Origin: an uncultured Methylomirabilota bacterium
Lineage (GTDB): Bacteria; Methylomirabilota; Methylomirabilia; Methylomirabilales; 2-02-FULL-66-22
Length of the DNA: 64,000 nt
Direction of reading: 5' to 3'
Assembly (NCBI GenBank): GCA_963845565.1
Contig: CAWJSJ010000002.1
Span: 1,664,001 to 1,728,000, forward strand
In this document: piece after piece, positions 1 to 64,000 of the stretch
Layout of the letters: every line of letters starts with the position of its first letter
How positions within the stretch are numbered: the first letter of the stretch is position 1
The notes under the pieces: generated by a model
Database searches by the model: none
What the model was told of the DNA's origin: nothing
Seen by the model: only the letters and a program-made list of their open reading frames with translations
Position numbers and translations under genes: made by a program

Positions 1-431
1 TCTTGCAGACGCACCTCTTCGGTGCCTTCGCCCTGACCCGGGAATGCGCCCGCCGCATGATCGAGCGGCGGCGCGGCGCGATCGTGATGATCGCCTCGAT
101 GACCTCGCTCTTCGGCATCCCCTCGGTCTCGGCCTACGGCGCCGCGAAATCCGCCGTGGCCGGCCTCACCCGGCTGCTGGCGACGGAGTTCTCGCCGCAC
201 GGGGTCCGGATCAATGCGGTGGCCCCTGGCTGGTTCGATACCGCGCTGAACCGTCAGGCCTTCGCCGGCGACCCCAGTCGCCTGCAGAAGATCCTGTCCC
301 GCACGCCGCTCGGGCGCGTGGGAGACCCCCTGGACGTGGGTTATGCTGCGGTCTACCTCTGCTCCGCGGCGGCCAAGTTCGTGACCGGCGTCGTCCTGCC
401 CGTGGATGGCGGCGCCAGCGTGGGGTTCTAG
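1..431 (+). CDS. SDR family oxidoreductase (KduD/gluconate 5-dehydrogenase-like), 5'-truncated by the window edge
   Basis: YGAAK (YxxxK) catalytic motif, RINAVAPG, C-terminal VTGVVLPVDGG. Confidence 0.9.
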   Translation, partial: LQTHLFGAFALTRECARRMIERRRGAIVMIASMTSLFGIPSVSAYGAAKSAVAGLTRLLATEFSPHGVRINAVAPGWFDTALNRQAFAGDPSRLQKILSRTPLGRVGDPLDVGYAAVYLCSAAAKFVTGVVLPVDGGASVGF

Positions 432-577
432 CAGGCTGCTGAAAACGGCCCATCTGCTGCGTTGGCTTGCTCGGGCACTCGCTGCGGCGTACCCATAGTA
501 CGCCTCACTCGGCCCCGGGTACCCATCCGACAGGATGGGTGACGCCGCCTTGCATCTGGACCTTTTTGAGCAGCCTG
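432..577 (+). mobile_element. MITE-like element family A, copy 1
   Basis: Terminal inverted repeats CAGGCTGCTGAAAA...TTTTGAGCAGCCTG; homologous copies at 42588-42750 (reverse) and 62917-63043; non-coding. Confidence 0.75.
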
Positions 578-783
578 GGCGAGGACGGGTTTTTCAGCCT
601 GCGATCAGCGGGCAGCGGTCAGTGACGGAAGGGGGCCGGGGGGTACCCATCCGCAGGATGGGTCTGGCGCAGCGTCCTCGGGATGGACCTGAGGCCCTGA
701 TTTATGCGCCGAATCTCTGGGACAGGACACTAGCAGGCCGCTGACCACGGCCCATCTTCCGGGTACCCATCTCTTGGATGGGC
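517..783 (+). repeat. Three REP-like hairpins GGGTACCCATCC-N3/4-GGATGGG (517-540, 641-664, 761-783)
   Basis: Read directly; two more variants at 42633-42655 and 42698-42725. Confidence 0.8.
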
Positions 784-834
784 ACCCATCCTCCGGATCG
801 GTATTTGGCGCGTTGCCATACAACGGGGAACTTC

Positions 835-2100
835 ATGCGGCACAAGGGCTGGGTCGTGACGTTTTCGGGACTGAGCCTCAATCTTGCTTTGGGCATCCTG
901 TACGCCTGGAGCATGTTCAACAAACAATTGACAGAGACGGTGGCCCAGGGCGGTTACGGCTGGTCGAGGACGATGGCCACGCTGCCCTACACCCTGGCCA
1001 TCGCAAGTTTTGCCGTGTCCATGATTCCTGCCGGACGCCTCCAAGACACGCTGGGGCCTCGAATTGTTGCCTCGGCGGGAGCCTTGCTGTGCAGTGTGGG
1101 GCTTTTTATCTCGAGCCTGGGATCGCCCGCGTCAGCGCTGCCGATTATCCTGGGCTTCGGAGTGTTGAGCGGTATGGGTTTCGGCCTGGGCTACGCGGCG
1201 GCGACGCCGGCGGCCGTCAAATGGTTCCCGCCGCAAAAGAAGGGACTCATCACCGGGATCGTCGTGGCTGGATTTGGCATCGCGCCCGTCTACATCGCGC
1301 CGCTTTCGAAGTGGCTGCTATCCAACTTTGGGGTCAATCGGTCGTTCCAGGTCTTGGGGGCGCTGTTTGCGGTGGTCGCAGGGGTGGCTGCGCAGTTTAT
1401 GCGCAATCCCCCAACCGGGTTCGCCGCCAATGCCAAACCCGCGTCGCCGTTACTCGCCCCGGACCATTCGAAAGACCTGACCTGGAGCGCCATGTTGAAG
1501 CGGCCTGTGTTCTATTCTCTGTTCCTTCAGTATGCCTGTGCCGCAACCGCGGGGCTGATGGTCATCGGTCACATCGCCAAGATCGTGGCCACTCAATCGG
1601 GCAACACGATCCAATCGGGGTTCGTCTTCGTGGCGGTGCTGGCCATCTTCAACGCGTTGGGACGCGTCATCGCCGGCCTGGTATCGGACATCATCGGGCG
1701 GGTGACCGCCATGGCAATGGTCTTCACCATGCAGTGCCTGGTGATGTTTTCCTTTCATCACTTTACCAACATGGTGAGCCTTCTGGCGGGGACGGCCTTG
1801 GTGGGATTCAACTACGGCGCATGCCTGTCATTGTTTCCCGCCACGGCTGCGGACTTATGGGGGACAAAACACCTGGGAGTCAATTACGGGATCCTGTTTC
1901 TCGCATGGGGTGTCGGCGGCGTTTTCGGGCCGCTACTGGCTGGCGCGGCGGCTGACGCGACCGGCACGTATACGTCCGCCTATCACATTGCCGCCGGGAT
2001 GCTGGCCCTGGCCTCGTTCCTGGCGATGGCCAATCATGTCAGTCTTGATTACAGCGCGACTGAGCAGCAGCTGGTGATCACCGTGCGCAAGAAGAAATAG
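835..2100 (+). CDS. OFA family MFS transporter (oxalate:formate antiporter-like)
   Basis: About 12 hydrophobic segments, LGILYAWS, GRLQDTLGPR, KWFP..KGLITG and NYG motifs; start placed at ATG 835 after GGGGAA. Confidence 0.9.
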   Translation: MRHKGWVVTFSGLSLNLALGILYAWSMFNKQLTETVAQGGYGWSRTMATLPYTLAIASFAVSMIPAGRLQDTLGPRIVASAGALLCSVGLFISSLGSPASALPIILGFGVLSGMGFGLGYAAATPAAVKWFPPQKKGLITGIVVAGFGIAPVYIAPLSKWLLSNFGVNRSFQVLGALFAVVAGVAAQFMRNPPTGFAANAKPASPLLAPDHSKDLTWSAMLKRPVFYSLFLQYACAATAGLMVIGHIAKIVATQSGNTIQSGFVFVAVLAIFNALGRVIAGLVSDIIGRVTAMAMVFTMQCLVMFSFHHFTNMVSLLAGTALVGFNYGACLSLFPATAADLWGTKHLGVNYGILFLAWGVGGVFGPLLAGAAADATGTYTSAYHIAAGMLALASFLAMANHVSLDYSATEQQLVITVRKKK

Positions 2101-2157
2101 CCGGCAAATCCGCCCGGTCAAGAAATGAACTCTCGCATGATGAAACTGGGGAACGAA

Positions 2158-2374
2158 CTATAGCCGAGTCCGACTCAACTCCTCGCACGTCGCCAGGACA
2201 TGCAGCACCCGTTCGTCCGGCAGCCCGCCTCGATGTCCGCCAGGACCAGCTCGCACGGCGCGTAGTCGCGAACGATCCGCTCCAGATCCAACCGTGTCCC
2301 GCCGACAGGCCGGGTCGGTGTGCCAGCGCGCCCGGCGCGATGTAGCTGATGAGCAGGCGTGGGTCGTGCGACAT
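2158..2374 (-). pseudogene. Degenerate gene remnant (N-terminal MSHDPRLLISYIAPGA joined through two frameshifts to C-terminal DYAPCELVLADIEAG/LPDERVLHVLATCEEL)
   Basis: GGAGG RBS before ATG 2374; protein-like segments in three successive frames ending at TAG 2158. Confidence 0.5.
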
Positions 2375-2650
2375 GTTGCCTCCGCTGGGTGGTCGGCGGC
2401 GAGTATCCGGCGTCCGGGCGGCCGATGTCAAGGGGGACGCGAGGGTTCCGGTATGCGACGTTCTCGCGTTCTCGCCGCACGTGACGAGCCTTGTCCGCGG
2501 GCCCGTCACCGGGTATCATGGATGCATGATCAGGTTCGTGTGCTCCCACCCGGATTGTCAGGCGCCACCGCATCCGCGTCTTTCGGTGAAGCGACGGGAT
2601 CTGCCGCCGGAGGGCGGTTCGGCGACCGCTTGGCGCACACCGGGACGGCG

Positions 2651-3403
2651 ATGGCGATGAAGGCCTCCGGGCTGTCGATCCTTGCCGGAACTGCACTGGT
2701 CGCGGCCGTCGCCTGGGGTTCGGTGGGGGACGGCCGGGTGCCCTTCGACCGGCTCCCTCAACCCGCGCAGGAGCGAGTGCGCGACGTGGTGGATCACGCC
2801 GTCTTCGAGCGCACCGTGCGCGACGTCACGTTCCGCAGCCGGGAGTCGCTGTTCCTCTATTTTCTGGACCATCCGGATGTCGCCGCGGCCGCGGCCCGGG
2901 CGCTGGGGGTGGCGAACTATCAGGTCCAACGACGACCCGACGGCACCTACTGGGGCGACGACACGCGCGGCGCCAAGGGAATCGTCGAGGTCGTGTACGC
3001 CGACCCCCGCAAGCGCGTCGTCCATGCCCAGGGGACATACGACACCAAATGGCTCCCGACCATCCATGCACGCATCGTCCTAGTCCTCGATTTCGAGCAC
3101 CACCAGGGTGCGGACGGCCACGCCTACGCGGCCAGCGACGTCACCGGATATCTGCGCGTCGATAACCGTTTCCTGGATGCCCTGGCCCGCCTGGTCGGCC
3201 CCATCGTGGTCGGCGCCGTGGACCGCAAGGTCGCGCGCACGGCCGGAATCGCCGCGAAGGTGAGCGAGCGCGCCTACGACGATCCTGCGGGTTTCCTCGA
3301 GGCCCTGCGAAAACTCCCAGACCTCGATCAGACGCATCTCGCCGCCGTGGCCGCGCGCCTGGGGAACACCGACGGCAGTCGTCCGGACACCTCTTCGCAC
3401 TAA
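2651..3403 (+). CDS. Hypothetical exported protein
   Basis: Signal-peptide-like N-terminus (MKASGLSILAGTALVAAVAWG), GC3-rich codon usage, natural composition. Confidence 0.75.
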   Translation: MAMKASGLSILAGTALVAAVAWGSVGDGRVPFDRLPQPAQERVRDVVDHAVFERTVRDVTFRSRESLFLYFLDHPDVAAAAARALGVANYQVQRRPDGTYWGDDTRGAKGIVEVVYADPRKRVVHAQGTYDTKWLPTIHARIVLVLDFEHHQGADGHAYAASDVTGYLRVDNRFLDALARLVGPIVVGAVDRKVARTAGIAAKVSERAYDDPAGFLEALRKLPDLDQTHLAAVAARLGNTDGSRPDTSSH

Positions 3404-3460
3404 ACGACGGACTGGCCCGGTCGCGACCGCCCGCCGCAGAGTCAGGACGCCACTATCGGC

Positions 3461-3489
3461 TTGACCTCGCCGGCATTGACGCATAAGAT
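3461..3489 (+). promoter_or_regulatory. Putative sigma70 promoter of the fatty-acid cluster
   Basis: TTGACC-17 nt-TAAGAT, 20 nt upstream of ATG 3510. Confidence 0.6.
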
Positions 3490-3509
3490 GCGCGCGGGAG
3501 CGAACGGAT

Positions 3510-4268
3510 ATGTCGGGAAATACCCCAGTCGCCGTGGTGACAGGCTCTTCGCGGGGCATCGGGCGCGCCATCGCCCTCGCCTTCGCCGCGGCGGGTTACG
3601 ACGTGGTCATCAACCACCGAGCGGTGGGCGGCACCTCCGAGGTGAAGGCCGAGGAGGTGTGCAATCTCGTGCGCGAGCGCGGCCGCCGGGCCTTGCGGAT
3701 TCCGGCCGACATCGCAGAGCGGGAGGATGTCCGGCGCCTGTTCGCGGGGGTCACGGAGACCTTCGGGCGGGTGGATGCGTTGGTGCTGAACGCCGCCCGG
3801 GCCCCGTTCAAACCGGTGGAGCGCTTGCTGGAACGCGAAATCGACCAATTGGTCGCCACCAACTTTACGGGCCACCTGCGCTGCGTGCGGGACGCCCTAC
3901 CGCTGCTGGACGCCGCCGGCGGTGGGTCGGTGGTCTTCATCTCCAGCCTGGGCAGCCGCTTCTATTCGCCGAGCTACCCGTTGGGCCTCATGAAGGCGGC
4001 CATGGAGGCGGCGGTCCGGCACTGGGCGGAGAGTCTCGCCTCCCGGGGCGTCCGCGTCAACGCCGTCTGCGGCGGGGTGGTGCGGACCGATTCGTTCAAG
4101 ACCCTCCGCCAGGTGTGGGACGGCCTCGATCGCATTCCCGATGCGTGGTGCGTAGAGCCGGAAGAGATCGCCGATGTGGTCCTCTTCCTCTGTTCCGGCG
4201 CCGCCCGCGGGATACGGGGCCAGACCCTGGTGGTCGATCGGGGAGTGGCCAACCGGCTCGCCTGCTGA
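3510..4268 (+). CDS. SDR oxidoreductase, FabL-like enoyl-ACP reductase
   Basis: TGSSRGIG, NAA, ISSLGS, extended Y-x5-K (YPLGLMK) instead of YxxxK; first gene of the fab cluster. Confidence 0.75.
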   Translation: MSGNTPVAVVTGSSRGIGRAIALAFAAAGYDVVINHRAVGGTSEVKAEEVCNLVRERGRRALRIPADIAEREDVRRLFAGVTETFGRVDALVLNAARAPFKPVERLLEREIDQLVATNFTGHLRCVRDALPLLDAAGGGSVVFISSLGSRFYSPSYPLGLMKAAMEAAVRHWAESLASRGVRVNAVCGGVVRTDSFKTLRQVWDGLDRIPDAWCVEPEEIADVVLFLCSGAARGIRGQTLVVDRGVANRLAC

Positions 4269-4308
4269 GCGATCTGCGGAATCCAACGACTCATACGAAA
4301 GGTGCGTC

Positions 4309-4878
4309 ATGCAGAATCTCATCTCCGAAGACCGTGTCATCGCCGAGATCATGAAGATCGCCGCCGAGACTCTCCGGGCGCCGGAGGGAAAGGTGACTCC
4401 CGACAGCTCCTTCGTCCGCGACCTGGGCGCCGAATCGCTCGATTTCCTGGACATCGACTATCGGATGGAGCAGGTGTTCGGCATCAAGATGGCGCGCCAC
4501 TTCTTCCTGGAACACGTGGAGGAGATGTACGGCGAAGGGGCCGCCATCGACGAGGACGGCGCCCTCACCAAGAACGCCCTGACCCTTCTGCGGATCCGGT
4601 ACGGCGAGGAGAATCTGCCGGACCTGTCGAACGGACTCGACATGGATAAGGTCCCCCCCCTCATCACGATACGCTCCATGGCCGACGCCGTGCACAGCAT
4701 CTTGGCCACTTTGCCCGAGCACTGTCCGGCGTGTAACGCCAGCCAGTGGAAGACCGACGACGGCACGCACATCGTCTGCGGCGCCTGCGGCGAGGCGGCC
4801 CCCTTCACCAACGGTGACGATCTCATCCGCAGCTGGCTCCAGCGGGTGCAGGACGAGACCGGCCTCTTCAAGAACTGA
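4309..4878 (+). CDS. Atypical acyl carrier protein (189 aa) with internal insertion and C-terminal CxxC-x14-CxxC metal ribbon
   Basis: DLGAESLDFLDI phosphopantetheine site, F-G-I-K motif, CPAC...CGAC. Confidence 0.85.
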   Translation: MQNLISEDRVIAEIMKIAAETLRAPEGKVTPDSSFVRDLGAESLDFLDIDYRMEQVFGIKMARHFFLEHVEEMYGEGAAIDEDGALTKNALTLLRIRYGEENLPDLSNGLDMDKVPPLITIRSMADAVHSILATLPEHCPACNASQWKTDDGTHIVCGACGEAAPFTNGDDLIRSWLQRVQDETGLFKN

Positions 4879-4899
4879 CGCGACGGAGGATCGGTCCTC

Positions 4900-6192
4900 A
4901 TGCATGTCGTCGGACCTCCACGCCGGGTGGTGGTCACCGGGTGGGGCGTGGTGAGCCCCCTGGGACCTACCGCCGAGTCCACCTTCCAGGCCGCCGCCGC
5001 AGGCCGATCCGGAATCCGGGCCCTCACGGCGTTCGATCCCACCGGCCTGCCCTGTCGCATCGGCGGCCAGGTCGCGGACGCCGGTGTGGCGCCGCTGGAT
5101 CCTGTTCTGGACCCCCCTACGCGCCTCCTGTCACGAGGGGTGCGCTTCATGCTGACCGCCGCCGCCGAGGCGGCGGGCCAGGCGAAACTCGCGGAAGCCG
5201 CCGACCCGGCCCGCATCGCCATGGTGCTCGGATCGCACGGCGAGAACCCCACCTTGGCCGACGTGCTGCGCCGCCACCGGTACACCAACGGGGCGGGGCA
5301 ATGGGACATGGCGGGATTGGCGCGCGAGCGAGTGGGAGATCCTTTCGCGCTCCTGCGCCGGAAGCCGGACGTGGCGGCGGCCCTGGTGGCCGCCCGCTTT
5401 GGACTGCGGGGCGCCAACCTGTCCATTTGCTCGGCCTGCGCCGCCGGGGCCCAGGCCGTGGGCGAGGCTTATCGCCTGATCCGTGAGGGTCGCGCCGACG
5501 CCGCGCTGGCGGGCGGCTGCGAAAGCGCGCTCAATTTCGTCGGCTTCGTCGGTTTCCAGCTGCTGAAGGCCATGGCCGAGAAGTACAAGAGCCCCGAGAC
5601 GGCCTCGCGCCCCTTCGACCGGCGGCGGTGCGGTTTCGTCATGAGCGAGGGGGCCGGCGCCCTGGTGTTAGAGACCCTGGAGGGCGCCCGGGTCCGTGGC
5701 GCCGCTATCCTCGGCGAGGTCTTGGGGTACGGCGACTCCGCCGACGCCTACCGCATCACCGACACGCATCCGGAGGCCGAGGGGGCGATTCTGGCGATGC
5801 AAGGTGCCCTGGCCGATGCCGGGTTGCCCCCCGACGCGGTGGAGTACGTGAACGCGCACGGAACCTCTACCGCCGTCAACGACGTCACCGAGACCCGTGC
5901 CATCAAGGCGGTGCTGGGCGAGCGGGCCCGGACGGTGCCGGTCAGCTCCAACAAGTCCATGCTTGGCCACACCATCGGCGCCGCCGGCGCCATCGAGGCG
6001 ATTCTCGCCCTGATGGGGATGCGCGTGGGGTTGGTGCTGCCCACCATCAATTACGAGTACCCGGACCCGAAGTGCGACCTGGATTACGTGCCCAACGTGG
6101 CCCGGCCGCTGGCGCACCGGGTGGCCCTGTCGAACTCCTTCGGCTTCGGCGGTCAGAACGCGTGCCTGTGCCTGGGCCGCGGTGATGTCTGA
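4900..6192 (+). CDS. fabF: Beta-ketoacyl-ACP synthase II
   Basis: Intact Cys-His-His triad (SACAAG, NAHGTST, GHTIGAAG), RPFD, SNSFGFGGQN. Confidence 0.92.
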   Translation: MHVVGPPRRVVVTGWGVVSPLGPTAESTFQAAAAGRSGIRALTAFDPTGLPCRIGGQVADAGVAPLDPVLDPPTRLLSRGVRFMLTAAAEAAGQAKLAEAADPARIAMVLGSHGENPTLADVLRRHRYTNGAGQWDMAGLARERVGDPFALLRRKPDVAAALVAARFGLRGANLSICSACAAGAQAVGEAYRLIREGRADAALAGGCESALNFVGFVGFQLLKAMAEKYKSPETASRPFDRRRCGFVMSEGAGALVLETLEGARVRGAAILGEVLGYGDSADAYRITDTHPEAEGAILAMQGALADAGLPPDAVEYVNAHGTSTAVNDVTETRAIKAVLGERARTVPVSSNKSMLGHTIGAAGAIEAILALMGMRVGLVLPTINYEYPDPKCDLDYVPNVARPLAHRVALSNSFGFGGQNACLCLGRGDV

Positions 6193-6300
6193 GCGGGCGG
6201 TCGTGACCAGGGTCGGTGTCTGGACGCTCCTCGGCAGCGGCGCGGCGGCCGCCTGGGCGGCGCCGGGAACGCCGCCCGCGTGCTGACGGCGGTGGATTGA
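6185..6300 (+). pseudogene. Internally deleted ketosynthase remnant
   Basis: ATG 6185 reads MSERAVVTRVGVWTLLGSGAAAAWAA (KAS N-terminus); another frame ends GNAARVLTAVD-stop at 6300 (KAS C-terminus). Confidence 0.65.
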
Positions 6301-6303
6301 GCC

Positions 6304-6777
6304 ATGCGGTTTCTGTACTACGACCGTATCGTGCGCATCGAGCCCGGGCGGCGCATCGTGGGGGTGAAGGCCTTCGCCCTCTCGGAGGAGTTTCTGCGCG
6401 GCCATTTTTCCCGCGAGCCTCTGGTGCCGGCGCCCATCCTGCTCGAGGCCATGGCGCAGGTGTTGGGCTGGGGCATCATTCATGCCCACAAGTTTCGCCT
6501 CTCGGCGCTCCTCTCCCTGGCGGAGGGTTTTCGGATGGAACGACCCCGGCTGCGCCCGGGCGTGACCGCTACCATCACCGGCGAGATCGTCACCACCACG
6601 CACCGCGACTCCCTCGGCCGGGCCTGGGTGGAGGCCGACGGCGAGCGGGTGGCCACGCTCGGCCGGATCATCTACGCCCACCTGGCCCCGGTACCCGAGG
6701 TGGAGTTGCTGCACCGGTTCTGTTATTACAGCGGACTGACCCGCGAACAAGCCGTGGCAGAGGGCGGACTGCCGTGA
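6304..6777 (+). CDS. FabZ/FabA-like 3-hydroxyacyl-ACP dehydratase (hotdog fold), copy 1
   Basis: RFLYYDRI, GHFSREPLVPAPILLEAMAQ (His and Glu retained). Confidence 0.85.
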   Translation: MRFLYYDRIVRIEPGRRIVGVKAFALSEEFLRGHFSREPLVPAPILLEAMAQVLGWGIIHAHKFRLSALLSLAEGFRMERPRLRPGVTATITGEIVTTTHRDSLGRAWVEADGERVATLGRIIYAHLAPVPEVELLHRFCYYSGLTREQAVAEGGLP

Positions 6778-6884
6778 GCGCCCGCGCCCGTGCGCGCGCC
6801 GAGGCGGCGATCCCGGCGTCACCCCTGGCCGGTGGCGTGACGGGCCGGTGTTTTGACGTGGACGGGGGGATGGACATCGCATGA
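6774..6884 (+). pseudogene. Remnant of a FabG-like SDR (C-terminus only)
   Basis: GTGA overlap with the upstream stop; 36 aa ending ASPLAGGVTGRCFDVDGGMDIA-stop, overlapping the acpS ATG (ATGA). Confidence 0.65.
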
Positions 6885-7288
6885 TCCGGGTGCTGCAGGG
6901 GATCGACGTGGTGGAGGTGACGGCGGTGGCCGAGATGTGCCGGCGCCACCCAGCCTTCCTGCGAGAGACGTTCACCGACGAGGAGCGCGCCTACTGCGAC
7001 GCGCAGGCGGACCCCACCCCCCACCTGGCGGCGCGCTTTGCCGCCAAGGAGGCTGCCCTCAAGGCCCTCGGGCTGGGGTTGGCCGGCCCCGAGGGGATCG
7101 GTGCCTTGGGCGCGGTGGAAGTGGTGCGGCGCCCATCCGGGCGGCCGGAGCTGCGGTTGGTTGGTTGGCCGGCGCGCATGGCATCCCGTTGCAGCGTGCG
7201 GCAGACCACGGTCTCGCTGTCGCATACGGCGGGCGTGGCGATGGCGTCGGTGGTGATGGTGACGGACGAGCCATTCGCGGAGGAGTGA
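6881..7288 (+). CDS. acpS: Holo-ACP synthase (phosphopantetheinyl transferase)
   Basis: GIDVVEV, FTDEERAYC, LAARFAAKEAALKALG, SLSHT. Confidence 0.92.
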   Translation: MIRVLQGIDVVEVTAVAEMCRRHPAFLRETFTDEERAYCDAQADPTPHLAARFAAKEAALKALGLGLAGPEGIGALGAVEVVRRPSGRPELRLVGWPARMASRCSVRQTTVSLSHTAGVAMASVVMVTDEPFAEE

Positions 7289-7292
7289 GCCT

Positions 7293-7745
7293 GTGCGTTT
7301 CCTACTGGTGGACCAGGTCCTGGCGTGCCCGCCCACGGGGCCGGTGCGCGGGGTCAAGAATGTGGCCATGAGCGAGGACTTCCTCGAATTCCATTTTCCG
7401 GGTAATCCGGTGATGCCCGGCGTCCTCTTGCTGGAGGCCATGGCCCAGCTGGCGGGCTGGCGCGAGGCGGCCGTCAGCGACTTCACCCGCTGGTTTCTGC
7501 TGGACCAGGTGCGGCGCAGCGCCTGGTACGGGTTCGTCCTGCCCGGCGATCAGGTGGCCCTGACGGTGGAGCCCTTGCCGGATCCGGCCGACGGCCGGCG
7601 GGCGTTCCGTGGACTGGGTGAGGTGGGTGGCCGCAAGCGCGTGGCCGCCGAGTTCGAGGGCGCGACGGTGCCACTGGCGGAACTGGACGACCCCGCCGTG
7701 CTGCGCCAGCACTTCCGGCGGCTGTGCCGCGAGGGTGGCTTCTGA
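7293..7745 (+). CDS. FabZ-like 3-hydroxyacyl-ACP dehydratase, copy 2
   Basis: RFLLVD, KNVAMSE, HFPGNPVMPGVLLLEAMAQ. Confidence 0.88.
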   Translation: MRFLLVDQVLACPPTGPVRGVKNVAMSEDFLEFHFPGNPVMPGVLLLEAMAQLAGWREAAVSDFTRWFLLDQVRRSAWYGFVLPGDQVALTVEPLPDPADGRRAFRGLGEVGGRKRVAAEFEGATVPLAELDDPAVLRQHFRRLCREGGF

Positions 7746-9028
7746 TGGAGACGCGCACGGTGGCCATCACGGGCGTGGGGCTGGTCAGTGCCCTGGGGCA
7801 TGGGGTGGCGGCCAACTGGGAGGGGGTGGCGGCGGGACGCTCCGGGATGACCGCGGACGGCGATCCGATGTATCCCCCCTGGATCCGTTGGGCGGGTCGA
7901 GTTGCAAATGTCGCCCTGCCGGCGGGGCTGGATCCAAAACTTCTGGGGCAGGCCAAGTTCCTGAACCGCGGCGCCCTGCTTGGGTTGGCGGCGGCATGGG
8001 AAGCGACGCAGCAGGCGGCCCTGCCGGCGGCCCTGCCGGCCGGCCGGCGTGCCCTCTATGTCGCCACCGGCGACTTCACCATGGCGGATTGTACGTTTCT
8101 CTATCCGGCGGTGCGGGACGCATCGGGGGGTCGGTTCCGCAAGCTGGATCCCGAGCGGTTGAACCGGGCCACCGTGGACAAAGTGAATCCGTTCTTCCTG
8201 CTGGAATCCATCACCAACAACCCGTTCAGCTTCGTGTCGGCGGCGCTGGGCTGCATGGGCCCCGGGACGTCGCTGGGCAGCCAGTCCCCCAGTGGGGCGC
8301 ACGCCCTGGAGTTGGGTTACCGAGCGGTGCGAACGGGGCGGGCCGATGCTGCCGTGGTCGTCGGGTGCGGGGCATGGGTGGGCCCAGTGCCCCAGCTGGA
8401 GATGAAGGAGTTGGGCCTATCGTCCGCCGCGCTGGCGGGTGCCGCGTCGTTCCGCCCCTTCGATCGCCGCCGCGACGGCTTCCTGGTCGGGGATGGTGGA
8501 GCGGCGCTGGTGCTGGAGCCGCTCGAGACGGCCCGGGCTCGTGGCGCCGTCGTGCACGGCGTGGTGCGCGGTGTGGGAAACGGCACCGGATCGTCCTCCC
8601 GCCTCGTGGTACAGCCTGAGGTGGCCCTGGCCGCCATGCGCGAGGCATTGGCGGAGGCGGCGGCGGCCCCCGCGGGACTGGGTTTCGTGTGTCCGCACGG
8701 CAGCGGCACGCGCAAGGGAGACCGGAGCGAAGGGGTGGCGTTGTCCGAGCTCTTGGCCGGTACCACCGTACCGGTGTGTGCACTGAAGCCCTATACCGGC
8801 CATCTTGGCGCTGCCAGCGACGTGGGCGAGGTCGTGCTCGGGCTGTCGGCCGCCGTGCACGGCGTGGTGCCCGCCACGCTCCACTTCACCGCGGCCGAGC
8901 CGGCATACGCCGCGCTGGCCCTGGCCGCCACACCGCAGCCCTGCGCCGTTCCCCTGTTCCTGTCGATCAGCTGCGGGCTTGCCGGTCAGGCGGCGGCCGT
9001 GGTGGTGGAAGCGACCCCGAGCCGATGA
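7745..9028 (+). CDS. FabF-like ketosynthase with Ser at the catalytic Cys position
   Basis: VAITGVGLVSALG, RPFDRRRDG, PHGSGT, GHLGAAS; GSQSPSGAHA aligns with CSACAAGAQA of FabF. Confidence 0.85.
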   Translation: METRTVAITGVGLVSALGHGVAANWEGVAAGRSGMTADGDPMYPPWIRWAGRVANVALPAGLDPKLLGQAKFLNRGALLGLAAAWEATQQAALPAALPAGRRALYVATGDFTMADCTFLYPAVRDASGGRFRKLDPERLNRATVDKVNPFFLLESITNNPFSFVSAALGCMGPGTSLGSQSPSGAHALELGYRAVRTGRADAAVVVGCGAWVGPVPQLEMKELGLSSAALAGAASFRPFDRRRDGFLVGDGGAALVLEPLETARARGAVVHGVVRGVGNGTGSSSRLVVQPEVALAAMREALAEAAAAPAGLGFVCPHGSGTRKGDRSEGVALSELLAGTTVPVCALKPYTGHLGAASDVGEVVLGLSAAVHGVVPATLHFTAAEPAYAALALAATPQPCAVPLFLSISCGLAGQAAAVVVEATPSR

Positions 9029-9975
9029 GCGCGAAGACCCGCAAGAAAAGCCGCCTGCAGGCGTGGGGGGAGTATGCTCTCGTCTGGACTGTCCTCCACC
9101 TGGCGAAGGCGTTGCCCGCTCCGATCTTGCGAGGCGGCGCGGCGCTGGCGGCCGATGCCGCCTATCGGGTCCTGGGCCGCCGCCGCCGGGTGGCCGAGGA
9201 CAACGTGCGCGCCGCCTTAGGGGCCGAACTGGACGAGGTCGGGGTTCGGGACGTGGCGCGGAAGAGCTTCCGCGCCTTTGCCCGGACCGTGCCCGAGATG
9301 GTCACGATGCACCGGTTCCTCACTGCTCCGGACGCCCGGCGCTGGATGGAGGAGATGGACCCCACCCTGCACGCCCTCTTCGACCGGGTCCGGGCGCTCC
9401 ACGAGCTGCATCGCGGCTGCGTCTTCGTCACGCCGCACCTGGGCAACTGGGAACTGCTCCCCTTTGCCAGCGCCGCCCTGGGCATTCCCATGGTGGTGGT
9501 GGTGCGCCCGCTGGATAACCCCCACCTCGAGCGGCTGGTGTACGCCAGCCGGGCCGGAACCGGCCAGCTCTTCATCCCCAAGCGCAATTCCCTCCTCCCG
9601 CTCCAGCAGATGCTGGCGAGAGGCAAATCGGTAGGCTTGCTCCCGGACCAGAGTACCATGAACGGACTCGCCGTACCTTTCTTCGGACGTCCTGCCTGGA
9701 CGACGCCGGTGCCGGCGGTGCTGGCGCTGCGTGGCGAGCGCCCCCTGGTGGTGGTGGGCTGCGTCAGACGGGCCGACGGCTGGTTCACCGGCCACGTCTC
9801 TGACCCCATTCAGCCCCGGCCCGGGGGCAACGAGCGGGAGGAACTGGTGCGCCTCACCACCGCCATGAACGCCGAGATGGAGCAGGTCATCCGGCGCTTT
9901 CCCGATCAGTACTTCTGGATGCACAACCGCTGGAAGACCTACGGCCGGGATATGGGCGGGGCCGTGGCCCGCTGA
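9025..9975 (+). CDS. LpxL/HtrB-family lipid A or lysophospholipid acyltransferase
   Basis: HLGNWE (Hx4E), RPLDNP, LLPDQ, PFFGRPA, PDQYFWMHNRWK. Confidence 0.9.
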   Translation: MSAKTRKKSRLQAWGEYALVWTVLHLAKALPAPILRGGAALAADAAYRVLGRRRRVAEDNVRAALGAELDEVGVRDVARKSFRAFARTVPEMVTMHRFLTAPDARRWMEEMDPTLHALFDRVRALHELHRGCVFVTPHLGNWELLPFASAALGIPMVVVVRPLDNPHLERLVYASRAGTGQLFIPKRNSLLPLQQMLARGKSVGLLPDQSTMNGLAVPFFGRPAWTTPVPAVLALRGERPLVVVGCVRRADGWFTGHVSDPIQPRPGGNEREELVRLTTAMNAEMEQVIRRFPDQYFWMHNRWKTYGRDMGGAVAR

Positions 9976-10395
9976 CACCCACGGTGCAGCGTGATCCGCG
10001 CTACGCGCGGACCGCTGCCCGGTTTCGGACCTTTCCCCGGCGTTGAATTGCTCCAGGCTTACCTCCCACGCCGGATGGCGTGGCGGGGAGATGTCCTGCG
10101 CTATGGACAAGTGGTGGGGCGGGAGCGTTTTCTCCCTTGACGGCTTCGCCCGATCCAAAATAGCATGCCGGCGTAACCCTGTAGCGGACTGTTGGATATG
10201 GTGCTCCAGAAAGGGCAGAGTCACCGGTCGTCGAACTCCCAGACTGTTGTCCGCGCCGATTCGAGTTGCATGTATCTTGAGCCCGCCACATATGGTGGCG
10301 TCGAATCATGCGAGAGTCCGAGGCGTTTCTGGCGCACGTGCGCTGACGGTCACAACCCCTTTCCAGCAACCCGCTGAGGCTACAGGAGGCCGCAT

Positions 10396-12095
10396 ATGAG
10401 TGCCACGATCCTACTTGCGTCCTTGGTGCTCTACCTGGTGTTCTACTTTACCTACGGCAAGTCCCTCCAGAAGAACCTGCTCAAGTCCAACGAAGCGCCA
10501 GATGCTCCCTCGAAGCGGTTGTCGGACGGCGTGGATTACGTGCCCACCAGCAAGTACGTGCTGTTCGGCCATCACTTCGCATCCATCGCCGGCGCGGGAC
10601 CGATCGTGGGGCCGGCCTTGGCCATCGGCTGGGGGTGGCTCCCCTGTCTGGCCTGGATCTGGTTCGGCAACATCTTCATCGGGGCCATTCACGACTATCT
10701 GGCCCTAGTCGCCTCGGTACGCTACGACGGTCGCTCGGTCCAGTACGTGGCCCAGGACCTGATCGGGAAGAAGGCCGGCAAGACCTTCGGCTGGTTCATC
10801 ATGTTCCTCTGCATCCTGGTGGTGGCGGCCTTCGGTGACATCGTGGCCGGGCAGTTCGCGGCGGGGAAGGGGGAGGTCTTCAGCACCTTCTTCCTCTTCT
10901 GCGTGGCCGCGGTGATCATGGGCTATTTCATGTACCAGACCAAGATGGGGGTCGGCCTCAGCACCCTCATCGGCCTCGTCCTCTTGACCGTGGCCTTCTT
11001 CCTGGGCCTGGAGTACGGGGTGAAGGCCAGCAAGGACACTCTGGTTCCTGGTGATCTTCGTCTACATCGTGATCGCCTCGGCCCTGCCGGTGAACTGGCT
11101 GCTGCAGCCGCGGGATTACCTGAACAGCTTCCTTCTCTACTTCGGTCTGCTGGTGGGCGGCCTGGCCGCCGTCTTGGGGGCGCAGGGCCTCACCTCGGTC
11201 CCGGCCTTCACCTCTTTCTCCGCCACCATCATCGGCGGGCAGCCGTCCCCCTTCTGGCCAACGGTGCCGCTGGTGATCGCCTGCGGAGCCCTTTCCGGAT
11301 TCCACGCCCTGGTGGCCTCGGGGACCAGCTCCAAGCAGCTCCGGGAGGAGAAGGATGCCCTCTTCGTCGGCTACGGCGCCATGCTGACCGAGGGGTTTCT
11401 CTCCACCATCGTGATCATCTCCGTCGCCGGCTTCGGGGCCCTGGCCCTCGGCGCCGACAAGGTCCTCACGACCGGGGCCATGCCACGGTTCATCCAGTCC
11501 TACGGGGCCATGGTGTCCTCGGTGCTGCCCTTCCTGAGCCGGGATTTCATGAACCTGTTCGCGGCGGTCTGGGTCTCCTCCTTCGCCTTGACCACGCTCG
11601 ACACCACCAACCGACTCGGGCCGCTACATCGTCCATGAGCTGGCCATGCCCCTGAAGGACACGTCGCCGGGGATCTACGGCGTCCTCCAGAACCGCTGGA
11701 TCGCCTCGGTGATCATCGCCTTCTGCGGCGTGGGTCTGGCCTGGAGCGGGAACTACACTGTCCTGTGGCCGGCGTTCTCCGGGGCCAACCAGCTCATCGC
11801 CTCCATCGTGATGCTGACGGTGGCCATGTGGGTGAAGCACGACCTGAACGAGAAATACGCCAACGTGGTATTGATCCCGGCCGTCCTGCTCTGGATCACC
11901 GTGACCTGTGGCATCATCTGGTACCAGATCGTCGTCGTGCCCGACTTCTTCAAGGCGGGTGCGCCGACGAAGCAGTTGATCACGGGCGTGGTGGTGGGCG
12001 GCATCAACCTGATCATGCTGATCATGAACTTCGTCACCGTGGCTCAGTTCTTCAAGCGGTACGGGAAGAAGGTACTCCGCGAAGCCAAGGCCTGA
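10396..12095 (+). CDS. cstA: Carbon starvation protein A family transporter (frameshifts near 11040 and 11620)
   Basis: DGVDYVP, LFGHHFASIAGAGPIVGP, ACGALSGFH, TTLDT, LWPAFSGANQL spread over three consecutive frames. Confidence 0.9.
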
Positions 12096-12119
12096 GCCGG
12101 GCTTTCCACCCGCAAACCC

Positions 12120-12158
12120 AAGCCTGTGCGGCCCCGCTGGGACCGCACAGGCTTTTTT
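12120..12158 (+). terminator. Intrinsic terminator-like hairpin inside the cstA operon
   Basis: 12-bp stem AAGCCTGTGCGG/CCGCACAGGCTT running into a T-tract. Confidence 0.7.
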
Positions 12159-12161
12159 GCC

Positions 12162-12443
12162 ATGCCGCCAACCCTGTTCGATTACATGCGCAAGGCCTTC
12201 CGGGTCGCCATTCAGGTCCAACGGAGCAAGGCGTCCGGGATGCTGGAGTTCGAGCTGAAGGAACTGGAGAATCTCTTCATGCTCCTCTTGCTGGGCAGCC
12301 TGGTGGGCGTCCCGTCGCCTCCGGCCGCGATGGCGATGGAGCTGTTGCCGTACCTGGAAGACGAGCTCCGGCTCATGCTGGCCCGGGCGGATTTCTCCCA
12401 GGACCCGTTGGGGGCCCTGATGGGGATTCTGGAGATCGACTGA
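12162..12443 (+). CDS. Small conserved protein of cstA-arsA operons
   Basis: EFELKELENLFMLLLLGSLVGVPSPP..MELLPYL motif; lies between cstA and the ArsA ATPase. Confidence 0.75.
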   Translation: MPPTLFDYMRKAFRVAIQVQRSKASGMLEFELKELENLFMLLLLGSLVGVPSPPAAMAMELLPYLEDELRLMLARADFSQDPLGALMGILEID

Positions 12444-12487
12444 GCGGCGCGCCGGGCGGCGCCCGGCGCGGGGGAAGGGGCGGAAAC

Positions 12488-13405
12488 GTGAAGGGCATGG
12501 CCTTCTTTCTGGGGAAGGGGGGCGTGGGCAAGACCACGCTCTCCTCGGCGACAGCCTGCGCGCTGGCCCGGCAGGGTCAGCGGGTGCTGATCGCTTCCCT
12601 GGATCCCGCCCACAACCTGGGGGACGTGTTCGAGGCTCGGCTGGGCAACGAGCCAAGCCGCCTGGCCGAGCGACTCGACGGTCTGGAGGTGGACATTGCC
12701 CACTGGGTCGCCCGCTACCTGGAGCAGAGCCGGGTCGAGATCAAGGCCAACTACGCCTACAATATGAGTCTGAACCTGGACGGGTTTCTGGACATCTTGA
12801 AGTACGCCCCCGGCACCGAGGAGTACGCCGTTCTGTGGGCCATCGAGCACCTCTATCACACCCACAGGGCACGCTACGACGTTCTCGTGCTGGATACGCC
12901 CCCCACCGCGCTCACGATGCGCTTCCTGGCCATGCCTTCCCTCTCGATCCTGTGGGTCCGGGAGCTGACCAAGATGCGCGCGCTGATCCTGCAAAAGCGG
13001 ACGACCCTCCTCAAGGTCAACCCCGACGCCAGCGTCCTCAAGGGGGCGACCGAGAAGAAGGAGGACCGGGTGTACGGCAAGCTCTCCTCCATCCAGGAGC
13101 GCCTGCGGAGGCTCCACGACCTGTTCGTCCGGGACAGCTACCTCACGGTGGTCCTCAACCCGGACGAGCTGTCCCTGGCGGAGTCCCTGCGCATCCGCGA
13201 GGAGCTCCACCGGCTGGGCCTCACACTCCGGAGCGTTTGCCTGAATAAGGCAGCCTCTGAGGCCACTGTGCCGGATAGGCTGTCCGAACGATTCCGGGAC
13301 TTCCCAATCTTCTCTTCACACTTGGCGGTGGATGGAATACATGGGCTGGAGGGGTTGGAACTGGTGGATGTCTCCGCCCTGGTGAGGCATCTGCAGGCGT
13401 CTTGA
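12488..13405 (+). CDS. ArsA/GET3 family ATPase (single domain)
   Basis: GKGGVGKTT deviant Walker A, SLDPAHNLGD, APGTEE, DTPPT; GTG start. Confidence 0.9.
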   Translation: MKGMAFFLGKGGVGKTTLSSATACALARQGQRVLIASLDPAHNLGDVFEARLGNEPSRLAERLDGLEVDIAHWVARYLEQSRVEIKANYAYNMSLNLDGFLDILKYAPGTEEYAVLWAIEHLYHTHRARYDVLVLDTPPTALTMRFLAMPSLSILWVRELTKMRALILQKRTTLLKVNPDASVLKGATEKKEDRVYGKLSSIQERLRRLHDLFVRDSYLTVVLNPDELSLAESLRIREELHRLGLTLRSVCLNKAASEATVPDRLSERFRDFPIFSSHLAVDGIHGLEGLELVDVSALVRHLQAS

Positions 13406-13467
13406 GTTATCGGTCATTCCTGCAGCCTTGGGTCGGCCCCTGGCAGACCCCCACGAGGTGACGGCGC

Positions 13468-14139
13468 GTGGAACCTTACATTCTCCCCTTGATTCTGCTG
13501 GCCCTCTGCACCACGGCTGGCTACTTTTGGGGACGGAAGAAGAACCGATGGATCGGGGCCTGGATCGCTCGGGAGACCGAGGCGGCCCTGCAGCCCCGGG
13601 AGACCACGTACGTCAATATCGGCGGCTGCATCGGTTACCATTTCACCTACGCGCTGGCGGCCCCGTTCCGGGAAGCCAAGGGTACCTTCGCGCTGCTGCC
13701 GCGGCACTCTCTCCTGTACCTGCCGATCTCGTTCCTCATCCGGCGGCACGACCGGTTTTTCCTGCAGCTCTTCACGGACGAGCGGCTACCGGGCGAGGCG
13801 CACATCCTCCGGGAGGACTATTACCAAAAGGATAAAGACCGGATCACGGGCGCCGAGGCGATGCGCCGGGATCGCGTGGTGATCGGGGGAAAGGCCTACG
13901 TGCTGCTCTGGAAGCATTCGGGCCTCGACCGGCGACTCCGGCGGCTGCTCGACCGTCTGGAGGGCCGCGGCGACACGCTCCTGCATTTCTGCTGCTACCC
14001 GGGGAATCGCAACTTCTTCCTGTACATTGCGCCGGTCCATGGACGGCTGGAGCCGCTCCTGCGTGCGACGGTGGAGGAGTTGAAAACCTGGCTGATCAGG
14101 GGAGGCGGAGATGGATCCGGAGACGCAGAAAAAGATTGA
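13468..14139 (+). CDS. Hypothetical membrane-anchored protein
   Basis: N-terminal TM helix followed by GRKKN; GAGGTG RBS. Confidence 0.75.
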   Translation: MEPYILPLILLALCTTAGYFWGRKKNRWIGAWIARETEAALQPRETTYVNIGGCIGYHFTYALAAPFREAKGTFALLPRHSLLYLPISFLIRRHDRFFLQLFTDERLPGEAHILREDYYQKDKDRITGAEAMRRDRVVIGGKAYVLLWKHSGLDRRLRRLLDRLEGRGDTLLHFCCYPGNRNFFLYIAPVHGRLEPLLRATVEELKTWLIRGGGDGSGDAEKD

Positions 14140-14385
14140 TGCGATCCTGGCGCGGGTCAAGGAGCCGGAGACCCGGCGTTCGGTGGGAGACCTCAGTCTG
14201 GTGAAGCGGGTCCGTTATTCGGCGCGCGAGCACGCCTTCGAGGTCTTCATGGATATCGCCGACCCTCGAACCAGTTGCCTTGGTCTGCGGCGTGGTCACG
14301 CCGACCATCCAGACGCAGCATCGAGCGGGATCTGCAAGGGGCATTCGAGCAGGAGTTCCCCGGCTGCCGCGTTCTCTTCTCCTGA
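14111..14385 (+). CDS. DUF59/MIP18-like small protein with CxxC (two apparent frameshifts near 14280 and 14315)
   Basis: LARVKEPETRRSVGDLSLV resembles the DUF59 N-terminus; reconstructed ...SCLVCG...IERDLQGAFEQEFPG. Confidence 0.6.
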
Positions 14386-14418
14386 TGGGCCCGCCCCGCG
14401 ATCGCGGAGCGTCCGAGG

Positions 14419-15486
14419 TCAAGCCTGGGCGCCGACGTACGGAGCCCGGTTCAGGGCGTCGATCAACTGGCGAAGCCGGCCGAAGTCGCGGCGGTTGAAG
14501 CTGAAGACCAGACGCGGGAGATCCGCCAGGGCGGACTCCTCGGCTTCCTCCGGCAGGGCGGGACCCGTCGAGAACCCGCCGTCCGCGAGGATGTCGCCGA
14601 ACTCGCGCTCCAGGCGCGCCAGCGCGTCGGGCGTGGGGGCGTGGTGAAGCCGCAGGACCAGCCGATTCCCGACGTAGCGGCTGGAATGGTAGTTCCGGTA
14701 GAAGGTCACGATCTCGCTGACGGCCTCGTCGAGGCGATTGGTGACACGGTACAGGGAGAGGTCCTCGGCCGAGATCAGGCCGCGCGCGAGCAGCGTCCCC
14801 CGCACGTAGGCGTCCCAGGCGTGCCAGTAGTCACCCCCCTCTCGGTCCACGCAGACCAACGGCAGCAGCGGGCTCTTGCCGGTCTGGAGCAGCGTCAGCG
14901 TCTCGAAGGCCTCGTCCATGGTGCCGAAGCCGCCCGGGAACAGGGCGATGGCGTCGGTTTCCTTGAGGAAGACCAGCTTGCGGGTGAAGAAATATCGGAA
15001 GGTGATCAGCTTGGCGTCGTTCTGGATGATCTCGTTGGCCGTCTGCTCGAAGGGCAGGCGGATGTTCACGCCGAAGCTCTGATCCCTTCCGGCGCCGTCC
15101 TGACCGGCCTTCATGACCCCCCCGCCGCCGCCCGTGATGACCATCCACCCCTGGGCGCTCACCTCGCGCGCGAAGGCCGCCGCCTGAATGTATTCCGGCG
15201 AGTCGTCGGCGACGCGGGCCGAGCCGAAGATGGTGACCTTTCGCGTGCCGCGGTACGGGGCGAAGACGCGGAAGGCATAGATCAGCTCCCGCAGGGCGGC
15301 GTTCAGGATCTTGACGTCGCCCCGGCTGGTCTGATTCCGGATCAGCCGGAGCGCGCTGTGGATCATCTCCTCCAGGAACTCGGCGTGCGGCGAGCCGCCG
15401 GCTTGCTCGATCAACTGCGAGATCAGCTCGGCACTCGCTCCGTTCGAGCGCGCCGAGGACGTTGTGGTGCCGTGATTCTGTGTCAT
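14419..15486 (-). CDS. LOG family nucleotide phosphoribohydrolase (TIGR00730-like)
   Basis: VTIFGSAR, TGGGGGVM, FRYFFTRK, PGGFGTMDE. Confidence 0.9.
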   Translation of the reverse strand: MTQNHGTTTSSARSNGASAELISQLIEQAGGSPHAEFLEEMIHSALRLIRNQTSRGDVKILNAALRELIYAFRVFAPYRGTRKVTIFGSARVADDSPEYIQAAAFAREVSAQGWMVITGGGGGVMKAGQDGAGRDQSFGVNIRLPFEQTANEIIQNDAKLITFRYFFTRKLVFLKETDAIALFPGGFGTMDEAFETLTLLQTGKSPLLPLVCVDREGGDYWHAWDAYVRGTLLARGLISAEDLSLYRVTNRLDEAVSEIVTFYRNYHSSRYVGNRLVLRLHHAPTPDALARLEREFGDILADGGFSTGPALPEEAEESALADLPRLVFSFNRRDFGRLRQLIDALNRAPYVGAQA

Positions 15487-15576
15487 GGTGCTCCTTCTGC
15501 GATAGCGATATCCGACAGGGACAGCAAATCAGTCTAACCGCTGTCGGTTATCCCTGTCCCTGTCGCCCTTCCTGTC

Positions 15577-16509
15577 TCATTGCAACACTCGCTGGGTGAA
15601 GACACCGAGAAATCTATCCGCGTTCACCTCGAGGCACACCTGGGCCGTGGGGGCGGTGAGGCTCCCCCGCCGCAGGTCGGCGACCGTCATCCCGGCCGTC
15701 AGAGCGCCTCGGGTCTCGACCGCCACCGCCATGGGTTCCTGCCTGACGAGAGACGGATCCAGGGTGACGCCCACCGCGAGCGGATCGTGGAGAAAGATCC
15801 CCTCTTCTCCATAGCGCTGGAGATGAAACGTCATGGTGGCCGCCGTGATCCGCCGCACGAACGCGGCCACAGCTCCTTCCAGAGCCGCCGCATCCACGGC
15901 CTGGCGCGTCAGCGTGACGCGCTCCGTGACATCCAGCGGGACCAGCGTCACGGGTAGTCCGGCGTCCAGGACGATGGCGGCCGCCTCCGGGTCCACGGCG
16001 AAGTTGAACTCCGAGACCGGCCCGACGTTTCCGGGCACGCGGATGGCGCCCCCCATGACGGTGAGGGCGCGCAGGCGGCGCATGGTCTCGACGTCCCGCT
16101 GGATCGCCTGGGCCACATTGGTCAACGGGCCCGTCGCGATGAGCGTGAGCTCCTCCGGAAAGCGCCGGATCATGTCCAGCAGGAATCCTGGCGCGTCGCG
16201 GCGGACGGCCCGATCGGACGCGGGGAGGCGGTCGGCCATGCCGCCCAGGCCGTCACCGCCGTGGACCTCGCCGGCCGTTAACCCAGCACGGACGAGCGGC
16301 GCCGCGGCGCCCGCCACCACGGGGATGGCCGGAGCGCCTGCGACATCGAGCACGCGACAGGTGTTGGCGGTAGTCTGGAGGAGGGGCACGTTGCCGCTCA
16401 CCGTGCAGATGCCCTGCACGGCGAACTCGGGCGAGCGGAGCGCCAGTAGGATGGCCAGGGCGTCATCAACCCCCGTATCCACATCCAAGACGACCGGCCG
16501 CGCGCTCAT
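15577..16509 (-). CDS. Inosine/uridine-preferring nucleoside hydrolase
   Basis: DVDTGVDDA, GPLTN, SEFN..DPEAA, HDPLA. Confidence 0.92.
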   Translation of the reverse strand: MSARPVVLDVDTGVDDALAILLALRSPEFAVQGICTVSGNVPLLQTTANTCRVLDVAGAPAIPVVAGAAAPLVRAGLTAGEVHGGDGLGGMADRLPASDRAVRRDAPGFLLDMIRRFPEELTLIATGPLTNVAQAIQRDVETMRRLRALTVMGGAIRVPGNVGPVSEFNFAVDPEAAAIVLDAGLPVTLVPLDVTERVTLTRQAVDAAALEGAVAAFVRRITAATMTFHLQRYGEEGIFLHDPLAVGVTLDPSLVRQEPMAVAVETRGALTAGMTVADLRRGSLTAPTAQVCLEVNADRFLGVFTQRVLQ

Positions 16510-16633
16510 GTCCTGCTACCGTGTCCGAAGACGTGACGCACGCTGCCTGCGCCAACGGGCACGTGGCGACGATGGAGGGCGTCGGGACGGACAAATCGTG
16601 GAAACGGCGAGGGGGAAGATGCCGGGTCGGGTG

Positions 16634-16879
16634 TCAGTTCCGCTCGATGGATTCAAGGACGCGAGCCAGATCCTCTTTGAGCCGCACGTTGATCTTCAGA
16701 CGGTTCAAGAGTTCCGGCTGGTGAGCCCCGAGGTACTGCAAGAGCGCGGTGGCGTCCAGGGGCGCAGTCCGAGGTTGGGTATCCAGAATCCAGTCGGCCA
16801 GCGATTCCTTGTGCAGGCGCCGGAGCTGTGGGTCTTGGAAGATGAGATCGAGTATCCTCTGGGCCAGCGGTTCGTCCAC
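16634..16879 (-). CDS. Hypothetical protein (81 aa)
   Basis: AGGAGG RBS before GTG; helical natural-looking sequence VDEPLAQRILDLIFQDP...ESIERN. Confidence 0.7.
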   Translation of the reverse strand: MDEPLAQRILDLIFQDPQLRRLHKESLADWILDTQPRTAPLDATALLQYLGAHQPELLNRLKINVRLKEDLARVLESIERN

Positions 16880-17052
16880 GGAAGAAACCTCCTTTTCCGT
16901 CCAACCGAGCGCATTATAGCAAGCAAAACGCCTTCTGGCAAGACCGACCCGCTGGATGACTCGCGGGCTTGCTCGGACGATCGTGAGAAGGAATCGCGCA
17001 GATTCAATGGCCTGGAGGGGGAGTCCCGCTGAAGGTCGAGGGTGGGCGACGG

Positions 17053-17562
17053 TCACTCCGCGCTCTCGAGTGTGGCAGGCTTCTTCTTCGGGCGGGAGCC
17101 GCCCAGTTCGCGCACAGTCGCCGATGCGCGGAACCGTTCCACGTCCGGAAAGCGGAACACCACGCGCAGACGATCGGGGTTGGAAATGGGGCGGGGGAGC
17201 GAGACGATCGGCCCCAAGTCGAAGCGGTAATACAGAGTCTCCGCCCCGCCCCGTCCCGGCCAGGTCAGGCCCGGCAGGTCCCGGCGCGGCACAGTCGAGA
17301 CGCGGAGCACTACCGCGTATTCCCGAATGGCGCTCGCCTTTCTGAAGAAGGCCGACGCGCTTTCGTAAAAGGCGATGAATCCCACGACCGTCCGTGCCGC
17401 CGCGATGGCGGACACCGGGACGTGGTAGAACCGCTCGCGGTGAATGAGTTCCAGGTGCACCGGGCCACGGACCGGGCCGACCATGATCGTCGCGGTTCGT
17501 CCGCCCTCCGACACGGTGAGGACGCTCGGGCGGCGGGGGAGAGAATAGCTTGCGGAGTTCAT
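17053..17562 (-). CDS. Hypothetical protein, probable PUA/EVE-like domain
   Basis: FYHVPV...IAFYE...IREYA.V...RRDLP...YYRFDLGP...LPRPI pattern; start uncertain. Confidence 0.6.
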   Translation of the reverse strand: MNSASYSLPRRPSVLTVSEGGRTATIMVGPVRGPVHLELIHRERFYHVPVSAIAAARTVVGFIAFYESASAFFRKASAIREYAVVLRVSTVPRRDLPGLTWPGRGGAETLYYRFDLGPIVSLPRPISNPDRLRVVFRFPDVERFRASATVRELGGSRPKKKPATLESAE

Positions 17563-17844
17563 GGCAGCACACATGCTCCGGTACCAGCCTGCCCGGCAGG
17601 CCACTGCCGTCTCGGCCGCACGGGCCACGCCGTCGAACCGTAGCACACTCCGGGCGCATTTTCCAGGTCGTCCCCGGTGGCCTCGTTCGGCGGCGGCGTG
17701 CCGAGTCCTCCGGTCGGTCAGACCTCGGATCGGCCCGCCTTGACATCGGCTCACAGCCTGTGTTAAGTCGGTACTGTCGGGATAGCTCCGAAGTGGACTC
17801 GCCCCGCAGCGGTTGACTCGTCTCACGCTCAAGGAGGTAGAGCC

Positions 17845-18825
17845 ATGCGTCGCTGGATCGGCATCACACTCGCCCTGCTCCTCACGTTTGGGATGTTCCT
17901 CGCAGCGTCACCCACGGGGGCCGAAGCGGCCTGGGCGGCCAACCGCCCCGTGCAGCTCATCTGCCCGTGGGCGGCCGGCGGCGGCACCGATCGCGTCGCC
18001 CGGATGGTAGGTATCCTGCTCGAAAAAGAGCTTGGTCAACCGGTGACGGTGGTGAACCGGACCGGCGGCGGCGGGGCCGTGGGCCACACGTCGGGCGCCA
18101 CGGCGACCCCGGATGGCCACACGCTCACCATCGTGACCGTCGAGCTGGCCATGATGCACTGGATGGGACTCACGCCGATCACTTACAAAGAGTTCACGCC
18201 GGTCACCCTGGTGAACATCGACGCGGCTGGGGTGCAGGTGGCGGAGAACTCCGAATGGAAAACGCTGAAGCAGCTCCTGGACTACGTGAAGGCGAACCCC
18301 GGGAAGGCTAAGGCCTCCGGGACGGCCAAGGGCGGGATCTGGGATCTGGCCCGCGCCGGCATGCTGAAGACCGCCGGGATTCCCGTGGACGCCATGCCAT
18401 GGGTGCCCAGCACCGGCGCGGCGACCGGCCTGCAGGAGCTGGCGGCTGGCGGCGTACAGGTGGTGACCTCCAGCCTGGTCGAGGGCCGCTCCATGATCGA
18501 CGCCAAGAAGGTCCGCGCGCTGGCCAACATGGCGGACGCCCGCGATCCGGTCTTCCCGGACGTGCCGACCTTGAAGGAACAGGGTCTGAACTGGACCATG
18601 GGCGCCTGGCGCGGCTTCGCGCTGCCCAAGGGGACGTCGCCAGAGATCACCGACGTCTACTCGAAGGCCATGGACAAGATCGTGAAGAGCAAGGATTTCC
18701 TGGACTTCATGGCGGGCGGCCCCTTCGGCATCCTGTATAAGCCGGCGGCGGAGTTCGGCAAGTTCCTGGCGGAGCAGGATGCGACGTTCGGTATCCTGAT
18801 GAAAGAGGCGGGGATCACGAAGTAG
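17845..18825 (+). CDS. tctC: Tripartite tricarboxylate transporter substrate-binding protein (Bug/TctC)
   Basis: Signal peptide, CPWAAGGGTD, VVNRTGGGG, PDGHTL, PDVPTLKE; AAGGAGG RBS. Confidence 0.92.
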   Translation: MRRWIGITLALLLTFGMFLAASPTGAEAAWAANRPVQLICPWAAGGGTDRVARMVGILLEKELGQPVTVVNRTGGGGAVGHTSGATATPDGHTLTIVTVELAMMHWMGLTPITYKEFTPVTLVNIDAAGVQVAENSEWKTLKQLLDYVKANPGKAKASGTAKGGIWDLARAGMLKTAGIPVDAMPWVPSTGAATGLQELAAGGVQVVTSSLVEGRSMIDAKKVRALANMADARDPVFPDVPTLKEQGLNWTMGAWRGFALPKGTSPEITDVYSKAMDKIVKSKDFLDFMAGGPFGILYKPAAEFGKFLAEQDATFGILMKEAGITK

Positions 18826-18838
18826 CCCCGATCCGGAT

Positions 18839-19311
18839 ATGAAGATCAGCGACACCGTGGTGGGCGCCGGCTTCGTCACAGCCGGCGCCCTCATCATCGC
18901 CGGGACATTGAACTATCCGAGCCTGGATGGCGGGCATCCGGGGCCGTCGCTCTTTCCCCGCATCCTGGGGGGACTGATGGCCACCTTCGGCGGCCTGGTC
19001 GGCGCTGAAGGGTCTGCGGACCGGAGATACCAACCAGGACGTGGAATGGCTCCTGCTCCACAAGAGCACCGGCTTCATCAACGCCGTGTTTGTCCTGGTG
19101 GGGGTGGTGGCGTACATTCTCCTGGTGGAGACGCGTCGGGTTTCTTTTGATGGGAGCGCTGCTGCTGTTCGCCGTGATGTGGCGCCTTAAGGTTCCGGCC
19201 GCTGAAGGCGCGATCGTGGCGGTCGTGTTCACCGGGATCGTCCACTTCCTGTTCGCGAAGATCATGCGGGTGCCGCTGCCCATGGGCATTCGTCTGGTGG
19301 TAGGGCGATGA
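18839..19311 (+). CDS. tctB: TTT small membrane subunit (frameshifted)
   Basis: GPSLFPRI motif, hydrophobic segments across frames, LFAKIMRVPLPMG end. Confidence 0.8.
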
Positions 19312-20809
19312 TCGATCATATTTGGAGCGCCCTGGTGATGCTGTCGAGCTGGAACCTCATCCTCACCATCACCATCTGCAGCGTCTACGGGCTGTTCGTC
19401 GGCGCCGTGCCAGGCCTCACCGCCACCATGGCGGCGGCGCTGCTCGTGCCCTTCACCTTCTTCATGGACCCGCTGCCGGCTCTGGTGGCCATCGTGACGA
19501 TGGAGGCCATGGCCATCTTCGCCGGTGACATTCCGGCAGCCTTGGTGCGCATCCCGGGCACGCCGTCCTCCGCGGCCTACACCGACGACTCGTACGAGCT
19601 CACGAAGCAGGGCAAGGTGGAGCTGGTTCTCGGTGTGGATGTCGTCACGTCCGCCATCGGGGGCCTGATGGGCGCGGTGGTCCTCATGACCTCCGCCCCG
19701 CTGTTGGCCGAGGTGGCCCTGACGTTCACCTCTTTCGAGTACTTCTGGCTGGCGGCCTTGGGCCTGTCGGCCACGGTCATGATCGCCAGTACCGATCCGT
19801 TGAAGGCCGGCCTGGCCCTCTGGTGGGGCTCTTCCTCTCGACGGTGGGGCTGGACATCACGCTGGGGTTCCCGCGGTTCACCTTCGGCAGCATTGAACTG
19901 CTCAACGGTGTGGATTTCATCCCGGCCATGATCGGCCTCTTCGGCGTGTCCGAGATTTTGCGGAACATGGGCAGCTCCCACCTGCAGTATCCGATCACGT
20001 CCGTCAAGGCGGAGGGTATCTTCAAGGGGGTCGCCAAGACGCTCTGGAAGTACAAGACGAACATGGTGCGGTCGGGGGCCATCGGCACCTTCATCGGGAT
20101 CCTGCCGGGGGCAGGTGCCGACATCGCGGCCTGGATCGCCTACGCGGCCTCTAAGCGATTCTCCAAAGAGCCGGAACTGTACGGGAAGGGAGCCATCGAG
20201 CCGATCGTGGACGCCGGCACGGCCAATAATGCCTGCCTGGCGGGGGACTGGGTTCCCGCTCTGGTGTTCGGGATCCCCGGAGACTCCATCACGGCCATCG
20301 TCATCGGGGTCCTGTTCATGAAGGGGCTCCGCCCTGGGCCGATGATCTTCGAGCAGCAGCCGGAGCTGGTGTATGCGGTCTACATCTCGTTCATCATCGC
20401 CAACATCCTGATGGTGCCTTTCGGGTATCTCGCCATCAAGGTGAGCGGTACCATGTTGAAGGTGCCGCGCAACATTCTGATGCCGGCGATCCTCATGTTC
20501 TGCATCGTGGGATCGTTCGCCATCAACAACAGCTTCTTCGATGTGGGGCTGATGCTGGCGATGGGAATTCTGGGCTACTTTTTTGAGAACAACGGTATCC
20601 CTGTGGCGCCGATCGTCCTGGGGATGGTTCTGGGTCCCATCGTCGAGCAGAACTTCATGGTCAGCATGATCAAGACCCAGTGGGACCTCACTCAGTTCGT
20701 GACCCGACCCACTGCGGCGATCCTGGCTGGGCTGACCATTTTAACCTGGCTGGCGCCGTTCTTGCCGACGATCGTGCGACGGTTGCGGGGCGGGAGCACG
20801 CCGGCCTGA
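19308..20809 (+). CDS. tctA: TTT large permease (frameshift near 19820)
   Basis: GAVPGLTATMA, IPGTPSS, LPGAGADIAA, FGIPGD, PIVLGMVLG. Confidence 0.9.
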
Positions 20810-20835
20810 GCGGACGCGACAGGCACATTCAGAGG

Positions 20836-20884
20836 GCCGCGACGCCGCTCCGGACGACGACACCCGGAGCGGCGTCGCGGTTTC
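20836..20884. terminator. Hairpin terminator between convergent genes
   Basis: About 17-bp stem CCGCGACGCCGCTCCGG/CCGGAGCGGCGTCGCGG followed by TTT. Confidence 0.75.
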
Positions 20885-21430
20885 TCAGGGTGCTATTGAG
20901 AAGAGTTCGGCGAGGACGGTCTGGTACGCACGGTACGCGACCTGTCCGAAAAGGACAAAGCGAACGAGGGTGATTTCGGGGTGTGCCCGGAGGAAGTCAG
21001 CGACGGTCGTCAGGGCAACGCGTGCCGCCTCGGCGATCGGGTAACCGTACGCTCCGGTACTGATGGACGGGAAGGCCACTGTCTGGCTGCCGCGCGCGGC
21101 TGCCAGGTGCAGGCTGTTCCGGTAGGCGCTGGCGAGTAACTCGGCCTCGCCGTGCTTGCCGTCTCGATAGATCGGTCCGACGGTGTGGATCACCCATCTG
21201 GCGGCCAGACGGCCGCCGCCGGTGATGCGCGCGTCCCCCGTCGGGCAGCCGCCGATCTTGCGACACTCCTCCAGGATCTGAGGGCCGCCGGCGCGGTGTA
21301 TGGCGCCGTCCACGCCGCCTCCGCCCAGGAGGCTGGAATTGGCGGCGTTCACGATGGCCTCGGTATCCTGCTTGGTGATGTCGCCTTCGACGAGCTCAAG
21401 CGTGGACGTACCGATCATCACGCTGCGCAT
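20885..21430 (-). CDS. Macro domain protein (O-acetyl-ADP-ribose deacetylase, YmdB-like)
   Basis: GDIT, NAAN..L.GGGGVDGAIHRAGG, HTVGP, FPSISTGAYG. Confidence 0.93.
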   Translation of the reverse strand: MRSVMIGTSTLELVEGDITKQDTEAIVNAANSSLLGGGGVDGAIHRAGGPQILEECRKIGGCPTGDARITGGGRLAARWVIHTVGPIYRDGKHGEAELLASAYRNSLHLAAARGSQTVAFPSISTGAYGYPIAEAARVALTTVADFLRAHPEITLVRFVLFGQVAYRAYQTVLAELFSIAP

Positions 21431-21441
21431 GGCGCACCTTC

Positions 21442-21477
21442 TCGAATTTCGAATTTCGAATTTCGAAATTCGAATTC
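21442..21477. repeat. Tandem heptamer repeat (TCGAATT/TCGAAAT) x5
   Basis: tcgaatttcgaatttcgaatttcgaaattcgaattc in the intergenic spacer. Confidence 0.9.
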
Positions 21478-21484
21478 TTTCCGA

Positions 21485-22281
21485 CTACCTGATCCACTTC
21501 TGCTGCAGTCGGGCAAGATCCCCCTTCAGCTTGGCCAGATCCATCCAGAGATTGACGTAGTGGATCCAGTTCTGGTCGTCGCGCGGCATGAGGTAGCCGA
21601 AATCGTCCTTGGTGTAGGTATTCTCGGGGTCAACCGCGTAGAGACGGGGCTCCGCCTTGGACACGATCATGGCCTCGATGTTGTCGGTGATCATGACGTC
21701 CACTTCCCCGGCGACGATTTTCTCGGGGATGCTCAGATTCCGCTCGATCACGACCACCGTGGCCTTCTTGATGTTGGCGTCCACGAAGCGCTGGTTGGTC
21801 CCGCCGGGATTCACGCCGATCTTCACGCCGGGCTGATCGATATCCGCCAGGGTCTTGAACCGATTCCGATCGGCGGCGCGGATCAGCGGGGACTTGCCGA
21901 CATTGATGTAGGGATGCGTCAGCGCGGCAACCTTTTGGCGGGCCAGATTCCGGGTGATCCCGCTCATGGCGATGTCGTACTGATCCTCCTGGATCCCCTT
22001 CAAGAGCGTCGGCCAGGTAGTCTTTACGAACTCCACTTTCACCCCGAGCGACTCGGCCAGGAGCTTGGCGGCGTCGATGTCATAACCTTCGTAATCGTTG
22101 GTGGCGGGATTCAGGAAGCTGAAGGGCTTGAAGTCGCCCGTGGTGCCGACGCGCAGCGTGCCCTGCTGGACGATCCGATCCAGGCGAGGGGCGGTCTGCG
22201 CCTGGGCAATACCGGCCGTGAGGAGCGCCAGGGCGAGGGCGAACACGAGGGGCAGAGGTTCCAGGGACGAAGGACTCGCAT
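21485..22281 (-). CDS. Periplasmic substrate-binding-fold protein, cyclohexadienyl dehydratase (PheC)-like; frameshift in the signal peptide near 22250
   Basis: LRVGTTGDFKPF, SGITRNLAR, VNPGGTNQRF, MITD..E; AGGAGG RBS before ATG 22281, frame restored by one extra C in a C-run. Confidence 0.8.
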
Positions 22282-22344
22282 GTCCTTCCTCCTTTGTGGG
22301 TGCGCGGCATTACGTCTGAGCACAGATGGGAAACGCCCGATCGT

Positions 22345-22575
22345 TCACCGTCCCGCGCGTGGGGTGCGGGCCGACTGCCGTTCGGCCCAGCGCCGGAACC
22401 ATTGCCCGACCCGACGCTCGACCAGCTTCATGGTGAGGATGGCCAGGATGGGCAAGAGGATGAAGACCACGGGCGAACGAGCCCCGAGACGGGGTACGAC
22501 CCAGACGGCCACGGCCACGGCCAGCAGGAACGTCCCCACACCAATCCAGCGGCGGGCCCTCCGGTGATCCGTCAC
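22345..22575 (-). CDS. Small membrane protein (76 aa, two TM helices)
   Basis: Two hydrophobic stretches flanked by Arg residues; co-oriented with the downstream gene. Confidence 0.55.
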   Translation of the reverse strand: MTDHRRARRWIGVGTFLLAVAVAVWVVPRLGARSPVVFILLPILAILTMKLVERRVGQWFRRWAERQSARTPRAGR

Positions 22576-22693
22576 GCGACGGTTCCTTACGCACGCAATG
22601 TCCGAGAAGAGAACGGTAGGGTACTCCGAACGCGGGCCGGGAGCAAGACCGGATTGGCCCAGGCCTCGACCGTTGCAGCGCGGCGGAAACCGC

Positions 22694-22722
22694 TTGCCAA
22701 CTTGGACTGAGTTGACTACACT
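22694..22722 (+). promoter_or_regulatory. Putative sigma70 promoter of tRNA-Thr
   Basis: TTGCCA-17 nt-TACACT followed by a GC-rich discriminator. Confidence 0.65.
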
Positions 22723-22738
22723 ACGCCCGCTTTCCGAA

Positions 22739-22814
22739 GCCGGCGTAGCTCAGTTGGTAGAGCAGCTGATTCGTAATCAGCAGGTCCTCGGTTCAAGTCC
22801 GAGCGCCGGCTCCA
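22739..22814 (+). tRNA. tRNA-Thr(CGT)
   Basis: 76 nt, acceptor GCCGGCG/CGCCGGC, D-arm AGCTCAGTTGGTAGAGC, anticodon arm GCTGA-TTCGTAA-TCAGC, GGTTCAAGTCC T-arm, encoded CCA. Confidence 0.97.
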
Positions 22815-23235
22815 GTTGGCCCAAACGGATGCCAACCGCTTCCACCTCTTCTCCGCGAATTGCTCCTGCGACCACACTACCGTTTCGTCCGTACGAACCG
22901 AAACCTGTCCGGGGTGTCGAGTATCCGCCCCGCTCTATAGGACCAAAGTCCGATAGACTTCCCACCTCGCCCCGCATAGACTTCCGGTTATTTTTCCGTT
23001 CCCGCCACGTTGCCTGTACCGATTCGAACCGGAGCGATGGTCGGGAGCGTTCCGCCCAGGATTGTCACGGATCGCATGGACTTTTGACGCGTAGCCGCAT
23101 AACATAGCGTTCCGGTGAGGGCAAAGACGGCACACGCGTGCCGGAAACGCACACAGGGAACCCGTCGAGGTTTGACGGGAAGACTTTGGCGCGGAATCCG
23201 ACGTCCGGATTCCGAACATGAAGGGGTGGGGCACG

Positions 23236-23961
23236 ATGAGACACCAGGGACAGCGGCACGGACGGATTCTCGGCGGATTGGTCGTTCTCGTTCTATGCGT
23301 GATCGTGTCGGTCGTTGGCGCTCCCCGGTCTGCCAGGGCCGATGACGCCAAGGAGGCGCAGCAGCTCGTGGACAAGGCGCGCTTGACGTTCGACGCGTTC
23401 ATCGGTGACAAAGAAATGGGGCCCGCGCTGAAGGATCTCGTCAAGAAGGCGCAAGGCATTCTCGTGTATCCATCGGTCCTCCGCGGGGCCTTCATCATCG
23501 GCGCCTCCGGGGGTAGCGGAGTCTTTCTGGCCCACGACGCCAAGACCAAGAAGTGGGCCGGCCCCGCCTTCTACACCATCGGGCAGGCCAGCTTTGGTCT
23601 GCAGGCCGGCGGGGACGCGTCGGAAATCGTCCTCGTGGCGTTGACCGAACGAGGGGTATCCTCGCTCTTGGCCACGAGTGCCAAGCTCGGGGCCGATGCC
23701 TCCGTCGCTGCCGGGCCCGTCGGCGCGGGTGCGCAAGCGGCGACGCAAAACCTCAGTGCGGACATTGTCAGCTATTCGCGCTCCAAGGGAGTCTACGCGG
23801 GGGTCTCCGTCGACGGAGCGGTGGTCGCGACGCGGGATGCGTTGAACAAGGCCTACTACAAGAAGGAGGTTACCCCCACCGACATCTTGATCAAGCGCAC
23901 GGTGACGAACAAGGGCGCCGCGGGGCTGGTGCAGGCAGTGGCGAAGGCGACAGGGAAGTGA
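23236..23961 (+). CDS. SYLF/Ysc84 lipid-binding domain protein, exported
   Basis: Signal peptide, GAFIIGASGGSG, SFGLQAGG, SYSRSKGVYAGVSVDG. Confidence 0.88.
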   Translation: MRHQGQRHGRILGGLVVLVLCVIVSVVGAPRSARADDAKEAQQLVDKARLTFDAFIGDKEMGPALKDLVKKAQGILVYPSVLRGAFIIGASGGSGVFLAHDAKTKKWAGPAFYTIGQASFGLQAGGDASEIVLVALTERGVSSLLATSAKLGADASVAAGPVGAGAQAATQNLSADIVSYSRSKGVYAGVSVDGAVVATRDALNKAYYKKEVTPTDILIKRTVTNKGAAGLVQAVAKATGK

Positions 23962-24036
23962 CGAGGTGACGGCGCGGCAGGCGGCCCGCCGCGCGGACGT
24001 CGGCATCGCGGACATCGCAAAATGAGGAGGCAGGGC

Positions 24037-24255
24037 ATGTCCAGGTCGATACCTCACACGCTGGTCCTGCTTGCGGTGTGCGGGGTCTTGCTGTTCGGCG
24101 TTGCAGCCTGCGGCGGGGGCGGGGCCGAGGTGCGGAGTGAGGTCACCACGACTACCACCGGACAGCAGCTCATAGACCTGAAGAAGGCGCTCGACTCCGG
24201 TGCCATGACCCAGCAGGAGTACGAGAAAGAGCGGAAGAAGATTCTGTCGAAGTAG
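24037..24255 (+). CDS. SHOCT-domain lipoprotein
   Basis: Lipobox VAAC, GQQLIDLKKALDSGAMTQQEYEKERKKIL. Confidence 0.85.
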   Translation: MSRSIPHTLVLLAVCGVLLFGVAACGGGGAEVRSEVTTTTTGQQLIDLKKALDSGAMTQQEYEKERKKILSK

Positions 24256-24393
24256 CGCGAGCGATTGGTACCACCCGGTTTCCTCGAACACGCGGACGTG
24301 GCACTCACGTGAGGATTCCGAAGGCGGCGATCGGCCGGTAGGCGCGGGTCACCGGGCCACCGAGCCGCGACGCGCATGGGAAGGGAGAATGGG

Positions 24394-25721
24394 ATGCGTA
24401 CTGGAGTCCCGAGGAAAGTTCTGATTGTGGCCCTGGTTTGCCTGCTCGTCGGCCTGCCGGGGGTGCCCGTCGCGAATGCGCAAGCGCCCGCGGCCGGCGA
24501 CAGTCCCCCGCCCGCCACCCTCTCGGCGCAGCAACTGGAGGACGCTGGTCGGCCGGATTGCCCTGTACCCGGACGATCTCGTGGCAATCATTCTGCCGGC
24601 GGCCACCTTCCCGCTGGACATCGTCCAGGCGGACCGGTTCCTGCAGAAGGTGAAGCAGGACAAGAACCTCAAGCCGGACGATCGTTGGGACGAGAGCGTC
24701 CGGAATCTCGTCAACTACCCCGAGGTCATCGGCATGATGAGCGGGGACCTCGACTGGACCCAGGACCTGGGCGAGGCGGTGGTGAGCCAGCAAGTCCGAT
24801 GTCCTGAAGGCCATCCAGGCCTTCCGGGCCAAGGCGGCGTCCGCCGGCAACCTCAAGTCGGACGACAAGCAGCTCATCGTCGAGGAGAACAATGTCATCC
24901 AGATCGTCCCGGCCGACCCCGAGGTGATCTACGTGCCCCAGTACCAGCCCAGCACGGTGGTCGTCCAGCAAGCGGCGCCGGTCTACGGCTACTACCCGGC
25001 CCCATACCCCAGCTATTACTATCCCTATCCCTACGGTGCGGGACTCGCGTTGGCCGGGGGCTTCGCCCTCGGGGCGGCGACGGCCTATGCGTGCAACTGG
25101 GGCGGCGGCAATGTCGAGAACAACGTCAACATCAACAATACCAAGAACATGAACACGAATCGGAACAACCAGCAGATTCAGCAGAAGACCAACCAGGCCC
25201 GGCAGCGGGCGGATCAGGCCGGGGCGCAACGTGGCGGCCAGGCGAGCCAGACGGGCCGCGGCCAGGGCGGAGGCAACAAGTGGCAGTCCCAGAAGAAGCC
25301 GGGCGAGGTCAGTCAGGGTCGCTCCTCGCGCCAGACGGCCCAGGCGCGGCCCGGGAGTAGCGCGAGTGGCGGCGCGTCCCGAGGCGATGCCTTCGGCGGC
25401 GGCGGGCGCGGATCGGACGCGGCGCGGGATTCCAGCCGCGGGGCGGAGAGCCGCGGCGGCGGCGCCAGCGCCTCCACCATGGATCGGGGTGGCGGCGGCG
25501 GGTCTCGCGGCGGCGCCAGCGCCTCCACCATGGATCGCGGCGGCAGCAGTTCCCGCGGCGGCAGCAGCGGCTTCTCCGGCGGCAGCAGCGGCGGGTCTCG
25601 GGGCGGCAGCAGCGGCGGCTTCTCCGGAGGTGGTGGCGGCTCCCGGGGTGGCGGCGGTGGCGGTGGCGGCGGCTCCCGGGGCGGTGGCGGCGGGCGGGGT
25701 GGTGGCGGCGGGCGCCGGTGA
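24394..25721 (+). CDS. DUF3300 domain protein with Gly/Arg-rich tail (frameshifts near 24540 and 24795)
   Basis: IALYPDDL, WDESV..LVNYPEVI, WTQDLGEA, IVPADPEVIYVPQY. Confidence 0.85.
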
Positions 25722-25832
25722 TCATACACGCCGGTGCACGGTACTTACTCCCCATGTAGCAACGCGCGTGAACACAGCGACGCTTCGCGATGCACGACAA
25801 CCCGCCCAACGGCCGGGGACGTTCAGGAGGAG

Positions 25833-26777
25833 ATGATGATGCACAGGACAACGCACAACAGCGGTTCCAGGGGGCTGGGAGCGATCTTGGTCGTCCTGTT
25901 AGGGGTGCTGGCGCTCGGGGGGCCGGCGCAGGCCGCCACCGCCGAGCCCCAAATGCGCTTCGGGACGCCGGAAGCCGCCGTGGAGGTCCTGCTCACGGCG
26001 CTCAAGAATAGCGACGATGGCACGCTGGCCACGTTGTTCGGGGCGGAGTATGCCGGCCACCTGCTCTCGAAGGACAAAGTCGCCGCCCGGGAGGACCGGA
26101 CGCGCCTCTACGAGGCGGCCCAGAAAAAGTGGACGCTCCGGAAGGATACCGCCGACCTGGCCATCCTCGTCATCGGCGAGTACGACTGGCCGTTCCCTAT
26201 CCCCCTGGTCCGGAGCGGCACAGACTGGCGGTTCTACACCGCTCAAGGGATTGAGGAGATAATAAATCGGCGCATCGGCCGGAACGAACTCAACGCGATC
26301 AGGGTCTCCCGGTACTTCATCTGGGCGCAGCGCGAGTACGCGAGCAAGATTCGGGATGGGCGCGACGTGCGGCAGTTCGCCCAGCGGCTTGCGAGCACTC
26401 CCGGCAAACAGGACGGGCTGTACTGGGATCCCGCGGTCGCCAACGGTGAAGAGAGCCCCTTCGGCCCGTACGTCGCGGAGTTCCTCAAGTCCGGCCGCAA
26501 GTCTGGCGAGCCGTACTACGGCTATTTCTTCCGGATCCTGACCCGCCAGGGCAAAAATGCCCCTGGCGGCCGGTACAACTTTGTGATCAACGGGAACATG
26601 ATCGGCGGCTTTGCCATGGTGGCCTTCCCCGCCGAGTACGGGAACACCGGGATCATGACCTTCCTCGTCAGCCACCACGGAAAGGTGTCCCAGAAGGACC
26701 TCGGGCCTCGGACAGCCGAGATTGCGAAGGCGATGCAGGAGTACAATCCGGACGCGACCTGGACGGAGGTGCGGTAG
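25833..26777 (+). CDS. DUF2950 family protein
   Basis: WPFPIPLV, EIINRRIGRNEL, PGKQDGLYW, PYYGYFFRIL, PAEYGNTGIMTF; usual DUF3300 partner. Confidence 0.9.
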   Translation: MMMHRTTHNSGSRGLGAILVVLLGVLALGGPAQAATAEPQMRFGTPEAAVEVLLTALKNSDDGTLATLFGAEYAGHLLSKDKVAAREDRTRLYEAAQKKWTLRKDTADLAILVIGEYDWPFPIPLVRSGTDWRFYTAQGIEEIINRRIGRNELNAIRVSRYFIWAQREYASKIRDGRDVRQFAQRLASTPGKQDGLYWDPAVANGEESPFGPYVAEFLKSGRKSGEPYYGYFFRILTRQGKNAPGGRYNFVINGNMIGGFAMVAFPAEYGNTGIMTFLVSHHGKVSQKDLGPRTAEIAKAMQEYNPDATWTEVR

Positions 26778-26915
26778 AGGACTGCGGAAGGGATCAGGCG
26801 ATCTGGTCGACTCGGAATCGAGACGAGTCAAGTAAGGTTGTGGAGACCGTGGCCTGTTCGAGCCGGATCAGCCGAAGTTGCCAAGCTGCCAGGTACGCCA
26901 AGAATGGGAGGCTCC

Positions 26916-27481
26916 ATGGCGAATGGTTGTCGTCGCTGTGTCCCGGCAGGCGTGCTCCGTCTTCACGGCGCTTGTCGCCCTGGCCGGCTGCGCCAGCTTG
27001 GCGGTCAACCCGTGCGATACCATCGAGGATCGCGACGGGAAGTACTTCGGCCGCTTCTTTCTGGGGGTCGCCACGCTCGGCCTCTCCGAGGTGACCATCC
27101 AGCAGGAGGAGGTCCGCCAGGCCTACCAGGGCTCGCCCGGCTGTCCCCCCCCGCCAGGGGTGCGGGTCGTCACGGCGCCCAAACCGGCTGCCGCCAGCGC
27201 CCCATCCGCCGCCGTGGGCACCCTGGTGAACGGGACGCGCTGGACGATCGGCCTCTACCTGAACCAGGATCCCGGTGCCCCCGGCGTGGCGCCCTTCGCC
27301 ATCCTGCGGCCCGAGCGGCAACCTCCAGGTGGCCTTCCGCCCCGGCCAGCATTCCATGCTGGCCCGCCCGACCGGCGCCCCGCCCGGGACCTTGCCCTCG
27401 GTGCAGTGGAGCCGCCAGTTCGAGATCGATCCCCGGGTGCGGGGCTTCAAGCTGCAGTTCAACGAGGCGGATTTCAAGTAG
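26916..27481 (+). CDS. Hypothetical lipoprotein (frameshift near 27315; start uncertain)
   Basis: Lipobox LAGC, GVATLGLSE; C-terminal part continues in ORF 27275-27481. Confidence 0.6.
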
Positions 27482-27593
27482 GGGCAGCGGGCAGCGGCGA
27501 CGGCGCGCGATCAGCAGTCGGGAGTACGGAGAATGTGGAATCGCCGATCGGTGTCGCAGCGCGAGTGAGTTGTCCCCCCAAATCGAGGTGTGT

Positions 27594-29123
27594 ATGCGCC
27601 AGAGACACGTCCAGCATGGGCGTCGGCTAGGACGAATGCCGGGTTATTGGTGGAGAGGTCTTCTGGGCGTCTGTCTTGCGACGGTTGTTGCGGGTTGCGC
27701 CGTCAATCCGGTGAGTGGTCGGTCGGAAGTGGCCGTGATCTCGGCGGAGAAAGAGCGCGAACTGGGTGACGAGGAGGCCCGCAAGGTCGAAGCGAGCATG
27801 GGACTGGTCACCGATCCTGCGCTCGTCGCCTACGTACAGGCGGTGGGGGCGCGGGTCGCCAAACAGTCCCCCCGGCAGGACATCTCATACACTTTCCAGA
27901 TCGTCAACCAGCCTGAGCCGAACGCCTTTGCCCTGCCCAACGGGAATATCTACGTCTCACGAGGGCTCCTGGTCCTGGCGAATACCGAGGATGAGCTGGC
28001 CGGGGTCTTGGGGCACGAGGTCATCCATGTGGCCGCCCGCCACACCGTCCGCAGCGCGAACGTGGCCGTCGCCACGTCGCCGCTCCGGATCGCCACGGGG
28101 ATCGCCGGCATCGCCACGGGGATCATTGCTCCCCGCGTCGGCGAGGGGATCATGGACCTGGGCGACGTGGCGACCGAGGCCTTCATGGCGCCGTACGGCC
28201 GGAGCCAGGAGCGCGAAGCGGACGACGTCGGCGTCGATCTGGCCGCGCGAGCCGGCTACGACCCCGCTGGACTCCCCCGCATGCTCCAGAGCCTGGGACG
28301 AGAGGAGGCACTCCACAGGGAGGGGCCGCCTCGCCAGAGCTTCTTCGACACGCACCCCGCCACTCCCGAGCGGGTCCAGGAGACGCGGGAGAAGGCTGCC
28401 ACCCTTCGCAAGGCGCCTTCCGCGCCCGTCGCCAGGTCGCAGGGAGAATTCCTGGCCAAGCTGAACGGCCTGCTTATCGGGAACGACCCGGCCGACGGGA
28501 CGTTCCAGGAGACCCGGTTCTTCCAGCCGTCGCTCGGGGTTACGCTGCGCTTTCCGGTCGGGTGGGAGAAGCGCAACACGCCGCGCGCGGTCGTCAGCCA
28601 CACGCGGGACAAGGAGGCGGTCCTGCTCCTCACCGTGGCCGGGAAAGGCGCCGACCCCGTCCAGGTCGCCCGGGAGGCCGAAAAGCAGGCCGGCGCTCCA
28701 CTCCTGGAGGGCGCCAAGACCATGGAGATCAACGGGCTGCGGGCCGTGCGGAATACCGTGACTGCCGAGGGCTCGAACGGGCCGATGACGCTGGATTTCA
28801 CCTGGATCGCCCACCGCGGCATCGTCTACCGTATCGTTGGCTTGAGCCCGGCGCGACGCTTCGCCGCTCACAGGCCTCTCTTCGATGACACCGTGTCGAG
28901 CTTCCGCGCGATGACCTCGGGGGACACGGCGCAGCTCCGAGACATCCGCCTGCGTGTGGTTCCGGCGCGGGCGGGGGAGCAACTGGCGGACATCGCGCGG
29001 CGGACGGGGAGTGCCTGGTCGGCGAACGAGATCGCCGTCGCGAATGCGCTGGCCGCGGACGTCCGACTCGCCGCCGGCCAGACAATCAAGGTGGCCATTC
29101 CTGAGCCCTACCGGCCCCGTTGA
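27594..29123 (+). CDS. M48 family metalloprotease lipoprotein with C-terminal LysM-like domain
   Basis: VAGC lipobox, PNAFALP, HEVIH (HExxH), QEREAD, THP. Confidence 0.9.
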   Translation: MRQRHVQHGRRLGRMPGYWWRGLLGVCLATVVAGCAVNPVSGRSEVAVISAEKERELGDEEARKVEASMGLVTDPALVAYVQAVGARVAKQSPRQDISYTFQIVNQPEPNAFALPNGNIYVSRGLLVLANTEDELAGVLGHEVIHVAARHTVRSANVAVATSPLRIATGIAGIATGIIAPRVGEGIMDLGDVATEAFMAPYGRSQEREADDVGVDLAARAGYDPAGLPRMLQSLGREEALHREGPPRQSFFDTHPATPERVQETREKAATLRKAPSAPVARSQGEFLAKLNGLLIGNDPADGTFQETRFFQPSLGVTLRFPVGWEKRNTPRAVVSHTRDKEAVLLLTVAGKGADPVQVAREAEKQAGAPLLEGAKTMEINGLRAVRNTVTAEGSNGPMTLDFTWIAHRGIVYRIVGLSPARRFAAHRPLFDDTVSSFRAMTSGDTAQLRDIRLRVVPARAGEQLADIARRTGSAWSANEIAVANALAADVRLAAGQTIKVAIPEPYRPR

Positions 29124-29202
29124 GGGACGGGGTTCCGTTGCGTGCCCTGTGAAAGGGGGAATCATGGTCCTGCTCGGCCGATGTCCCGGGAAGGAGGATG
29201 TC

Positions 29203-30445
29203 ATGCGCTACGAGGGAAGGTCGGAAAAAGAAGGAGCAGGCCGGTTCTGTCGGGGGCAGTGGCGCAGAGGCGGGGCCATCGTCTTCATCGGAATGCTGCT
29301 TGGCGTTACGGGAGTATTCCCCCATGTTGCGCCGGCCGCGGAATCGACGCCCGACCGCCATGAACAGATCGTCGCTGCTCGGATCGCGCAGATCCTGCCG
29401 GGCGTCGTGGGGATCATGGTCGAGGTGAAGGCCGAGGTGACCGTCCGATGCGGTCCGAACGACACCTACGTCGTGAAGCCGGACGGGGACAAGCGAGAAC
29501 GGGACCGGCTTTATCATCCACCCGGATGGCTGGATCGCCACCAACGGCCATGTCGTCATGGCGATCCAGAGGCCGGACGAAGACCACGTCACGGACTTCC
29601 TGGCGGCCGCGGCCCAGACTGCCTGCGGCCCGGGACTGAAGAAGCTTCCCGAGAAGCAGCGCAAGGCCAGGATGACGGCAATCCTCAAGGATCCGGAGAA
29701 TCGGAAAGGGGTCACGCTGACCAGGACGCTCGATGTCTATCTCCCGACGGGGGAGGCTCGACAGGGATATGCGGCGACGATCAAAGCCTTCAGCCCGCCG
29801 ATCGACCCCGACCTGTTGCCCAAGGATGGGAGCAAACCGAATCCGCCCATGCTGGATGCGGCCATCATCAAGATCGAGGCCAAAGGTCTCCCCACCGTCC
29901 GTCTGGCATCGAGCGCCTCGCACGCGGTTGCGCTGGGCCAGCAGCTCGTCATCGTGGGGTATCCTGGCGTGGTCGTCTGGCATGATTTTCTCAGCAAGAA
30001 GTCCCGGGCCGAGGCCACGATCACTTTCGGGCGGGTCTCCGCCTTCCGGATGGATGTGAATGAGCGGTGGATTCTCCAGACCGATGCGCCCATCTCCTGG
30101 GGAAACAGCGGCGGCCCCGCCTTCAATATCCGAGGCGAGGTCGTAGCGCTGGCGACCTTCATCTCCACGTCGCTGGAGGGCGATCAGGCCATTCAGGGAT
30201 TCAATTTTCTGATCCCGATCGATTCGATCCACGCGCAGGCGAAGCAACTCGGTGTGACGCCAAGCACGGACAGCCCCTTCACGCGCGAGTGGGATCGGGC
30301 CGTTGAAGCGTTCATCGAGGGGCGATCCAAGGAGGCAATCGCTCACGCGGAGGCGGCCGACAAGCTTGTACCGGGATTGATCGATGTCCAACGGGCCATC
30401 GTGCGGTTTCGCAAGCTCCAAGAGCTCCGAGGGGAGAAACCGTAG
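29203..30445 (+). CDS. Trypsin-like (S1C) serine protease without PDZ (frameshift near 29495)
   Basis: GTGFIIHPDGWIATNGHVV, DAAIIKI, ISWGNSGGP triad motifs. Confidence 0.85.
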
Positions 30446-30495
30446 GGCGAAACAGCGGGCAGCTGGCGGAAGGCACAGCAGGGGAGGAGGATTGC

Positions 30496-31892
30496 ATGAT
30501 GGGGGATACGTGGAAACCAACGGACCCGGGGCGAGCAGGGGCGGGGCGATTCCCGGTGTGGCTGGCGGTGCTGGCGGTCTGCGCCGGGTTGGCGAGTCCC
30601 GCGGCCGCCGGGACCATCTGGGATCGTGTGACGGAGACGATCTTGCCCAACGGCCTCAAGGTGCTTCTGATCGAAGAGCCCAAGGCGCCCGTGGTGACCG
30701 TCCAGATCTGGTACAAGGCCGGGGCCCGGAACGAGCCCCTGGGCAAGGGCGGCCTCGCCCACATGATGGAACACATGATGTTCAAGGGGACACCCAAGAC
30801 CGGCCCCAAGCAGTTCTCGATCATCGTGCAGCGGAACGGCGGCCAGGATAACGCCCACACGGCGCGGGACGCCGCGGCCTACTACGTGGACTTTGCCGCG
30901 GATCGCGTCAACCTCGGCCTCGAACTCGAGGCGGATCGGATGGTGAACGTCCTGTTCGAGGAGAAGGAGTTCCTGCCGGAGCGGGACGTGGTGTACGAGG
31001 AGCGGCGCCTCCGGTTCGAGGATCAGCCGTCCGCCACCCTGGGCGAGGTGATGCGGGCCACCGCCTTCATGGCCCACCCCTACGGGCGGCCGACCATCGG
31101 CTGGCCCAGCGAGATCAAAGGCTGGACCCTCCAGGATGCCAAACAGTTCTACCAGACGTATTACGCCCCGAATACCGCCACGCTGATCGTGGCGGGCGAC
31201 ATCAAGAAAGACGAGGTGCTCAAGAAGATCACGGAGCTGTTCGGGGCCATCCCCCGCGGGCCCGAGCCGCCACCCATGGTCATCCCCCAGGAACCGCCGC
31301 AGATCGGCGAGCGGCGGGTGTTCGTCCGCAAAGAGGCGGAGCTTCCGATCTTCTTCGCGGTCCACCACGTCCCGAACCTCACCCACGCGGACAGCGCCGC
31401 CCTGAACGTTCTCGCCTACGTGCTGGGCGGGGGGAGAGCGCCCGGCTCCACAAGAAGGTCGTCTACGAGCTGCAACTGGCCTCCTACGCCGGGGCGGACT
31501 ACAACCCGGTGTACAAGGATCCCTATCTGTTCGGCCTCAGCGCCGGCCCCCTGCCGGGCAAGACGGCGGAAGAGGTCGAGCGCGCCATGGTGGCCGAGGT
31601 GGAGCGCGTCCAGCAAGAGCCGATCACCGACCGGGAACTGCAGAAAGCCAAGAACCAGATCGAGGCCGAGTTTGTTTTCGCCCAGGACTCGGTCCACGCG
31701 CTGGCCAATCTCCTGGGTGCGTACGAGTCGGCGGCGAGCTGGAAGCTCCTGACGACCTACCTGGACGGTATCCGCAAGGTGACGATCGCGGATGTCCAGC
31801 GTGTGGCCCGCCAGTACATCGTGTCGGATAACCGGACCGTCGCCATTCTGATCCCGACCAAGCCGGGCGGCGGCGCCCCGCCGGCAAAGTAG
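30496..31892 (+). CDS. M16B peptidase, catalytic subunit (frameshift near 31435)
   Basis: HMMEH (HxxEH), ERDVVYEE, HPYGRP. Confidence 0.9.
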
Positions 31893-31902
31893 GAGGCGTG
31901 TG

Positions 31903-33273
31903 ATGAGAGGTACCTGGAACTGCCGGGGCAAATGGGAATGTCGCACGGTCCGATCGATCGAGCTCCTGGTCGGTGCCGTGCTCCTCATGGGGGCTGTCGC
32001 GGCTGAGGTCGAGGCAGCCGCCCTCGCGCAGCGCGAGGTGCTCCCCTCCGGGATGGTCCTCCTGGTCGCCGAGCGGCCGGCCGTGCCGATCGTGGCGGCC
32101 ACGCTGACGCTCCAGGCGGGTGCCGTCTTCGATCCGCCGACCAAGCCGGGGGTGGCAAACCTGACCGCGATCATGCTCAGCCAGGGGACCACGACCCGCA
32201 CCGCGCCACAGATCAGCGAGGCGATCGAGTTCGTCGGAGGCTCCTTGGGCGTGGAGTCCGGCACGGATACGGCGCGACTCTCCTTCTTGTTTCTGAGCAA
32301 AGATCTGGACCTGGCGTTGGATCTGATGGGCGATCTTCTGACCAATCCCACCTTCCCGCCGGCCGAGCTGGCAAAGAAGATTCCGGAGGTCCTGGCGGGC
32401 ATCAAGCGGAATCAGGAGGATCCCGGGACGGTGTCCTATGAAGCGTTCATGGCCCTGGTCTATGGCTCCCACCCGTACGGGCGACCGACCGAGGGCACCG
32501 AGGCCAGCGTGCCGACCATCACGCGGGACGACATCCTCGCGTTCTATAAGGAATACTACCGACCCAACCGGGCCGTCCTGACCGTGGTCGGGGACGTGCC
32601 GATGGCCGATCTGAAGTCACGCCTCCAGGCGCGACTGGGCGGCTGGACCCCGGGCGGGCAGCCCCTCGTCAAACCCGCCGCGCCCGCCGCGCTGGCGAAG
32701 GGCGTGACGAAGGCCATCCAGCGGGAGGTGACCCAGGCCGCCATCAATTTCGGCCACCTCGGGATCACCCGGGACAACCCCGATTACTACCCCGTCTACG
32801 TGATGAACTACCTGCTCGGCGGCGGCATGAACTCCCGCCTTCTCCAGAAGATCCGCGAGGAGAAGGGCTGGGCGTACGACGTCGGAAGCTCCTTCGCGCC
32901 GGGCAAGTACGCCGGGGACTTCAGCGTGACGATGCAGACCAAGAACGAGGTCGCCCAAGAGGCCATCGACGCCGCGCTGGCGGAGATCCGGCGCATCCGT
33001 GACCAGTCCGTCTCCGCCCAGGAGTTGGCCGACGCCAAGGCCTACCTCACCGGGAGCTTCCCCCTGCGGCTCGACACCTCGGCCAAGGTGGTCGGCATGC
33101 TGGCGTCCATCGAGCAGAACGGTCTCGGCCTGGATTACGTGGAGCGTTATCCGATCCTCATCAATGCCGTGACGGCCGCGGATGTCCAGCGGGTGGCGCA
33201 GAAATATCTCGATCCCGAAACGTATGCGCTGGCGATTGTCGCGGACCTGACCAAGGCCAAGCTCAAGCCATAG
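31903..33273 (+). CDS. M16B peptidase, non-catalytic partner subunit
   Basis: M16 fold motifs without HxxEH; IREEKGWAY (R/Y pair). Confidence 0.88.
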   Translation: MRGTWNCRGKWECRTVRSIELLVGAVLLMGAVAAEVEAAALAQREVLPSGMVLLVAERPAVPIVAATLTLQAGAVFDPPTKPGVANLTAIMLSQGTTTRTAPQISEAIEFVGGSLGVESGTDTARLSFLFLSKDLDLALDLMGDLLTNPTFPPAELAKKIPEVLAGIKRNQEDPGTVSYEAFMALVYGSHPYGRPTEGTEASVPTITRDDILAFYKEYYRPNRAVLTVVGDVPMADLKSRLQARLGGWTPGGQPLVKPAAPAALAKGVTKAIQREVTQAAINFGHLGITRDNPDYYPVYVMNYLLGGGMNSRLLQKIREEKGWAYDVGSSFAPGKYAGDFSVTMQTKNEVAQEAIDAALAEIRRIRDQSVSAQELADAKAYLTGSFPLRLDTSAKVVGMLASIEQNGLGLDYVERYPILINAVTAADVQRVAQKYLDPETYALAIVADLTKAKLKP

Positions 33274-33329
33274 CGCCGGGGCGCCTGCGGGCGGGACCGG
33301 TCCCATGGCACCAGGAGGGAGCCAAGCCC

Positions 33330-33746
33330 ATGAATATTCCCCGGCGGTTCGTAGTCTCCGGAGCGGTCACACTCGGGTTGCTCGGCGCCGGCATATCCGG
33401 GGAGGTGCGCGCGCAGGAAATCCCGTGCACGGAAGAGATCCGGACGCTCTGTGCCGATGTGCAGCCCGGGGGTGGACGGATCCTGCAGTGCCTCAAGAAC
33501 AATGCGTCGAAGCTGTCGCCCGCCTGCACCGGGCGGGTGAACGATCTCCAGGGGACCGTGAGCGGTCCATTGGGTGCGTGTCGGGACGATTGGGCGGCGT
33601 TGTGTTATCATCCGCGCGTCTCGACCGGCCGTCAGGAAATGATTCAGTGCCTGAAGGCGCATCAGGCGAAGGTGTCGGCCGGGTGTCAGAAAGCGCTGCA
33701 AGGGATAAGCGGGAAGCGACAACAGCCGGGCGGGACGACCCCCTGA
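33330..33746 (+). CDS. Exported cysteine-rich repeat protein (GLG1-type repeats)
   Basis: Two C-x7-C...CL..(N/H)...S..C repeats. Confidence 0.8.
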   Translation: MNIPRRFVVSGAVTLGLLGAGISGEVRAQEIPCTEEIRTLCADVQPGGGRILQCLKNNASKLSPACTGRVNDLQGTVSGPLGACRDDWAALCYHPRVSTGRQEMIQCLKAHQAKVSAGCQKALQGISGKRQQPGGTTP

Positions 33747-33920
33747 GGCGATAGCGCCCCCCCGGCGCCGCCTTTCGGGTAGGCCTACCCCGTTTGGAGT
33801 ACCCGGCAATCCCCCCGGCGCGAGGGGCATTTGCTGGGGAGCCGCCCGCCCGCCGCGTAACTCCCCGCCAGCACGGCCTCGGGGCAGGTCCCGGGGCCCG
33901 GGCACCCGCCCGGCAGCGCC

Positions 33921-33936
33921 TGGCACAGATCGTGCT
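33921..33936 (+). promoter_or_regulatory. Putative sigma54 promoter
   Basis: TGGCACAGATCGTGCT with correctly spaced GG/GC, 130 nt upstream of ATG 34068. Confidence 0.6.
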
Positions 33937-34067
33937 CTTGTCTCTGGCTGTTCGCATCAACCGGAACCCCGCAGAGAATCCTGTGGGGTGCAAACCTGGC
34001 AGCGACGGGCTGCCGGCCCCACGACGGACCGTCGGGGGGCACAACAGATCGGATAGGAGGGAGTCCC

Positions 34068-34464
34068 ATGAAGAAGGTGCTGGTCGTGTTCGCCGCCCTG
34101 CTGTTCACGGTGGCCGTCGTCGCACCGGTGTTCGCCCAGGGAACGCCGGCCCCGGCAGGCGCCCCGGCCGTCAAGGGCACCGAGGGCCCGGATGTGCGCA
34201 AGGTCGAGCCCAAGGGCACCGAGGGCCCGGATGTGCGCAAGGCCAAGAAGAAGACCGCCTCGTCGGCCGCCCCGAAGGTGAAGGGCACGGAAGGGCCCGG
34301 ATGTGCGCAAGGTCGAGCCCAAGGGCACCGAGGGCCCGGATGTGAAGAAGGCCAAGAAGAAGACCGCCTCGTCTGCCGCCCCGAAGGTCAAGGGCACCGA
34401 GGGTCCGGATGTGCGCAAGGTCGAGCCCAAGGGCACCGAGGGCCCGGATGTGAAGAAGAAGTAG
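34068..34464 (+). CDS. Exported Lys-rich protein with six KGTEGPDV(R/K)K repeats (one-base insertion near 34293)
   Basis: AGGAGG RBS, signal peptide ..VFA-Q, 108-nt tandem unit; extra G versus the repeat consensus. Confidence 0.85.
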
Positions 34465-34489
34465 TCGTCGTCGGGTAAGGCTACACACC

Positions 34490-34529
34490 GCAACGCGCCG
34501 GTCGGTTCGCCGACCGGCGCGTTGCTTTT
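34490..34529 (+). terminator. Intrinsic terminator
   Basis: Perfect 16-bp stem, TTCG loop, TTTT. Confidence 0.88.
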
Positions 34530-34845
34530 GGGTGCCTTGCTACCTCTGCCGAGGATGATCGCCACGCCCGCGCCGCGTGCCGACGTCGTGACGCGCGTCG
34601 CGATCTTGCCGGCTTCCCCTCCTCAGCCGGTTTACGATCTCCCCTTGGAGTCCGTCCGGAAACCAGTTGCGTCAGGCCGAGAAACGATGGAGAATTCGCC
34701 CAATTGCCGTCCCACGGCCGCCGGGTGGCGACACGGAGGATAAGGGGATGGCAGAGAAACAGCGGGGAAGTTTGGGGAATACGGGAAGACATTTCGGCAC
34801 ATTTCCTCGACGCCCACCGTTCCGCTTCACCCGGCGATCCAGGCC

Positions 34846-35751
34846 ATGCTGGCGGCGGAGGTCCCCGGTCCCCCTCTGGATGCGATGCCGATAAACGAAG
34901 CACGCGTCCTGCGGGAAGGGATGATGCTCCAGCGGCCGAGACGGGACGAGCCGGTGGCCCGCGTCGAGGACTGGATGATCCCCGGGTCCGGTCTCGGCAT
35001 CCCGGCGCGCGTCTATACCCCGTCGGGGAAGGTGGGACCGCATCCGATCCTGGTCTTTTTCCACGGTGGAGGTTGGGTCTTCGGCACGCTGGAGACGCAC
35101 GGCGATATCTGCCGCACGCTGTGCCACCGATCCGGCAGCTTGGTCGTCTCGGTGGACTACCGGCGGGCACCGGAACACCGATTTCCAGCGGCGCTGGAGG
35201 ACTGCTGCGCCGCGGTGCGGTGGTGCGCGGGCCATGCGGCCGAGATCGGCGGCGACCCCACGCGACTGGCAGTCGCCGGCGATAGCGCTGGCGGGAACCT
35301 GGCGGCGGCCGTGGCCCTGCGCGGTCGAGACGATGGCGGCCCGACGCTCGCCTTGCAGGTGCTGATCTATCCCGTCACCAATTGTGCTTTCGACACGGCA
35401 TCCTATCACCAGTATGCCTCGGGGTACGGATTGACGCGGGACATGATGCGGTATTTCTGGAAGAGCTATCTGTCGCGCCCAGCCGACGCCAACCACCCCG
35501 CCGCCTCGCCGCTCCAGGCCGCCGACCTCGCCGGTCTGCCGCCGGCCCTCGTCCTGACCGCTCAGTACGACGTGCTGCGGGACGAGGGGGAAGCCTATGC
35601 CGCCCGCCTGGCGCAGGCCGCGGTTCCTGTTCGCTGCACCCGGTACCTGGAGATGAACCACGGATTCGTGCAGCTCGGTGCGCTTTGCGAGCCGGCCCTG
35701 CAGGGGTTGATGGAGATTGCGGAGAGCGTGCGTACCAGCTTCGCCCGGTAG
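34846..35751 (+). CDS. HSL-family alpha/beta hydrolase (esterase); true start may be upstream
   Basis: HGGGW, GDSAGG, YDVLRDEG, MNHGF. Confidence 0.92.
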   Translation: MLAAEVPGPPLDAMPINEARVLREGMMLQRPRRDEPVARVEDWMIPGSGLGIPARVYTPSGKVGPHPILVFFHGGGWVFGTLETHGDICRTLCHRSGSLVVSVDYRRAPEHRFPAALEDCCAAVRWCAGHAAEIGGDPTRLAVAGDSAGGNLAAAVALRGRDDGGPTLALQVLIYPVTNCAFDTASYHQYASGYGLTRDMMRYFWKSYLSRPADANHPAASPLQAADLAGLPPALVLTAQYDVLRDEGEAYAARLAQAAVPVRCTRYLEMNHGFVQLGALCEPALQGLMEIAESVRTSFAR

Positions 35752-35765
35752 TCTGAGGAGACCAC

Positions 35766-36473
35766 ATGCGATTGCTGCTCATCAGCAACTCGATGACCGA
35801 GGGGATGGGGTACCTGGAGCACGCCAAGCCGGCGGTTCACGACTTCTTCGATGGGGGCGTCCGGCGCGCCCTCTTCCTGCCCTACGCCCGGGTCATGACG
35901 AGCTATGACGCCTACCTGGAGCAGGTCGCGCCGCCGTTTCGCGATCTGGGCTGCGAGGTCGTCGGCATTCACCGGCTCCCGGACCCGGTGCAGGCCGTGG
36001 ATGCGGCGGAGGCGATCCTGGTGGGCGGGGGCAACACCTGGCACCTGGCGCGGGAGGTCCACCGGCTGATGCTGGCCGACCCGATCCGCCGGAAGGTCCG
36101 GGGCGGAACGCCCTACATCGGCTGGAGCGCCGGGAGCAACCTGGCCTGTCCGACGTTCCAGACCACCAACGACATGCCGATCTGTGAGCCGCTGGGGCTC
36201 GATGGGTTGGGACTGGTCCCCTTCCAGCTCAACCCGCACTACCTGGATGGCAATCCGCCGGGGTTCAAGGGCGAGACGCGGGAGGAGCGGATCCGGGAGT
36301 ATCTGGAGCTGCACCCCGACGTCTGGGTGGTCGGCCTCCGCGAAGGGACGATGCTCCGCGTCGAGGACGGGGAGATCCGGCTGATCGGAGAGCGCCCGTG
36401 CCGGGTGTTCAGGAAAGGCGCGGAGCCCCGGGAGTGTGGTGCGAGCGACTCCCTCACCTACCTGCGAAAATAG
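35766..36473 (+). CDS. pepE: Dipeptidase E (S51)
   Basis: LLLISNS, VGGGNT, GWSAGSN, TTNDMP, QLNPHY, GETREERI. Confidence 0.93.
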   Translation: MRLLLISNSMTEGMGYLEHAKPAVHDFFDGGVRRALFLPYARVMTSYDAYLEQVAPPFRDLGCEVVGIHRLPDPVQAVDAAEAILVGGGNTWHLAREVHRLMLADPIRRKVRGGTPYIGWSAGSNLACPTFQTTNDMPICEPLGLDGLGLVPFQLNPHYLDGNPPGFKGETREERIREYLELHPDVWVVGLREGTMLRVEDGEIRLIGERPCRVFRKGAEPRECGASDSLTYLRK

Positions 36474-36533
36474 TCCGACCGTTCCTGGTCACTCCTGCGC
36501 GACGACGCCGACGACAACGAGAGGGATGATGGC

Positions 36534-37991
36534 ATGAGACTCCCAGCCAACAAGACGAAGATCGTCTGTACGATCGGCCCGGCATCGGAGTCCCAGGACA
36601 TGATGGAGCGCATGCTCGACGCGGGGATGAGCGTGGCTCGACTGAATTTCTCGCACGGCGATTTCGCCACCCACGCCAAGGTGATCGAGACCCTCCGCGC
36701 CGCGGCCAAGGCGACCGGCCGGCGAGTTGCGATCATGGGCGATCTTCCCGGCCCGAAGATGCGCATCGGACAGCTGGCCGAAGAGCCGGTCGAGCTCAAG
36801 CCCGGCGACATCTTTACCTTGACGACGCAGGAGGTGCTCGGGGATGCCGGGCGCGCCTCGGTCAGCTTCGACCGCCTCCCGCAGGTTGTGAAGCCGAAGG
36901 ACGCCCTGTTCCTGAATGACGGGATCATTCAGCTCGAGGTGGTGGCGGTCCGAGGTGCGGAGGTCGCCTGCCGAGTGGCGGTGGGCGGCGAGCTCCGCTC
37001 GCGCAAGGGTCTCAATTTGCCGGGGATCGACCTGGGCATCAGCGCGTTCACCGACCACGACGCCGAGTGCCTGCGGTTCGCCGCGGCCCAGGGCCTGGAT
37101 GCCGTCAGCCAGTCCTTCGTGGAGTCCGCGGATGACATCCTGACGCTCCGCAAGGCCGCAGAGGACATCGGGTACCGGCCCTTCGTCATCGCCAAGATCG
37201 AGCGCGCCCGGGCGCGCGACCACATCGAGGCCATCCTGGATGCGGCGGACGGCATCATGGTCGCGCGGGGGGACCTGGGGGTCGAGATTCCCATCCAGAT
37301 GATCCCCATCGTGCAGAAATGGCTCGTGCGCCAGGCGAATCTCCGGGGCAAGCCGGCGATCACGGCCACGCACATGCTGGAGTCCATGACGACCAGTCGC
37401 CGGCCGACCCGCGCCGAGGCCACGGACGTCGCCAACGCCATCCTGGACGGGACCGACTGCGTCATGCTATCCGGCGAATCGGCCATGGGAAAGTACCCCG
37501 TCGAGGCGGTGGCCATGCTGGCCGCCATTGCCGAGGCTATCGAGCCGTGCAGGCCGAGCCAGGCGGTCCGGGAGACGCTGCGGGCGAACGACTCGCGGGC
37601 CGAGGTGACCGTCACGGATCTGATCGCGCGGAGCGTCGAGACGACCCTGGAGCAGATCGCACCCGCCGCGGTGTTCGTTCCCACCCACAGCGGAGTCACG
37701 GCCAGGCGCATCACCCGGTTCCGGCTCCCGGTGTGGATCGTGGCGGTGAGTTCGCAGGAGACGACCTGCCAGCGACTCCAGTTCTCCTACGGAGTGTTCC
37801 CGGCACACGAGCCGGAGCATCCGGAAGATTGGAACGGCTATGTACGGGAGTGGCTTCGGGCGCACGAAGTGGAGGGCGATCTCGTGGTCCTGACGGAAGG
37901 CCCGTCGTCGAAGCGGCCCGAGACCAACAACCGGATGGAGATTATTGGCCTGGGCGGCCGCCCGGACGTCAGGAGACCTCCCGGCGCTTAG
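36534..37991 (+). CDS. pyk: Pyruvate kinase
   Basis: TKIVCTIGPAS, RLNFSHG, IAKIE, MVARGDLGVE, PTRAEATD, MLSGE. Confidence 0.96.
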   Translation: MRLPANKTKIVCTIGPASESQDMMERMLDAGMSVARLNFSHGDFATHAKVIETLRAAAKATGRRVAIMGDLPGPKMRIGQLAEEPVELKPGDIFTLTTQEVLGDAGRASVSFDRLPQVVKPKDALFLNDGIIQLEVVAVRGAEVACRVAVGGELRSRKGLNLPGIDLGISAFTDHDAECLRFAAAQGLDAVSQSFVESADDILTLRKAAEDIGYRPFVIAKIERARARDHIEAILDAADGIMVARGDLGVEIPIQMIPIVQKWLVRQANLRGKPAITATHMLESMTTSRRPTRAEATDVANAILDGTDCVMLSGESAMGKYPVEAVAMLAAIAEAIEPCRPSQAVRETLRANDSRAEVTVTDLIARSVETTLEQIAPAAVFVPTHSGVTARRITRFRLPVWIVAVSSQETTCQRLQFSYGVFPAHEPEHPEDWNGYVREWLRAHEVEGDLVVLTEGPSSKRPETNNRMEIIGLGGRPDVRRPPGA

Positions 37992-38092
37992 GAGCCGTTA
38001 CGAAATAACCTATACATCTCTTTCTATTTCGTTACGGCTCCTTATGCCGTTTGGGAATGTCTCCGCTCAACCAATTCTTTGACAACGGCTTA
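37988..38092. mobile_element. MITE-like element family B, copy 1
   Basis: AT-rich 105 bp, TTA-GGAGCCGTTACGAAAT..ATTTCGTTACGGCTCC-TTA plus second hairpin GCCGTT..AACGGC-TTA; copies at 45916 and 56553. Confidence 0.8.
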
Positions 38093-38340
38093 GCGAGGAG
38101 GCGGTCTCTCGGATCCGATCCGCGGCGTCGCTCTCGTCCCCGTGCGACGCGGTTTCCGAATCCTCCGCAGTCGTCCCACCGGATGTGAGTGTCCGCACGC
38201 CAGGTCATCGCTCGGCGTTCCGCTCCTGCCCGAATATCCTCTGGATGGGGGCGAATCGGTCGTGTATACTCAAAAGTTGTGGAACGATGCACCTCACACG
38301 TGAATCGGACGGTGGTATTTTTCGACGGAGGGAGCACATC

Positions 38341-38799
38341 GTGAAATGGTGGATGGCCGTAGGCTTTTTGGCGTGCTGTACGATCACTCCGCCGGTGACG
38401 TTGGTCTCGGCCGAGGCGCAAGACGCGGTCCGGGCGCCGACCGCCAGAGCACAGGATGGCGGCAAACCCCAAGACGGCGTCAAGCCGCCTGATCGCCAGA
38501 TGCAGGCCGAGGCGTATTACGAGCTCGGCGTGATGTATCACGAGCGAGTGTTCGAGTCGCTGGATCTGGCCATCGCCGAGTACGAGAAGGCCGTGAAGGC
38601 GAAGCCGGACTATGCCGAGGCTCACTACAACCTGGCGCTGTCCTACCACACCAAGGCCAAGCTGGGGACGGACGACAAGGCGCTGTACAGGAAGGCCGTG
38701 GCCGAGTACAAGCTGTATCTGCGGTACAGTCCCCAAGGAGATCTGGCGAACAAGGCCAAGCAGAATATCCGGGTTGTGGAAGCCAAGCTTCGCGAGTGA
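38341..38799 (+). CDS. Exported tetratricopeptide repeat protein
   Basis: AEAYYELG, AEAHYNLA TPR motifs; GGAGGGAG RBS before GTG. Confidence 0.85.
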   Translation: MKWWMAVGFLACCTITPPVTLVSAEAQDAVRAPTARAQDGGKPQDGVKPPDRQMQAEAYYELGVMYHERVFESLDLAIAEYEKAVKAKPDYAEAHYNLALSYHTKAKLGTDDKALYRKAVAEYKLYLRYSPQGDLANKAKQNIRVVEAKLRE

Positions 38800-38823
38800 C
38801 GTGTGGATCGGGAGAACGGGTCC

Positions 38824-39900
38824 ATGGGATGGTGTGCGCTGTGTGCGCAGGATGCGGGCGGGTGGAGTCGCCGCCAGTTTCTCCTGGCGGTATCCCAGGC
38901 CTGTGTGGCCATGGGCGCGTTGCCCAGATCGGCTGCCGGTCTTTCCATCTACGATGAATCCGGCGACGTGACCATCGGCCGCGAGGCGGACCCCGAAATC
39001 CTCAAGCGATTCGGCTACTACGAATCCCCGGATTTGCAGAATTACGTCGCCCAGGTCGGCCAGCGCGTGGTGGCGGCGTCGGATACCCGTTTCAACTTCC
39101 AGTTCAAGGTGGTGGACCAACCCTACATCAACGCCATGGCCCTGCCGGGCGGATTCGTCTACGTGACCCGCGGCATCCTGGCCGAGATGAACGACGAGGC
39201 GCAGCTCGCCGGTATCCTGGGGCATGAGGCCACGCACGTCAATTCCCGCCACGGCGCCAAGCTGATGACCAAGGCGATGGCGACACAGATCGCCACACTC
39301 CTCGGGATCGGGGCGGCCGCCGCGGCCGGCAGCGGCGCCACGGCCGGGGCCGTGGCGACGATCGCAAACCACATGACCAATTACATGCTTCTGGGGTATG
39401 GGCGAGAGTACGAATTGGAGGCGGACGAGGTCGGTTTGCGCTATGCCAGGCAGGCCGGATACGATCCCCGCCGGATGGTGTCCATGCTCCGATGGATGCG
39501 CCGGAACGACATGCTTCGCGGGCAGAAACTCTACCACGGCTTCGAGGCGTCCCATCCCGATACCGCCATACGGATTGCCAAGGCCGACACCATGGCGCAC
39601 ATGCTGATTGCCGAAAAGGGGCCCCTGGAGGTCCGGGGGAACGAATTCCGGACCCATCTGGACGGCCTGCGGTATGGTGAGGCCAAGGAGCAGCGGCGCC
39701 TCCGGACTTACGTGGTGAAGCCCGGAGACACGCTGGCCAGCATCGCCCGGAGCGAGCTCAATAACGAAGGGCGCCGCTTCGAACTGGCCAGCCTGAACGA
39801 CCTTCGCGATGACGCAGTGCCGGAACCGGGCACGCGCCTCAAGCTGGTGGTCCCGGCAACCAGCAGCGGTTCTATGGATCTGAAGCTGACCCCCCAGTGA
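38824..39900 (+). CDS. M48 metalloprotease with C-terminal LysM and Tat-like signal
   Basis: SRRQFL, NAMALPGG, HEATH, ELEAD, YVVKPGDTLASIA. Confidence 0.9.
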   Translation: MGWCALCAQDAGGWSRRQFLLAVSQACVAMGALPRSAAGLSIYDESGDVTIGREADPEILKRFGYYESPDLQNYVAQVGQRVVAASDTRFNFQFKVVDQPYINAMALPGGFVYVTRGILAEMNDEAQLAGILGHEATHVNSRHGAKLMTKAMATQIATLLGIGAAAAAGSGATAGAVATIANHMTNYMLLGYGREYELEADEVGLRYARQAGYDPRRMVSMLRWMRRNDMLRGQKLYHGFEASHPDTAIRIAKADTMAHMLIAEKGPLEVRGNEFRTHLDGLRYGEAKEQRRLRTYVVKPGDTLASIARSELNNEGRRFELASLNDLRDDAVPEPGTRLKLVVPATSSGSMDLKLTPQ

Positions 39901-40007
39901 CGCGCTGTCGCGCGACGCCGCGTCCGGGATGACGTCCCGTCTGACCGGGCTTGGGCCTCCTGCGGCGCGTAGATGTCCGCGCCATTCCCACCCTCCGGAT
40001 CATCGCC

Positions 40008-40739
40008 GTGCCACACCGCGATTATAACAACAAGACGGAGCAGCGGGCGGCCATCGAGCGGATGTTCTCGGCGATCGCCCCGCGATATGACATGCTCAAT
40101 CGGCTACTCAGCGCCGGGCGCGACCGCGTCTGGCGGCGCGAGGCCGTTCGGGCGGCCCGCCTTCCCCCGGACGGGCGACTGCTCGACGTTTGCACGGGAA
40201 CGGCCGATATGGCCCTGGAGGCCGCCCGACAATATCCCGGCGCCCGCATCGCCGGCGTGGACTTCAGCGGCGCCATGATCGACTTGGGTCGGCGGAAGGT
40301 GTTCGACGCCGGGCGTGCGGATCGGGTGGCGTTGTCGGTGGCGCCCGCCGAGGCGTTGCCGTTTGCCGAGGGAATCTTCGATGCCGCCACGGTGGCTTTC
40401 GGCCTCCGCAATGTTCCGGATCGTCGCCAGGCGCTCGTCGAGATGCACCGCGTCCTCAGACCGGGAGGGCGGGCAGTGGTCCTGGAGTTCACGACGCCGC
40501 CGGGGCGGATGTTCCGCAAGATCTACCTGTGGTATTTCCGTCGGGTCCTCCCCCTTATCGGTGGATGGATCTCGGGGCACCGGACGGCGTACGCCTACCT
40601 GCCGGCATCGGTGGGGGAATTCCCGTCGCCAGACGGAGTGGCCGCCTGGTTGCGGGAGGTGGGATTCCGGGAAGTGTCGTACCGCCTCATGACCTTTGGG
40701 ATCGTGGCTATTCACGTGGGAGTCAAAAAGAGCCTCTAG
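40008..40739 (+). CDS. menG: Demethylmenaquinone methyltransferase UbiE/MenG
   Basis: MFSAIAPRYDMLNRLLS, LDVCTGTAD, AFGLRNV, AYAYLPASV. Confidence 0.9.
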   Translation: MPHRDYNNKTEQRAAIERMFSAIAPRYDMLNRLLSAGRDRVWRREAVRAARLPPDGRLLDVCTGTADMALEAARQYPGARIAGVDFSGAMIDLGRRKVFDAGRADRVALSVAPAEALPFAEGIFDAATVAFGLRNVPDRRQALVEMHRVLRPGGRAVVLEFTTPPGRMFRKIYLWYFRRVLPLIGGWISGHRTAYAYLPASVGEFPSPDGVAAWLREVGFREVSYRLMTFGIVAIHVGVKKSL

Positions 40740-40786
40740 GTTTGAGCGCTCGGCCATCGCCCATGAGTTGAACGGCGCAGCAAGTG

Positions 40787-40815
40787 TTGGCCCCGGGTTG
40801 GTCCGGAGGTATAAT
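40787..40815 (+). promoter_or_regulatory. Putative sigma70 promoter of the TA pair
   Basis: TTGGCC-17 nt-TATAAT. Confidence 0.65.
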
Positions 40816-40903
40816 CAGATTATAGATTGTTGGGAGTTAGAGCCGGGCCCAGTCTGAAGTGCGGTCAGGTCTGGTTGGTTCCCGAAAAACCGGGGAGGAT
40901 AAA

Positions 40904-41218
40904 ATGGCGGTTGTAGCGACCCGATACGAACATATCGTGTTAGATGAGAGCGGCGCCCCTGCGATCGGGGGTACGACGATGAAGGTCGTTGAGTTGGTTG
41001 CCGAGAGGCTCGGCTATGGCTGGAGTCCGGAGGAACTGTACTTTCAGCACCCGCACCTGTCCATGGCGAAGATCCACTCTGCGCTCGCGTATTATTTCGA
41101 TCATCAGGAAGAGTTGGACAACGACGTCGAGCGGCGCTTGCTAGAGTCGGAACAGATCCGAAAACAAATCCCTCCGTCGCGTCTTCAGGCGCGTTTGGCC
41201 CGTGTCCGGACACTCTGA
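40904..41218 (+). CDS. DUF433 antitoxin-like protein
   Basis: PAIGGTTMKV, GWSPEEL, HPHLSMAKIHSALAYY. Confidence 0.88.
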   Translation: MAVVATRYEHIVLDESGAPAIGGTTMKVVELVAERLGYGWSPEELYFQHPHLSMAKIHSALAYYFDHQEELDNDVERRLLESEQIRKQIPPSRLQARLARVRTL

Positions 41219-41565
41219 TGGCATTGCAGTTTTTCTTCGACCAGCATGTCCCGCGCGCCATTGCGCTCGGCTTGCGCTTGAGGGGTGTCGATGTTGTGAC
41301 CGCTGCGGAGGACGGAGCTGCCGAATTGGATGACCCGGCGCTGATGGATCGCGCCTCAGACCTTGGGCGAGTCCTTGTATCCTTTGACAGCGACTTGCTG
41401 GCCGAGGCCAATCGTCGGCAACAAACCAATCGGCATTTCTTTGGATTCGTGTTCGCCCATCCGCTTCGGGTGCCTGTTGGGGTGTGTGTCAACGATCTGG
41501 AGTTGATTGCGAAATTGGGCACACCAGAGGAAATTCGCAACTCCGTCCTGTACCTCCCACTCTGA
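41218..41565 (+). CDS. DUF5615 PIN-like toxin
   Basis: FFFDQHVP, LRLRGVDV, D..LM..A...GRVLVSFDSD; TGATG coupling. Confidence 0.88.
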   Translation: MALQFFFDQHVPRAIALGLRLRGVDVVTAAEDGAAELDDPALMDRASDLGRVLVSFDSDLLAEANRRQQTNRHFFGFVFAHPLRVPVGVCVNDLELIAKLGTPEEIRNSVLYLPL

Positions 41566-41638
41566 TTTGCTTCGTTTGGCGCCTACACCAGTACGGTGCT
41601 GCGATCGATTCGCCTATGTGGAGAATGATCCGAGAAAG

Positions 41639-42496
41639 ATGTTTGCGAAAGTCCGCACCTATCTGGAGATGATCCGGTTCTCCCATACCGTCTTCGCGCT
41701 TCCCTTTGCCTTTATGGGAGCGATCCTGGCGGCGGGCGGGATTCCCTCGAGCCGGACGCTCTGGTGGATCCTGGTGGCCATGGTGGGGGCGCGGAGCGGC
41801 GCCATGGGAATGAACCGGATCGCCGACCGGCGCCTGGACGCGCTCAATCCTCGAACGCGCGAACGGGCACTGCCCAGCGGCCAGATCGGCCTCGGCGGAG
41901 CCATCGTCTTCGTCGCGGCGGCGTTCGTCGTCTTCCTGGTGGCGGCGTGGATGTTGAATCCACTCTGTTTCGCGCTGGCGCCGGTCGCGGTCCTGATTGT
42001 CTGTGGGTACTCCTACACGAAACGATTCACCACGGGCTCCCACCTGATACTGGGGCTGTCCCTGGCGCTGGCCCCCATCGGCGCCTGGATCGCGGTCCGG
42101 GGAGAGATCGGCGCACCTGCGCTGGTTCTCGGGCTGGGGGTCCTGTTCTGGGTGGCCGGCTTCGACATCGTGTACGCCTTCCAGGACGTCGACTTCGATC
42201 GCCGAGCCGGCCTCTTCTCGATTCCCGCGTGGCTCGGGACGGCCAAAGGCTTGATGATCGCCGGGATCTTCCACGCCCTGACGGTCTGCTGCCTCGCCCT
42301 GCTGATTCCCCTGCTTCGGCTGGGGCCCATCTACGGGATCGGCCTCCTGTGTGCCGCAGGTCTGCTCCTCTACGAGCACGGCCTCGTGCACCGCCACGGC
42401 CTGGCCAAGCTGGACATGGCTTTCTTCAACGTGAACGGCGTCCTGAGCATCGGGATGTTTCTGGCCACCGCGTTGGATGTTCTTCTCGTCAATTGA
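41639..42496 (+). CDS. UbiA-family prenyltransferase (MqnP-like)
   Basis: FSHTVFALPFA, NRIADRRLDALNPRT, YSYTKRFT, FDIVYAFQD. Confidence 0.9.
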   Translation: MFAKVRTYLEMIRFSHTVFALPFAFMGAILAAGGIPSSRTLWWILVAMVGARSGAMGMNRIADRRLDALNPRTRERALPSGQIGLGGAIVFVAAAFVVFLVAAWMLNPLCFALAPVAVLIVCGYSYTKRFTTGSHLILGLSLALAPIGAWIAVRGEIGAPALVLGLGVLFWVAGFDIVYAFQDVDFDRRAGLFSIPAWLGTAKGLMIAGIFHALTVCCLALLIPLLRLGPIYGIGLLCAAGLLLYEHGLVHRHGLAKLDMAFFNVNGVLSIGMFLATALDVLLVN

Positions 42497-42587
42497 AACG
42501 GCCGATCCTGATGGCTCGGGATCGGCTCGTGCGGCACACCGCTTCTGAGTTGCATTCTAACTGGATGCGGAATAACCCGCTTCTCCC

Positions 42588-42750
42588 CAGGCTGCGCAAA
42601 AAGGTCCAGATGCCAGGCGGCGGGCAAAGAGCGGGGTACCCACCGAAGGTGGGTCAAGGCGTACTCCAGGTACGCCGCAACGAGCGCCCGGGCACGCGGG
42701 GTACCCGTCCGGAGGATGGGTCCCCGCAGGTGGGCCTTTTTCGGCAGCCT
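42588..42750 (-). mobile_element. MITE-like element family A, copy 2 (reverse), carrying two REP-like hairpins
   Basis: CAGGCTGCGCAAAAAGGTCCAGATGC...GGGCCTTTTTCGGCAGCCT is the reverse complement of the copy 1 and 3 ends. Confidence 0.75.
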
Positions 42751-42751
42751 T

Positions 42752-43264
42752 CTAAAACGGCGCGAAGTTGCCCTGGCTCCAGAAGTCGGCACGGATGGCG
42801 GTGTAGAGGCTGTTGAGGGCGTCGAAATGCTGTTGCTCCCAGTCCGCGAGGAACCGGTAGAACTCCCGCACCTCCGCGCTGTCCGCGCTGTCCGCCGCCC
42901 GGTTGAAGTGGGCCATGGCGTTGGTCTCCAGCGTGAGTCCCACCGAGAGGACGCCCATCTCGAACGCGGCACCCTGGGCCTGCTCCTTGAACCGCGTCGT
43001 GAAGACGTGGTCCGTGAGTCCGCTGAGATTCACGGCCGGCTTGGCCACGGCGAAGGCGGCCGCGCCCTCGGTGCCATACCGCTGGCCGACGCCCTTCAGG
43101 TAGGCTTGGTGTTGCACTTCGTCATGGGCCAACTTCTCGAACAGCTCCTTCACGGCGGGCTTGGTCGCCTGTTTCGCGGTCATGGCGTAGAAGGTGTAAC
43201 CGTCCACCTCGATCTGGTAGGCTTTCCGGAGAATCTCCAGGATCTGCGCGCGCGCCTCTGCCAT
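42752..43264 (-). CDS. Ferritin-like / rubrerythrin-family diiron protein
   Basis: E..G..FY, EKLAHDEVQH, E..A, LADWEQQH; ends FAPF. Confidence 0.88.
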   Translation of the reverse strand: MAEARAQILEILRKAYQIEVDGYTFYAMTAKQATKPAVKELFEKLAHDEVQHQAYLKGVGQRYGTEGAAAFAVAKPAVNLSGLTDHVFTTRFKEQAQGAAFEMGVLSVGLTLETNAMAHFNRAADSADSAEVREFYRFLADWEQQHFDALNSLYTAIRADFWSQGNFAPF

Positions 43265-43289
43265 CGTCGTTCTCCCGCGGTGGTTCGCC

Positions 43290-44354
43290 TCAGGCCTCCC
43301 GGCCGACCAACTTGAGCCCTGCAGCCACCAATTCCTCCGGTGCCATGATCATTCCGCCCACCCGGCCATAGAAGGTGACGGATTGTCTATCCGCCACGTG
43401 GTACCGTACGTCCTCCAGCATCTGCCCACAGGACAACTCGGAGACCAGGACGTGCTTGGCTCTTGCCGCGGCTTGTGCGAGCGCGTCGCCCGGATACGGG
43501 AACAGCGAGATAGGGCGGAACAGTCCCGCCTTCACCCCCCGCTCCCTCAGGGCGTCGATGGCGGTCTTGCAGATGCGGGCGACGGTGCCGTAGGCCACGA
43601 AGAGGATATCCACATCGCCGTCCAGGCCCCAGGCCTCGTGGCGGCAGTCGTGCTGCGCCATCGCGTCGTATTTCCGCTGCAGCTTCCAGTTGTGCGCCTC
43701 CAGGGCTTCGGGGGCCAAGTGCAGCGAGTTGATGATGTTGGGTGCGCGCCCCTTGGCGCCGGTCGTGGCCCAGGACTTGGGTGGGAGATCCTCCGGCCGG
43801 ATGGAGCGCTTGAACTCCACGGGCTCCATCATCTGGCCCATGATGCCGTCTCCGAGGATCATGACGGGATTCCGGTATTTGTCTGCCAGATCGAAGGCCT
43901 CCTGGACTAGGTCCGCCGCCTCTTGCACGGTGGACGGGGCCAGGACCAGGCAGCGGTAGTCGCCATGGCCGCCACCCTTGACCGCCTGGAAATAGTCTGA
44001 CTGCGAAGGCAGGATGCCGCCGAGGCCCGGGCCGCCGCGCATGATGTTGACGAAGACGACGGGCAGCTCCGCGCCGGCGATATAGGAGATCCCCTCCTGC
44101 ATCAAGCTGATGCCGGGCCCGGAGGAGGAGGTGAAGCAACGGCATCCTGCCCCGGCGGCGCCATAGAGCATGTTGCTGGCCGCCACCTCGCTTTCCGCCT
44201 GCACGTAGGTCCCACCCACCTGGGGCAAGCGCGCGGCGAGGTATTCCGGGATCTCGTTCTGGGGTGTGATGGGATAGCCGAAGAAAAGCCGGCAGCCCGC
44301 TTGGACCGCGGCCTCTCCGATCGCCTCGCAGCCTTTCATGAGCTTCTTGGCCAT
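43290..44354 (-). CDS. vorB: 2-oxoacid:ferredoxin oxidoreductase alpha subunit (2-oxoisovalerate/VorB-like)
   Basis: FGYPITPQNE, QAESEVAA, TSSSGPG, RGGPGLG, KGGGHGDY. Confidence 0.88.
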   Translation of the reverse strand: MAKKLMKGCEAIGEAAVQAGCRLFFGYPITPQNEIPEYLAARLPQVGGTYVQAESEVAASNMLYGAAGAGCRCFTSSSGPGISLMQEGISYIAGAELPVVFVNIMRGGPGLGGILPSQSDYFQAVKGGGHGDYRCLVLAPSTVQEAADLVQEAFDLADKYRNPVMILGDGIMGQMMEPVEFKRSIRPEDLPPKSWATTGAKGRAPNIINSLHLAPEALEAHNWKLQRKYDAMAQHDCRHEAWGLDGDVDILFVAYGTVARICKTAIDALRERGVKAGLFRPISLFPYPGDALAQAAARAKHVLVSELSCGQMLEDVRYHVADRQSVTFYGRVGGMIMAPEELVAAGLKLVGREA

Positions 44355-44364
44355 GGAGTGCTCC

Positions 44365-44922
44365 TCAGCGCACGGCGGCGGCCGTCTTGGCTTGCCCGAG
44401 GGCGAAGCCGCGGGACAGGGCCGCGTGGTTAATCTCGATCAGCTTGGGTTTGGCGGCGAACGATTCGGTCACGATGGCCTTGACCTGGTCCAGGTCCACC
44501 ATGCTGCTGGCGCCCAGGTATGCGCCCAGCGTCACCATGTTGGCGGCTTTGGGGCTGCCGCATTCGATGGCCACTTCGTTGGCCGGGACCGCCACGACCG
44601 TCACGTCGGTTCGATGGGGCAGGCGATTGATCAGCGAGGTGTTGACCACGATGACGCCGCCCGGCCGCACCGTGTCCTCGAACTTGTCCAGGGAGGGAAG
44701 GTTCAGGGCGATGAGACCGTGCGGCGACTTGCTGATGGGGGACCCGATGGGCCGGTCGGAGAGCACCACCGTGCAGTTGCAGGTCCCGCCCCGCATCTCT
44801 GGACCGTAGGCGGGCATCCAGGTGACCTCGCGGCCCATCTTCATGCCGGCATACGCGAGCAGCTTGCCGATGAGCAGCACGCCCTGGCCGCCAAAGCCCG
44901 CAAGAATGATCTCGGTATGCAT
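44365..44922 (-). CDS. 2-oxoacid:ferredoxin oxidoreductase gamma subunit
   Basis: AGFGGQG, YGPEMRGG, ANMVTLGA. Confidence 0.9.
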   Translation of the reverse strand: MHTEIILAGFGGQGVLLIGKLLAYAGMKMGREVTWMPAYGPEMRGGTCNCTVVLSDRPIGSPISKSPHGLIALNLPSLDKFEDTVRPGGVIVVNTSLINRLPHRTDVTVVAVPANEVAIECGSPKAANMVTLGAYLGASSMVDLDQVKAIVTESFAAKPKLIEINHAALSRGFALGQAKTAAAVR

Positions 44923-44924
44923 GA

Positions 44925-45890
44925 CTATCGCTCCGTTTCCTTGACCACACCCTGCTCAGGGTTCTTGAACTCCCCCAGGGGGTAATACGGGATCATGTGC
45001 TCCGCCAGCCAGCCACAGGCCTCGTGGGGCATGAGGCCCCAGCCGGTGGGGCAGGTGGAGAGGATCTCGATCAACGAGAAACAGGTGCCTTTTACCTGGT
45101 GCTGGAAAGCGGTGCGGATGGCCTTCCGGGCCTGGAGGGTGGCCTTGGCGTCATGGACCGACACGCGCGCCAGATAGGCCGGGGTCTTGAGCTCCTTGAG
45201 GAGTTCCACCACCCGGATGGGATACCCGGCCAGGGCCACGTCCCGGCCGAGCGGGCTGGTGGACGCCACCTGGCCCGGCAGCGTGGTCGGAGCCATCTGC
45301 CCCCCCGTCATGCCGTAGATGGCGTTGTTCACGAAGATGACCGTGACCTTTTCGCCCCGGTTGGCGGTGTGAATCGTCTCGGCCATGCCGATGGACGCCA
45401 GGTCGCCGTCCCCTTGATAGGTGAATACGATCAACTCAGGCCGACCCCGCTTGATGCCGGTGGCCACGGCCATGGCTCGGCCGTGCGCCGCCTCGTGCAT
45501 GTCGCAGTTGAAGTACTCGTAGGCCAGGACGCCGCAACCCACCGGTGCTACGCCCACCGTGCGCTCCCGGACGCCGAGGGCGTCGATCGCCTCGGCCACC
45601 AGCCGGTGGATCACGCCGTGGGTGCAGCCCGGGCAATAGTGCATGGGGAGATCGTTGAGCGCCTCGGGCCGGTCCGTGGTCTTGCCCTTCACCTCCACCT
45701 GGACGGCCACATCCGGGCAAACGAGGGCGCAGTGGAGGCACCCGTTGCAGTCGTCCGGGTGCTCCACCATGGGGTAAAAGTACCCCTTGGCGTTGATCTC
45801 CTGGGTCATGGCCAGCACATGGGAGGGGCAGGCGCTCACGCACAGCCCGCACCCTTTGCACCGGTCCTTCTCCACGAGCACGGTCGGCAT
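44925..45890 (-). CDS. Fused 2x[4Fe-4S] ferredoxin (delta) + TPP-binding beta subunit
   Basis: [12 protein letters not shown] and [12 protein letters not shown], then [28 protein letters not shown]. Confidence 0.9.
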
Positions 45891-45915
45891 GCCAGACTCC
45901 TTTCTTGCCCTCGCC

Positions 45916-46020
45916 TTAGGAGCCGTTACGAAATAACCTATACATCTCTTTCTATTTCGTTACGGCTCCTTATGCCGTTTCGGAATGTCTCCGCTCAATA
46001 TATTCTTTGACAACGGCTTA
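45916..46020. mobile_element. MITE-like element family B, copy 2
   Basis: Nearly identical to 37988-38092. Confidence 0.8.
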
Positions 46021-46797
46021 TACGACCGTCGAGCTCCGGCGCACCCCGCGTAGCCTGGGCGCGAACGGGGCCACGATGTGTCGCTCCATTACCAGGATCG
46101 GCAGTCGGTCCGCCGTTCCGTCCGGCCCGCCGAACGCCTCGGCCAGGCTGCGCTGCATGGCACAGAACCGGATCGGGATACCGGTGGCCGCCTCCAGGTC
46201 TCGCGCGGACCGGATGCCCGCCCGGACGATCTCGGGTGTGGTTTCGTCCATCAGGTGGGTGTTGGCCACCAAGCCGGTCACCTCCAGGCGCGCCGCGGTC
46301 TCGACTTCTCGGAGCATGGTCCGCATGGCGGACACATCTTCGGCAAACGGCCGGTTGGCGTTCACCACGAACAGCATGTCCGCGGCGTCGCGATCCACCA
46401 GGCCGGACATACTCCCCAGCACCCGGGCCCCCAGATCATCGCCCCCCACATCGAGGATGGTCCGGGTGTCCGAGCCGCCGCCGTTCCGCACGGCCGTCCG
46501 CGCCTCGGGGACCAGGATGGGCAAGTCGGCAAAGAACCGGTCGCCAGCGGGGGCGACCAGCCGAATTCCGCGAGCCTCCAAGTCGTCCTTCGCGAGCCGA
46601 CACCGGAAGTACGGCTTCACGAGGTCGAGGTCGATCACTGTGACCTCGGCCCCATTCTTCCGCAGGCCGAAGGCCAGGTTGATCGCGATCTCGGTCTTGC
46701 CGCTGCCGAAGTGACCGACAAGGATGGTCACCGGGCGCGTCAATGCATCGAGGGCCAGACCCTCCGTCGTCGAGCCGGGCACGCTACGGGTATCCAC
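46018..46797 (-). CDS. P-loop NTPase associated with vor-type operons
   Basis: GHFGSGKTEIA, DLDLVKPYFR, DVGGDDLGA, NANRP, NTHL. Confidence 0.85.
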   Translation of the reverse strand: MDTRSVPGSTTEGLALDALTRPVTILVGHFGSGKTEIAINLAFGLRKNGAEVTVIDLDLVKPYFRCRLAKDDLEARGIRLVAPAGDRFFADLPILVPEARTAVRNGGGSDTRTILDVGGDDLGARVLGSMSGLVDRDAADMLFVVNANRPFAEDVSAMRTMLREVETAARLEVTGLVANTHLMDETTPEIVRAGIRSARDLEAATGIPIRFCAMQRSLAEAFGGPDGTADRLPILVMERHIVAPFAPRLRGVRRSSTVV

Positions 46798-47015
46798 CGT
46801 CCCCGCACCTCCTGCGCCGCCGTGCGGCCGCGACGGCCATCAGGTTGGGATTGTGGAACTGAGAACCGTTGCGGCTTTCTCGTCCGAACATAGGACGGCT
46901 CCCGCGTGAAGTCAAGCGGGGCATAGGGAAACTCAGGCCGACAGGACATCTTATGCGAGGAGCGGAGAGCGCAGGCGTCGCCCGAACGGCGCGCGAGACG
47001 TTGACAGGCACGGGC

Positions 47016-47420
47016 CTACTCCTCGGTCGCGCCGGCGCCGAAGAAATTGGCGTCCCCGTAGATCTCGGCGTGGTCGCCATAGGACCGAACCTTTTCTTTG
47101 GTGACGAAGTAGGTGGCGTGCTCGCCGTATTTGCGGGAGAAGTGGAGGTGACCCCTGGTCCCGTCCTCCAGCCGGAAACCGAGCTCGGCCAAGTGGGTAT
47201 TGACGGCGCTTCGGAGGTTCATCCCACAGGCCGGGCAAAAGAAATCCACCTCGTCGCCGGGTCGGAGCGTCACGTCATCGGGGAGGATGACCCGGTAGTT
47301 GCCGGGCTGCGGGCTGAACAGAATCAGGCTGCGCCGTTTTCCCTTCGCCATGGCGAGGATGAGCTTCACGTTCGGGTTGAGCGTCGCCTGGCAGTCGGGG
47401 CAGAAGTACGTGCGCTTCAT
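47016..47420 (-). CDS. Hypothetical protein with two CxxC motifs
   Basis: FCPDC...FFCPAC, FSRKYGEHATY; GAGG RBS. Confidence 0.8.
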   Translation of the reverse strand: MKRTYFCPDCQATLNPNVKLILAMAKGKRRSLILFSPQPGNYRVILPDDVTLRPGDEVDFFCPACGMNLRSAVNTHLAELGFRLEDGTRGHLHFSRKYGEHATYFVTKEKVRSYGDHAEIYGDANFFGAGATEE

Positions 47421-47572
47421 CGCCGGCCTCGCTTTCGCAAACAGGCGGATCCCGTGGGGACATCACGATCTCAAAAAGAGGCGGCGTGTCGAAGAGCCGC
47501 TGTTGCGGAGCGTTCCGCGCAGCCGGTCTCGTTGGGGGAGACCGGCTGCGCGGCGTCCGTCGCACCGAAGGC

Positions 47573-48637
47573 CTACTTCGGATCGAGCTTCTGGATGATT
47601 CGGCGGTAGTTCAGTCGTTCTCGCAGGAGTTCCTGGGCACGGCGAACCTTGGGGGCCTCCCGGATCCGGATCCGGCCCAGAACCGCCTCCAGCTTCTCCA
47701 CCGTTGCCAAGGTGTCATGGGACACCACGACGATCGGGACGCCTGCCTCGCGCGCGCGGGCAATGATGATCTGGTTGGGCATCTGGTCGCCCGTCAGCAC
47801 CAGGCATCGGGTGGAGGTCTCCAGGGCGGCGAGTTGAATGTCGACGCGGTTCCCGCCGGTGATGACCGCCTTGTTGGGGAGCCGCTGGAAATATCCCAGC
47901 GCCGCGCCGGTGTCCATGGCGCCGACGCTGAACCGCTCCACGAACTCGTCCAGGGCCTTTTCGCCGCAGATCACCCTCCCGTCAAGAATCTCGACCATTT
48001 GCCGGACGGTGACGGCGTCCAGCAGGCGATCCAGGGGGATCACGCCCAGGACTTCGATCCCCTTGGACGCCAGGAAGGGGACGATAACCTGTTCCGCCTC
48101 CGGCAGGCCCTGGGGCGTCACCCGGTTCAGGACGACCCCCATGAGCATGTCGCCGAGAATCTCCCGGGCCATCAGGATGTCGTCGACGCAGGTCTCGTTC
48201 TGGTGCGGGTCCACCAGGAGGACCGGGGCCTTGAATTCCTTGATCAGTCCGACGGTCGGAACACCCAGGAATCCGCCATCGGCAAGGGTGCCCGCCCCGC
48301 CCATCAGGAGCACGTCTTTGCCGGCCGAGACGGCCTCGAAGGCCTTCTGAATACGCGACCGGGTATCGGTGACCTCGCCTCGGAGCGCTCGAAAAAAGAG
48401 GTCCTGCGTCACCACCACGGGGCAGATCTGCTCGAGCGGCTCGGCGAGGTGGAGTGCCTCTTTCAAGAACTGGGCGTCGGCGTCGACCACCTTGCCGCCG
48501 ACCGTGGTCGGTTGCTTCCCCAGCGGTTTGAAGAAGCCCACCTTGTAGCCGTTGTCCTGCAACGCCGGCGCGAGTCCGATGGTGATCATCGTCTTGCCCG
48601 AGTTTCCAACCGTCGATCCGATGAACAGGGTCCGCAT
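47573..48637 (-). CDS. BioD-like/DRTGG protein (phosphotransacetylase N-terminal domains only)
   Basis: SGKT, FFKPLG, ITGGNRVDIQLAAL, LVLTG; no PTA catalytic domain. Confidence 0.88.
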   Translation of the reverse strand: MRTLFIGSTVGNSGKTMITIGLAPALQDNGYKVGFFKPLGKQPTTVGGKVVDADAQFLKEALHLAEPLEQICPVVVTQDLFFRALRGEVTDTRSRIQKAFEAVSAGKDVLLMGGAGTLADGGFLGVPTVGLIKEFKAPVLLVDPHQNETCVDDILMAREILGDMLMGVVLNRVTPQGLPEAEQVIVPFLASKGIEVLGVIPLDRLLDAVTVRQMVEILDGRVICGEKALDEFVERFSVGAMDTGAALGYFQRLPNKAVITGGNRVDIQLAALETSTRCLVLTGDQMPNQIIIARAREAGVPIVVVSHDTLATVEKLEAVLGRIRIREAPKVRRAQELLRERLNYRRIIQKLDPK

Positions 48638-48699
48638 GGTGTCCCTCCCTTCGTGTGGTCGCACGATGCCGCCACTCGGAGTCGAGTGCTGCTGCTCGA

Positions 48700-50793
48700 T
48701 TAGGTGGCCAAAGCCAGCCGGGCGTCGATCGCCACGGCGCCTCCTCCTTCCGGCTTCACCAGCAGCGGGTTGACATCCAGTTCGAGGATCTCCGGGAAAT
48801 CGACACAGAGCTGGGAGAGTCGCCCCAGCGCATCCACCATGGCGGGCATGTCCGACGGCTTCTCGCCCCGGACGCCACGCAGCAGGGGGAACGACTGGAT
48901 CTCGCGGATCATGGCCTCGGCCTCGTCCGGGCCGATCGGGGCCACCCGGAACGCCACATCCTTGAGCACCTCGACATAGATGCCGCCCAGACCGAACATG
49001 AGGAGCGGCCCGAACGACGGATCGCGGGTCATCCCCAGGATGACTTCCTTGCCGCCGGCCACCATCTCCTGCACGGCGATTCCCTGGATGACCGCCGCAG
49101 GGAAGAAGCGGCGCACGCTGGCGTCGATCCCCTGAAACCCCTGGGCTACCGCATCCGCGTCCTGAAGGTTTAGCCGGACGCCACCCACGTCGGTCTTGTG
49201 CAGGATGTCCGGCGAGACGATCTTGAGGGCGACCGGGAATCCGATGCGTGCGGCCGTGGCAACCGCCTCGTCCACGGTGCGGGTCAGGACGTTCTGGGGG
49301 AGGCGAAAGCCGTAGGCCGAGATCACCTCGCGCGCCTCGCGCTCCCCGAGTTGATTCCGCCCCTGACGGCGGACCGCCTCGAAGAGCTGCGCCACCCGGG
49401 CCCGGTCCACGGAGAAGTGCTGCGGCGCCGCGGGTGCGGAGTTGAGCCAGGTCCGGTACTTGACCATGGCTTCGAAGGTCTTGACGGCCGGCTCGGGATA
49501 CGGGTACTGGGGGACGCTGTACTGCCGGAGGATGGCGCGTGCCTTGGTGAGGCTGGCCTCGCCCATGAAGGCCGTGAAGAGCGGTTTTTTTCCGGCTGCG
49601 GCAGCCTGACCGGCCGCCTCGGCGAACTTGTCGTAGTCGGTCATGGCCTGGGGTGTGCACAGGGCCAGGACGCCGTCCACGCCGGGGTCGGCCGCCACGG
49701 CGTCCAGCGCGGCCTTGTAGCGATCCTCCTTGGCGTCGCCGATGACGTCCACCGGATTATAGAGGGCCGCCGTCGGCGGCAGGGCCACCCGCAGCCGCTC
49801 CACCGTCGCCGGGCTCAGGCTGGCCATCTTCACCAGCGAGCGCTCCACGGCGTCCGCGGCGATGATCCCCGGACCGCCGGCGTTGGTCACGATGCAGAGG
49901 TTCGGCCCTTCGGGGAGGGGCTGGTAGGCGAAAGCCCGGGCGAAGTCGAACAACTCTTCGATACTGTCGGCGCGCAGCACCCCCGCCTGGCGGAAGGCCG
50001 CAGTGAAGGCCCGGTCGGACCCGGCCAGCGTGCCGGTGTGGGAAGAGGCGGCGCGCGCCCCGGCCGTGGTCCGGCCAGATTTCACGATGATCAGCGGTTT
50101 CTTCCGGCTGGCGGCTTTGGCGACTTCCATGAAGCGCTGGCCGTTCTCCACCCCCTCGACGTACCCGATCACCACCCGGGTCTCTGGGTCGGCAGCCAGG
50201 GCCTCGATGAAATCGACCTCGGAGGAGTCGGCCTTGTTTCCCAGGCTGATGAATTTGGAGAAGCCGACCTCGTTGCCGATGGCCCAGTCCAGGATGGCTG
50301 TGCAAAGGGCGCCGGACTGGGAGAAGAACCCGATCTCGCCCACCGGAGGCATCCCGGCGGCAAAGGTGGCGTTCAGGCAGCTCTTCGTGTCGATCACGCC
50401 CAGACAGTTCGGGCCGATGACCCGGATTCCCAGCTCTCGAACACGGGTGCGCAGGGCCTTCTCCAACTCGGCCCCCTCGCCGCCCACCTCTTTGAAGCCG
50501 GCCGAGATCACGATGGCGTACCGGATGCCCCTGGCGGCGCACGCCTCCAGCGCGGGGAGGCATGCCTTGGGCGGGATCACCAGGACGGCCAGGTCCGCGT
50601 CCGGCGGAAGGTCCTTGACGTCGGGATAGGAGGCGAGGCCCAGAATCTCGCTAGCCTTGGGGTTGACGGGGTAGATGGGGCCGGGGAATCCCCCCCGGAT
50701 AAGGTTCATGGTGATGCTGAAGCCGACCTTGCCCTCTTCCCGGGATGCGCCGACGACGGCAACCGCCTTGGGTTTGAAGAATCCATCCAGCAT
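48700..50793 (-). CDS. Acetate/acyl-CoA ligase (ADP-forming), fused alpha-beta
   Basis: VVGAS, IGPNCLG, SQSGA, ASSHTG phospho-His, HKTDVGGV ATP-grasp; no GNAT domain. Confidence 0.92.
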   Translation of the reverse strand: MLDGFFKPKAVAVVGASREEGKVGFSITMNLIRGGFPGPIYPVNPKASEILGLASYPDVKDLPPDADLAVLVIPPKACLPALEACAARGIRYAIVISAGFKEVGGEGAELEKALRTRVRELGIRVIGPNCLGVIDTKSCLNATFAAGMPPVGEIGFFSQSGALCTAILDWAIGNEVGFSKFISLGNKADSSEVDFIEALAADPETRVVIGYVEGVENGQRFMEVAKAASRKKPLIIVKSGRTTAGARAASSHTGTLAGSDRAFTAAFRQAGVLRADSIEELFDFARAFAYQPLPEGPNLCIVTNAGGPGIIAADAVERSLVKMASLSPATVERLRVALPPTAALYNPVDVIGDAKEDRYKAALDAVAADPGVDGVLALCTPQAMTDYDKFAEAAGQAAAAGKKPLFTAFMGEASLTKARAILRQYSVPQYPYPEPAVKTFEAMVKYRTWLNSAPAAPQHFSVDRARVAQLFEAVRRQGRNQLGEREAREVISAYGFRLPQNVLTRTVDEAVATAARIGFPVALKIVSPDILHKTDVGGVRLNLQDADAVAQGFQGIDASVRRFFPAAVIQGIAVQEMVAGGKEVILGMTRDPSFGPLLMFGLGGIYVEVLKDVAFRVAPIGPDEAEAMIREIQSFPLLRGVRGEKPSDMPAMVDALGRLSQLCVDFPEILELDVNPLLVKPEGGGAVAIDARLALAT

Positions 50794-50826
50794 AGTGTCC
50801 CCTCCGTCCTCCGATGATGGAGACGC

Positions 50827-50864
50827 AAAGTCCAGGGGTCTCCCGCGGAGTCCCCTGGACTTTT
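50827..50864. terminator. Intergenic hairpin between the CBS gene and the acyl-CoA ligase
   Basis: AAAGTCCAGGGG/CCCCTGGACTTT 12-bp stem. Confidence 0.6.
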
Positions 50865-50927
50865 CTGCGGAGCGCCGGAGCCCCCCTCCGTTGTTCGATG
50901 CGTCCCGTGCGCGCGGAATCTTCCGAC

Positions 50928-51572
50928 CTACGCGATGGCCGAGAGCACCGTGTGGCCGCTCGCCTCGAGTCGCTTGACAAGCGGATCCAGCGCCACGCCT
51001 TCCAGACGGAAGAGCATGACCTTCTTTGGCTCCCCACGGTGCGAAGCCGTGGCTGTGACGACGCTGACGATGTCCCCGCCCTGGTCCTGAACGATCCGGC
51101 AGGCATCCAGGAAGGCCCCGGCGCGTTCTTCCAGGACCAGTTCCAGCCGCGTCTGCTCGGCCTGGATGCCCATCACCTCCACGAAGGCACTCAGGATGTC
51201 GGTCTCGGTGATGATCCCGACGAGCGCCATTCCCCGGAGGACCGGCAGGCTGCCGATGCGATGCGTGAGCATCAGGCGGGCGGCCGCCTCGATGGGCATC
51301 TCGGGCATCGCAGTCACGACCTCGGATGTCATGATATCACGGATCTTGATCTTCTCCAGCAGGTAGTGCAGTTCGTGGACCTCGAGGCTGGTGGCGGCAG
51401 ACGGAGAGGCCTGGCGTACGTCGCGGTCGGTGACGATCCCGACCAATCGCCCCCCCTCCACCACGGGCAAATGACGAATCCCGCGCTGGCGGATGAGGTT
51501 CATGGCGTGCCGGAACGAATCCTGGGGCCCGACCGTAATCGGGTTGGCTTTCATCCACCTCTCGACAAGCAT
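50928..51572 (-). CDS. CBS-pair + ACT domain protein (AcuB-like)
   Basis: IRHLPVV..GRLVGIVTDRD, IGSLPV, GIITETD, C-terminal ACT-like region. Confidence 0.9.
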   Translation of the reverse strand: MLVERWMKANPITVGPQDSFRHAMNLIRQRGIRHLPVVEGGRLVGIVTDRDVRQASPSAATSLEVHELHYLLEKIKIRDIMTSEVVTAMPEMPIEAAARLMLTHRIGSLPVLRGMALVGIITETDILSAFVEVMGIQAEQTRLELVLEERAGAFLDACRIVQDQGGDIVSVVTATASHRGEPKKVMLFRLEGVALDPLVKRLEASGHTVLSAIA

Positions 51573-51634
51573 GGCCCCCTCCGAGGTAGCGGTCCCGCGC
51601 GCCGCCGGGTCAGGGCTCTGCGACTGGGGAGGAA

Positions 51635-52570
51635 TCAGGCGGCCGCATGAATGCTAAGGACCGGACAAGGGGCGGTGCGGACGACCTGCTCCGCGGTGCT
51701 CCCCATGAGGAAATGGTCCAGCCCCGTCAGGCCCTTGGTGCCCATGACGATCAGGTCGACCGCGTGCGCCCTCGCAAAGCGGTTGATCTGGTGGAACGGC
51801 GGGCCGGCGACCACGACCACGGCGGTCCGCGGGGTCCCGTGGAGCACTCGCCGCACCTCGCGCTGCACGGTGTCCTCGGCGAACCGGATCATCTCGCCCC
51901 GCAGTTGTTCCAGTGGGGCGTGGGGGATATGGGAGCAGGCGACATCCCACGGATCGTAGACGGCATGCAGGACCGTCAGGTCGGCGTCGAATCTCTGCGC
52001 CATGGCGCCGGCGCTTTGCAGAACGTCCCGGTCCAAGGGGGAGAGGTCCACCGGACACAGGATGTGTCGGATGCGGACGGGCGCTGCGGCGTCCAGGCGC
52101 GGAGCCTGCCGCGGCTCGTGGGCGCGGACCTCTTCGGGGGAGGCGGTGAGGCTCCTGGCGCGCAGAAGCAGGACCGGGACCGGCGCGTGACGGGCCACGG
52201 TTTCCGCCACGCTGCCCAAGACCCAGCGCCGGAATCCGCTCCGGCCATGGGTGGACATGGCGATCAGGTCTATCCCGTTGGTGCGGGTGTGATCCAGGAT
52301 CTCCTCGGCGGCGTGGCCGTAGCGGACGACACCCTGGACCGTGAGTCCCTGAGCGGCGAGGCCCGCCTCGATCTTGGTCAGGTACCCCTGTGCGCTCTCG
52401 ACGGCGCGAACCTGAGCGTCCGCCGGGTTCGCGCCGGGGAGGTTGTGGGCCAGGACCACGCGCACGAGCACGACCTCGGCCTTCCGCAGGTTGGCCAACT
52501 CGACGACTTGGGGCAGGACCGACTCGGCCAGGGGCGATCCGTCCAGCGGAACCAGGATGCGCGACAACAT
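51635..52570 (-). CDS. Tandem-domain universal stress protein
   Basis: ILVPLDGS..MSTHGRSG..GSVAE and ILCPVDLS..MGTKG..GSTAE. Confidence 0.92.
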   Translation of the reverse strand: MLSRILVPLDGSPLAESVLPQVVELANLRKAEVVLVRVVLAHNLPGANPADAQVRAVESAQGYLTKIEAGLAAQGLTVQGVVRYGHAAEEILDHTRTNGIDLIAMSTHGRSGFRRWVLGSVAETVARHAPVPVLLLRARSLTASPEEVRAHEPRQAPRLDAAAPVRIRHILCPVDLSPLDRDVLQSAGAMAQRFDADLTVLHAVYDPWDVACSHIPHAPLEQLRGEMIRFAEDTVQREVRRVLHGTPRTAVVVVAGPPFHQINRFARAHAVDLIVMGTKGLTGLDHFLMGSTAEQVVRTAPCPVLSIHAAA

Positions 52571-52592
52571 GGCATCCCCTCCTGCACCCCGT

Positions 52593-53057
52593 CTAGGGCA
52601 TCTCGAACCTCATGGCGGGATGCTTGACGGTCAGAACCGGGCAGGAGGCTTTGCGCACGACCTTCTCGGCCACGCTGCCGACGAGGGCGTGGGCCAAGCC
52701 GGTCCGCCCGTGGGTCGCCATGACGATCAGGTCGATCTCGTGTTTTCGAGCGTAATCTATGATCTCGTGAAAGTCCACCCCGATGCGCACCTCCCGATGG
52801 AATGTGAGGTGGCGGTCCTTGGCCCCTTCGACCAAGCGATCCAGGAACGTCTCGGCCTCGGCGGTGACCACCGCGGAGAATTTCGCGGGGTCGAAGTTCA
52901 TCGAGTACGCCTCGGTGAGCCGCGGCGGCGGAGCCACCACGTGGAGGACGTGCACGTCCGCGCCGAAGTCTTGCGCAAACTGCAGTGCGAACATCCAGGC
53001 GTGATCTGCGGATTCGGAAAAGTCAGTGGGGAACAGGATCCGTCGGATCGGCATCAT
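52593..53057 (-). CDS. Universal stress protein
   Basis: ILFPTDFS, MATHGRTG, GSVAEKVVRKA. Confidence 0.93.
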   Translation of the reverse strand: MMPIRRILFPTDFSESADHAWMFALQFAQDFGADVHVLHVVAPPPRLTEAYSMNFDPAKFSAVVTAEAETFLDRLVEGAKDRHLTFHREVRIGVDFHEIIDYARKHEIDLIVMATHGRTGLAHALVGSVAEKVVRKASCPVLTVKHPAMRFEMP

Positions 53058-53090
53058 GGCGCCCTCCTTCCTCGGTGCGGCGCCCGCCGG

Positions 53091-53483
53091 TCAGAGCGAC
53101 ACGATAGCGCCCCGCCCGGCTAGCGCGGCGTGCACGGCGGCGATCAGCTCGGCCATTCGCAATGGCTTGCTGATGAACGCCGCCGCCCCCAGTTCCAGGG
53201 CTCGACTGTAACTGTGCCAGTCTCCGAAGGCGGTCACGATGATGACGGGGAGGGACGGATGAGTGCGGTGGACGGCCTCGAGCAGTTCCAGCCCCCCGTC
53301 GCAGGGCATGAGCATGTCCGTCACGACGAGGTCGAAGGTCTCGCGGTCGAATGCGATCAACGCCTGGTGCCCATCGCCGGAGACGGACACCCGGTAGCCC
53401 TCTTTTTCGAGGACTTTCCGTAGGAGGTCGCGCATCTCCGGATCATCTTCGACGATCAAGAGATGCTCGCCAGAACCTTTCAT
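53091..53483 (-). CDS. Single-domain response regulator
   Basis: IVEDD, VTD phosphoacceptor, TAFG, KP. Confidence 0.92.
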   Translation of the reverse strand: MKGSGEHLLIVEDDPEMRDLLRKVLEKEGYRVSVSGDGHQALIAFDRETFDLVVTDMLMPCDGGLELLEAVHRTHPSLPVIIVTAFGDWHSYSRALELGAAAFISKPLRMAELIAAVHAALAGRGAIVSL

Positions 53484-53527
53484 GGCCAGTATACCGTATT
53501 GGGTGTGACCCCCTCACGGATCGAGTT

Positions 53528-53543
53528 TGCATACCAGGTGCCA
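53528..53543 (-). promoter_or_regulatory. Putative sigma54 promoter
   Basis: Minus strand TGGCACCTGGTATGCA, 45 nt upstream of the response regulator. Confidence 0.7.
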
Positions 53544-53830
53544 TGCGGGGAGGGGGCCTTCTGATGGCCGGGCGAGACGGCCAAAACGCGACCGGCAACT
53601 CAACGCGAACAGAGACATGGGGTTCGGCGGCAAGAGGCCGGACGATCGGTGGAAGGGCAACCCCCGAGGATGGGGCGCCCTGCGCTTGGACGTCGGAGTG
53701 TCGCACTTCTGTGGGAGGCTGAGACCCTTTGTCTCAGGTCACGGACGTCACCGCCCGCCACCCGAGCGGACTCTGGACTCCGGGGGGACATCTCGAATGC
53801 CGCAGGCAGCCAACAGAGGAAGCGGGCAGC

Positions 53831-54373
53831 CTAGGAGGAGCCCACCAGGGCGAAACCCGCTTCCAGGGCGCGGCGATTCAGCTCCTCGGTGCCTTTCGGG
53901 ACGCGGGCCATGATGGCCCGCTCGATGGATTGGCGGGAGACGACCTTGGAAAGACCGACAATGGCGCCCAGCGATACGATGTTCGCCACCATGGCCTTTC
54001 CGACGGCTTCCTTCGCGGTCTCGATGATGGGAAGGAGATGCACGGCGAACGACCCGCGCGGTGGGGTCACGACCTTCGATGAATCCAGGATGACGATCCC
54101 GGACGAGCGCACCTCGCGGCCGTACTTGTCGGCGGCCGCTTGGGTCAACGCCAGGAGGAGGTCCACCGTCATGGCCTTGGGGTAGTCGATCTCTTCGTCG
54201 CTGATGATCACCTCGGCCTTGCTGGCGCCGCCCCGCGATTCCGGCCCGTACACCTGGGTCTGCGTCGCGTTCTTCCCGTCGTAGATGGCGGCGGCCTCGG
54301 CCAGAATCACGCCCGCCAGGACGATGCCCTGGCCGCCTTCCCCGGACAGCCGGATTTCGTAACGATAGCTCAT
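53831..54373 (-). CDS. korC: 2-oxoglutarate-type OFOR gamma subunit
   Basis: SGEGGQG, YGPESRGGASKAEV. Confidence 0.85.
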   Translation of the reverse strand: MSYRYEIRLSGEGGQGIVLAGVILAEAAAIYDGKNATQTQVYGPESRGGASKAEVIISDEEIDYPKAMTVDLLLALTQAAADKYGREVRSSGIVILDSSKVVTPPRGSFAVHLLPIIETAKEAVGKAMVANIVSLGAIVGLSKVVSRQSIERAIMARVPKGTEELNRRALEAGFALVGSS

Positions 54374-54455
54374 GAGGTCCCACTCCGATGTGCGGCGGGG
54401 CGTCCGGCGCTTCGAAACGGCCGGGTTGCCGCCGGTTCTCGCTCTGCACCCACGA

Positions 54456-55280
54456 TCAGGCGGTTGCCCCGGCTTTGGCTCGGGCGCGGGTGATGAGGGT
54501 CTCGTACTGGGCCACGTACTCCTGCCGGTCGGATTCGTGGAGCAGGCCGGTCAGGATCTTTCCTTCCAGTTGTTCCGCGGTCATGCGTTCCGCCGCCTTG
54601 GTGTTCACCGTGTTGCTCTTCTCCCACTGGAGCAGGTCGAGCAAGCCGATCTTGTTGGGGCGGCCGTAATAGGTGTTGCAATTCTCCAGGATCTCGACCA
54701 GGGCAAAGCCCTTGTGCTTGATGCCCGCCTCGATCAGGCGATCGAGCTGTTGCGTGTGATAGGAGGTACCGCGGGCGACATAGGTGGCGCCGGCGGCGAT
54801 GGCGAGCCGGCAGGCGTCGAACGGCGGATCGATGCTCCCCTGCCGGGCCGTGCTGGCCACCTTGCCGGTCGGCGTGGTGGGGGCGAGCTGTCCGCCCGTC
54901 ATGCCGTACGTCGCGTTATTGAACAGCAGGATGGTCAGATCCATGTTGCGCCGGGCGGCGTGGATGAAGTGATTGCCGCCGATCGCCAGCGCGTCGCCAT
55001 CGCCCGTCACCACGATCACCGAAAGCGACGGCTTGGCCAGCTTCACCCCTGTGGCAAACGCGATGGGGCGGCCGTGGGTCGTGTGCAGGGTGTTGAAGTC
55101 CACGTACCCCGTCAGCCGGCTGGAGCAGCCGATCCCCGAGACCATGCAGACGTCATCCTTCTGCAGGCCCAGCCGGTCGATGGCCCGGATCAGGCTCTTC
55201 ATCACGATCCCGCATCCGCAACCAGGGCACCAGATGTGGGGAAACATCTCCAGCCGAAGGTATTTGTCGTAGTCGAACAC
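54456..55280 (-). CDS. korB: 2-oxoglutarate-type OFOR beta subunit
   Basis: WCPGCG, SGIGCS, GDGDALAIGGNH, NNATYGMTGGQ. Confidence 0.88.
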   Translation of the reverse strand: MFDYDKYLRLEMFPHIWCPGCGCGIVMKSLIRAIDRLGLQKDDVCMVSGIGCSSRLTGYVDFNTLHTTHGRPIAFATGVKLAKPSLSVIVVTGDGDALAIGGNHFIHAARRNMDLTILLFNNATYGMTGGQLAPTTPTGKVASTARQGSIDPPFDACRLAIAAGATYVARGTSYHTQQLDRLIEAGIKHKGFALVEILENCNTYYGRPNKIGLLDLLQWEKSNTVNTKAAERMTAEQLEGKILTGLLHESDRQEYVAQYETLITRARAKAGATA

Positions 55281-55304
55281 GCGGGTCCTCCTGCCCGGGC
55301 GGGT

Positions 55305-56465
55305 TCAGCTCCGGGCCAGTTCCTCGATCTTCTCCAGGATCTGCTCGGGCGGAATGGGCTCCCCGGTCACCCGGTTCACGCGGTGGACCGGACAGAGTCC
55401 GTGCGCCACCCGCTCGACCTCTTGCGCGATCTGGCCCAGGTTCATCTCGACCACCAAGATGTGTCGCATGCGCTTGGCGAGGTCCTCCACGGGGCCCTCG
55501 GGGAAGGGCCAGATGGTCACGGGTCGGAGAAGCCCGACCGGGATCCCTTTGGCGCGCGCCAGGCGGACGGCCGCCTTGGCGGACCGGGCAGACGATCCGT
55601 ACGCCACGATGCCCAGACGGGCGTCCTTCAGGGCCAGGGAGAGTTGCTCGTATTTCTGGATCTCGTGGAGTCCCATCTCGATCTTTCGCATCAAGCGCCG
55701 CTGCAGGCCATCCACGATATCCGGGCTATCCTTGGGCAAGCCCCGCGCGTCGTGGTAGAGCCCGGTCACGTGGTACCGATACCCGGTGCCGAAGTCCGCC
55801 ATGGGCGGCACACCGGAGGGGGTCTCGCCGTAGGGCAGATACTGGTCCGGTGGGACAGTCGGGCGCGGTCGCTCCCAGAGTGTGATCTCGCTCGGGTCCG
55901 GGATGACGATCCGCTCCCGCATGTGGGCGATGATCTCGTCCACCAAGAGCGTCACGGGGATCCGGTAGCGCTCGGAGATGTTGAAGGCGCGGACGGTCTC
56001 GTCGTAGACCTCGCGCACCGAAGCGGGGACCAGGGCCACCGCGGGATGGTCGCCGTGGGTTCCCCAGCGCGCCTGCATGACGTCTGCCTGGGCCGGCATG
56101 GTGGGCAGGCCCGTGCTGGGCCCCCCGCGCATGACGTTCACGATCACGCAGGGGATCTCGGCCATGATGGCGTAGCCGATGTTCTCCTGCTTGAGCGAGT
56201 AGCCGGGGCCGCTGGTTGCGGTCATCGCCTTGGCCCCCGTCATGGCTGCGCCCAGGATACAGCCCATGGCGGCGATCTCGTCCTCCATCTGGATGAATCG
56301 ACCGCCGACCTGCGGCATCCGGACCGACATGTGCTCGGCGATTTCGGACGAGGGGGAGATGGGGTAGCCGCCAAAAAACCGGCACCCGGCGGCGATGGCC
56401 GCCTCGGCGCAGGCCTCGTTTCCCTGGAGCAACTTGACGACGGGAGACTTCGGTTGGGTGCTCAC
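55305..56465 (-). CDS. korA: 2-oxoglutarate-type OFOR alpha subunit
   Basis: GYPISPSSE, QMEDEIA, TATSGPG, RGGPSTG, RWGTHGD. Confidence 0.88.
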   Translation of the reverse strand: MSTQPKSPVVKLLQGNEACAEAAIAAGCRFFGGYPISPSSEIAEHMSVRMPQVGGRFIQMEDEIAAMGCILGAAMTGAKAMTATSGPGYSLKQENIGYAIMAEIPCVIVNVMRGGPSTGLPTMPAQADVMQARWGTHGDHPAVALVPASVREVYDETVRAFNISERYRIPVTLLVDEIIAHMRERIVIPDPSEITLWERPRPTVPPDQYLPYGETPSGVPPMADFGTGYRYHVTGLYHDARGLPKDSPDIVDGLQRRLMRKIEMGLHEIQKYEQLSLALKDARLGIVAYGSSARSAKAAVRLARAKGIPVGLLRPVTIWPFPEGPVEDLAKRMRHILVVEMNLGQIAQEVERVAHGLCPVHRVNRVTGEPIPPEQILEKIEELARS

Positions 56466-56552
56466 GCTGTCTCACCTCGGGTGGCGGGCCGTCACAGCGC
56501 GCCGACAGCGCGCAAGTCGACGGGCGATCCGGCCGCCCAGTTTGCGAAAGGG

Positions 56553-56655
56553 TTAGGAGCCGTTACGAAATAACTTGTCCATTTCTTGATTTCGTTACGG
56601 CTCCTTACGCCGTTTCCGAAATTTCTCCCGTCAATTAATTCTTTGACAACGCTTA
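56553..56655. mobile_element. MITE-like element family B, copy 3 (diverged loops)
   Basis: Same arms TTAGGAGCCGTTACGAAAT / ATTTCGTTACGGCTCCTTA / ATTCTTTGACAAC. Confidence 0.78.
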
Positions 56656-56946
56656 GCTGTCGGACTTCCCGGGTTCCCCGTGCACCACGATGGCGAAATC
56701 GGGGCACAGTTGTTCGCAGCGAAGGCACTTGGTGCACGCCTCGAGTGCCTTGACCTCCACCTTGTCCAGCGGGGTCATCTGCAGCACGTCCTTGGGGCAG
56801 AACTCGACGCAGATCGCACAGCCCTTGCACCAGTTGTCGTTGATCTCGATGGTGACGCCCGCGCTGACGTAGCTCTTGGTGGCTTGCCGGGCAGCCTCCA
56901 GTACGTCCTCGCGGCTGCGAAGCTTGGTGATCGTGGCCATCGTCAC
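56653..56946 (-). CDS. korD: 2x[4Fe-4S] ferredoxin, OFOR delta subunit
   Basis: CKGCAICVEFCP, CTKCLRCEQLCPDFAI. Confidence 0.88.
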   Translation of the reverse strand: MTMATITKLRSREDVLEAARQATKSYVSAGVTIEINDNWCKGCAICVEFCPKDVLQMTPLDKVEVKALEACTKCLRCEQLCPDFAIVVHGEPGKSDS

Positions 56947-57026
56947 GGGCCTTTCTCGTGAATTGAGCCGACCGAGTCATCATCGAGCCGGCGGATAGAG
57001 GTTGCAGGATCAGCTTTGAAGAACAG

Positions 57027-57042
57027 AGCAATGAGTGTGCCA
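57027..57042 (-). promoter_or_regulatory. Sigma54 promoter of the kor operon
   Basis: Minus strand TGGCACACTCATTGCT, a consensus -24/-12 match. Confidence 0.85.
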
Positions 57043-57345
57043 CGAGAAGAGCCACGCAAGAGAAATAGCCATTCGTCGTTGACCTGTTATCCCATTGAAT
57101 TCATGGGGGATTGCTGTTAAGACAGAAATAGTCTCGATCGGTCGGCAGCGCTTCCCCCGGTTTTCCTTCTTGTCTCGGTAGGATTCCGGACCCATCTCTG
57201 TGGCATATGGCGCAGGGATCTCAGGAAGAGTAAAACAGGAGTGCGCGGGAGGTATTTTGTGGCGGGCCGGGAGCCACGCGTGTGAGGACGGATGGGAAAT
57301 CGCCTGTTCGCCCGGCACGCCTTTGCTGGGAGGGAGCGCATAACG

Positions 57346-57377
57346 AAAAGCGGGGACCCGCAACGCGGGCCCCCGCT
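57346..57377 (-). terminator. Intrinsic terminator after the rhodanese gene
   Basis: Minus strand GCGGGGGCCCGCG..GCGGGTCCCCGC-TTTT. Confidence 0.75.
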
Positions 57378-57404
57378 CGAGCGGCAGGCGGCGAGATGTC
57401 GTCG

Positions 57405-57860
57405 CTACTTCTGGACCGGATACCCGGCCTTTTCCCAGCCGGCAACGTAGCCCGCAGCCAGATGCTTCACGTTGGTGTAGCCCTTGAAGCTCAAGGCCTC
57501 GGCAACGTAGCCCGACCGAACGGCCGACGCACAGACGACCACGATCTGCGCGTTCTTGTCCTGGGGGAGCTTGGCCAGGCTCTTGGGCACCTCGCGCACC
57601 GGAACGTTGAGGGCTCCTTCGATCCGGCCCCCCGCGAACTCGTTCGGCTCGCGCACGTCGAGCAGGAAGACCTGCTCGCCGGAGTCCAGCTTGGCCTTCA
57701 GGGCATCGCCCCGGATCCCGTTGAATCCTTGCGGAAGAGTCTCAAGGTACTTGGCGGCCTCCTCCCAGGCGGCGCCGTTTTCGGTGGCGCCGGAGGTGGT
57801 GACCCCCGCGGCCACGACCAGGATCGCGGCCAAAAGGACGAAAGACAGTTTCCGAATCAT
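57405..57860 (-). CDS. Periplasmic single-domain rhodanese (sulfurtransferase)
   Basis: Signal peptide, LLDVREPNEF, active loop CASAVRS, GWEKAGYP; AAGGAG RBS. Confidence 0.9.
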   Translation of the reverse strand: MIRKLSFVLLAAILVVAAGVTTSGATENGAAWEEAAKYLETLPQGFNGIRGDALKAKLDSGEQVFLLDVREPNEFAGGRIEGALNVPVREVPKSLAKLPQDKNAQIVVVCASAVRSGYVAEALSFKGYTNVKHLAAGYVAGWEKAGYPVQK

Positions 57861-58014
57861 CAGGCGTCTCTCCTTTCTTGATACATGTTCATGCCGCACA
57901 GCGCGTCCCATCCGGAACACCCTCCTCTGCGCGAAAGCGCCGGTCTCTTGCCGGCGCGGTTACAAGGTAAAGTCCGTAGCCGATACCTTCAAGCGAATTC
58001 TTCACCACGGCCCG

Positions 58015-59304
58015 CTACCGACGGGGCGGGATGGTCGGAACGGCGACCTTGCTGTTGGCCGCGGCCTCCGTCGGGTTGAGATCGCCCGGCTTCAGGAAGA
58101 TCCGCGCATTCCCATGACAATTGTTGCAACTCGCCGTGCGCGGCGTCTTCCGCTGGATGTTGTGAGGGACGGTGTCCTTCCAGGTCGGGACCGCGTCGTA
58201 GTTCGGCAATGCGTCCTTCACCTTTGCGTCCAGCATCGTCCGGACGGTCGGCGTGTGCCGGAGCAGGGTGTACTGATAGGGGGAGCCAGGGTGAGCGGTC
58301 TTGCCGATCTTGAACTGGAGCGAGGATTTCGCCCCCGTACCCAAGTGGCAATTTTCGCAGCCCCGATACACGGTCGAATGGCATACCACGCAGTTGATCT
58401 TGTCGCCGTGGACCGCGTGCTGCTCGATGGACGATCCGGCCGCCTTGGCGTTGGGGTGGCAACCCAGACAGGACGGCTTGCTCTTGACTGCATGCCGGTT
58501 CGGATAGGCGGTGCCATCCCCGTGGAGCTGGGTGGCCGGATGGCAGGCCACGCAATCCATCTTGGCTTTCTGCCAGTGGATGTCCGGCGGGAAGCCTTCG
58601 TTCTTCCCGGTGTATTCGGGGAATACTCGGCCGCCGTGGCAGGTCCCGCAGGCGTCCTCCATCGGGGGTCGCTTCGCAAAGAGGTGCCCATCCATCAGGC
58701 CGCCGCGCGCCGACTTCGCCTTGCTGACGTGGCAGTCGCCGCAGCTCGCATGGCAACCCTGACAGGCCTGCTTGAACACGGGTTGGACGTCCGGCCAGCG
58801 GTGGGCCGAGACCAGCTTGAGGAAATTCTCGTCACCACGCACGGTGAAGTGCAGGCTGGTCTTGACGTTCGCCACCTCCTTCTCGTGGCAGGCGGCGCAG
58901 GCGGAATCCGGGTCTCGCGAGGGGCGCGCCACCAGGCCCTTGTGCGCGGCCTCCTTGCCCCCGGCCTTGGGATCGCCCTTGTGGCACGTCTCGCAGCCAT
59001 CCATGGCATGCGTGCTGGTCAGGAACGCCGGCTTCACCAGGTAGCGCTGGTACGGTTCCCCCGACGGGGGCGGAGGCCCGCTTCACCCTTCGCCTTCTTC
59101 GGTGGACGGGGGATCGGGCGGGGTGAGCGGTTTCAGTTTGGCCGCGTCGGTGTGGCAGGCGACGCATTGCGAGGGGGCCGAATCGGCCGCGTCGATCGAA
59201 CCGATCCCGCCCAGGACAAGTAGGCCGGCGAAGAGGAGGATGAGAATGATGACGGCACGCTGCCGCCCCAGGGGAGGGCACGCATCGATTCCGTGTGGGT
59301 TCAT
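58015..59304 (-). CDS. Multiheme cytochrome c (11 CxxCH, 429 aa) with in-frame TGA at codon 74, probable selenocysteine
   Basis: ORFs 59083-59304 and 58015-59037 share a frame, separated only by TGA and 15 sense codons; signal/TM segment only in the first part; 1+10 heme motifs. Confidence 0.8.
59052..59081 (-). promoter_or_regulatory. SECIS-like hairpin
   Basis: After UGA: AGCGGGCCUCCG-CCCCC-GUC-GGGGG-AACCGU; G-containing apical loop about 17 nt from UGA. Confidence 0.55.
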
Positions 59305-59391
59305 GAAGATGACTCCACGTTTGAGGACGCCTCGGACCCGGCCGCGAGACCCCGCCGAGGGTGCAGTCTCATTTGAACTGTTGTGGAATAC

Positions 59392-59407
59392 AGCAAAACA
59401 TGTTCCA
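59392..59407 (-). promoter_or_regulatory. Putative sigma54 promoter of the cytochrome-rhodanese operon
   Basis: Minus strand TGGAACATGTTTTGCT with correct GG/GC spacing. Confidence 0.7.
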
Positions 59408-59495
59408 TCACCGTTCGAATGCGCACGCGTTTCCGTAACCTCTTGTCAATGCAAGGTTAATCGTTACTCAGCGGCCGATGCCAGGCAAACCATCG

Positions 59496-59602
59496 GTGTT
59501 GCATGCAACACGAATACGGACACAAATTATCGACAGATAGTCTGAAGCACTCTCAAAATCAGTTAAATAGATCCACTCGATAAGGTGCAACAGGCGTTGC
59601 AC
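59496..59602. promoter_or_regulatory. Two TGCAAC/GTTGCA palindromes, candidate enhancer sites
   Basis: GTGTTGCATGCAACAC (59496-59511) and GTGCAAC-AGGC-GTTGCAC (59585-59602). Confidence 0.6.
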
Positions 59603-59699
59603 GGGAACATTGATCAGACCGGAGAGCAGATGGTGAGAGACGGGGATGACGCTCTGGCGTGATCCATCGCGAGGGGCCGACCGACCCCGGACGTCAGTG

Positions 59700-59897
59700 T
59701 CACCCGCAGTCCGACCACGAAGGATCCCAAGGGATGATCTCGTCGGGGGGGTGGGTCGCTTGCCCTTCTCCTCGAGGGTCCGGGTAGATCAGCGTCAGGC
59801 CGCAGAGCGGGCACCGGACGTCGAGTTGGTTCGGGTTCTCGGCCGATATCAGGAATGCGCGCTGGCAGGCGCGACACGTCACGGTGGTTTGCAGCAT
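59700..59897 (-). CDS. Small zinc-ribbon protein (65 aa)
   Basis: CRAC...CPLC; GGGAG RBS. Confidence 0.6.
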   Translation of the reverse strand: MLQTTVTCRACQRAFLISAENPNQLDVRCPLCGLTLIYPDPRGEGQATHPPDEIIPWDPSWSDCG

Positions 59898-59918
59898 GCA
59901 AGTTCTCCCGGAATCCGC

Positions 59919-61661
59919 TCAGGAGCCGACTGGACCGGATGGGACCGCGATGCCCCAGCGCCGCATCTTTCGCCAGAGCGTCGTGCGATCCATTCCGAGC
60001 CGAGCCGCCGCGAGGCCGCGATTCCACCGGGTGGACTCCAGCGCGCGGAGCAGATGCGCCTTTTCATCCGCCGCGGGGACCGGAGTCCTGGATGGGTCCG
60101 GGCGCTGTGGGTCGCTCTTTGGGCTCGCCAGGATCGAGCGAGGCAGGGTGTCCGGCTCGATCATGCCACCCCGGGAGCAAACCATAGCATGCTCCAGGGC
60201 GTTCTCCAATTCACGGATGTTTCCCGGCCAGTCATGGTCTAGGAGAACGGACATGGTGTGCGGCGAGACGGCCAGGGCCCTCCCCTTGGCTTTGGCGGCG
60301 AAGCGATCCAGCAGGGATTCGACCAGCGCCGGGATGTCGGCCTTGCGTTCCCGTAAAGCGGGGATGTGGATCGGGATCACGTTGAGACGATAGTACAGGT
60401 CCTCGCGAAACCTCCGTTCGCGCATCAGTTGGGGCAGGTCGCGATGCGTGGCGGCAATCACCCGGACGTCCACCTGGATGGTCTCGTTGCCTCCGAGCCG
60501 TTCGAATTGCTGCTCCTGGAGCACGCGCAGCAGCTTGACCTGGACGGTCGGGCTCAGATCACCGATCTCGTCGAGAAAGATGGTGCCTTTGTCCGCCAAC
60601 TCGAAACGCCCCTTCCGCTCCTTGATGGCGCCCGTGAAGGCGCCCTTTTCATGGCCGAACAGCTCGCTTTCCAGGAGCGTTTCGGGAAGCGCGGCGCAGC
60701 TCACTTTGACGAACGGGTGGCGCTCCCGTGGGCTGAGGTAGTGCAGGGCGTGGGCGAAGAGGTCCTTGCCTGTTCCGCTCTCTCCCTGGAGCAGGACCGT
60801 GGAGTCGCTGTCCTTGATCATCTCCACCAGATCGAAGATCTCGCGCATTCGGGGGTGCGCCCCGATGATTTGCAGGAAGGGGGTTCGCCGTCGGCGCTCG
60901 TCCACGATCTGCTCGATCTCCCGAAGATCGCGGAAGGTGCAGACGGCGCCGAGCGTAGACCCAGCCTCGTCGCGGAACGGGCCGGTGCAGACGCTGAGCG
61001 GGATCGTCCTTCCGCTCGGTCCAACGATGGCGAGCTCCCGATTGCGGACGACCCGGCCTGTCCGCAGCGTCTCCTGGAGGGGCGAGGCCGCGCCGCAGAT
61101 CTCGGCCGGGAGGAGGTCTGCGCAGGGCTTGCCCAGGACCGTGCCGGCCCGGCGATCCAGGACGCGCTCGGCGGTGCGATTCAAGCTGGTGATCCCACCG
61201 TCTCGATCCACGGTGAAGACGCCCTCGGCGATGGAGTCGAGGACCGCTTGCACCTTGTTGCGCTGCTCGCGCAGCTCGTCGATCAGGCGATTGATGTGCG
61301 TGACCACGCGGATGGTCTCCACCACGCCGACCACATCCCCCTTGGCGTTCTTGAGGGGGGAGGTGTTGATGCAGATGGGGGTGTCCGTTCCGGAGGCGTC
61401 CTTGGCCAGGACGTTGAACGTGGTCACGGTCTCGCCGCCCCGGAATGAGCGCTCGAAGGGGCAGCGCGCCGTGGCGCAGATTTCGCTCTGGAGGATCTGG
61501 CCGCACGACCGGCCGACGGCTGAGGTCTCGGGATGCCCCGTGAGGGTCTCGGCCGGTGCGTTCAGGGTGATGAGTCGCTGCTCGGCGTCAATGGTCAGGA
61601 CGGAGTCAGGGATGCTCCGCAGGATGTCCAAGACGTTGAGGGGTTCGATCGAAATGGGCAT
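59919..61661 (-). CDS. Sigma54-dependent activator (PAS-PAS-AAA+-Fis HTH)
   Basis: GESGTGKD, ESELFGHEKGAFTGA, FREDLYYRLNV, WPGNIREL, LGMDRTTLWRKM. Confidence 0.95.
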   Translation of the reverse strand: MPISIEPLNVLDILRSIPDSVLTIDAEQRLITLNAPAETLTGHPETSAVGRSCGQILQSEICATARCPFERSFRGGETVTTFNVLAKDASGTDTPICINTSPLKNAKGDVVGVVETIRVVTHINRLIDELREQRNKVQAVLDSIAEGVFTVDRDGGITSLNRTAERVLDRRAGTVLGKPCADLLPAEICGAASPLQETLRTGRVVRNRELAIVGPSGRTIPLSVCTGPFRDEAGSTLGAVCTFRDLREIEQIVDERRRRTPFLQIIGAHPRMREIFDLVEMIKDSDSTVLLQGESGTGKDLFAHALHYLSPRERHPFVKVSCAALPETLLESELFGHEKGAFTGAIKERKGRFELADKGTIFLDEIGDLSPTVQVKLLRVLQEQQFERLGGNETIQVDVRVIAATHRDLPQLMRERRFREDLYYRLNVIPIHIPALRERKADIPALVESLLDRFAAKAKGRALAVSPHTMSVLLDHDWPGNIRELENALEHAMVCSRGGMIEPDTLPRSILASPKSDPQRPDPSRTPVPAADEKAHLLRALESTRWNRGLAAARLGMDRTTLWRKMRRWGIAVPSGPVGS

Positions 61662-61889
61662 CGCGCACCTCGGGGTTCGCGCCCCGGCTCGGACGATCCA
61701 GGACGGGCCTCGCAGATCGTCGCGGGGCTGATGGGGCGTATCGAAGGGAGTGTAGCATGCTACCGCAAGATGGCAATCGGTCCGGAAGGTGTCGTTCGGG
61801 TCGGCGGACAGGCGGCGGTTCGGAGTCGGTTGCGACATCGGCACCAGGCTCCGGGCGGCTGCCGGGGCCTGGTGCCGCGAATGCGTCGC

Positions 61890-62870
61890 TCAGTCCACCT
61901 TGATCCCGAACTTCTTGAACTTCTCGGTCTTGCTCTTGTCGAAGGCGAGAGCGTTCTCCTTGGTGATCACGGTGGCCATGCCCGAGCCGACCAGCGTGTC
62001 TTTGGGCGGTTTCTGATCCTTCAGCAGGTACTTGGCCGTCAGATCCACGGCCACGAAGCCCTGGTCGAAGCCGTTGCTGTCCACGGTGCCGGCCATCTCA
62101 CCCTTCTGAATGGCCTCCAGGGTCTCAGGGATGGCATCGATGCCCACCACCATCATCTTGCGTCGGGCATCCTTGATGGCCTCCTTGGCACCGAGCGCCA
62201 TGGCGTCGTTGGCGCAGAGGACCATATCGATCTCCGGGAAGCGGGTCAGGAGATCCTCCATGACCTTCATGGCCTGCTGGCGATTGTACTTGGCCGTGGT
62301 CGAGGCCAGGACCTTTATCCCCGAGGCCTTCTTGAGCGTCTCCGTCACCCCCTGCTGGCGCTCGATGGCGGAGGAGGCACCCGTCGTTCCTTCCAGGATC
62401 ACCACGTTGCCTTTGCCTTTCAGGGTGTCCACAGCCCACTGACCCTGGATGCGGCCGAGCTGCACATGGTCGATGCCGGCGAAACCGATCACCTCGCCGC
62501 CGGTCGCCAGGGTGTTCAGGTTGAAGACGGGGATGCGAGCCTTGTTGGCCCGCTCGATACCCGAGACGATACCCGCGCCGTCGATGGGCACGATGACGAT
62601 GGCGTCCACCTTCTTTTGAATCAGGTCTTCCATGATTCGGATCTGGTTGTCCACGGCGTACTTCTCCGGGGCCAGGACGGTGACCCGGATGCCATGCTGC
62701 TTCCCCGCGGACTCGCCGCCCCACTTCATCTCCACGAAGAAGCGGTTGGTGAGGTCTTTGACCACCAGGGCCACGTGGACATCCTTGGGATCCTTGGCCG
62801 CCAGCGCGACCCCGGCAAGGGCCACGACGCCGACCAGCGCCAGACATGCGAACCGCACAAACCGTTTCAT
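61890..62870 (-). CDS. Sugar ABC transporter substrate-binding protein (RbsB-like)
   Basis: Signal peptide, NRFF, ANDAMALGA, VGID; AGAGGAGG RBS. Confidence 0.9.
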   Translation of the reverse strand: MKRFVRFACLALVGVVALAGVALAAKDPKDVHVALVVKDLTNRFFVEMKWGGESAGKQHGIRVTVLAPEKYAVDNQIRIMEDLIQKKVDAIVIVPIDGAGIVSGIERANKARIPVFNLNTLATGGEVIGFAGIDHVQLGRIQGQWAVDTLKGKGNVVILEGTTGASSAIERQQGVTETLKKASGIKVLASTTAKYNRQQAMKVMEDLLTRFPEIDMVLCANDAMALGAKEAIKDARRKMMVVGIDAIPETLEAIQKGEMAGTVDSNGFDQGFVAVDLTAKYLLKDQKPPKDTLVGSGMATVITKENALAFDKSKTEKFKKFGIKVD

Positions 62871-62916
62871 GATGCGTCCTCCTCTCCTCTCCGACAGGTT
62901 GTGAGTGCACTGCCAG

Positions 62917-63043
62917 CAGGCTGCTGAAAAAGGCCCATCTGCCGCGTTGGCGCGCTCGCGCGGCGCTGCCGCGTACCGCTTCAGTACGCCTCGCACCTCG
63001 CATCACGCGCCGCCTTGCATCTGGACCTTTTTGAGCAGCCCTG
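62917..63043 (+). mobile_element. MITE-like element family A, copy 3 (no REP insert)
   Basis: CAGGCTGCTGAAAAAGGCCCATCTGC...GCCTTGCATCTGGACCTTTTTGAGCAGCC. Confidence 0.75.
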
Positions 63044-63066
63044 TTGGTTCCGATTCACCACACGAG

Positions 63067-64000
63067 TCACCTCGCAACCTTCCCGCGCTTCTGAGTGAGG
63101 TGGTCGATGAGGACCGCCAGGATGATGACAAAGCCAATAAAAAAGTCCTGGAACCGAGCCGGCAAGCCCAGGAGGTTCACGCAGTTCCCCACGACGGCCA
63201 TGACGATCCCGCCCAGGACGAGACCCAGGATGTTCCCCTCGCCGCCGGAGAAGGCGATGCCGCCGATGACGGCCACCGCGATCCCCTCCAGCGGCCACAT
63301 CATTCCCAGGTCGGCGTCGGCGGCGTTCAGCCGGGCGATGTAGATCAGCCCGGACAGGCTCGCCAGGAGGCCCGAGAGCGCATAGACGTGAATGATGTTC
63401 CGATCGGCGGCCAGGCCCGAGAAGCGGGCGGCTTCCGCGTTGGCCCCCACGGCATACGTGATCCGCCCGAAGGTGGTCTTGGTCAGGACCAGGTGCAGCA
63501 AACCCAGGACGGCGGCGCCGACCACCACCGGCATGGGGATGGGGCCGACGAAGCTCTTGCCGAGCCACGTGAAGCTTGCGGGGAAGCCATGGATGGAGGT
63601 GCCTTGCGTATAGGTCAAGGCCAGGCCGCGGACGATGAACATCATACTGAAGGTCATGATGAAGAAGGGGAGCTTCAGCTTGGCGATCATTATCCCGTTC
63701 ATCAGTCCGCCCAGGGCGCCAACCGCGAGGCCCGCCATAATGCCCAGGGCCACGTGGCCGTGAACGATCAACGTCGCCGCCAGGCAAGAGGAGAGGGCGG
63801 CCACGGCGCCGATGGACAAGTCCAGCCCAGCCACCAGCATACTCAGGGAGACGCCCGTGGCGACCAGGGCCAGGAGAAATGCTTGTCGCAGGAGGTTGAT
63901 CAGGTTGGACTCCGTCCCGAAACGCGGCACGAGAATCCACGCGGCGGCCAGAATCACGGCCACGGCACCCAAGCGGTAGAGACCCCGAGTCGAGAGCTTC
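63067..64000 (-). CDS. Sugar ABC transporter permease (RbsC-like), 5' end outside the window
   Basis: GLDLSIGA, TTFGRITYAVGANAEAARFSG, IAVAVIGG. Confidence 0.9.
   Translation of the reverse strand, partial: KLSTRGLYRLGAVAVILAAAWILVPRFGTESNLINLLRQAFLLALVATGVSLSMLVAGLDLSIGAVAALSSCLAATLIVHGHVALGIMAGLAVGALGGLMNGIMIAKLKLPFFIMTFSMMFIVRGLALTYTQGTSIHGFPASFTWLGKSFVGPIPMPVVVGAAVLGLLHLVLTKTTFGRITYAVGANAEAARFSGLAADRNIIHVYALSGLLASLSGLIYIARLNAADADLGMMWPLEGIAVAVIGGIAFSGGEGNILGLVLGGIVMAVVGNCVNLLGLPARFQDFFIGFVIILAVLIDHLTQKRGKVAR

Follow-up and report, generated by a model that had tools for sequence, protein, structure and literature searches.

A conserved acyl carrier protein of double size with an integral four-cysteine site in an uncultured Methylomirabilota bacterium

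Introduction

To our knowledge, acyl carrier proteins (ACPs) are regarded as small helical shuttles without a bound structural metal. In rhizobia, the acpXL-fabZXL-fabF2XL-fabF1XL-(adhA2XL)-lpxXL cluster attaches a very long chain to lipid A (PMC11901934, PMC5613085). That system has a dedicated ACP, a ketosynthase (KS) pair, a FabZ and an LpxL-type transferase, as does the locus described here, but AcpXL itself is of ~93 residues, with a short insertion at helix III and no metal site. Lipid A of Legionella also bears a very long chain (PMC5613085), and the genes reported there comprise an ACP (lpg0359), two ketosynthases (lpg0361-0362) and a lipid A acyltransferase (lpg0363) (PMC13200437, PMC9112007). 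The special ACP of anammox bacteria, amxACP, works with an active and a Cys-less FabF (amxFabF2/amxFabFmut), FabF homologues that are paired in the manner of a ketosynthase and a chain-length factor (CLF) (bioRxiv 10.64898/2026.05.19.726425).

Another system of relevance is the koreenceine synthase of Pseudomonas, whose genes kecA-K were deleted in P. koreensis CI12 in a study that also gives the upstream-arm primer (PMC6498172). The route set out in the available text of that study consists of ketoreduction, thioester reduction and transamination only, with no redox tailoring, and the pairing proposed is KecB-KecC and KecD-KecE. KecA is named there as an ACP, and the main text contains no mention of zinc, cysteine or a ribbon; "zinc" is likewise absent from the available text of a later koreenceine preprint (10.64898/2026.10.11.757169). 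In the literature that we searched, for the most part outside subscription journals, no ACP with a built-in zinc ribbon was found described. Here, we report an ACP with a four-cysteine ribbon (the ribbon ACP) that is encoded in the window, a stretch of 64,000 nucleotides analysed as a whole, and compare its gene cluster with these systems.

Gene and Protein

The ribbon ACP gene has 189 codons plus stop (Table 1), and its start is preceded by GAAAGG, a hexamer resembling a ribosome-binding site, at 4297-4302. An initial annotation had described an ACP of 189 residues, more than twice the normal length, with ESL in place of DSL at the phosphopantetheine serine, an insertion of ~50 residues after FGIK and CPAC-x14-CGAC followed by a helix, and all of these traits are borne out. 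The Pfam PP-binding model matches above its cut-off at residues 13-69, and Pfam, the structural model and the matches to solved ACPs agree on a type II ACP, i.e., a helical bundle with the serine (Ser43) opening helix II. The stretch that opens with the F of FGIK and closes with the T just ahead of the last core helix is 63 residues long, compared with 14 in an ordinary ACP (P0270); therefore, about 49 are extra. The ribbon (139-160) and the helix behind it (169-184) both appear in the model. There are no cysteines besides Cys139, 142, 157 and 160, and a pattern of the CxxC-x14-CxxC type arose in 37 of 200,000 shuffles of the protein. ESL does not set this protein apart: 118 of 121 sequences (the query and its 120 best homologues) have E ahead of the serine, and ESID was found in 119/119 ribbon-less relatives counted. 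A D35N change in DSL blocks E. coli AcpS, according to a preprint whose available main text has no D-to-E change.

The initial annotation had also pointed out that non-conserved cysteines, or homologues ending before the ribbon, would indicate a read-through artefact. Neither is the case, since the four cysteines are kept in 120 of the 121 aligned sequences and at 80 of 80 loci. An assembly artefact is ruled out as well by a contig from a public DNA run, which spans 4113-4832, including all four cysteines, with one difference. Contigs from the RNA libraries of one study also span the gene; these possibly derive from DNA and hence are no proof of transcription. The opposite strand of 4309-4878 is likewise open and is treated here as a shadow frame. 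We consider it confirmed that the gene is real and encodes a conserved double-size ACP with a built-in four-cysteine site.

Table 1. Positions of the features discussed (window coordinates, except for the second block).
Feature	Position	Strand	Basis
S1, FabL-like short-chain reductase, probable enoyl-ACP reductase	3510..4268	+	NCBIfam FabL best, 193.5 bits vs cut-off 328
Ribbon ACP gene (P0001), 189 aa	4309..4878	+	translation, Pfam, homologues, model
ACP core, helices I and II, residues 1-60	4309..4488	+	PP-binding 13-69; helices 7-22, 43-57
Phosphopantetheine serine Ser43 in ESL (residues 42-44)	4435-4437	+	Ser43 in 120/121 rows, gap in the other
Insertion subdomain replacing helix III, residues 61-120	4489..4668	+	model; homologue alignments
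ACP helix IV, residues 121-132, bundle-closing	4669..4704	+	model; solved ACPs align over ~residues 4-133
Four-cysteine ribbon Cys139-x2-Cys142-x14-Cys157-x2-Cys160	4723..4788	+	conservation; sub-threshold Pfam zinc-ribbon and weak fold matches
Fifth helix, residues 169-184, Gly-Asp at its start	4813..4860	+	model; G169 and D170 invariant in alignments A1 and A2
KS1, active ketosynthase (Cys-His-His), KecB counterpart	4900..6192	+	Pfam; triad conservation; tree
Junction of ~1 kb deletion removing KS2	6263..6269		comparison with same-genus locus L176; contigs of two DNA runs bridge it
FabZ-like dehydratase 1 (FabZ1)	6304..6777	+	Pfam, NCBIfam, locus comparison
FabG 3′ remnant	6793..6884	+	locus comparison; left by ~2 kb deletion
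AcpS-family phosphopantetheinyl transferase	6881..7288	+	Pfam, NCBIfam
FabZ-like dehydratase 2 (FabZ2)	7293..7745	+	Pfam, NCBIfam
KS4, ketosynthase without catalytic Cys, chain-length-factor-like, KecE counterpart	7745..9028	+	Cys absent; tree SH-aLRT 95
LpxL-family acyltransferase, H-x4-E motif	9025..9975	+	Lip_A_acyltrans 140 bits
Second block: KS1 3′ remnant, KS2, FabZ1, KS3, FabG	L081:6297-10345 (G000:C2:1,253,300-1,257,340)		lower GC3

Predicted Structure

The AlphaFold2 model, built with 117 sequences (pLDDT 93.7, pTM 0.87), is a single compact unit with no disordered linker. Helices span residues 7-22, 43-57, 66-74, 88-98, 121-132 and 169-184, and short strands lie at 147-149 and 155-157. 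Solved ACPs align over residues ~4-133, and therefore helix 121-132 corresponds to the ACP's own helix IV. The model thus places the ribbon between helix IV and a fifth helix, and the insertion would take the place of helix III. The description as an ACP "fused to a rubredoxin/zinc-ribbon-like domain" stands as far as the ribbon is concerned; "fused" is somewhat misleading for a model that forms a single rigid body, and "rubredoxin-like" is weak.

The closest solved sequence, AcpXL of Rhodopseudomonas (2kw2), is at the same time the longest structural match of the 50 listed (94 residues aligned, Z 9.3, rmsd 2.9). The core of the ribbon ACP is matched by amxACP as well (Z 8.9); the solved amxACP chain, however, has 89 residues without large insertion or ribbon, and the amxACP cluster contains radical SAM and desaturase-like genes, unlike the cluster described here. 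These differing sizes and partner genes rule out a machinery of the amxACP ladderane kind. Foldseek returned nothing at E 0.001 for the whole ribbon ACP model, and the ESM Atlas matches were unnamed or "carrier domain" clusters only. A predicted complex of ACP, KS1 and zinc scored 0.01 with the controls unfolded, and we gave it no weight.

Rubredoxin has two CxxC knuckles ~29 residues apart and an aromatic core. The ribbon ACPs mostly have another spacing: 13-15 residues separate the knuckles in 70 of 77 patterns, which, together with the hairpin strands of the model, conforms to TFIIB-like ribbons (short Cys knuckles 12-18 apart on a beta hairpin), and 27 residues do so in two. The first knuckle varies between CxxC and CxC in the 121 aligned sequences. 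Pfam DZR_2, Rrn7 and TFIIB ribbons match below their cut-offs. A model of the ribbon only (pLDDT 67) found no fold match at E 0.001 or Z above 2.5; the weak matches were to TFIIB-type and ribosomal zinc ribbons, and rubredoxin was absent among the 50 Foldseek and 32 VIA matches listed.

A rubredoxin-like iron site, serving as a redox centre or a metal/oxygen sensor and, for instance, hydroxylating or desaturating the tethered chain, has in its favour a sub-threshold match to RUBY_RBDX, the rubredoxin-like family of rubrerythrin (E 0.016, residues 134-148, one knuckle), as well as the fact that four-Cys sites are able to bind iron and that many hosts belong to lineages that we take to be anaerobic. 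Nevertheless, we consider it very unlikely: the spacing is that of zinc ribbons, the ribbon has repeatedly been lost, the 80 loci have no conserved oxidase, desaturase or reductase partner, and the koreenceine route, as described, gets by with ketoreduction, thioester reduction and transamination (PMC6498172).

Conservation and Distribution

A word search yielded 268 homologues among 458 candidates. In the alignment of the query with the best 120 of these 268, CxxC..CxxC is present in 98/121, CxC..CxxC in 22/121 and one sequence is frameshifted. The four cysteines are kept across 21-53% overall identity in an alignment selected for ribbon presence, and the residues in between show little conservation from clade to clade. 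Relatives are encoded in 159 stretches of GTDB species genomes; the best 80 of these 159 were taken as loci, and all 80 keep the four cysteines. Their hosts are mostly Nitrospirota, along with Acidobacteriota, Desulfobacterota-type bacteria and a few others. Among eight loci of the window's phylum, L182, in which Ser replaces the second Cys, is the sole exception. A profile search of representatives at 50% identity listed 150 matches; of these, 71 have at least 170 aa, with the four-Cys pattern in 59, and 42 are of 120-169 aa with the serine motif and without a ribbon. Near home the protein is patchy, being found in 2 of 30 relatives, in 1 of 18 same-genus genomes and, at full length, in 9 of 251 genomes of the phylum.

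Ribbon ACPs were also seen in Actinomycetota (the P0146 cluster of Nocardia brasiliensis and N. vulneris; P0235 of Streptomyces) and in Acidobacteriota (P0177, Bryobacteraceae); Actinomycetota, as far as we know, have no lipid A. In P0157 and P0176, 27 residues lie between the knuckles versus 14 in the window protein, near the rubredoxin spacing. Plasmid searches with P0001 and P0146 gave no match, and a search with P0177 gave only ordinary ACP cores.

Two ribbon-less relatives, L084:11971-12429 and P0233, retain the fifth helix, and in some relatives of this sort its Gly-Asp start becomes Gly-Glu. We built an unrooted tree of 91 carriers from the few columns of core and insertion only, after excluding rows outside 125-240 aa as well as 25 named ones of fragmentary, frameshifted, chimeric or tandem appearance. 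Ribbon-bearing forms occupy most deep branches, 31 ribbon-less forms make up one group (SH-aLRT 93) and five others stand apart, some of them nested among ribbon forms; well-supported branches force at least three changes. The ribbon therefore appears to have disappeared on several occasions, one of them in a KecA-like protein with a retained fifth helix.

Gene Cluster

In its full form, the cluster runs FabL-like reductase (S1), ACP, KS1, KS2, FabZ1, KS3, FabG, AcpS, FabZ2, KS4 and LpxL-like acyltransferase. At the best 80 loci, S1 lies upstream of the ACP in 80/80 and KS1 downstream in 77/80, the remaining three ending at the gene. We have hardly any doubt that the ribbon ACP is the dedicated carrier of this cluster, which we take to encode an accessory type II synthase. 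Among the 60 loci with at least 7.5 kb downstream, 23 reach the LpxL-like gene and 27 have S1-ACP-KS1 only on the spot. Where the locus stops at KS1, a KS4 orthologue is present elsewhere in 5/5 genomes tested, and in two such genomes the distant KS4, once fetched, was seen to adjoin FabG, AcpS and FabZ2. The S1-like gene of a ribbon-less sister cluster exceeds the FabL cut-off. The best NCBIfam model for the LpxL-like protein of the window is lipid A lauroyl acyltransferase, with scores below every NCBIfam cut-off. No redox enzyme is conserved inside the clusters (best 80 loci; 19 inserted ORFs), nor is an exporter or release enzyme (best 80 loci, inserted ORFs). In one cluster, an ORF that by eye resembles a B12-binding radical-SAM enzyme lies between FabZ1 and KS3 (L079:8684-9988); NCBIfam gives no match for it at 1e-40.

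The catalytic Cys and both His are present in 73/73 KS1 and 31/31 KS3, and the Cys is found in 0/34 KS2 and 0/27 KS4. Judged by these residues, active KS1 and KS3 against Cys-less KS2 and KS4 would be the pattern of ketosynthase/chain-length-factor pairs.

The window copy is reduced. Compared with same-genus locus L176, it has lost KS2 (Table 1) and, through a ~2 kb deletion with its junction at 6780-6793, KS3 and most of FabG; contigs of one DNA and one RNA-library run bridge the latter junction. The remaining genes are open, with intact motifs. On the same contig, ~410 kb away, a second block holds KS2, FabZ1, KS3 and FabG, and it is ~64% like the same-genus copy in DNA, where alignable. The second block and the reduced window cluster, taken together, look, in this one genome, like selection keeping the whole set. 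A contig of DNA run X2 departs from the window at the 6263 junction, as would be expected of a strain lacking the KS2 deletion.

Other observations were made in the window and elsewhere in this genome. Beyond the cluster, at 10396-12095, a CstA carbon starvation gene apparently lies broken across three frames; behind it come a small ORF and one that by eye looks like an ArsA-like ATPase. A second odd ACP (L082:9102-9767; G000:C2, near 2,598,200) has ESID, a different insertion of ~130 residues and no ribbon, and belongs to its own FabZ-CLF-FabG-ACP-FabZ-reductase-KS cluster. A lipid-type cluster with ketosynthases and an ACP (L230:3858-12001 and L231; G000:C1:458,000-492,000) also contains several ORFs that by eye are radical-SAM-like, an MMPL-like ORF and a mannoside-acyltransferase-like gene.

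Relationship to the Koreenceine Synthase

Cultured Pseudomonas have ribbon ACPs of 189 aa that make up a distant clade, in which 52/55 sequences of at least 180 aa carry the four cysteines. Among 20 metagenome loci of the Pseudomonas type, 17 run into a KecB-like ketosynthase and 14 reach the aminotransferase-reductase, in kecA-I order. The end of the published upstream-arm primer has an exact match in 3/164 loci, each flush with the start codon of the ribbon ACP. From primer and gene order, we infer that KecA is a ribbon ACP of this kind. The Pseudomonas-type protein and that of the window are both of 189 aa and share one architecture, i.e., colinear insertion, four-Cys ribbon and fifth helix; they are 27% identical over 179 residues, gap-free and with the four cysteines aligned, and their profiles match at 99.9%. 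The motif at the serine differs, DSL in KecA and ESL in the ribbon ACP.

In a quick KS tree whose long branches meet at KecC and KecE, KecC groups with KS2 (SH-aLRT 95), KecE with KS4 (95) and KecB with KS1 (86); the best BLAST match of KecD is KS3 in 4/4 cases. Two ketosynthases and two chain-length factors, as in koreenceine synthesis, all lie on contig C2, half of them within the window and the other half ~410 kb away. On these comparisons, the koreenceine synthase and this cluster would have in common a five-gene core, an ACP and four ketosynthase-type genes. The surroundings differ: the kec cluster, whose product is a C14 alkaloid, has the aminotransferase-reductase and export genes at its end, whereas FabL, two FabZ, AcpS and an LpxL-family enzyme are found in the window-type cluster. 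KecF aminotransferase-reductase and the export genes are neither among the conserved genes of the 80 loci nor in the window cluster.

KS1 and KS4 are found together without KS2 and KS3 in the window cluster, L070, L227 and L228; therefore, the pairs may be KS1-KS4 and KS3-KS2. By homology, koreenceine pairs may then be KecB-KecE and KecD-KecC. L038 and L064, with KS1-KS2-FabZ1 alone on the spot, are no simple fit with a KS1-KS4 pairing.

Ribbon and fifth helix could be a docking module for a partner, most likely a KS1/KecB-type ketosynthase or a chain-length factor. Every ribbon-ACP locus seen with downstream DNA continues in a ketosynthase (KS1 in 77/80, KecB-like in 17/20), the KecB-KS1 grouping (SH-aLRT 86) and the fifth helices that outlive the ribbon in L084 and P0233 fit this idea, and DUF35 zinc-ribbon proteins are described as touching thiolase-fold enzymes (PMC12960953). 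On the other hand, inter-knuckle residues are poorly conserved across clades, and a Photobacterium kec-like cluster has all four ketosynthase genes and a KecA-like protein that lacks the ribbon while keeping the fifth helix. A narrower form, docking to the second KS pair, fails at L070, L227 and L228, where ribbon ACPs occur with KS1 and KS4 only. That the extension exists to serve the second KS/CLF pair is accordingly rejected as a rule, on the strength of loci only, because ribbon ACPs occur in loci with one pair. Docking as such seems to us an unlikely, though not far-fetched, main role.

Relationship to Lipid A Systems

Ribbon-less relatives of 134-137 aa occur in Legionella, and the UniRef name AcpXL stands on 7 of the 120 matches listed, as a database label. 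One of these Legionella proteins is 26% identical to the ribbon ACP over 119 residues, through the insertion, and E before the serine is also common to both. Planctomycete-type ACPs have the insertion as well. Such Legionella proteins and the ribbon-less sisters differ in having neither ribbon nor fifth helix, and go with one KS pair. The AcpXL family NF005079 gives 41.1 bits on the ribbon ACP, below the cut-off of 83, and one Legionella form, with 49.3 bits, is likewise below it. Rhizobial AcpXL delivers a C26-C34 chain to lipid A, and the literature listings yielded no lipid analysis of a host of the ribbon ACP. The genomic context of the ribbon ACP is that of AcpXL (FabZ, active and inactive KS, LpxL-type transferase), although the full cluster, with four KS genes, two FabZ, FabL, FabG and AcpS, is unlike the rhizobial one. 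In the window's phylum, ribbon-less short carriers lie in FabL-FabG-ACP-FabZ-KS-CLF clusters, and the LpxL-like gene is reached in 7 of 16 fetched loci.

Seven of the 80 ribbon-ACP loci lie beside lpxD/lpxA-like and lpxI-like genes, and LpxA passes its cut-off in L004. The window's own genome has lpxC and lpxB, and its only other LpxL-family gene ranks with mannoside acyltransferase. In a lipid A operon of this genome (L083:5661-5822; G000:C1, near 650,700), the order is lpxD-fabZ-lpxI-like without a full lpxA in between, and the best lpxA match stands by itself on C2, near 1,871,000. Overall, we lean towards lipid A as the destination of the product; whether the chain is very long is an even call. 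Since only 1 of 18 same-genus genomes has an orthologue, this is not the standard lipid A route of the genus.

The LpxL family acylates other glycolipids too. The chain could thus be meant for a glycolipid other than lipid A or for a small molecule, or the cluster could be decaying in this genome. The homologous core yields an exported alkaloid in Pseudomonas, two deletions have taken KS2, KS3 and FabG from the window copy, and the cluster is patchy (9/251 phylum genomes with full-length matches). Against this stand the second block with KS2, FabZ1, KS3 and FabG, the open genes and intact motifs of what is left, and the lack of a conserved exporter or release enzyme in the cluster. We regard this alternative as a minority option.

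Discussion

We hypothesize that the ribbon ACP is a lipid A chain carrier held in shape by a structural zinc, a reading to which, as a whole, we assign a probability of roughly 0.6. The cluster AcpS would load the phosphopantetheine arm onto Ser43, KS1 and KS3 would form ketosynthase/chain-length-factor heterodimers with their Cys-less partners KS4 and KS2, and FabG, the two FabZ and FabL would provide full reduction in each round. The finished long chain would be transferred to lipid A by the LpxL-family enzyme. One structural zinc ion would be bound by the four cysteines, making the ribbon a short connector that holds the fifth helix against the enlarged carrier; it would stabilise or shape the carrier and do no chemistry on the chain.

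That the metal site is structural and not redox-active we consider likely. Structural zinc is favoured because the ribbon was repeatedly lost and no redox enzyme goes with the cluster, and the zinc-ribbon spacing and weak fold matches lead us to read the site as one that places the fifth helix. The varying first knuckle points the same way, and a precedent is found in DUF35 proteins, whose zinc ribbons scaffold thiolase-fold enzymes (PMC12960953). Among the roles that the initial annotation had offered for a metal site, the conserved four-Cys ribbon itself stands, the structural role fits best and the redox centre is disfavoured. Two points might weaken the structural role: the identity of the metal is not readable from sequence, and the cysteines are retained beyond what a simple stabiliser might require. 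Alternatively, the ribbon may be a switch, sensitive to metal or redox state, that shifts the fifth helix and thereby gates the carrier's choice of ketosynthase pair or acyltransferase. We hold this to be improbable; if true, it would mean a regulatory metal site inside an ACP, common to antibiotic and outer-membrane lipid pathways.

The suggestion that the insertion enlarges the acyl pocket is unsupported as stated. The insertion is common to KecA, whose product is C14, and to the AcpXL-labelled proteins of Legionella, which by that label are very-long-chain carriers, and a pure pocket-size role is therefore doubtful. As a part of the structural-zinc carrier, it would more likely be a partner-recognition surface than a longer pocket.

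What we describe is a real variant of type II ACP, undescribed in the literature searched, and its mechanism is probably modest. In this family, the carrier is extended by a subdomain, a four-Cys site and a fifth helix, and these are kept in Nitrospirota, Acidobacteriota, Pseudomonas and Actinomycetota. The five-gene core would connect an established antibiotic synthase with what is probably a synthase for lipid A, and the predicted KecB-KecE and KecD-KecC pairing departs from the published one. Through the putative tie to KecA, the question shifts from uncultured organisms to a strain that is genetically tractable and whose product can be measured.

Follow-up and report, generated by a model that had tools for sequence, protein, structure and literature searches.

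A predicted selenocysteine-containing 11-heme cytochrome linked to a rhodanese, a candidate sulfane-sulfur reductase of an uncultured Methylomirabilota bacterium

Results

We analysed a stretch of 64,000 nucleotides, hereafter the window, from an uncultured Methylomirabilota bacterium (GCA_963845565.1, CAWJSJ010000002.1:1664001-1728000). The original prediction placed a periplasmic sulfur/selenium redox system in this region, and all of its listed parts (activator, zinc ribbon, palindromes, promoter motif, cytochrome, rhodanese and terminator) were found, on the minus strand:

59919..61661, minus strand: PAS-PAS-AAA+-HTH sigma54 activator (580 aa), with Pfam PF08448 twice, PF00158, PF02954 and a GAFTGA loop
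59700..59897, minus strand: zinc-ribbon mini-protein (65 aa; CxxC...CPxC, C-terminal WSDCG), conserved in the clade
59585..59602, no strand assigned: palindrome GTGCAAC-N4-GTTGCAC, candidate upstream activator site, from half-site counts
59496..59511, no strand assigned: GTGTTGCA/TGCAACAC, a perfect palindrome and second candidate upstream activator site, from the sequence and half-site counts
59392..59407, minus strand: sigma54 -24/-12 motif TGGAAC-N5-TTGCT, one mismatch to consensus
58015..59304, minus strand: exported 11-heme c-type cytochrome (429 aa) with predicted selenocysteine (Sec) U74 and a core related to octaheme tetrathionate reductase (OTR), from ORF and homology
59083..59085, minus strand: in-frame TGA, predicted Sec codon, context EGEG-U-SG, from conservation
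59058..59070, minus strand: SECIS stem-loop with a 5-bp stem and a loop that opens with G, 13 nt past the UGA, from covariation
57405..57860, minus strand: exported single-domain rhodanese (151 aa; active-site Cys110 in CASAVR), PF00581
57348..57378, minus strand: intrinsic terminator hairpin, 14 bp, z -2.0

The rhodanese scored 68.7 bits against PF00581 (cut-off 22.2), and its signal peptide was judged by eye. A hairpin between the cytochrome and rhodanese genes was no more stable than shuffled sequence (z -0.25), and no membrane electron donor was observed at the window locus. Contigs from RNA libraries, at 97-100% identity, covered the rhodanese in four of four runs and part of the cytochrome in X1 and X2; they were given little weight, as DNA carry-over is possible and no contig joins the two genes.

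The cytochrome gene (59304-58015) contains one TGA that, when read through, gives the 429-residue exported protein with 11 CxxCH motifs, one ahead of the TGA and ten behind it. Comparison with related loci indicates that this apparent stop almost certainly encodes Sec. Of the 89 related loci that include this site, 86 have TGA, and they fall into 44 groups at 70% identity; TAA or TAG was never observed there. Among 50 full-length homologs without TGA, Cys was the commonest residue at the site (19/50) and the other 31 had neither Cys nor Sec, from which it follows that the fold persists without the nucleophile. U74 is the sole Cys or Sec outside the heme motifs in the mature window protein, and 67 of 84 Sec members likewise have no non-motif Cys or Sec besides this residue. 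Across relatives, 92.7% of SECIS cells were paired compared to 73.4% in shuffles, with changes on both sides in 29 cells and none of 500 shuffles as high. The element by itself is not unusually stable (z -0.19), and it is this covariation that supports it. A Pro codon inside the hairpin is CCG in 81 of 86 loci, against 44% for other Pro codons, and the SECIS geometry is the same as that of the selD element of the genome. A midpoint-rooted tree showed members with Sec, Cys and other residues interspersed. The claim that this gene encodes a selenoprotein is thus well supported by the conserved TGA, the Cys homologs and the covarying SECIS.

Intact selA, Sec-type selD and tRNA-Sec (selC) were found in the genome. 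A selB gene is present, spread over several frames in this assembly (C4:5502-7391); the frame breaks are probably assembly indels. A true stop would leave a pseudogene, or two proteins, a small one with a single heme and a separate one with ten. Databases annotate the locus with such a stop (340-aa products), and this reading would be compatible with the frameshifted selB and with selA in 7 of 8 carriers, a co-occurrence that is uninformative because selA is already in 170 of 201 phylum genomes, but we consider it very improbable given a codon that is TGA in 86 of 89 loci and never TAA or TAG, continuous Cys homologs, a covarying SECIS and a downstream piece lacking the signal peptide that c-type heme attachment requires.

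The link between cytochrome and rhodanese is very strong. Conservation of this neighbourhood had been suggested as a check on the prediction, and of 71 loci whose downstream sequence extends 600 nt or more, 65 had a rhodanese adjoining or fused to the cytochrome, representing 42 of 46 groups. Seven fusions are C-terminal and two N-terminal, and PF00581 was found in 69 of 72 longer homologs. The active-site Cys is invariant in 23 aligned single-domain neighbours and missing from some fused rhodaneses (P0122, P0186). The remaining six of the 71 loci have no rhodanese, which is also missing from 9-13 kb of sequence in two genomes. NrfC- and NrfD-type genes occur in some loci (11 and 5), and one NapC fusion was observed; among the neighbour clusters, the recurrent genes include no porin and nothing ext-like or specific to selenium.

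Based on source names, the family is spread over Methylomirabilota, Desulfobacterota, Nitrospirota, Nitrospinota, Chloroflexota, Bacillota, Spirochaetota and Myxococcota. The database entries retrieved are mostly the truncated piece, often mislabelled as sulfurtransferases. Cultured carriers include Dethiobacter alkaliphilus, Desulfitibacter alkalitolerans, Thermanaerosceptrum fracticalcis and Metallumcola ferriviriculae.

On alignment and on its predicted model, the cytochrome is a distant relative of OTR. The best fold match of the predicted model was OTR 1sp3 (Z 9.9, rmsd 4.1, 260 aligned), with a Foldseek probability of 0.84 (E 0.015) to OTR, and hhalign against the genome's own OTR, a separate canonical one, gave a probability of 98.5, the eight OTR hemes all lining up with hemes of the cytochrome. 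In the alignment, OTR hemes I-VIII correspond to hemes 3-9 and 11 of the cytochrome, catalytic heme II being heme 4, and the eight-heme core is present in OTR order and fold. The OTR model TIGR04315 (cut-off 375 bits) did not match the cytochrome and weakly matched 24 of 81 members, at best with E 9e-8. A PDB sequence search with the single cytochrome gave 0 matches; the family profile, which included fused rhodanese columns, gave rhodaneses and weak cytochrome matches only, with OTR at E 0.004, and the ESM Atlas gave nothing beyond generic multiheme cluster names.

The catalytic-heme motif C181/C184/H185 is kept in 93-100% of each class. Columns 153-180, between hemes 3 and 4, hold no Lys above 30% that could stand for the OTR Lys ligand and no Cys among their common residues that could stand for the OTR catalytic Cys. 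Ten non-motif His are conserved, for 11 hemes. Arg226, Arg270 and Arg385 are 97-100% conserved in Sec forms compared to 47-57% in forms without Sec or Cys, a pattern as expected of an anion-binding site that would decay with the nucleophile and one partly confounded by divergence. The Sec linker is the least confident region of the model (pLDDT 73-83), and mutual information for its placement (88 effective sequences) returned conservation artefacts only.

The "dedicated sigma54 sensor" of the original prediction holds within the Methylomirabilota clade and not elsewhere: a sigma54 activator was found in 20 of 89 loci (5 of 46 groups), and a LysR regulator in 16. From this comparison of loci, the sigma54 regulator is specific to that clade. 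The sigma54 motif was also observed in 11 of 16 other close loci (shuffle rates 0-6% per locus), and palindrome half-sites in 15 of 16 clade loci, at 1-4 per locus versus ~0.25 in shuffles. Cys53, Cys62, Cys67 and Cys97 in the first PAS domain of the activator are retained in all three other full-length orthologs examined. The zinc-ribbon ORF scores under the Pfam cut-off and is conserved in five other loci, all of the same clade.

A published proteome lends indirect experimental support to the proposed sulfur-redox role. DealDRAFT_1917 of D. alkaliphilus (WP_008516925.1) is a family member (37% identical across 356 aa, E 2e-74). It has 10 CxxCH motifs and a rhodanese as its neighbour, and the accession number of a zinc-ribbon protein is two away from its own; the record is of the 10-heme piece, and the Dethiobacter member is known here from this protein record alone. 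WP_008516925.1 was up 2.4-fold on thiosulfate versus ferrihydrite (q 0.03; 3 peptides), a modest effect that four other Dethiobacter multihemes share, and the Dethiobacter rhodanese was ~140-fold more abundant by iBAQ. The sections consulted of PMC10376724 and PMC5609068 describe DealDRAFT_1917, earlier labelled "thiosulfate sulfurtransferase", as SirA/Otr-like, with 10 hemes and lacking a signal peptide, and do not mention Sec or read-through. D. alkaliphilus has no known Psr or Dsr, and its means of respiring thiosulfate in the absence of DsrAB and molybdopterin enzymes is posed as an open question in PMC10376724. Detection of the ortholog in strain Z-1002 was confined to cells oxidising Fe(II). 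This strain carries the cytochrome gene yet cannot reduce elemental sulfur, which argues against a plain polysulfide reductase.

Discussion

Our leading reading, held with a little more confidence than doubt, is that the sigma54-controlled two-gene unit is a periplasmic reductase of rhodanese-bound sulfane sulfur. The cytochrome family probably reduces sulfur derived from thiosulfate or polysulfide. The Cys of the exported rhodanese would be charged with sulfane sulfur from thiosulfate, releasing sulfite, or from polysulfide; such charging is known rhodanese and Sud chemistry. Sec74, carried by the Gly-rich linker that joins hemes 1 and 2, would attack the rhodanese persulfide, and the selenyl-sulfide would take two electrons at the one heme without a sixth His ligand, with release of HS-. 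This open heme would most likely be heme 4, which corresponds to catalytic heme II of OTR, and the other ten hemes would conduct electrons from the quinol pool. We infer the open heme, the proximity of Sec, the hand-over, the substrate and the direction.

The same chemistry could run oxidatively, or both ways, with sulfide converted to a Sec or rhodanese persulfide and electrons passed into the membrane, in the manner of sulfide oxidisers or sulfur disproportionators. We regard this as unlikely, because the sole induction data for a sulfur compound are from thiosulfate reduction, and because both the nearest characterised relative (OTR) and the analog MccSep are reductases. In its favour are the NrfC/NrfD modules of some loci, which are reversible, the disproportionation carried out by D. 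alkaliphilus AHT1, and the Z-1002 ortholog in Fe(II)-oxidising cells. Members also occur in Desulfolithobacter, Desulfobulbaceae and Thermodesulfobacteriaceae records, lineages that include sulfur disproportionators (for Desulfolithobacter, the consulted part of PMC13490349).

Still less likely is a non-catalytic, OTR-derived conduit like MmcA. In such a protein the role of Sec would be limited to tuning or coordinating a heme, and the rhodanese would be either a co-regulated bystander or the partner of a different enzyme. MmcA is a precedent for OTR descendants that became wires, neither the Lys ligand nor the catalytic Cys of OTR has a conserved equivalent in the cytochrome, and many homologs are without Sec or Cys; yet the catalytic-heme motif is kept, unlike in MmcA, the three Arg are nearly invariant in Sec forms, and rhodaneses are fused at both ends.

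A selenite, tellurite or selenium-trafficking reductase, with the rhodanese bearing perselenide, appears improbable. MccSep does reduce selenite secondarily (PMC13510729), and one neighbouring LysR, the one protein tested, scored best to a selenium-metabolism LysR model, below cut-off (217 vs 250 bits), but the neighbour clusters hold no recurrent porin, ext-like or selenium gene and the available induction is by thiosulfate. We found nothing specific pointing to the selenium-oxyanion reduction that had been proposed. At least as improbable is a promiscuous OTR-like reductase of tetrathionate, nitrite or hydroxylamine without a persulfide carrier, which would suit the OTR scaffold, its apparently open heme and the activity of OTR on these three compounds, but leaves the Sec and the rhodanese linkage unexplained in a genome with a separate canonical OTR.

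A wider and distinctly more tentative proposal is that the family may be the missing terminal reductase of thiosulfate or sulfane-sulfur respiration in anaerobes without Psr/Phs and Dsr, such as Dethiobacter. Sec on a swinging linker would either ligate the OTR-type catalytic heme or shuttle the rhodanese persulfide sulfur to that heme. S-S cleavage would then have been solved a second time, independently, with heme and selenium, in a family that gene callers have concealed in several phyla. We know of no natural His/Sec heme. The family is a candidate answer to the question, raised in PMC10376724, of thiosulfate respiration by Dethiobacter in the absence of DsrAB and molybdopterin enzymes, and its cultured carriers make the function testable now. 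If true, sulfur-respiration potential would be added to an NC10-type genome of non-methanotroph size, in which dsrA was not found.

The family is not among the 119 in the 2026 catalogue of prokaryotic selenoprotein families (PMC13188914 Table 1), and the cytochrome matches none of the catalogue entries NF040886, NF041027, TIGR04315 and NF049953 (the GUxG family). No description of the family as a selenoprotein was found in the literature searched, which was open-access and mostly main text, and the consulted parts of PMC13047784, PMC12142623, PMC13490349, PMC12545173 and PMC11492766 do not describe the family.

Among known systems, OTR (Shewanella oneidensis, PDB 1sp3, TIGR04315) shares the homologous core and the catalytic-heme motif. 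The cytochrome differs in having three more hemes, an N-terminal Sec linker and a linked rhodanese, and its stretch between hemes 3 and 4 lacks both the Lys ligand and the active-site Cys. MmcA of Methanosarcina is also an OTR-derived multiheme without the Lys ligand, but is an electron conduit that lost catalytic heme II, whose motif our family keeps (bioRxiv 10.1101/2023.04.20.537704). In Wolinella succinogenes, a periplasmic single-domain rhodanese, Sud, presents polysulfide sulfur to the PsrABC reductase (consulted part of PMC2628731), and Sud (1qxn) matched the neighbour-rhodanese profile with E 4.5e-18, as one of several similar matches. The Wolinella reductase is a molybdoenzyme, whereas the cytochrome would be a heme/Sec enzyme.

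Homology to MccSep/ExtKL and ExtH of Geobacter sulfurreducens, a parallel drawn in the original prediction, was considered and rejected, and OTR is the actual relative. NF040886 matched neither the cytochrome nor any of 81 members, a genome search with it gave nothing at the cytochrome locus, and the ExtH model NF040901 was absent from the matches of the window rhodanese. The MccSep structures 9WT8-9WTC were not among the fold matches, from a library that may predate them. The architectures also differ: the 5-heme MccSep carries its Sec325 in a C-terminal Ig-like domain and ligates its catalytic heme through His and Cys (PMC13510729), whereas the cytochrome has 11 hemes, an N-terminal Sec between motifs 1 and 2 and no spare Cys, no conserved heme-ligating Cys besides Sec being found in the mature protein or in 67 of 84 Sec members. 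By analogy rather than descent, MccSep/ExtKL is the best functional analog of the cytochrome: a periplasmic multiheme c-type selenoenzyme with its annotation split at UGA and a rhodanese gene (ExtH) in its cluster, which reduces polysulfide, with selenite as a secondary activity (PMC13510729).

Locus architecture and genomic setting

The original prediction was of a seleno-cytochrome, an exported rhodanese and a dedicated sigma54 sensor that together form a sulfur/selenium redox unit. All of the elements it named are present in the window sequence, on the minus strand:

61661-59919 (-): PAS-PAS sigma54 activator, 580 aa
59897-59700 (-): zinc ribbon, 65 aa
59585-59602 and 59496-59511: palindromes
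59407-59392 (-): sigma54 motif
59304-58015 (-): cytochrome
57860-57405 (-): rhodanese, 151 aa
57378-57348 (-): terminator

The window is part of contig C2 in a genome of 5.36 Mb (66% GC) whose closest relatives carry the names Methylomirabilota/NC10 or Rokubacteria. A second sigma54 motif (57042-57027 (-), consensus TGGCAC-N5-TTGCT) precedes an operon at 56946-53831 for a ferredoxin and 2-oxoacid:ferredoxin oxidoreductase alpha/beta/gamma, found in the same order in locus L002. It is followed at 48700-53483 (-) by an ADP-forming acyl-CoA ligase and, by eye, a probable CBS-domain protein, two probable universal stress proteins and a response regulator. A short intergenic element near 56550-56620, which matches many unrelated contigs, and a GC-rich intergenic stretch resembling it at ~62940-63045 are possibly small repeat elements.

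Selenocysteine in the cytochrome

With read-through, the cytochrome gene encodes a 429-aa protein that begins with a signal-like N-terminus (by eye) and a single CxxCH; a Pro/Gly/Glu linker carrying U74 and ten further CxxCH motifs follow. We compared 92 loci, 12 from genomes (the window's own included) and, from 572 confirmed metagenome matches, the 80 ranked highest by similarity to the window cytochrome; five loci that duplicate the same records were excluded. The Sec site was placed by script in 89 loci, with TGA in 86 (44 groups at 70% identity), TGG in three, and neither TAA nor TAG in any; the remaining three comprise two truncated loci and L008, which has TGA. Full-length family members were found in 9 of 201 sampled genomes of the phylum, each with one TGA. 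In 50 full-length database proteins that lack TGA, the residue found most often at the site was Cys (19; W 7, Y 5, others), although the linker alignment is imprecise.

In a diverse set of 30 sequences, a 5-bp hairpin 16-28 nucleotides from U is paired in 92.7% of cells, and 29 cells show changes on both sides; this exceeds 500 of 500 shuffles and every slid control. Its wobble loop G is conserved in 85 of 86. The Sec-type selD of the same genome has identical hairpin geometry, although this pattern is loose and matches 10 genomic sites. The genome has intact selA, selD and tRNA-Sec, while selB (contig C4, 5502-7391) is present but split over several frames, probably by long-read indel errors in the assembly. 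From the codon and its covarying hairpin, the in-frame TGA is almost certainly selenocysteine, as the original prediction held; that it is a true stop is very improbable.

The Sec site reads TGG (Trp) in L094, L096 and L098. A rhodanese is missing from the first two as well, while L096 retains an NrfC/NrfD module; these three loci may be a repurposed branch.

Rhodanese partner and other neighbours

The predicted pairing with a rhodanese is well conserved. A rhodanese was found in 72 of 89 loci, in 65 of the 71 with at least 600 nt downstream and in 42 of 46 groups; it is nearly always the next gene on the same strand. Partner types vary from single-domain and tandem forms to multi-domain lipoproteins and to fusions, either N-terminal (L097, L114) or C-terminal (7 loci; rhodanese in 69 of 72 longer homologs). 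That different rhodaneses have been recruited again and again argues for a functional tie over hitch-hiking. Rhodanese profiles matched at least 4 ORFs across the whole genome, a lower bound because Sec-split rhodaneses could escape. The exceptions among the 71 are L015, L061, L063, L094, L095 and L096, and two genomes have no rhodanese within 9-13 kb. Two small genomes (2.4 and 3.5 Mb; L014/L142, L015/L143) have a Sec-type cytochrome with no rhodanese nearby; judged by eye, its flanking genes encode a universal stress protein and, probably, a Lon-like ATPase.

NrfC-like Fe-S genes are present at 11 loci and NrfD genes at five. Together with a NapC domain fused to one homolog, they suggest a link to the quinol pool; the window locus has no NrfC-like, NrfD or NapC-type gene.

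The predicted sigma54 circuit is real but clade-specific: the motif is found in 11 of 16 other close loci vs 5 of 56 distant loci, where its position is scattered, and 15 of the 16 close loci have an upstream enrichment of TGCAAC-type half-sites. An adjacent activator was seen in 20 loci but only 5 groups, and LysR in 16 loci of 13 groups. Four Cys in the activator's first PAS domain (61661-60900 (-)) are conserved in 4 of 4 full-length orthologs, making it a candidate persulfide, metal or heme sensor.

Kinship with octaheme tetrathionate reductase

The AlphaFold2 model of the cytochrome is confident (pLDDT 93.8, pTM 0.90; linker 73-83), and its top structural match is octaheme tetrathionate reductase (OTR, 1sp3: Z 9.9, rmsd 4.1, 260 aligned; next Z 5.2; Foldseek E 0.015). 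Profile alignment with the genome's own canonical OTR (probability 98.5) equates OTR hemes I-VIII with hemes 3-9 and 11. The sequence and model comparisons indicate that the family descends from OTR. Two OTR genes, one intact and one in several frames, lie close together at 2527480-2534196 on C2.

The catalytic heme II of OTR is described as Lys-ligated and accompanied by a conserved Cys (PMC3769277, MmcA preprint). Its equivalent by profile alignment is heme 4 (C181/C184/H185), whose motif is retained; the helix between hemes 3 and 4 has no conserved Lys or Cys in the family alignment. One heme lacks a sixth His, because ten conserved non-motif His serve eleven hemes, and the OTR mapping suggests that this is heme 4. 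Conservation of Arg226, Arg270 and Arg385 is 97-100% among 83 Sec forms vs 47-57% among 36 forms without Sec/Cys.

Expression in Dethiobacter and proposed mechanism

Dethiobacter alkaliphilus AHT1 is described as reducing thiosulfate without DsrAB or molybdopterin enzymes (PMC10376724). Its homolog WP_008516925.1 (37% identical over 356 aa, 10 CxxCH, 39.315 kDa) matches a row of that proteome, and a member of its cluster is given as the ortholog of DealDRAFT_1917. Since signal peptide and first heme are missing, we infer that this gene carries Sec. On thiosulfate relative to ferrihydrite, the reported rise was 2.4-fold for the protein (3 peptides, q 0.03), ~10-fold for a zinc-ribbon protein encoded nearby and 2-fold for SelB; the adjacent rhodanese was unchanged but ~140-fold more abundant by iBAQ, which may undercount heme peptides. 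RNA-library contigs from three studies (window 57396-57941) stop at 57925-57941, immediately upstream of the rhodanese gene. This weakly hints that the rhodanese message is stable on its own, in keeping with the excess of the protein in Dethiobacter.

We favor, at somewhat better than even odds, a reading in which the rhodanese would pick up sulfane sulfur, whether from thiosulfate or from polysulfide, and pass it to Sec74, which would stand in for the OTR Cys absent in this family; reduction to sulfide would take place at heme 4. Several observations count against this reading. Four other multihemes likewise rise on thiosulfate (PMC10376724). Strain Z-1002, which has the gene, is reported to reduce thiosulfate but not elemental sulfur, and of the two iron conditions reported for it, the protein was expressed only in Fe(II) oxidation. 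Among the alternatives, oxidative or bidirectional use of the cytochrome is unlikely and a non-catalytic wire slightly less likely again; selenium detoxification is improbable, and OTR-like promiscuous reduction marginally more so.

Comparison with known systems

The original prediction named ExtKL/ExtH of Geobacter as precedent; homology to ExtKL, which it did not claim, found no support: model NF040886 matches neither the window cytochrome nor any of 81 relatives. The family is absent from Table 1 (entire table) of the 2026 selenoproteome review (PMC13188914), and we did not find it described as a selenoprotein in the literature searched, in which one member features as a 10-heme SirA/Otr-like protein. 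MccSep, as described in PMC13510729, combines a C-terminal Sec with five hemes, one of which is His/Cys-ligated. By the criteria tested, the family belongs to none of MccSep, Sud/Psr or OTR. By analogy it may nonetheless work like MccSep and like the Wolinella system, in which Sud is described as supplying Psr with sulfane sulfur (PMC2628731), the role that the rhodanese would play here.
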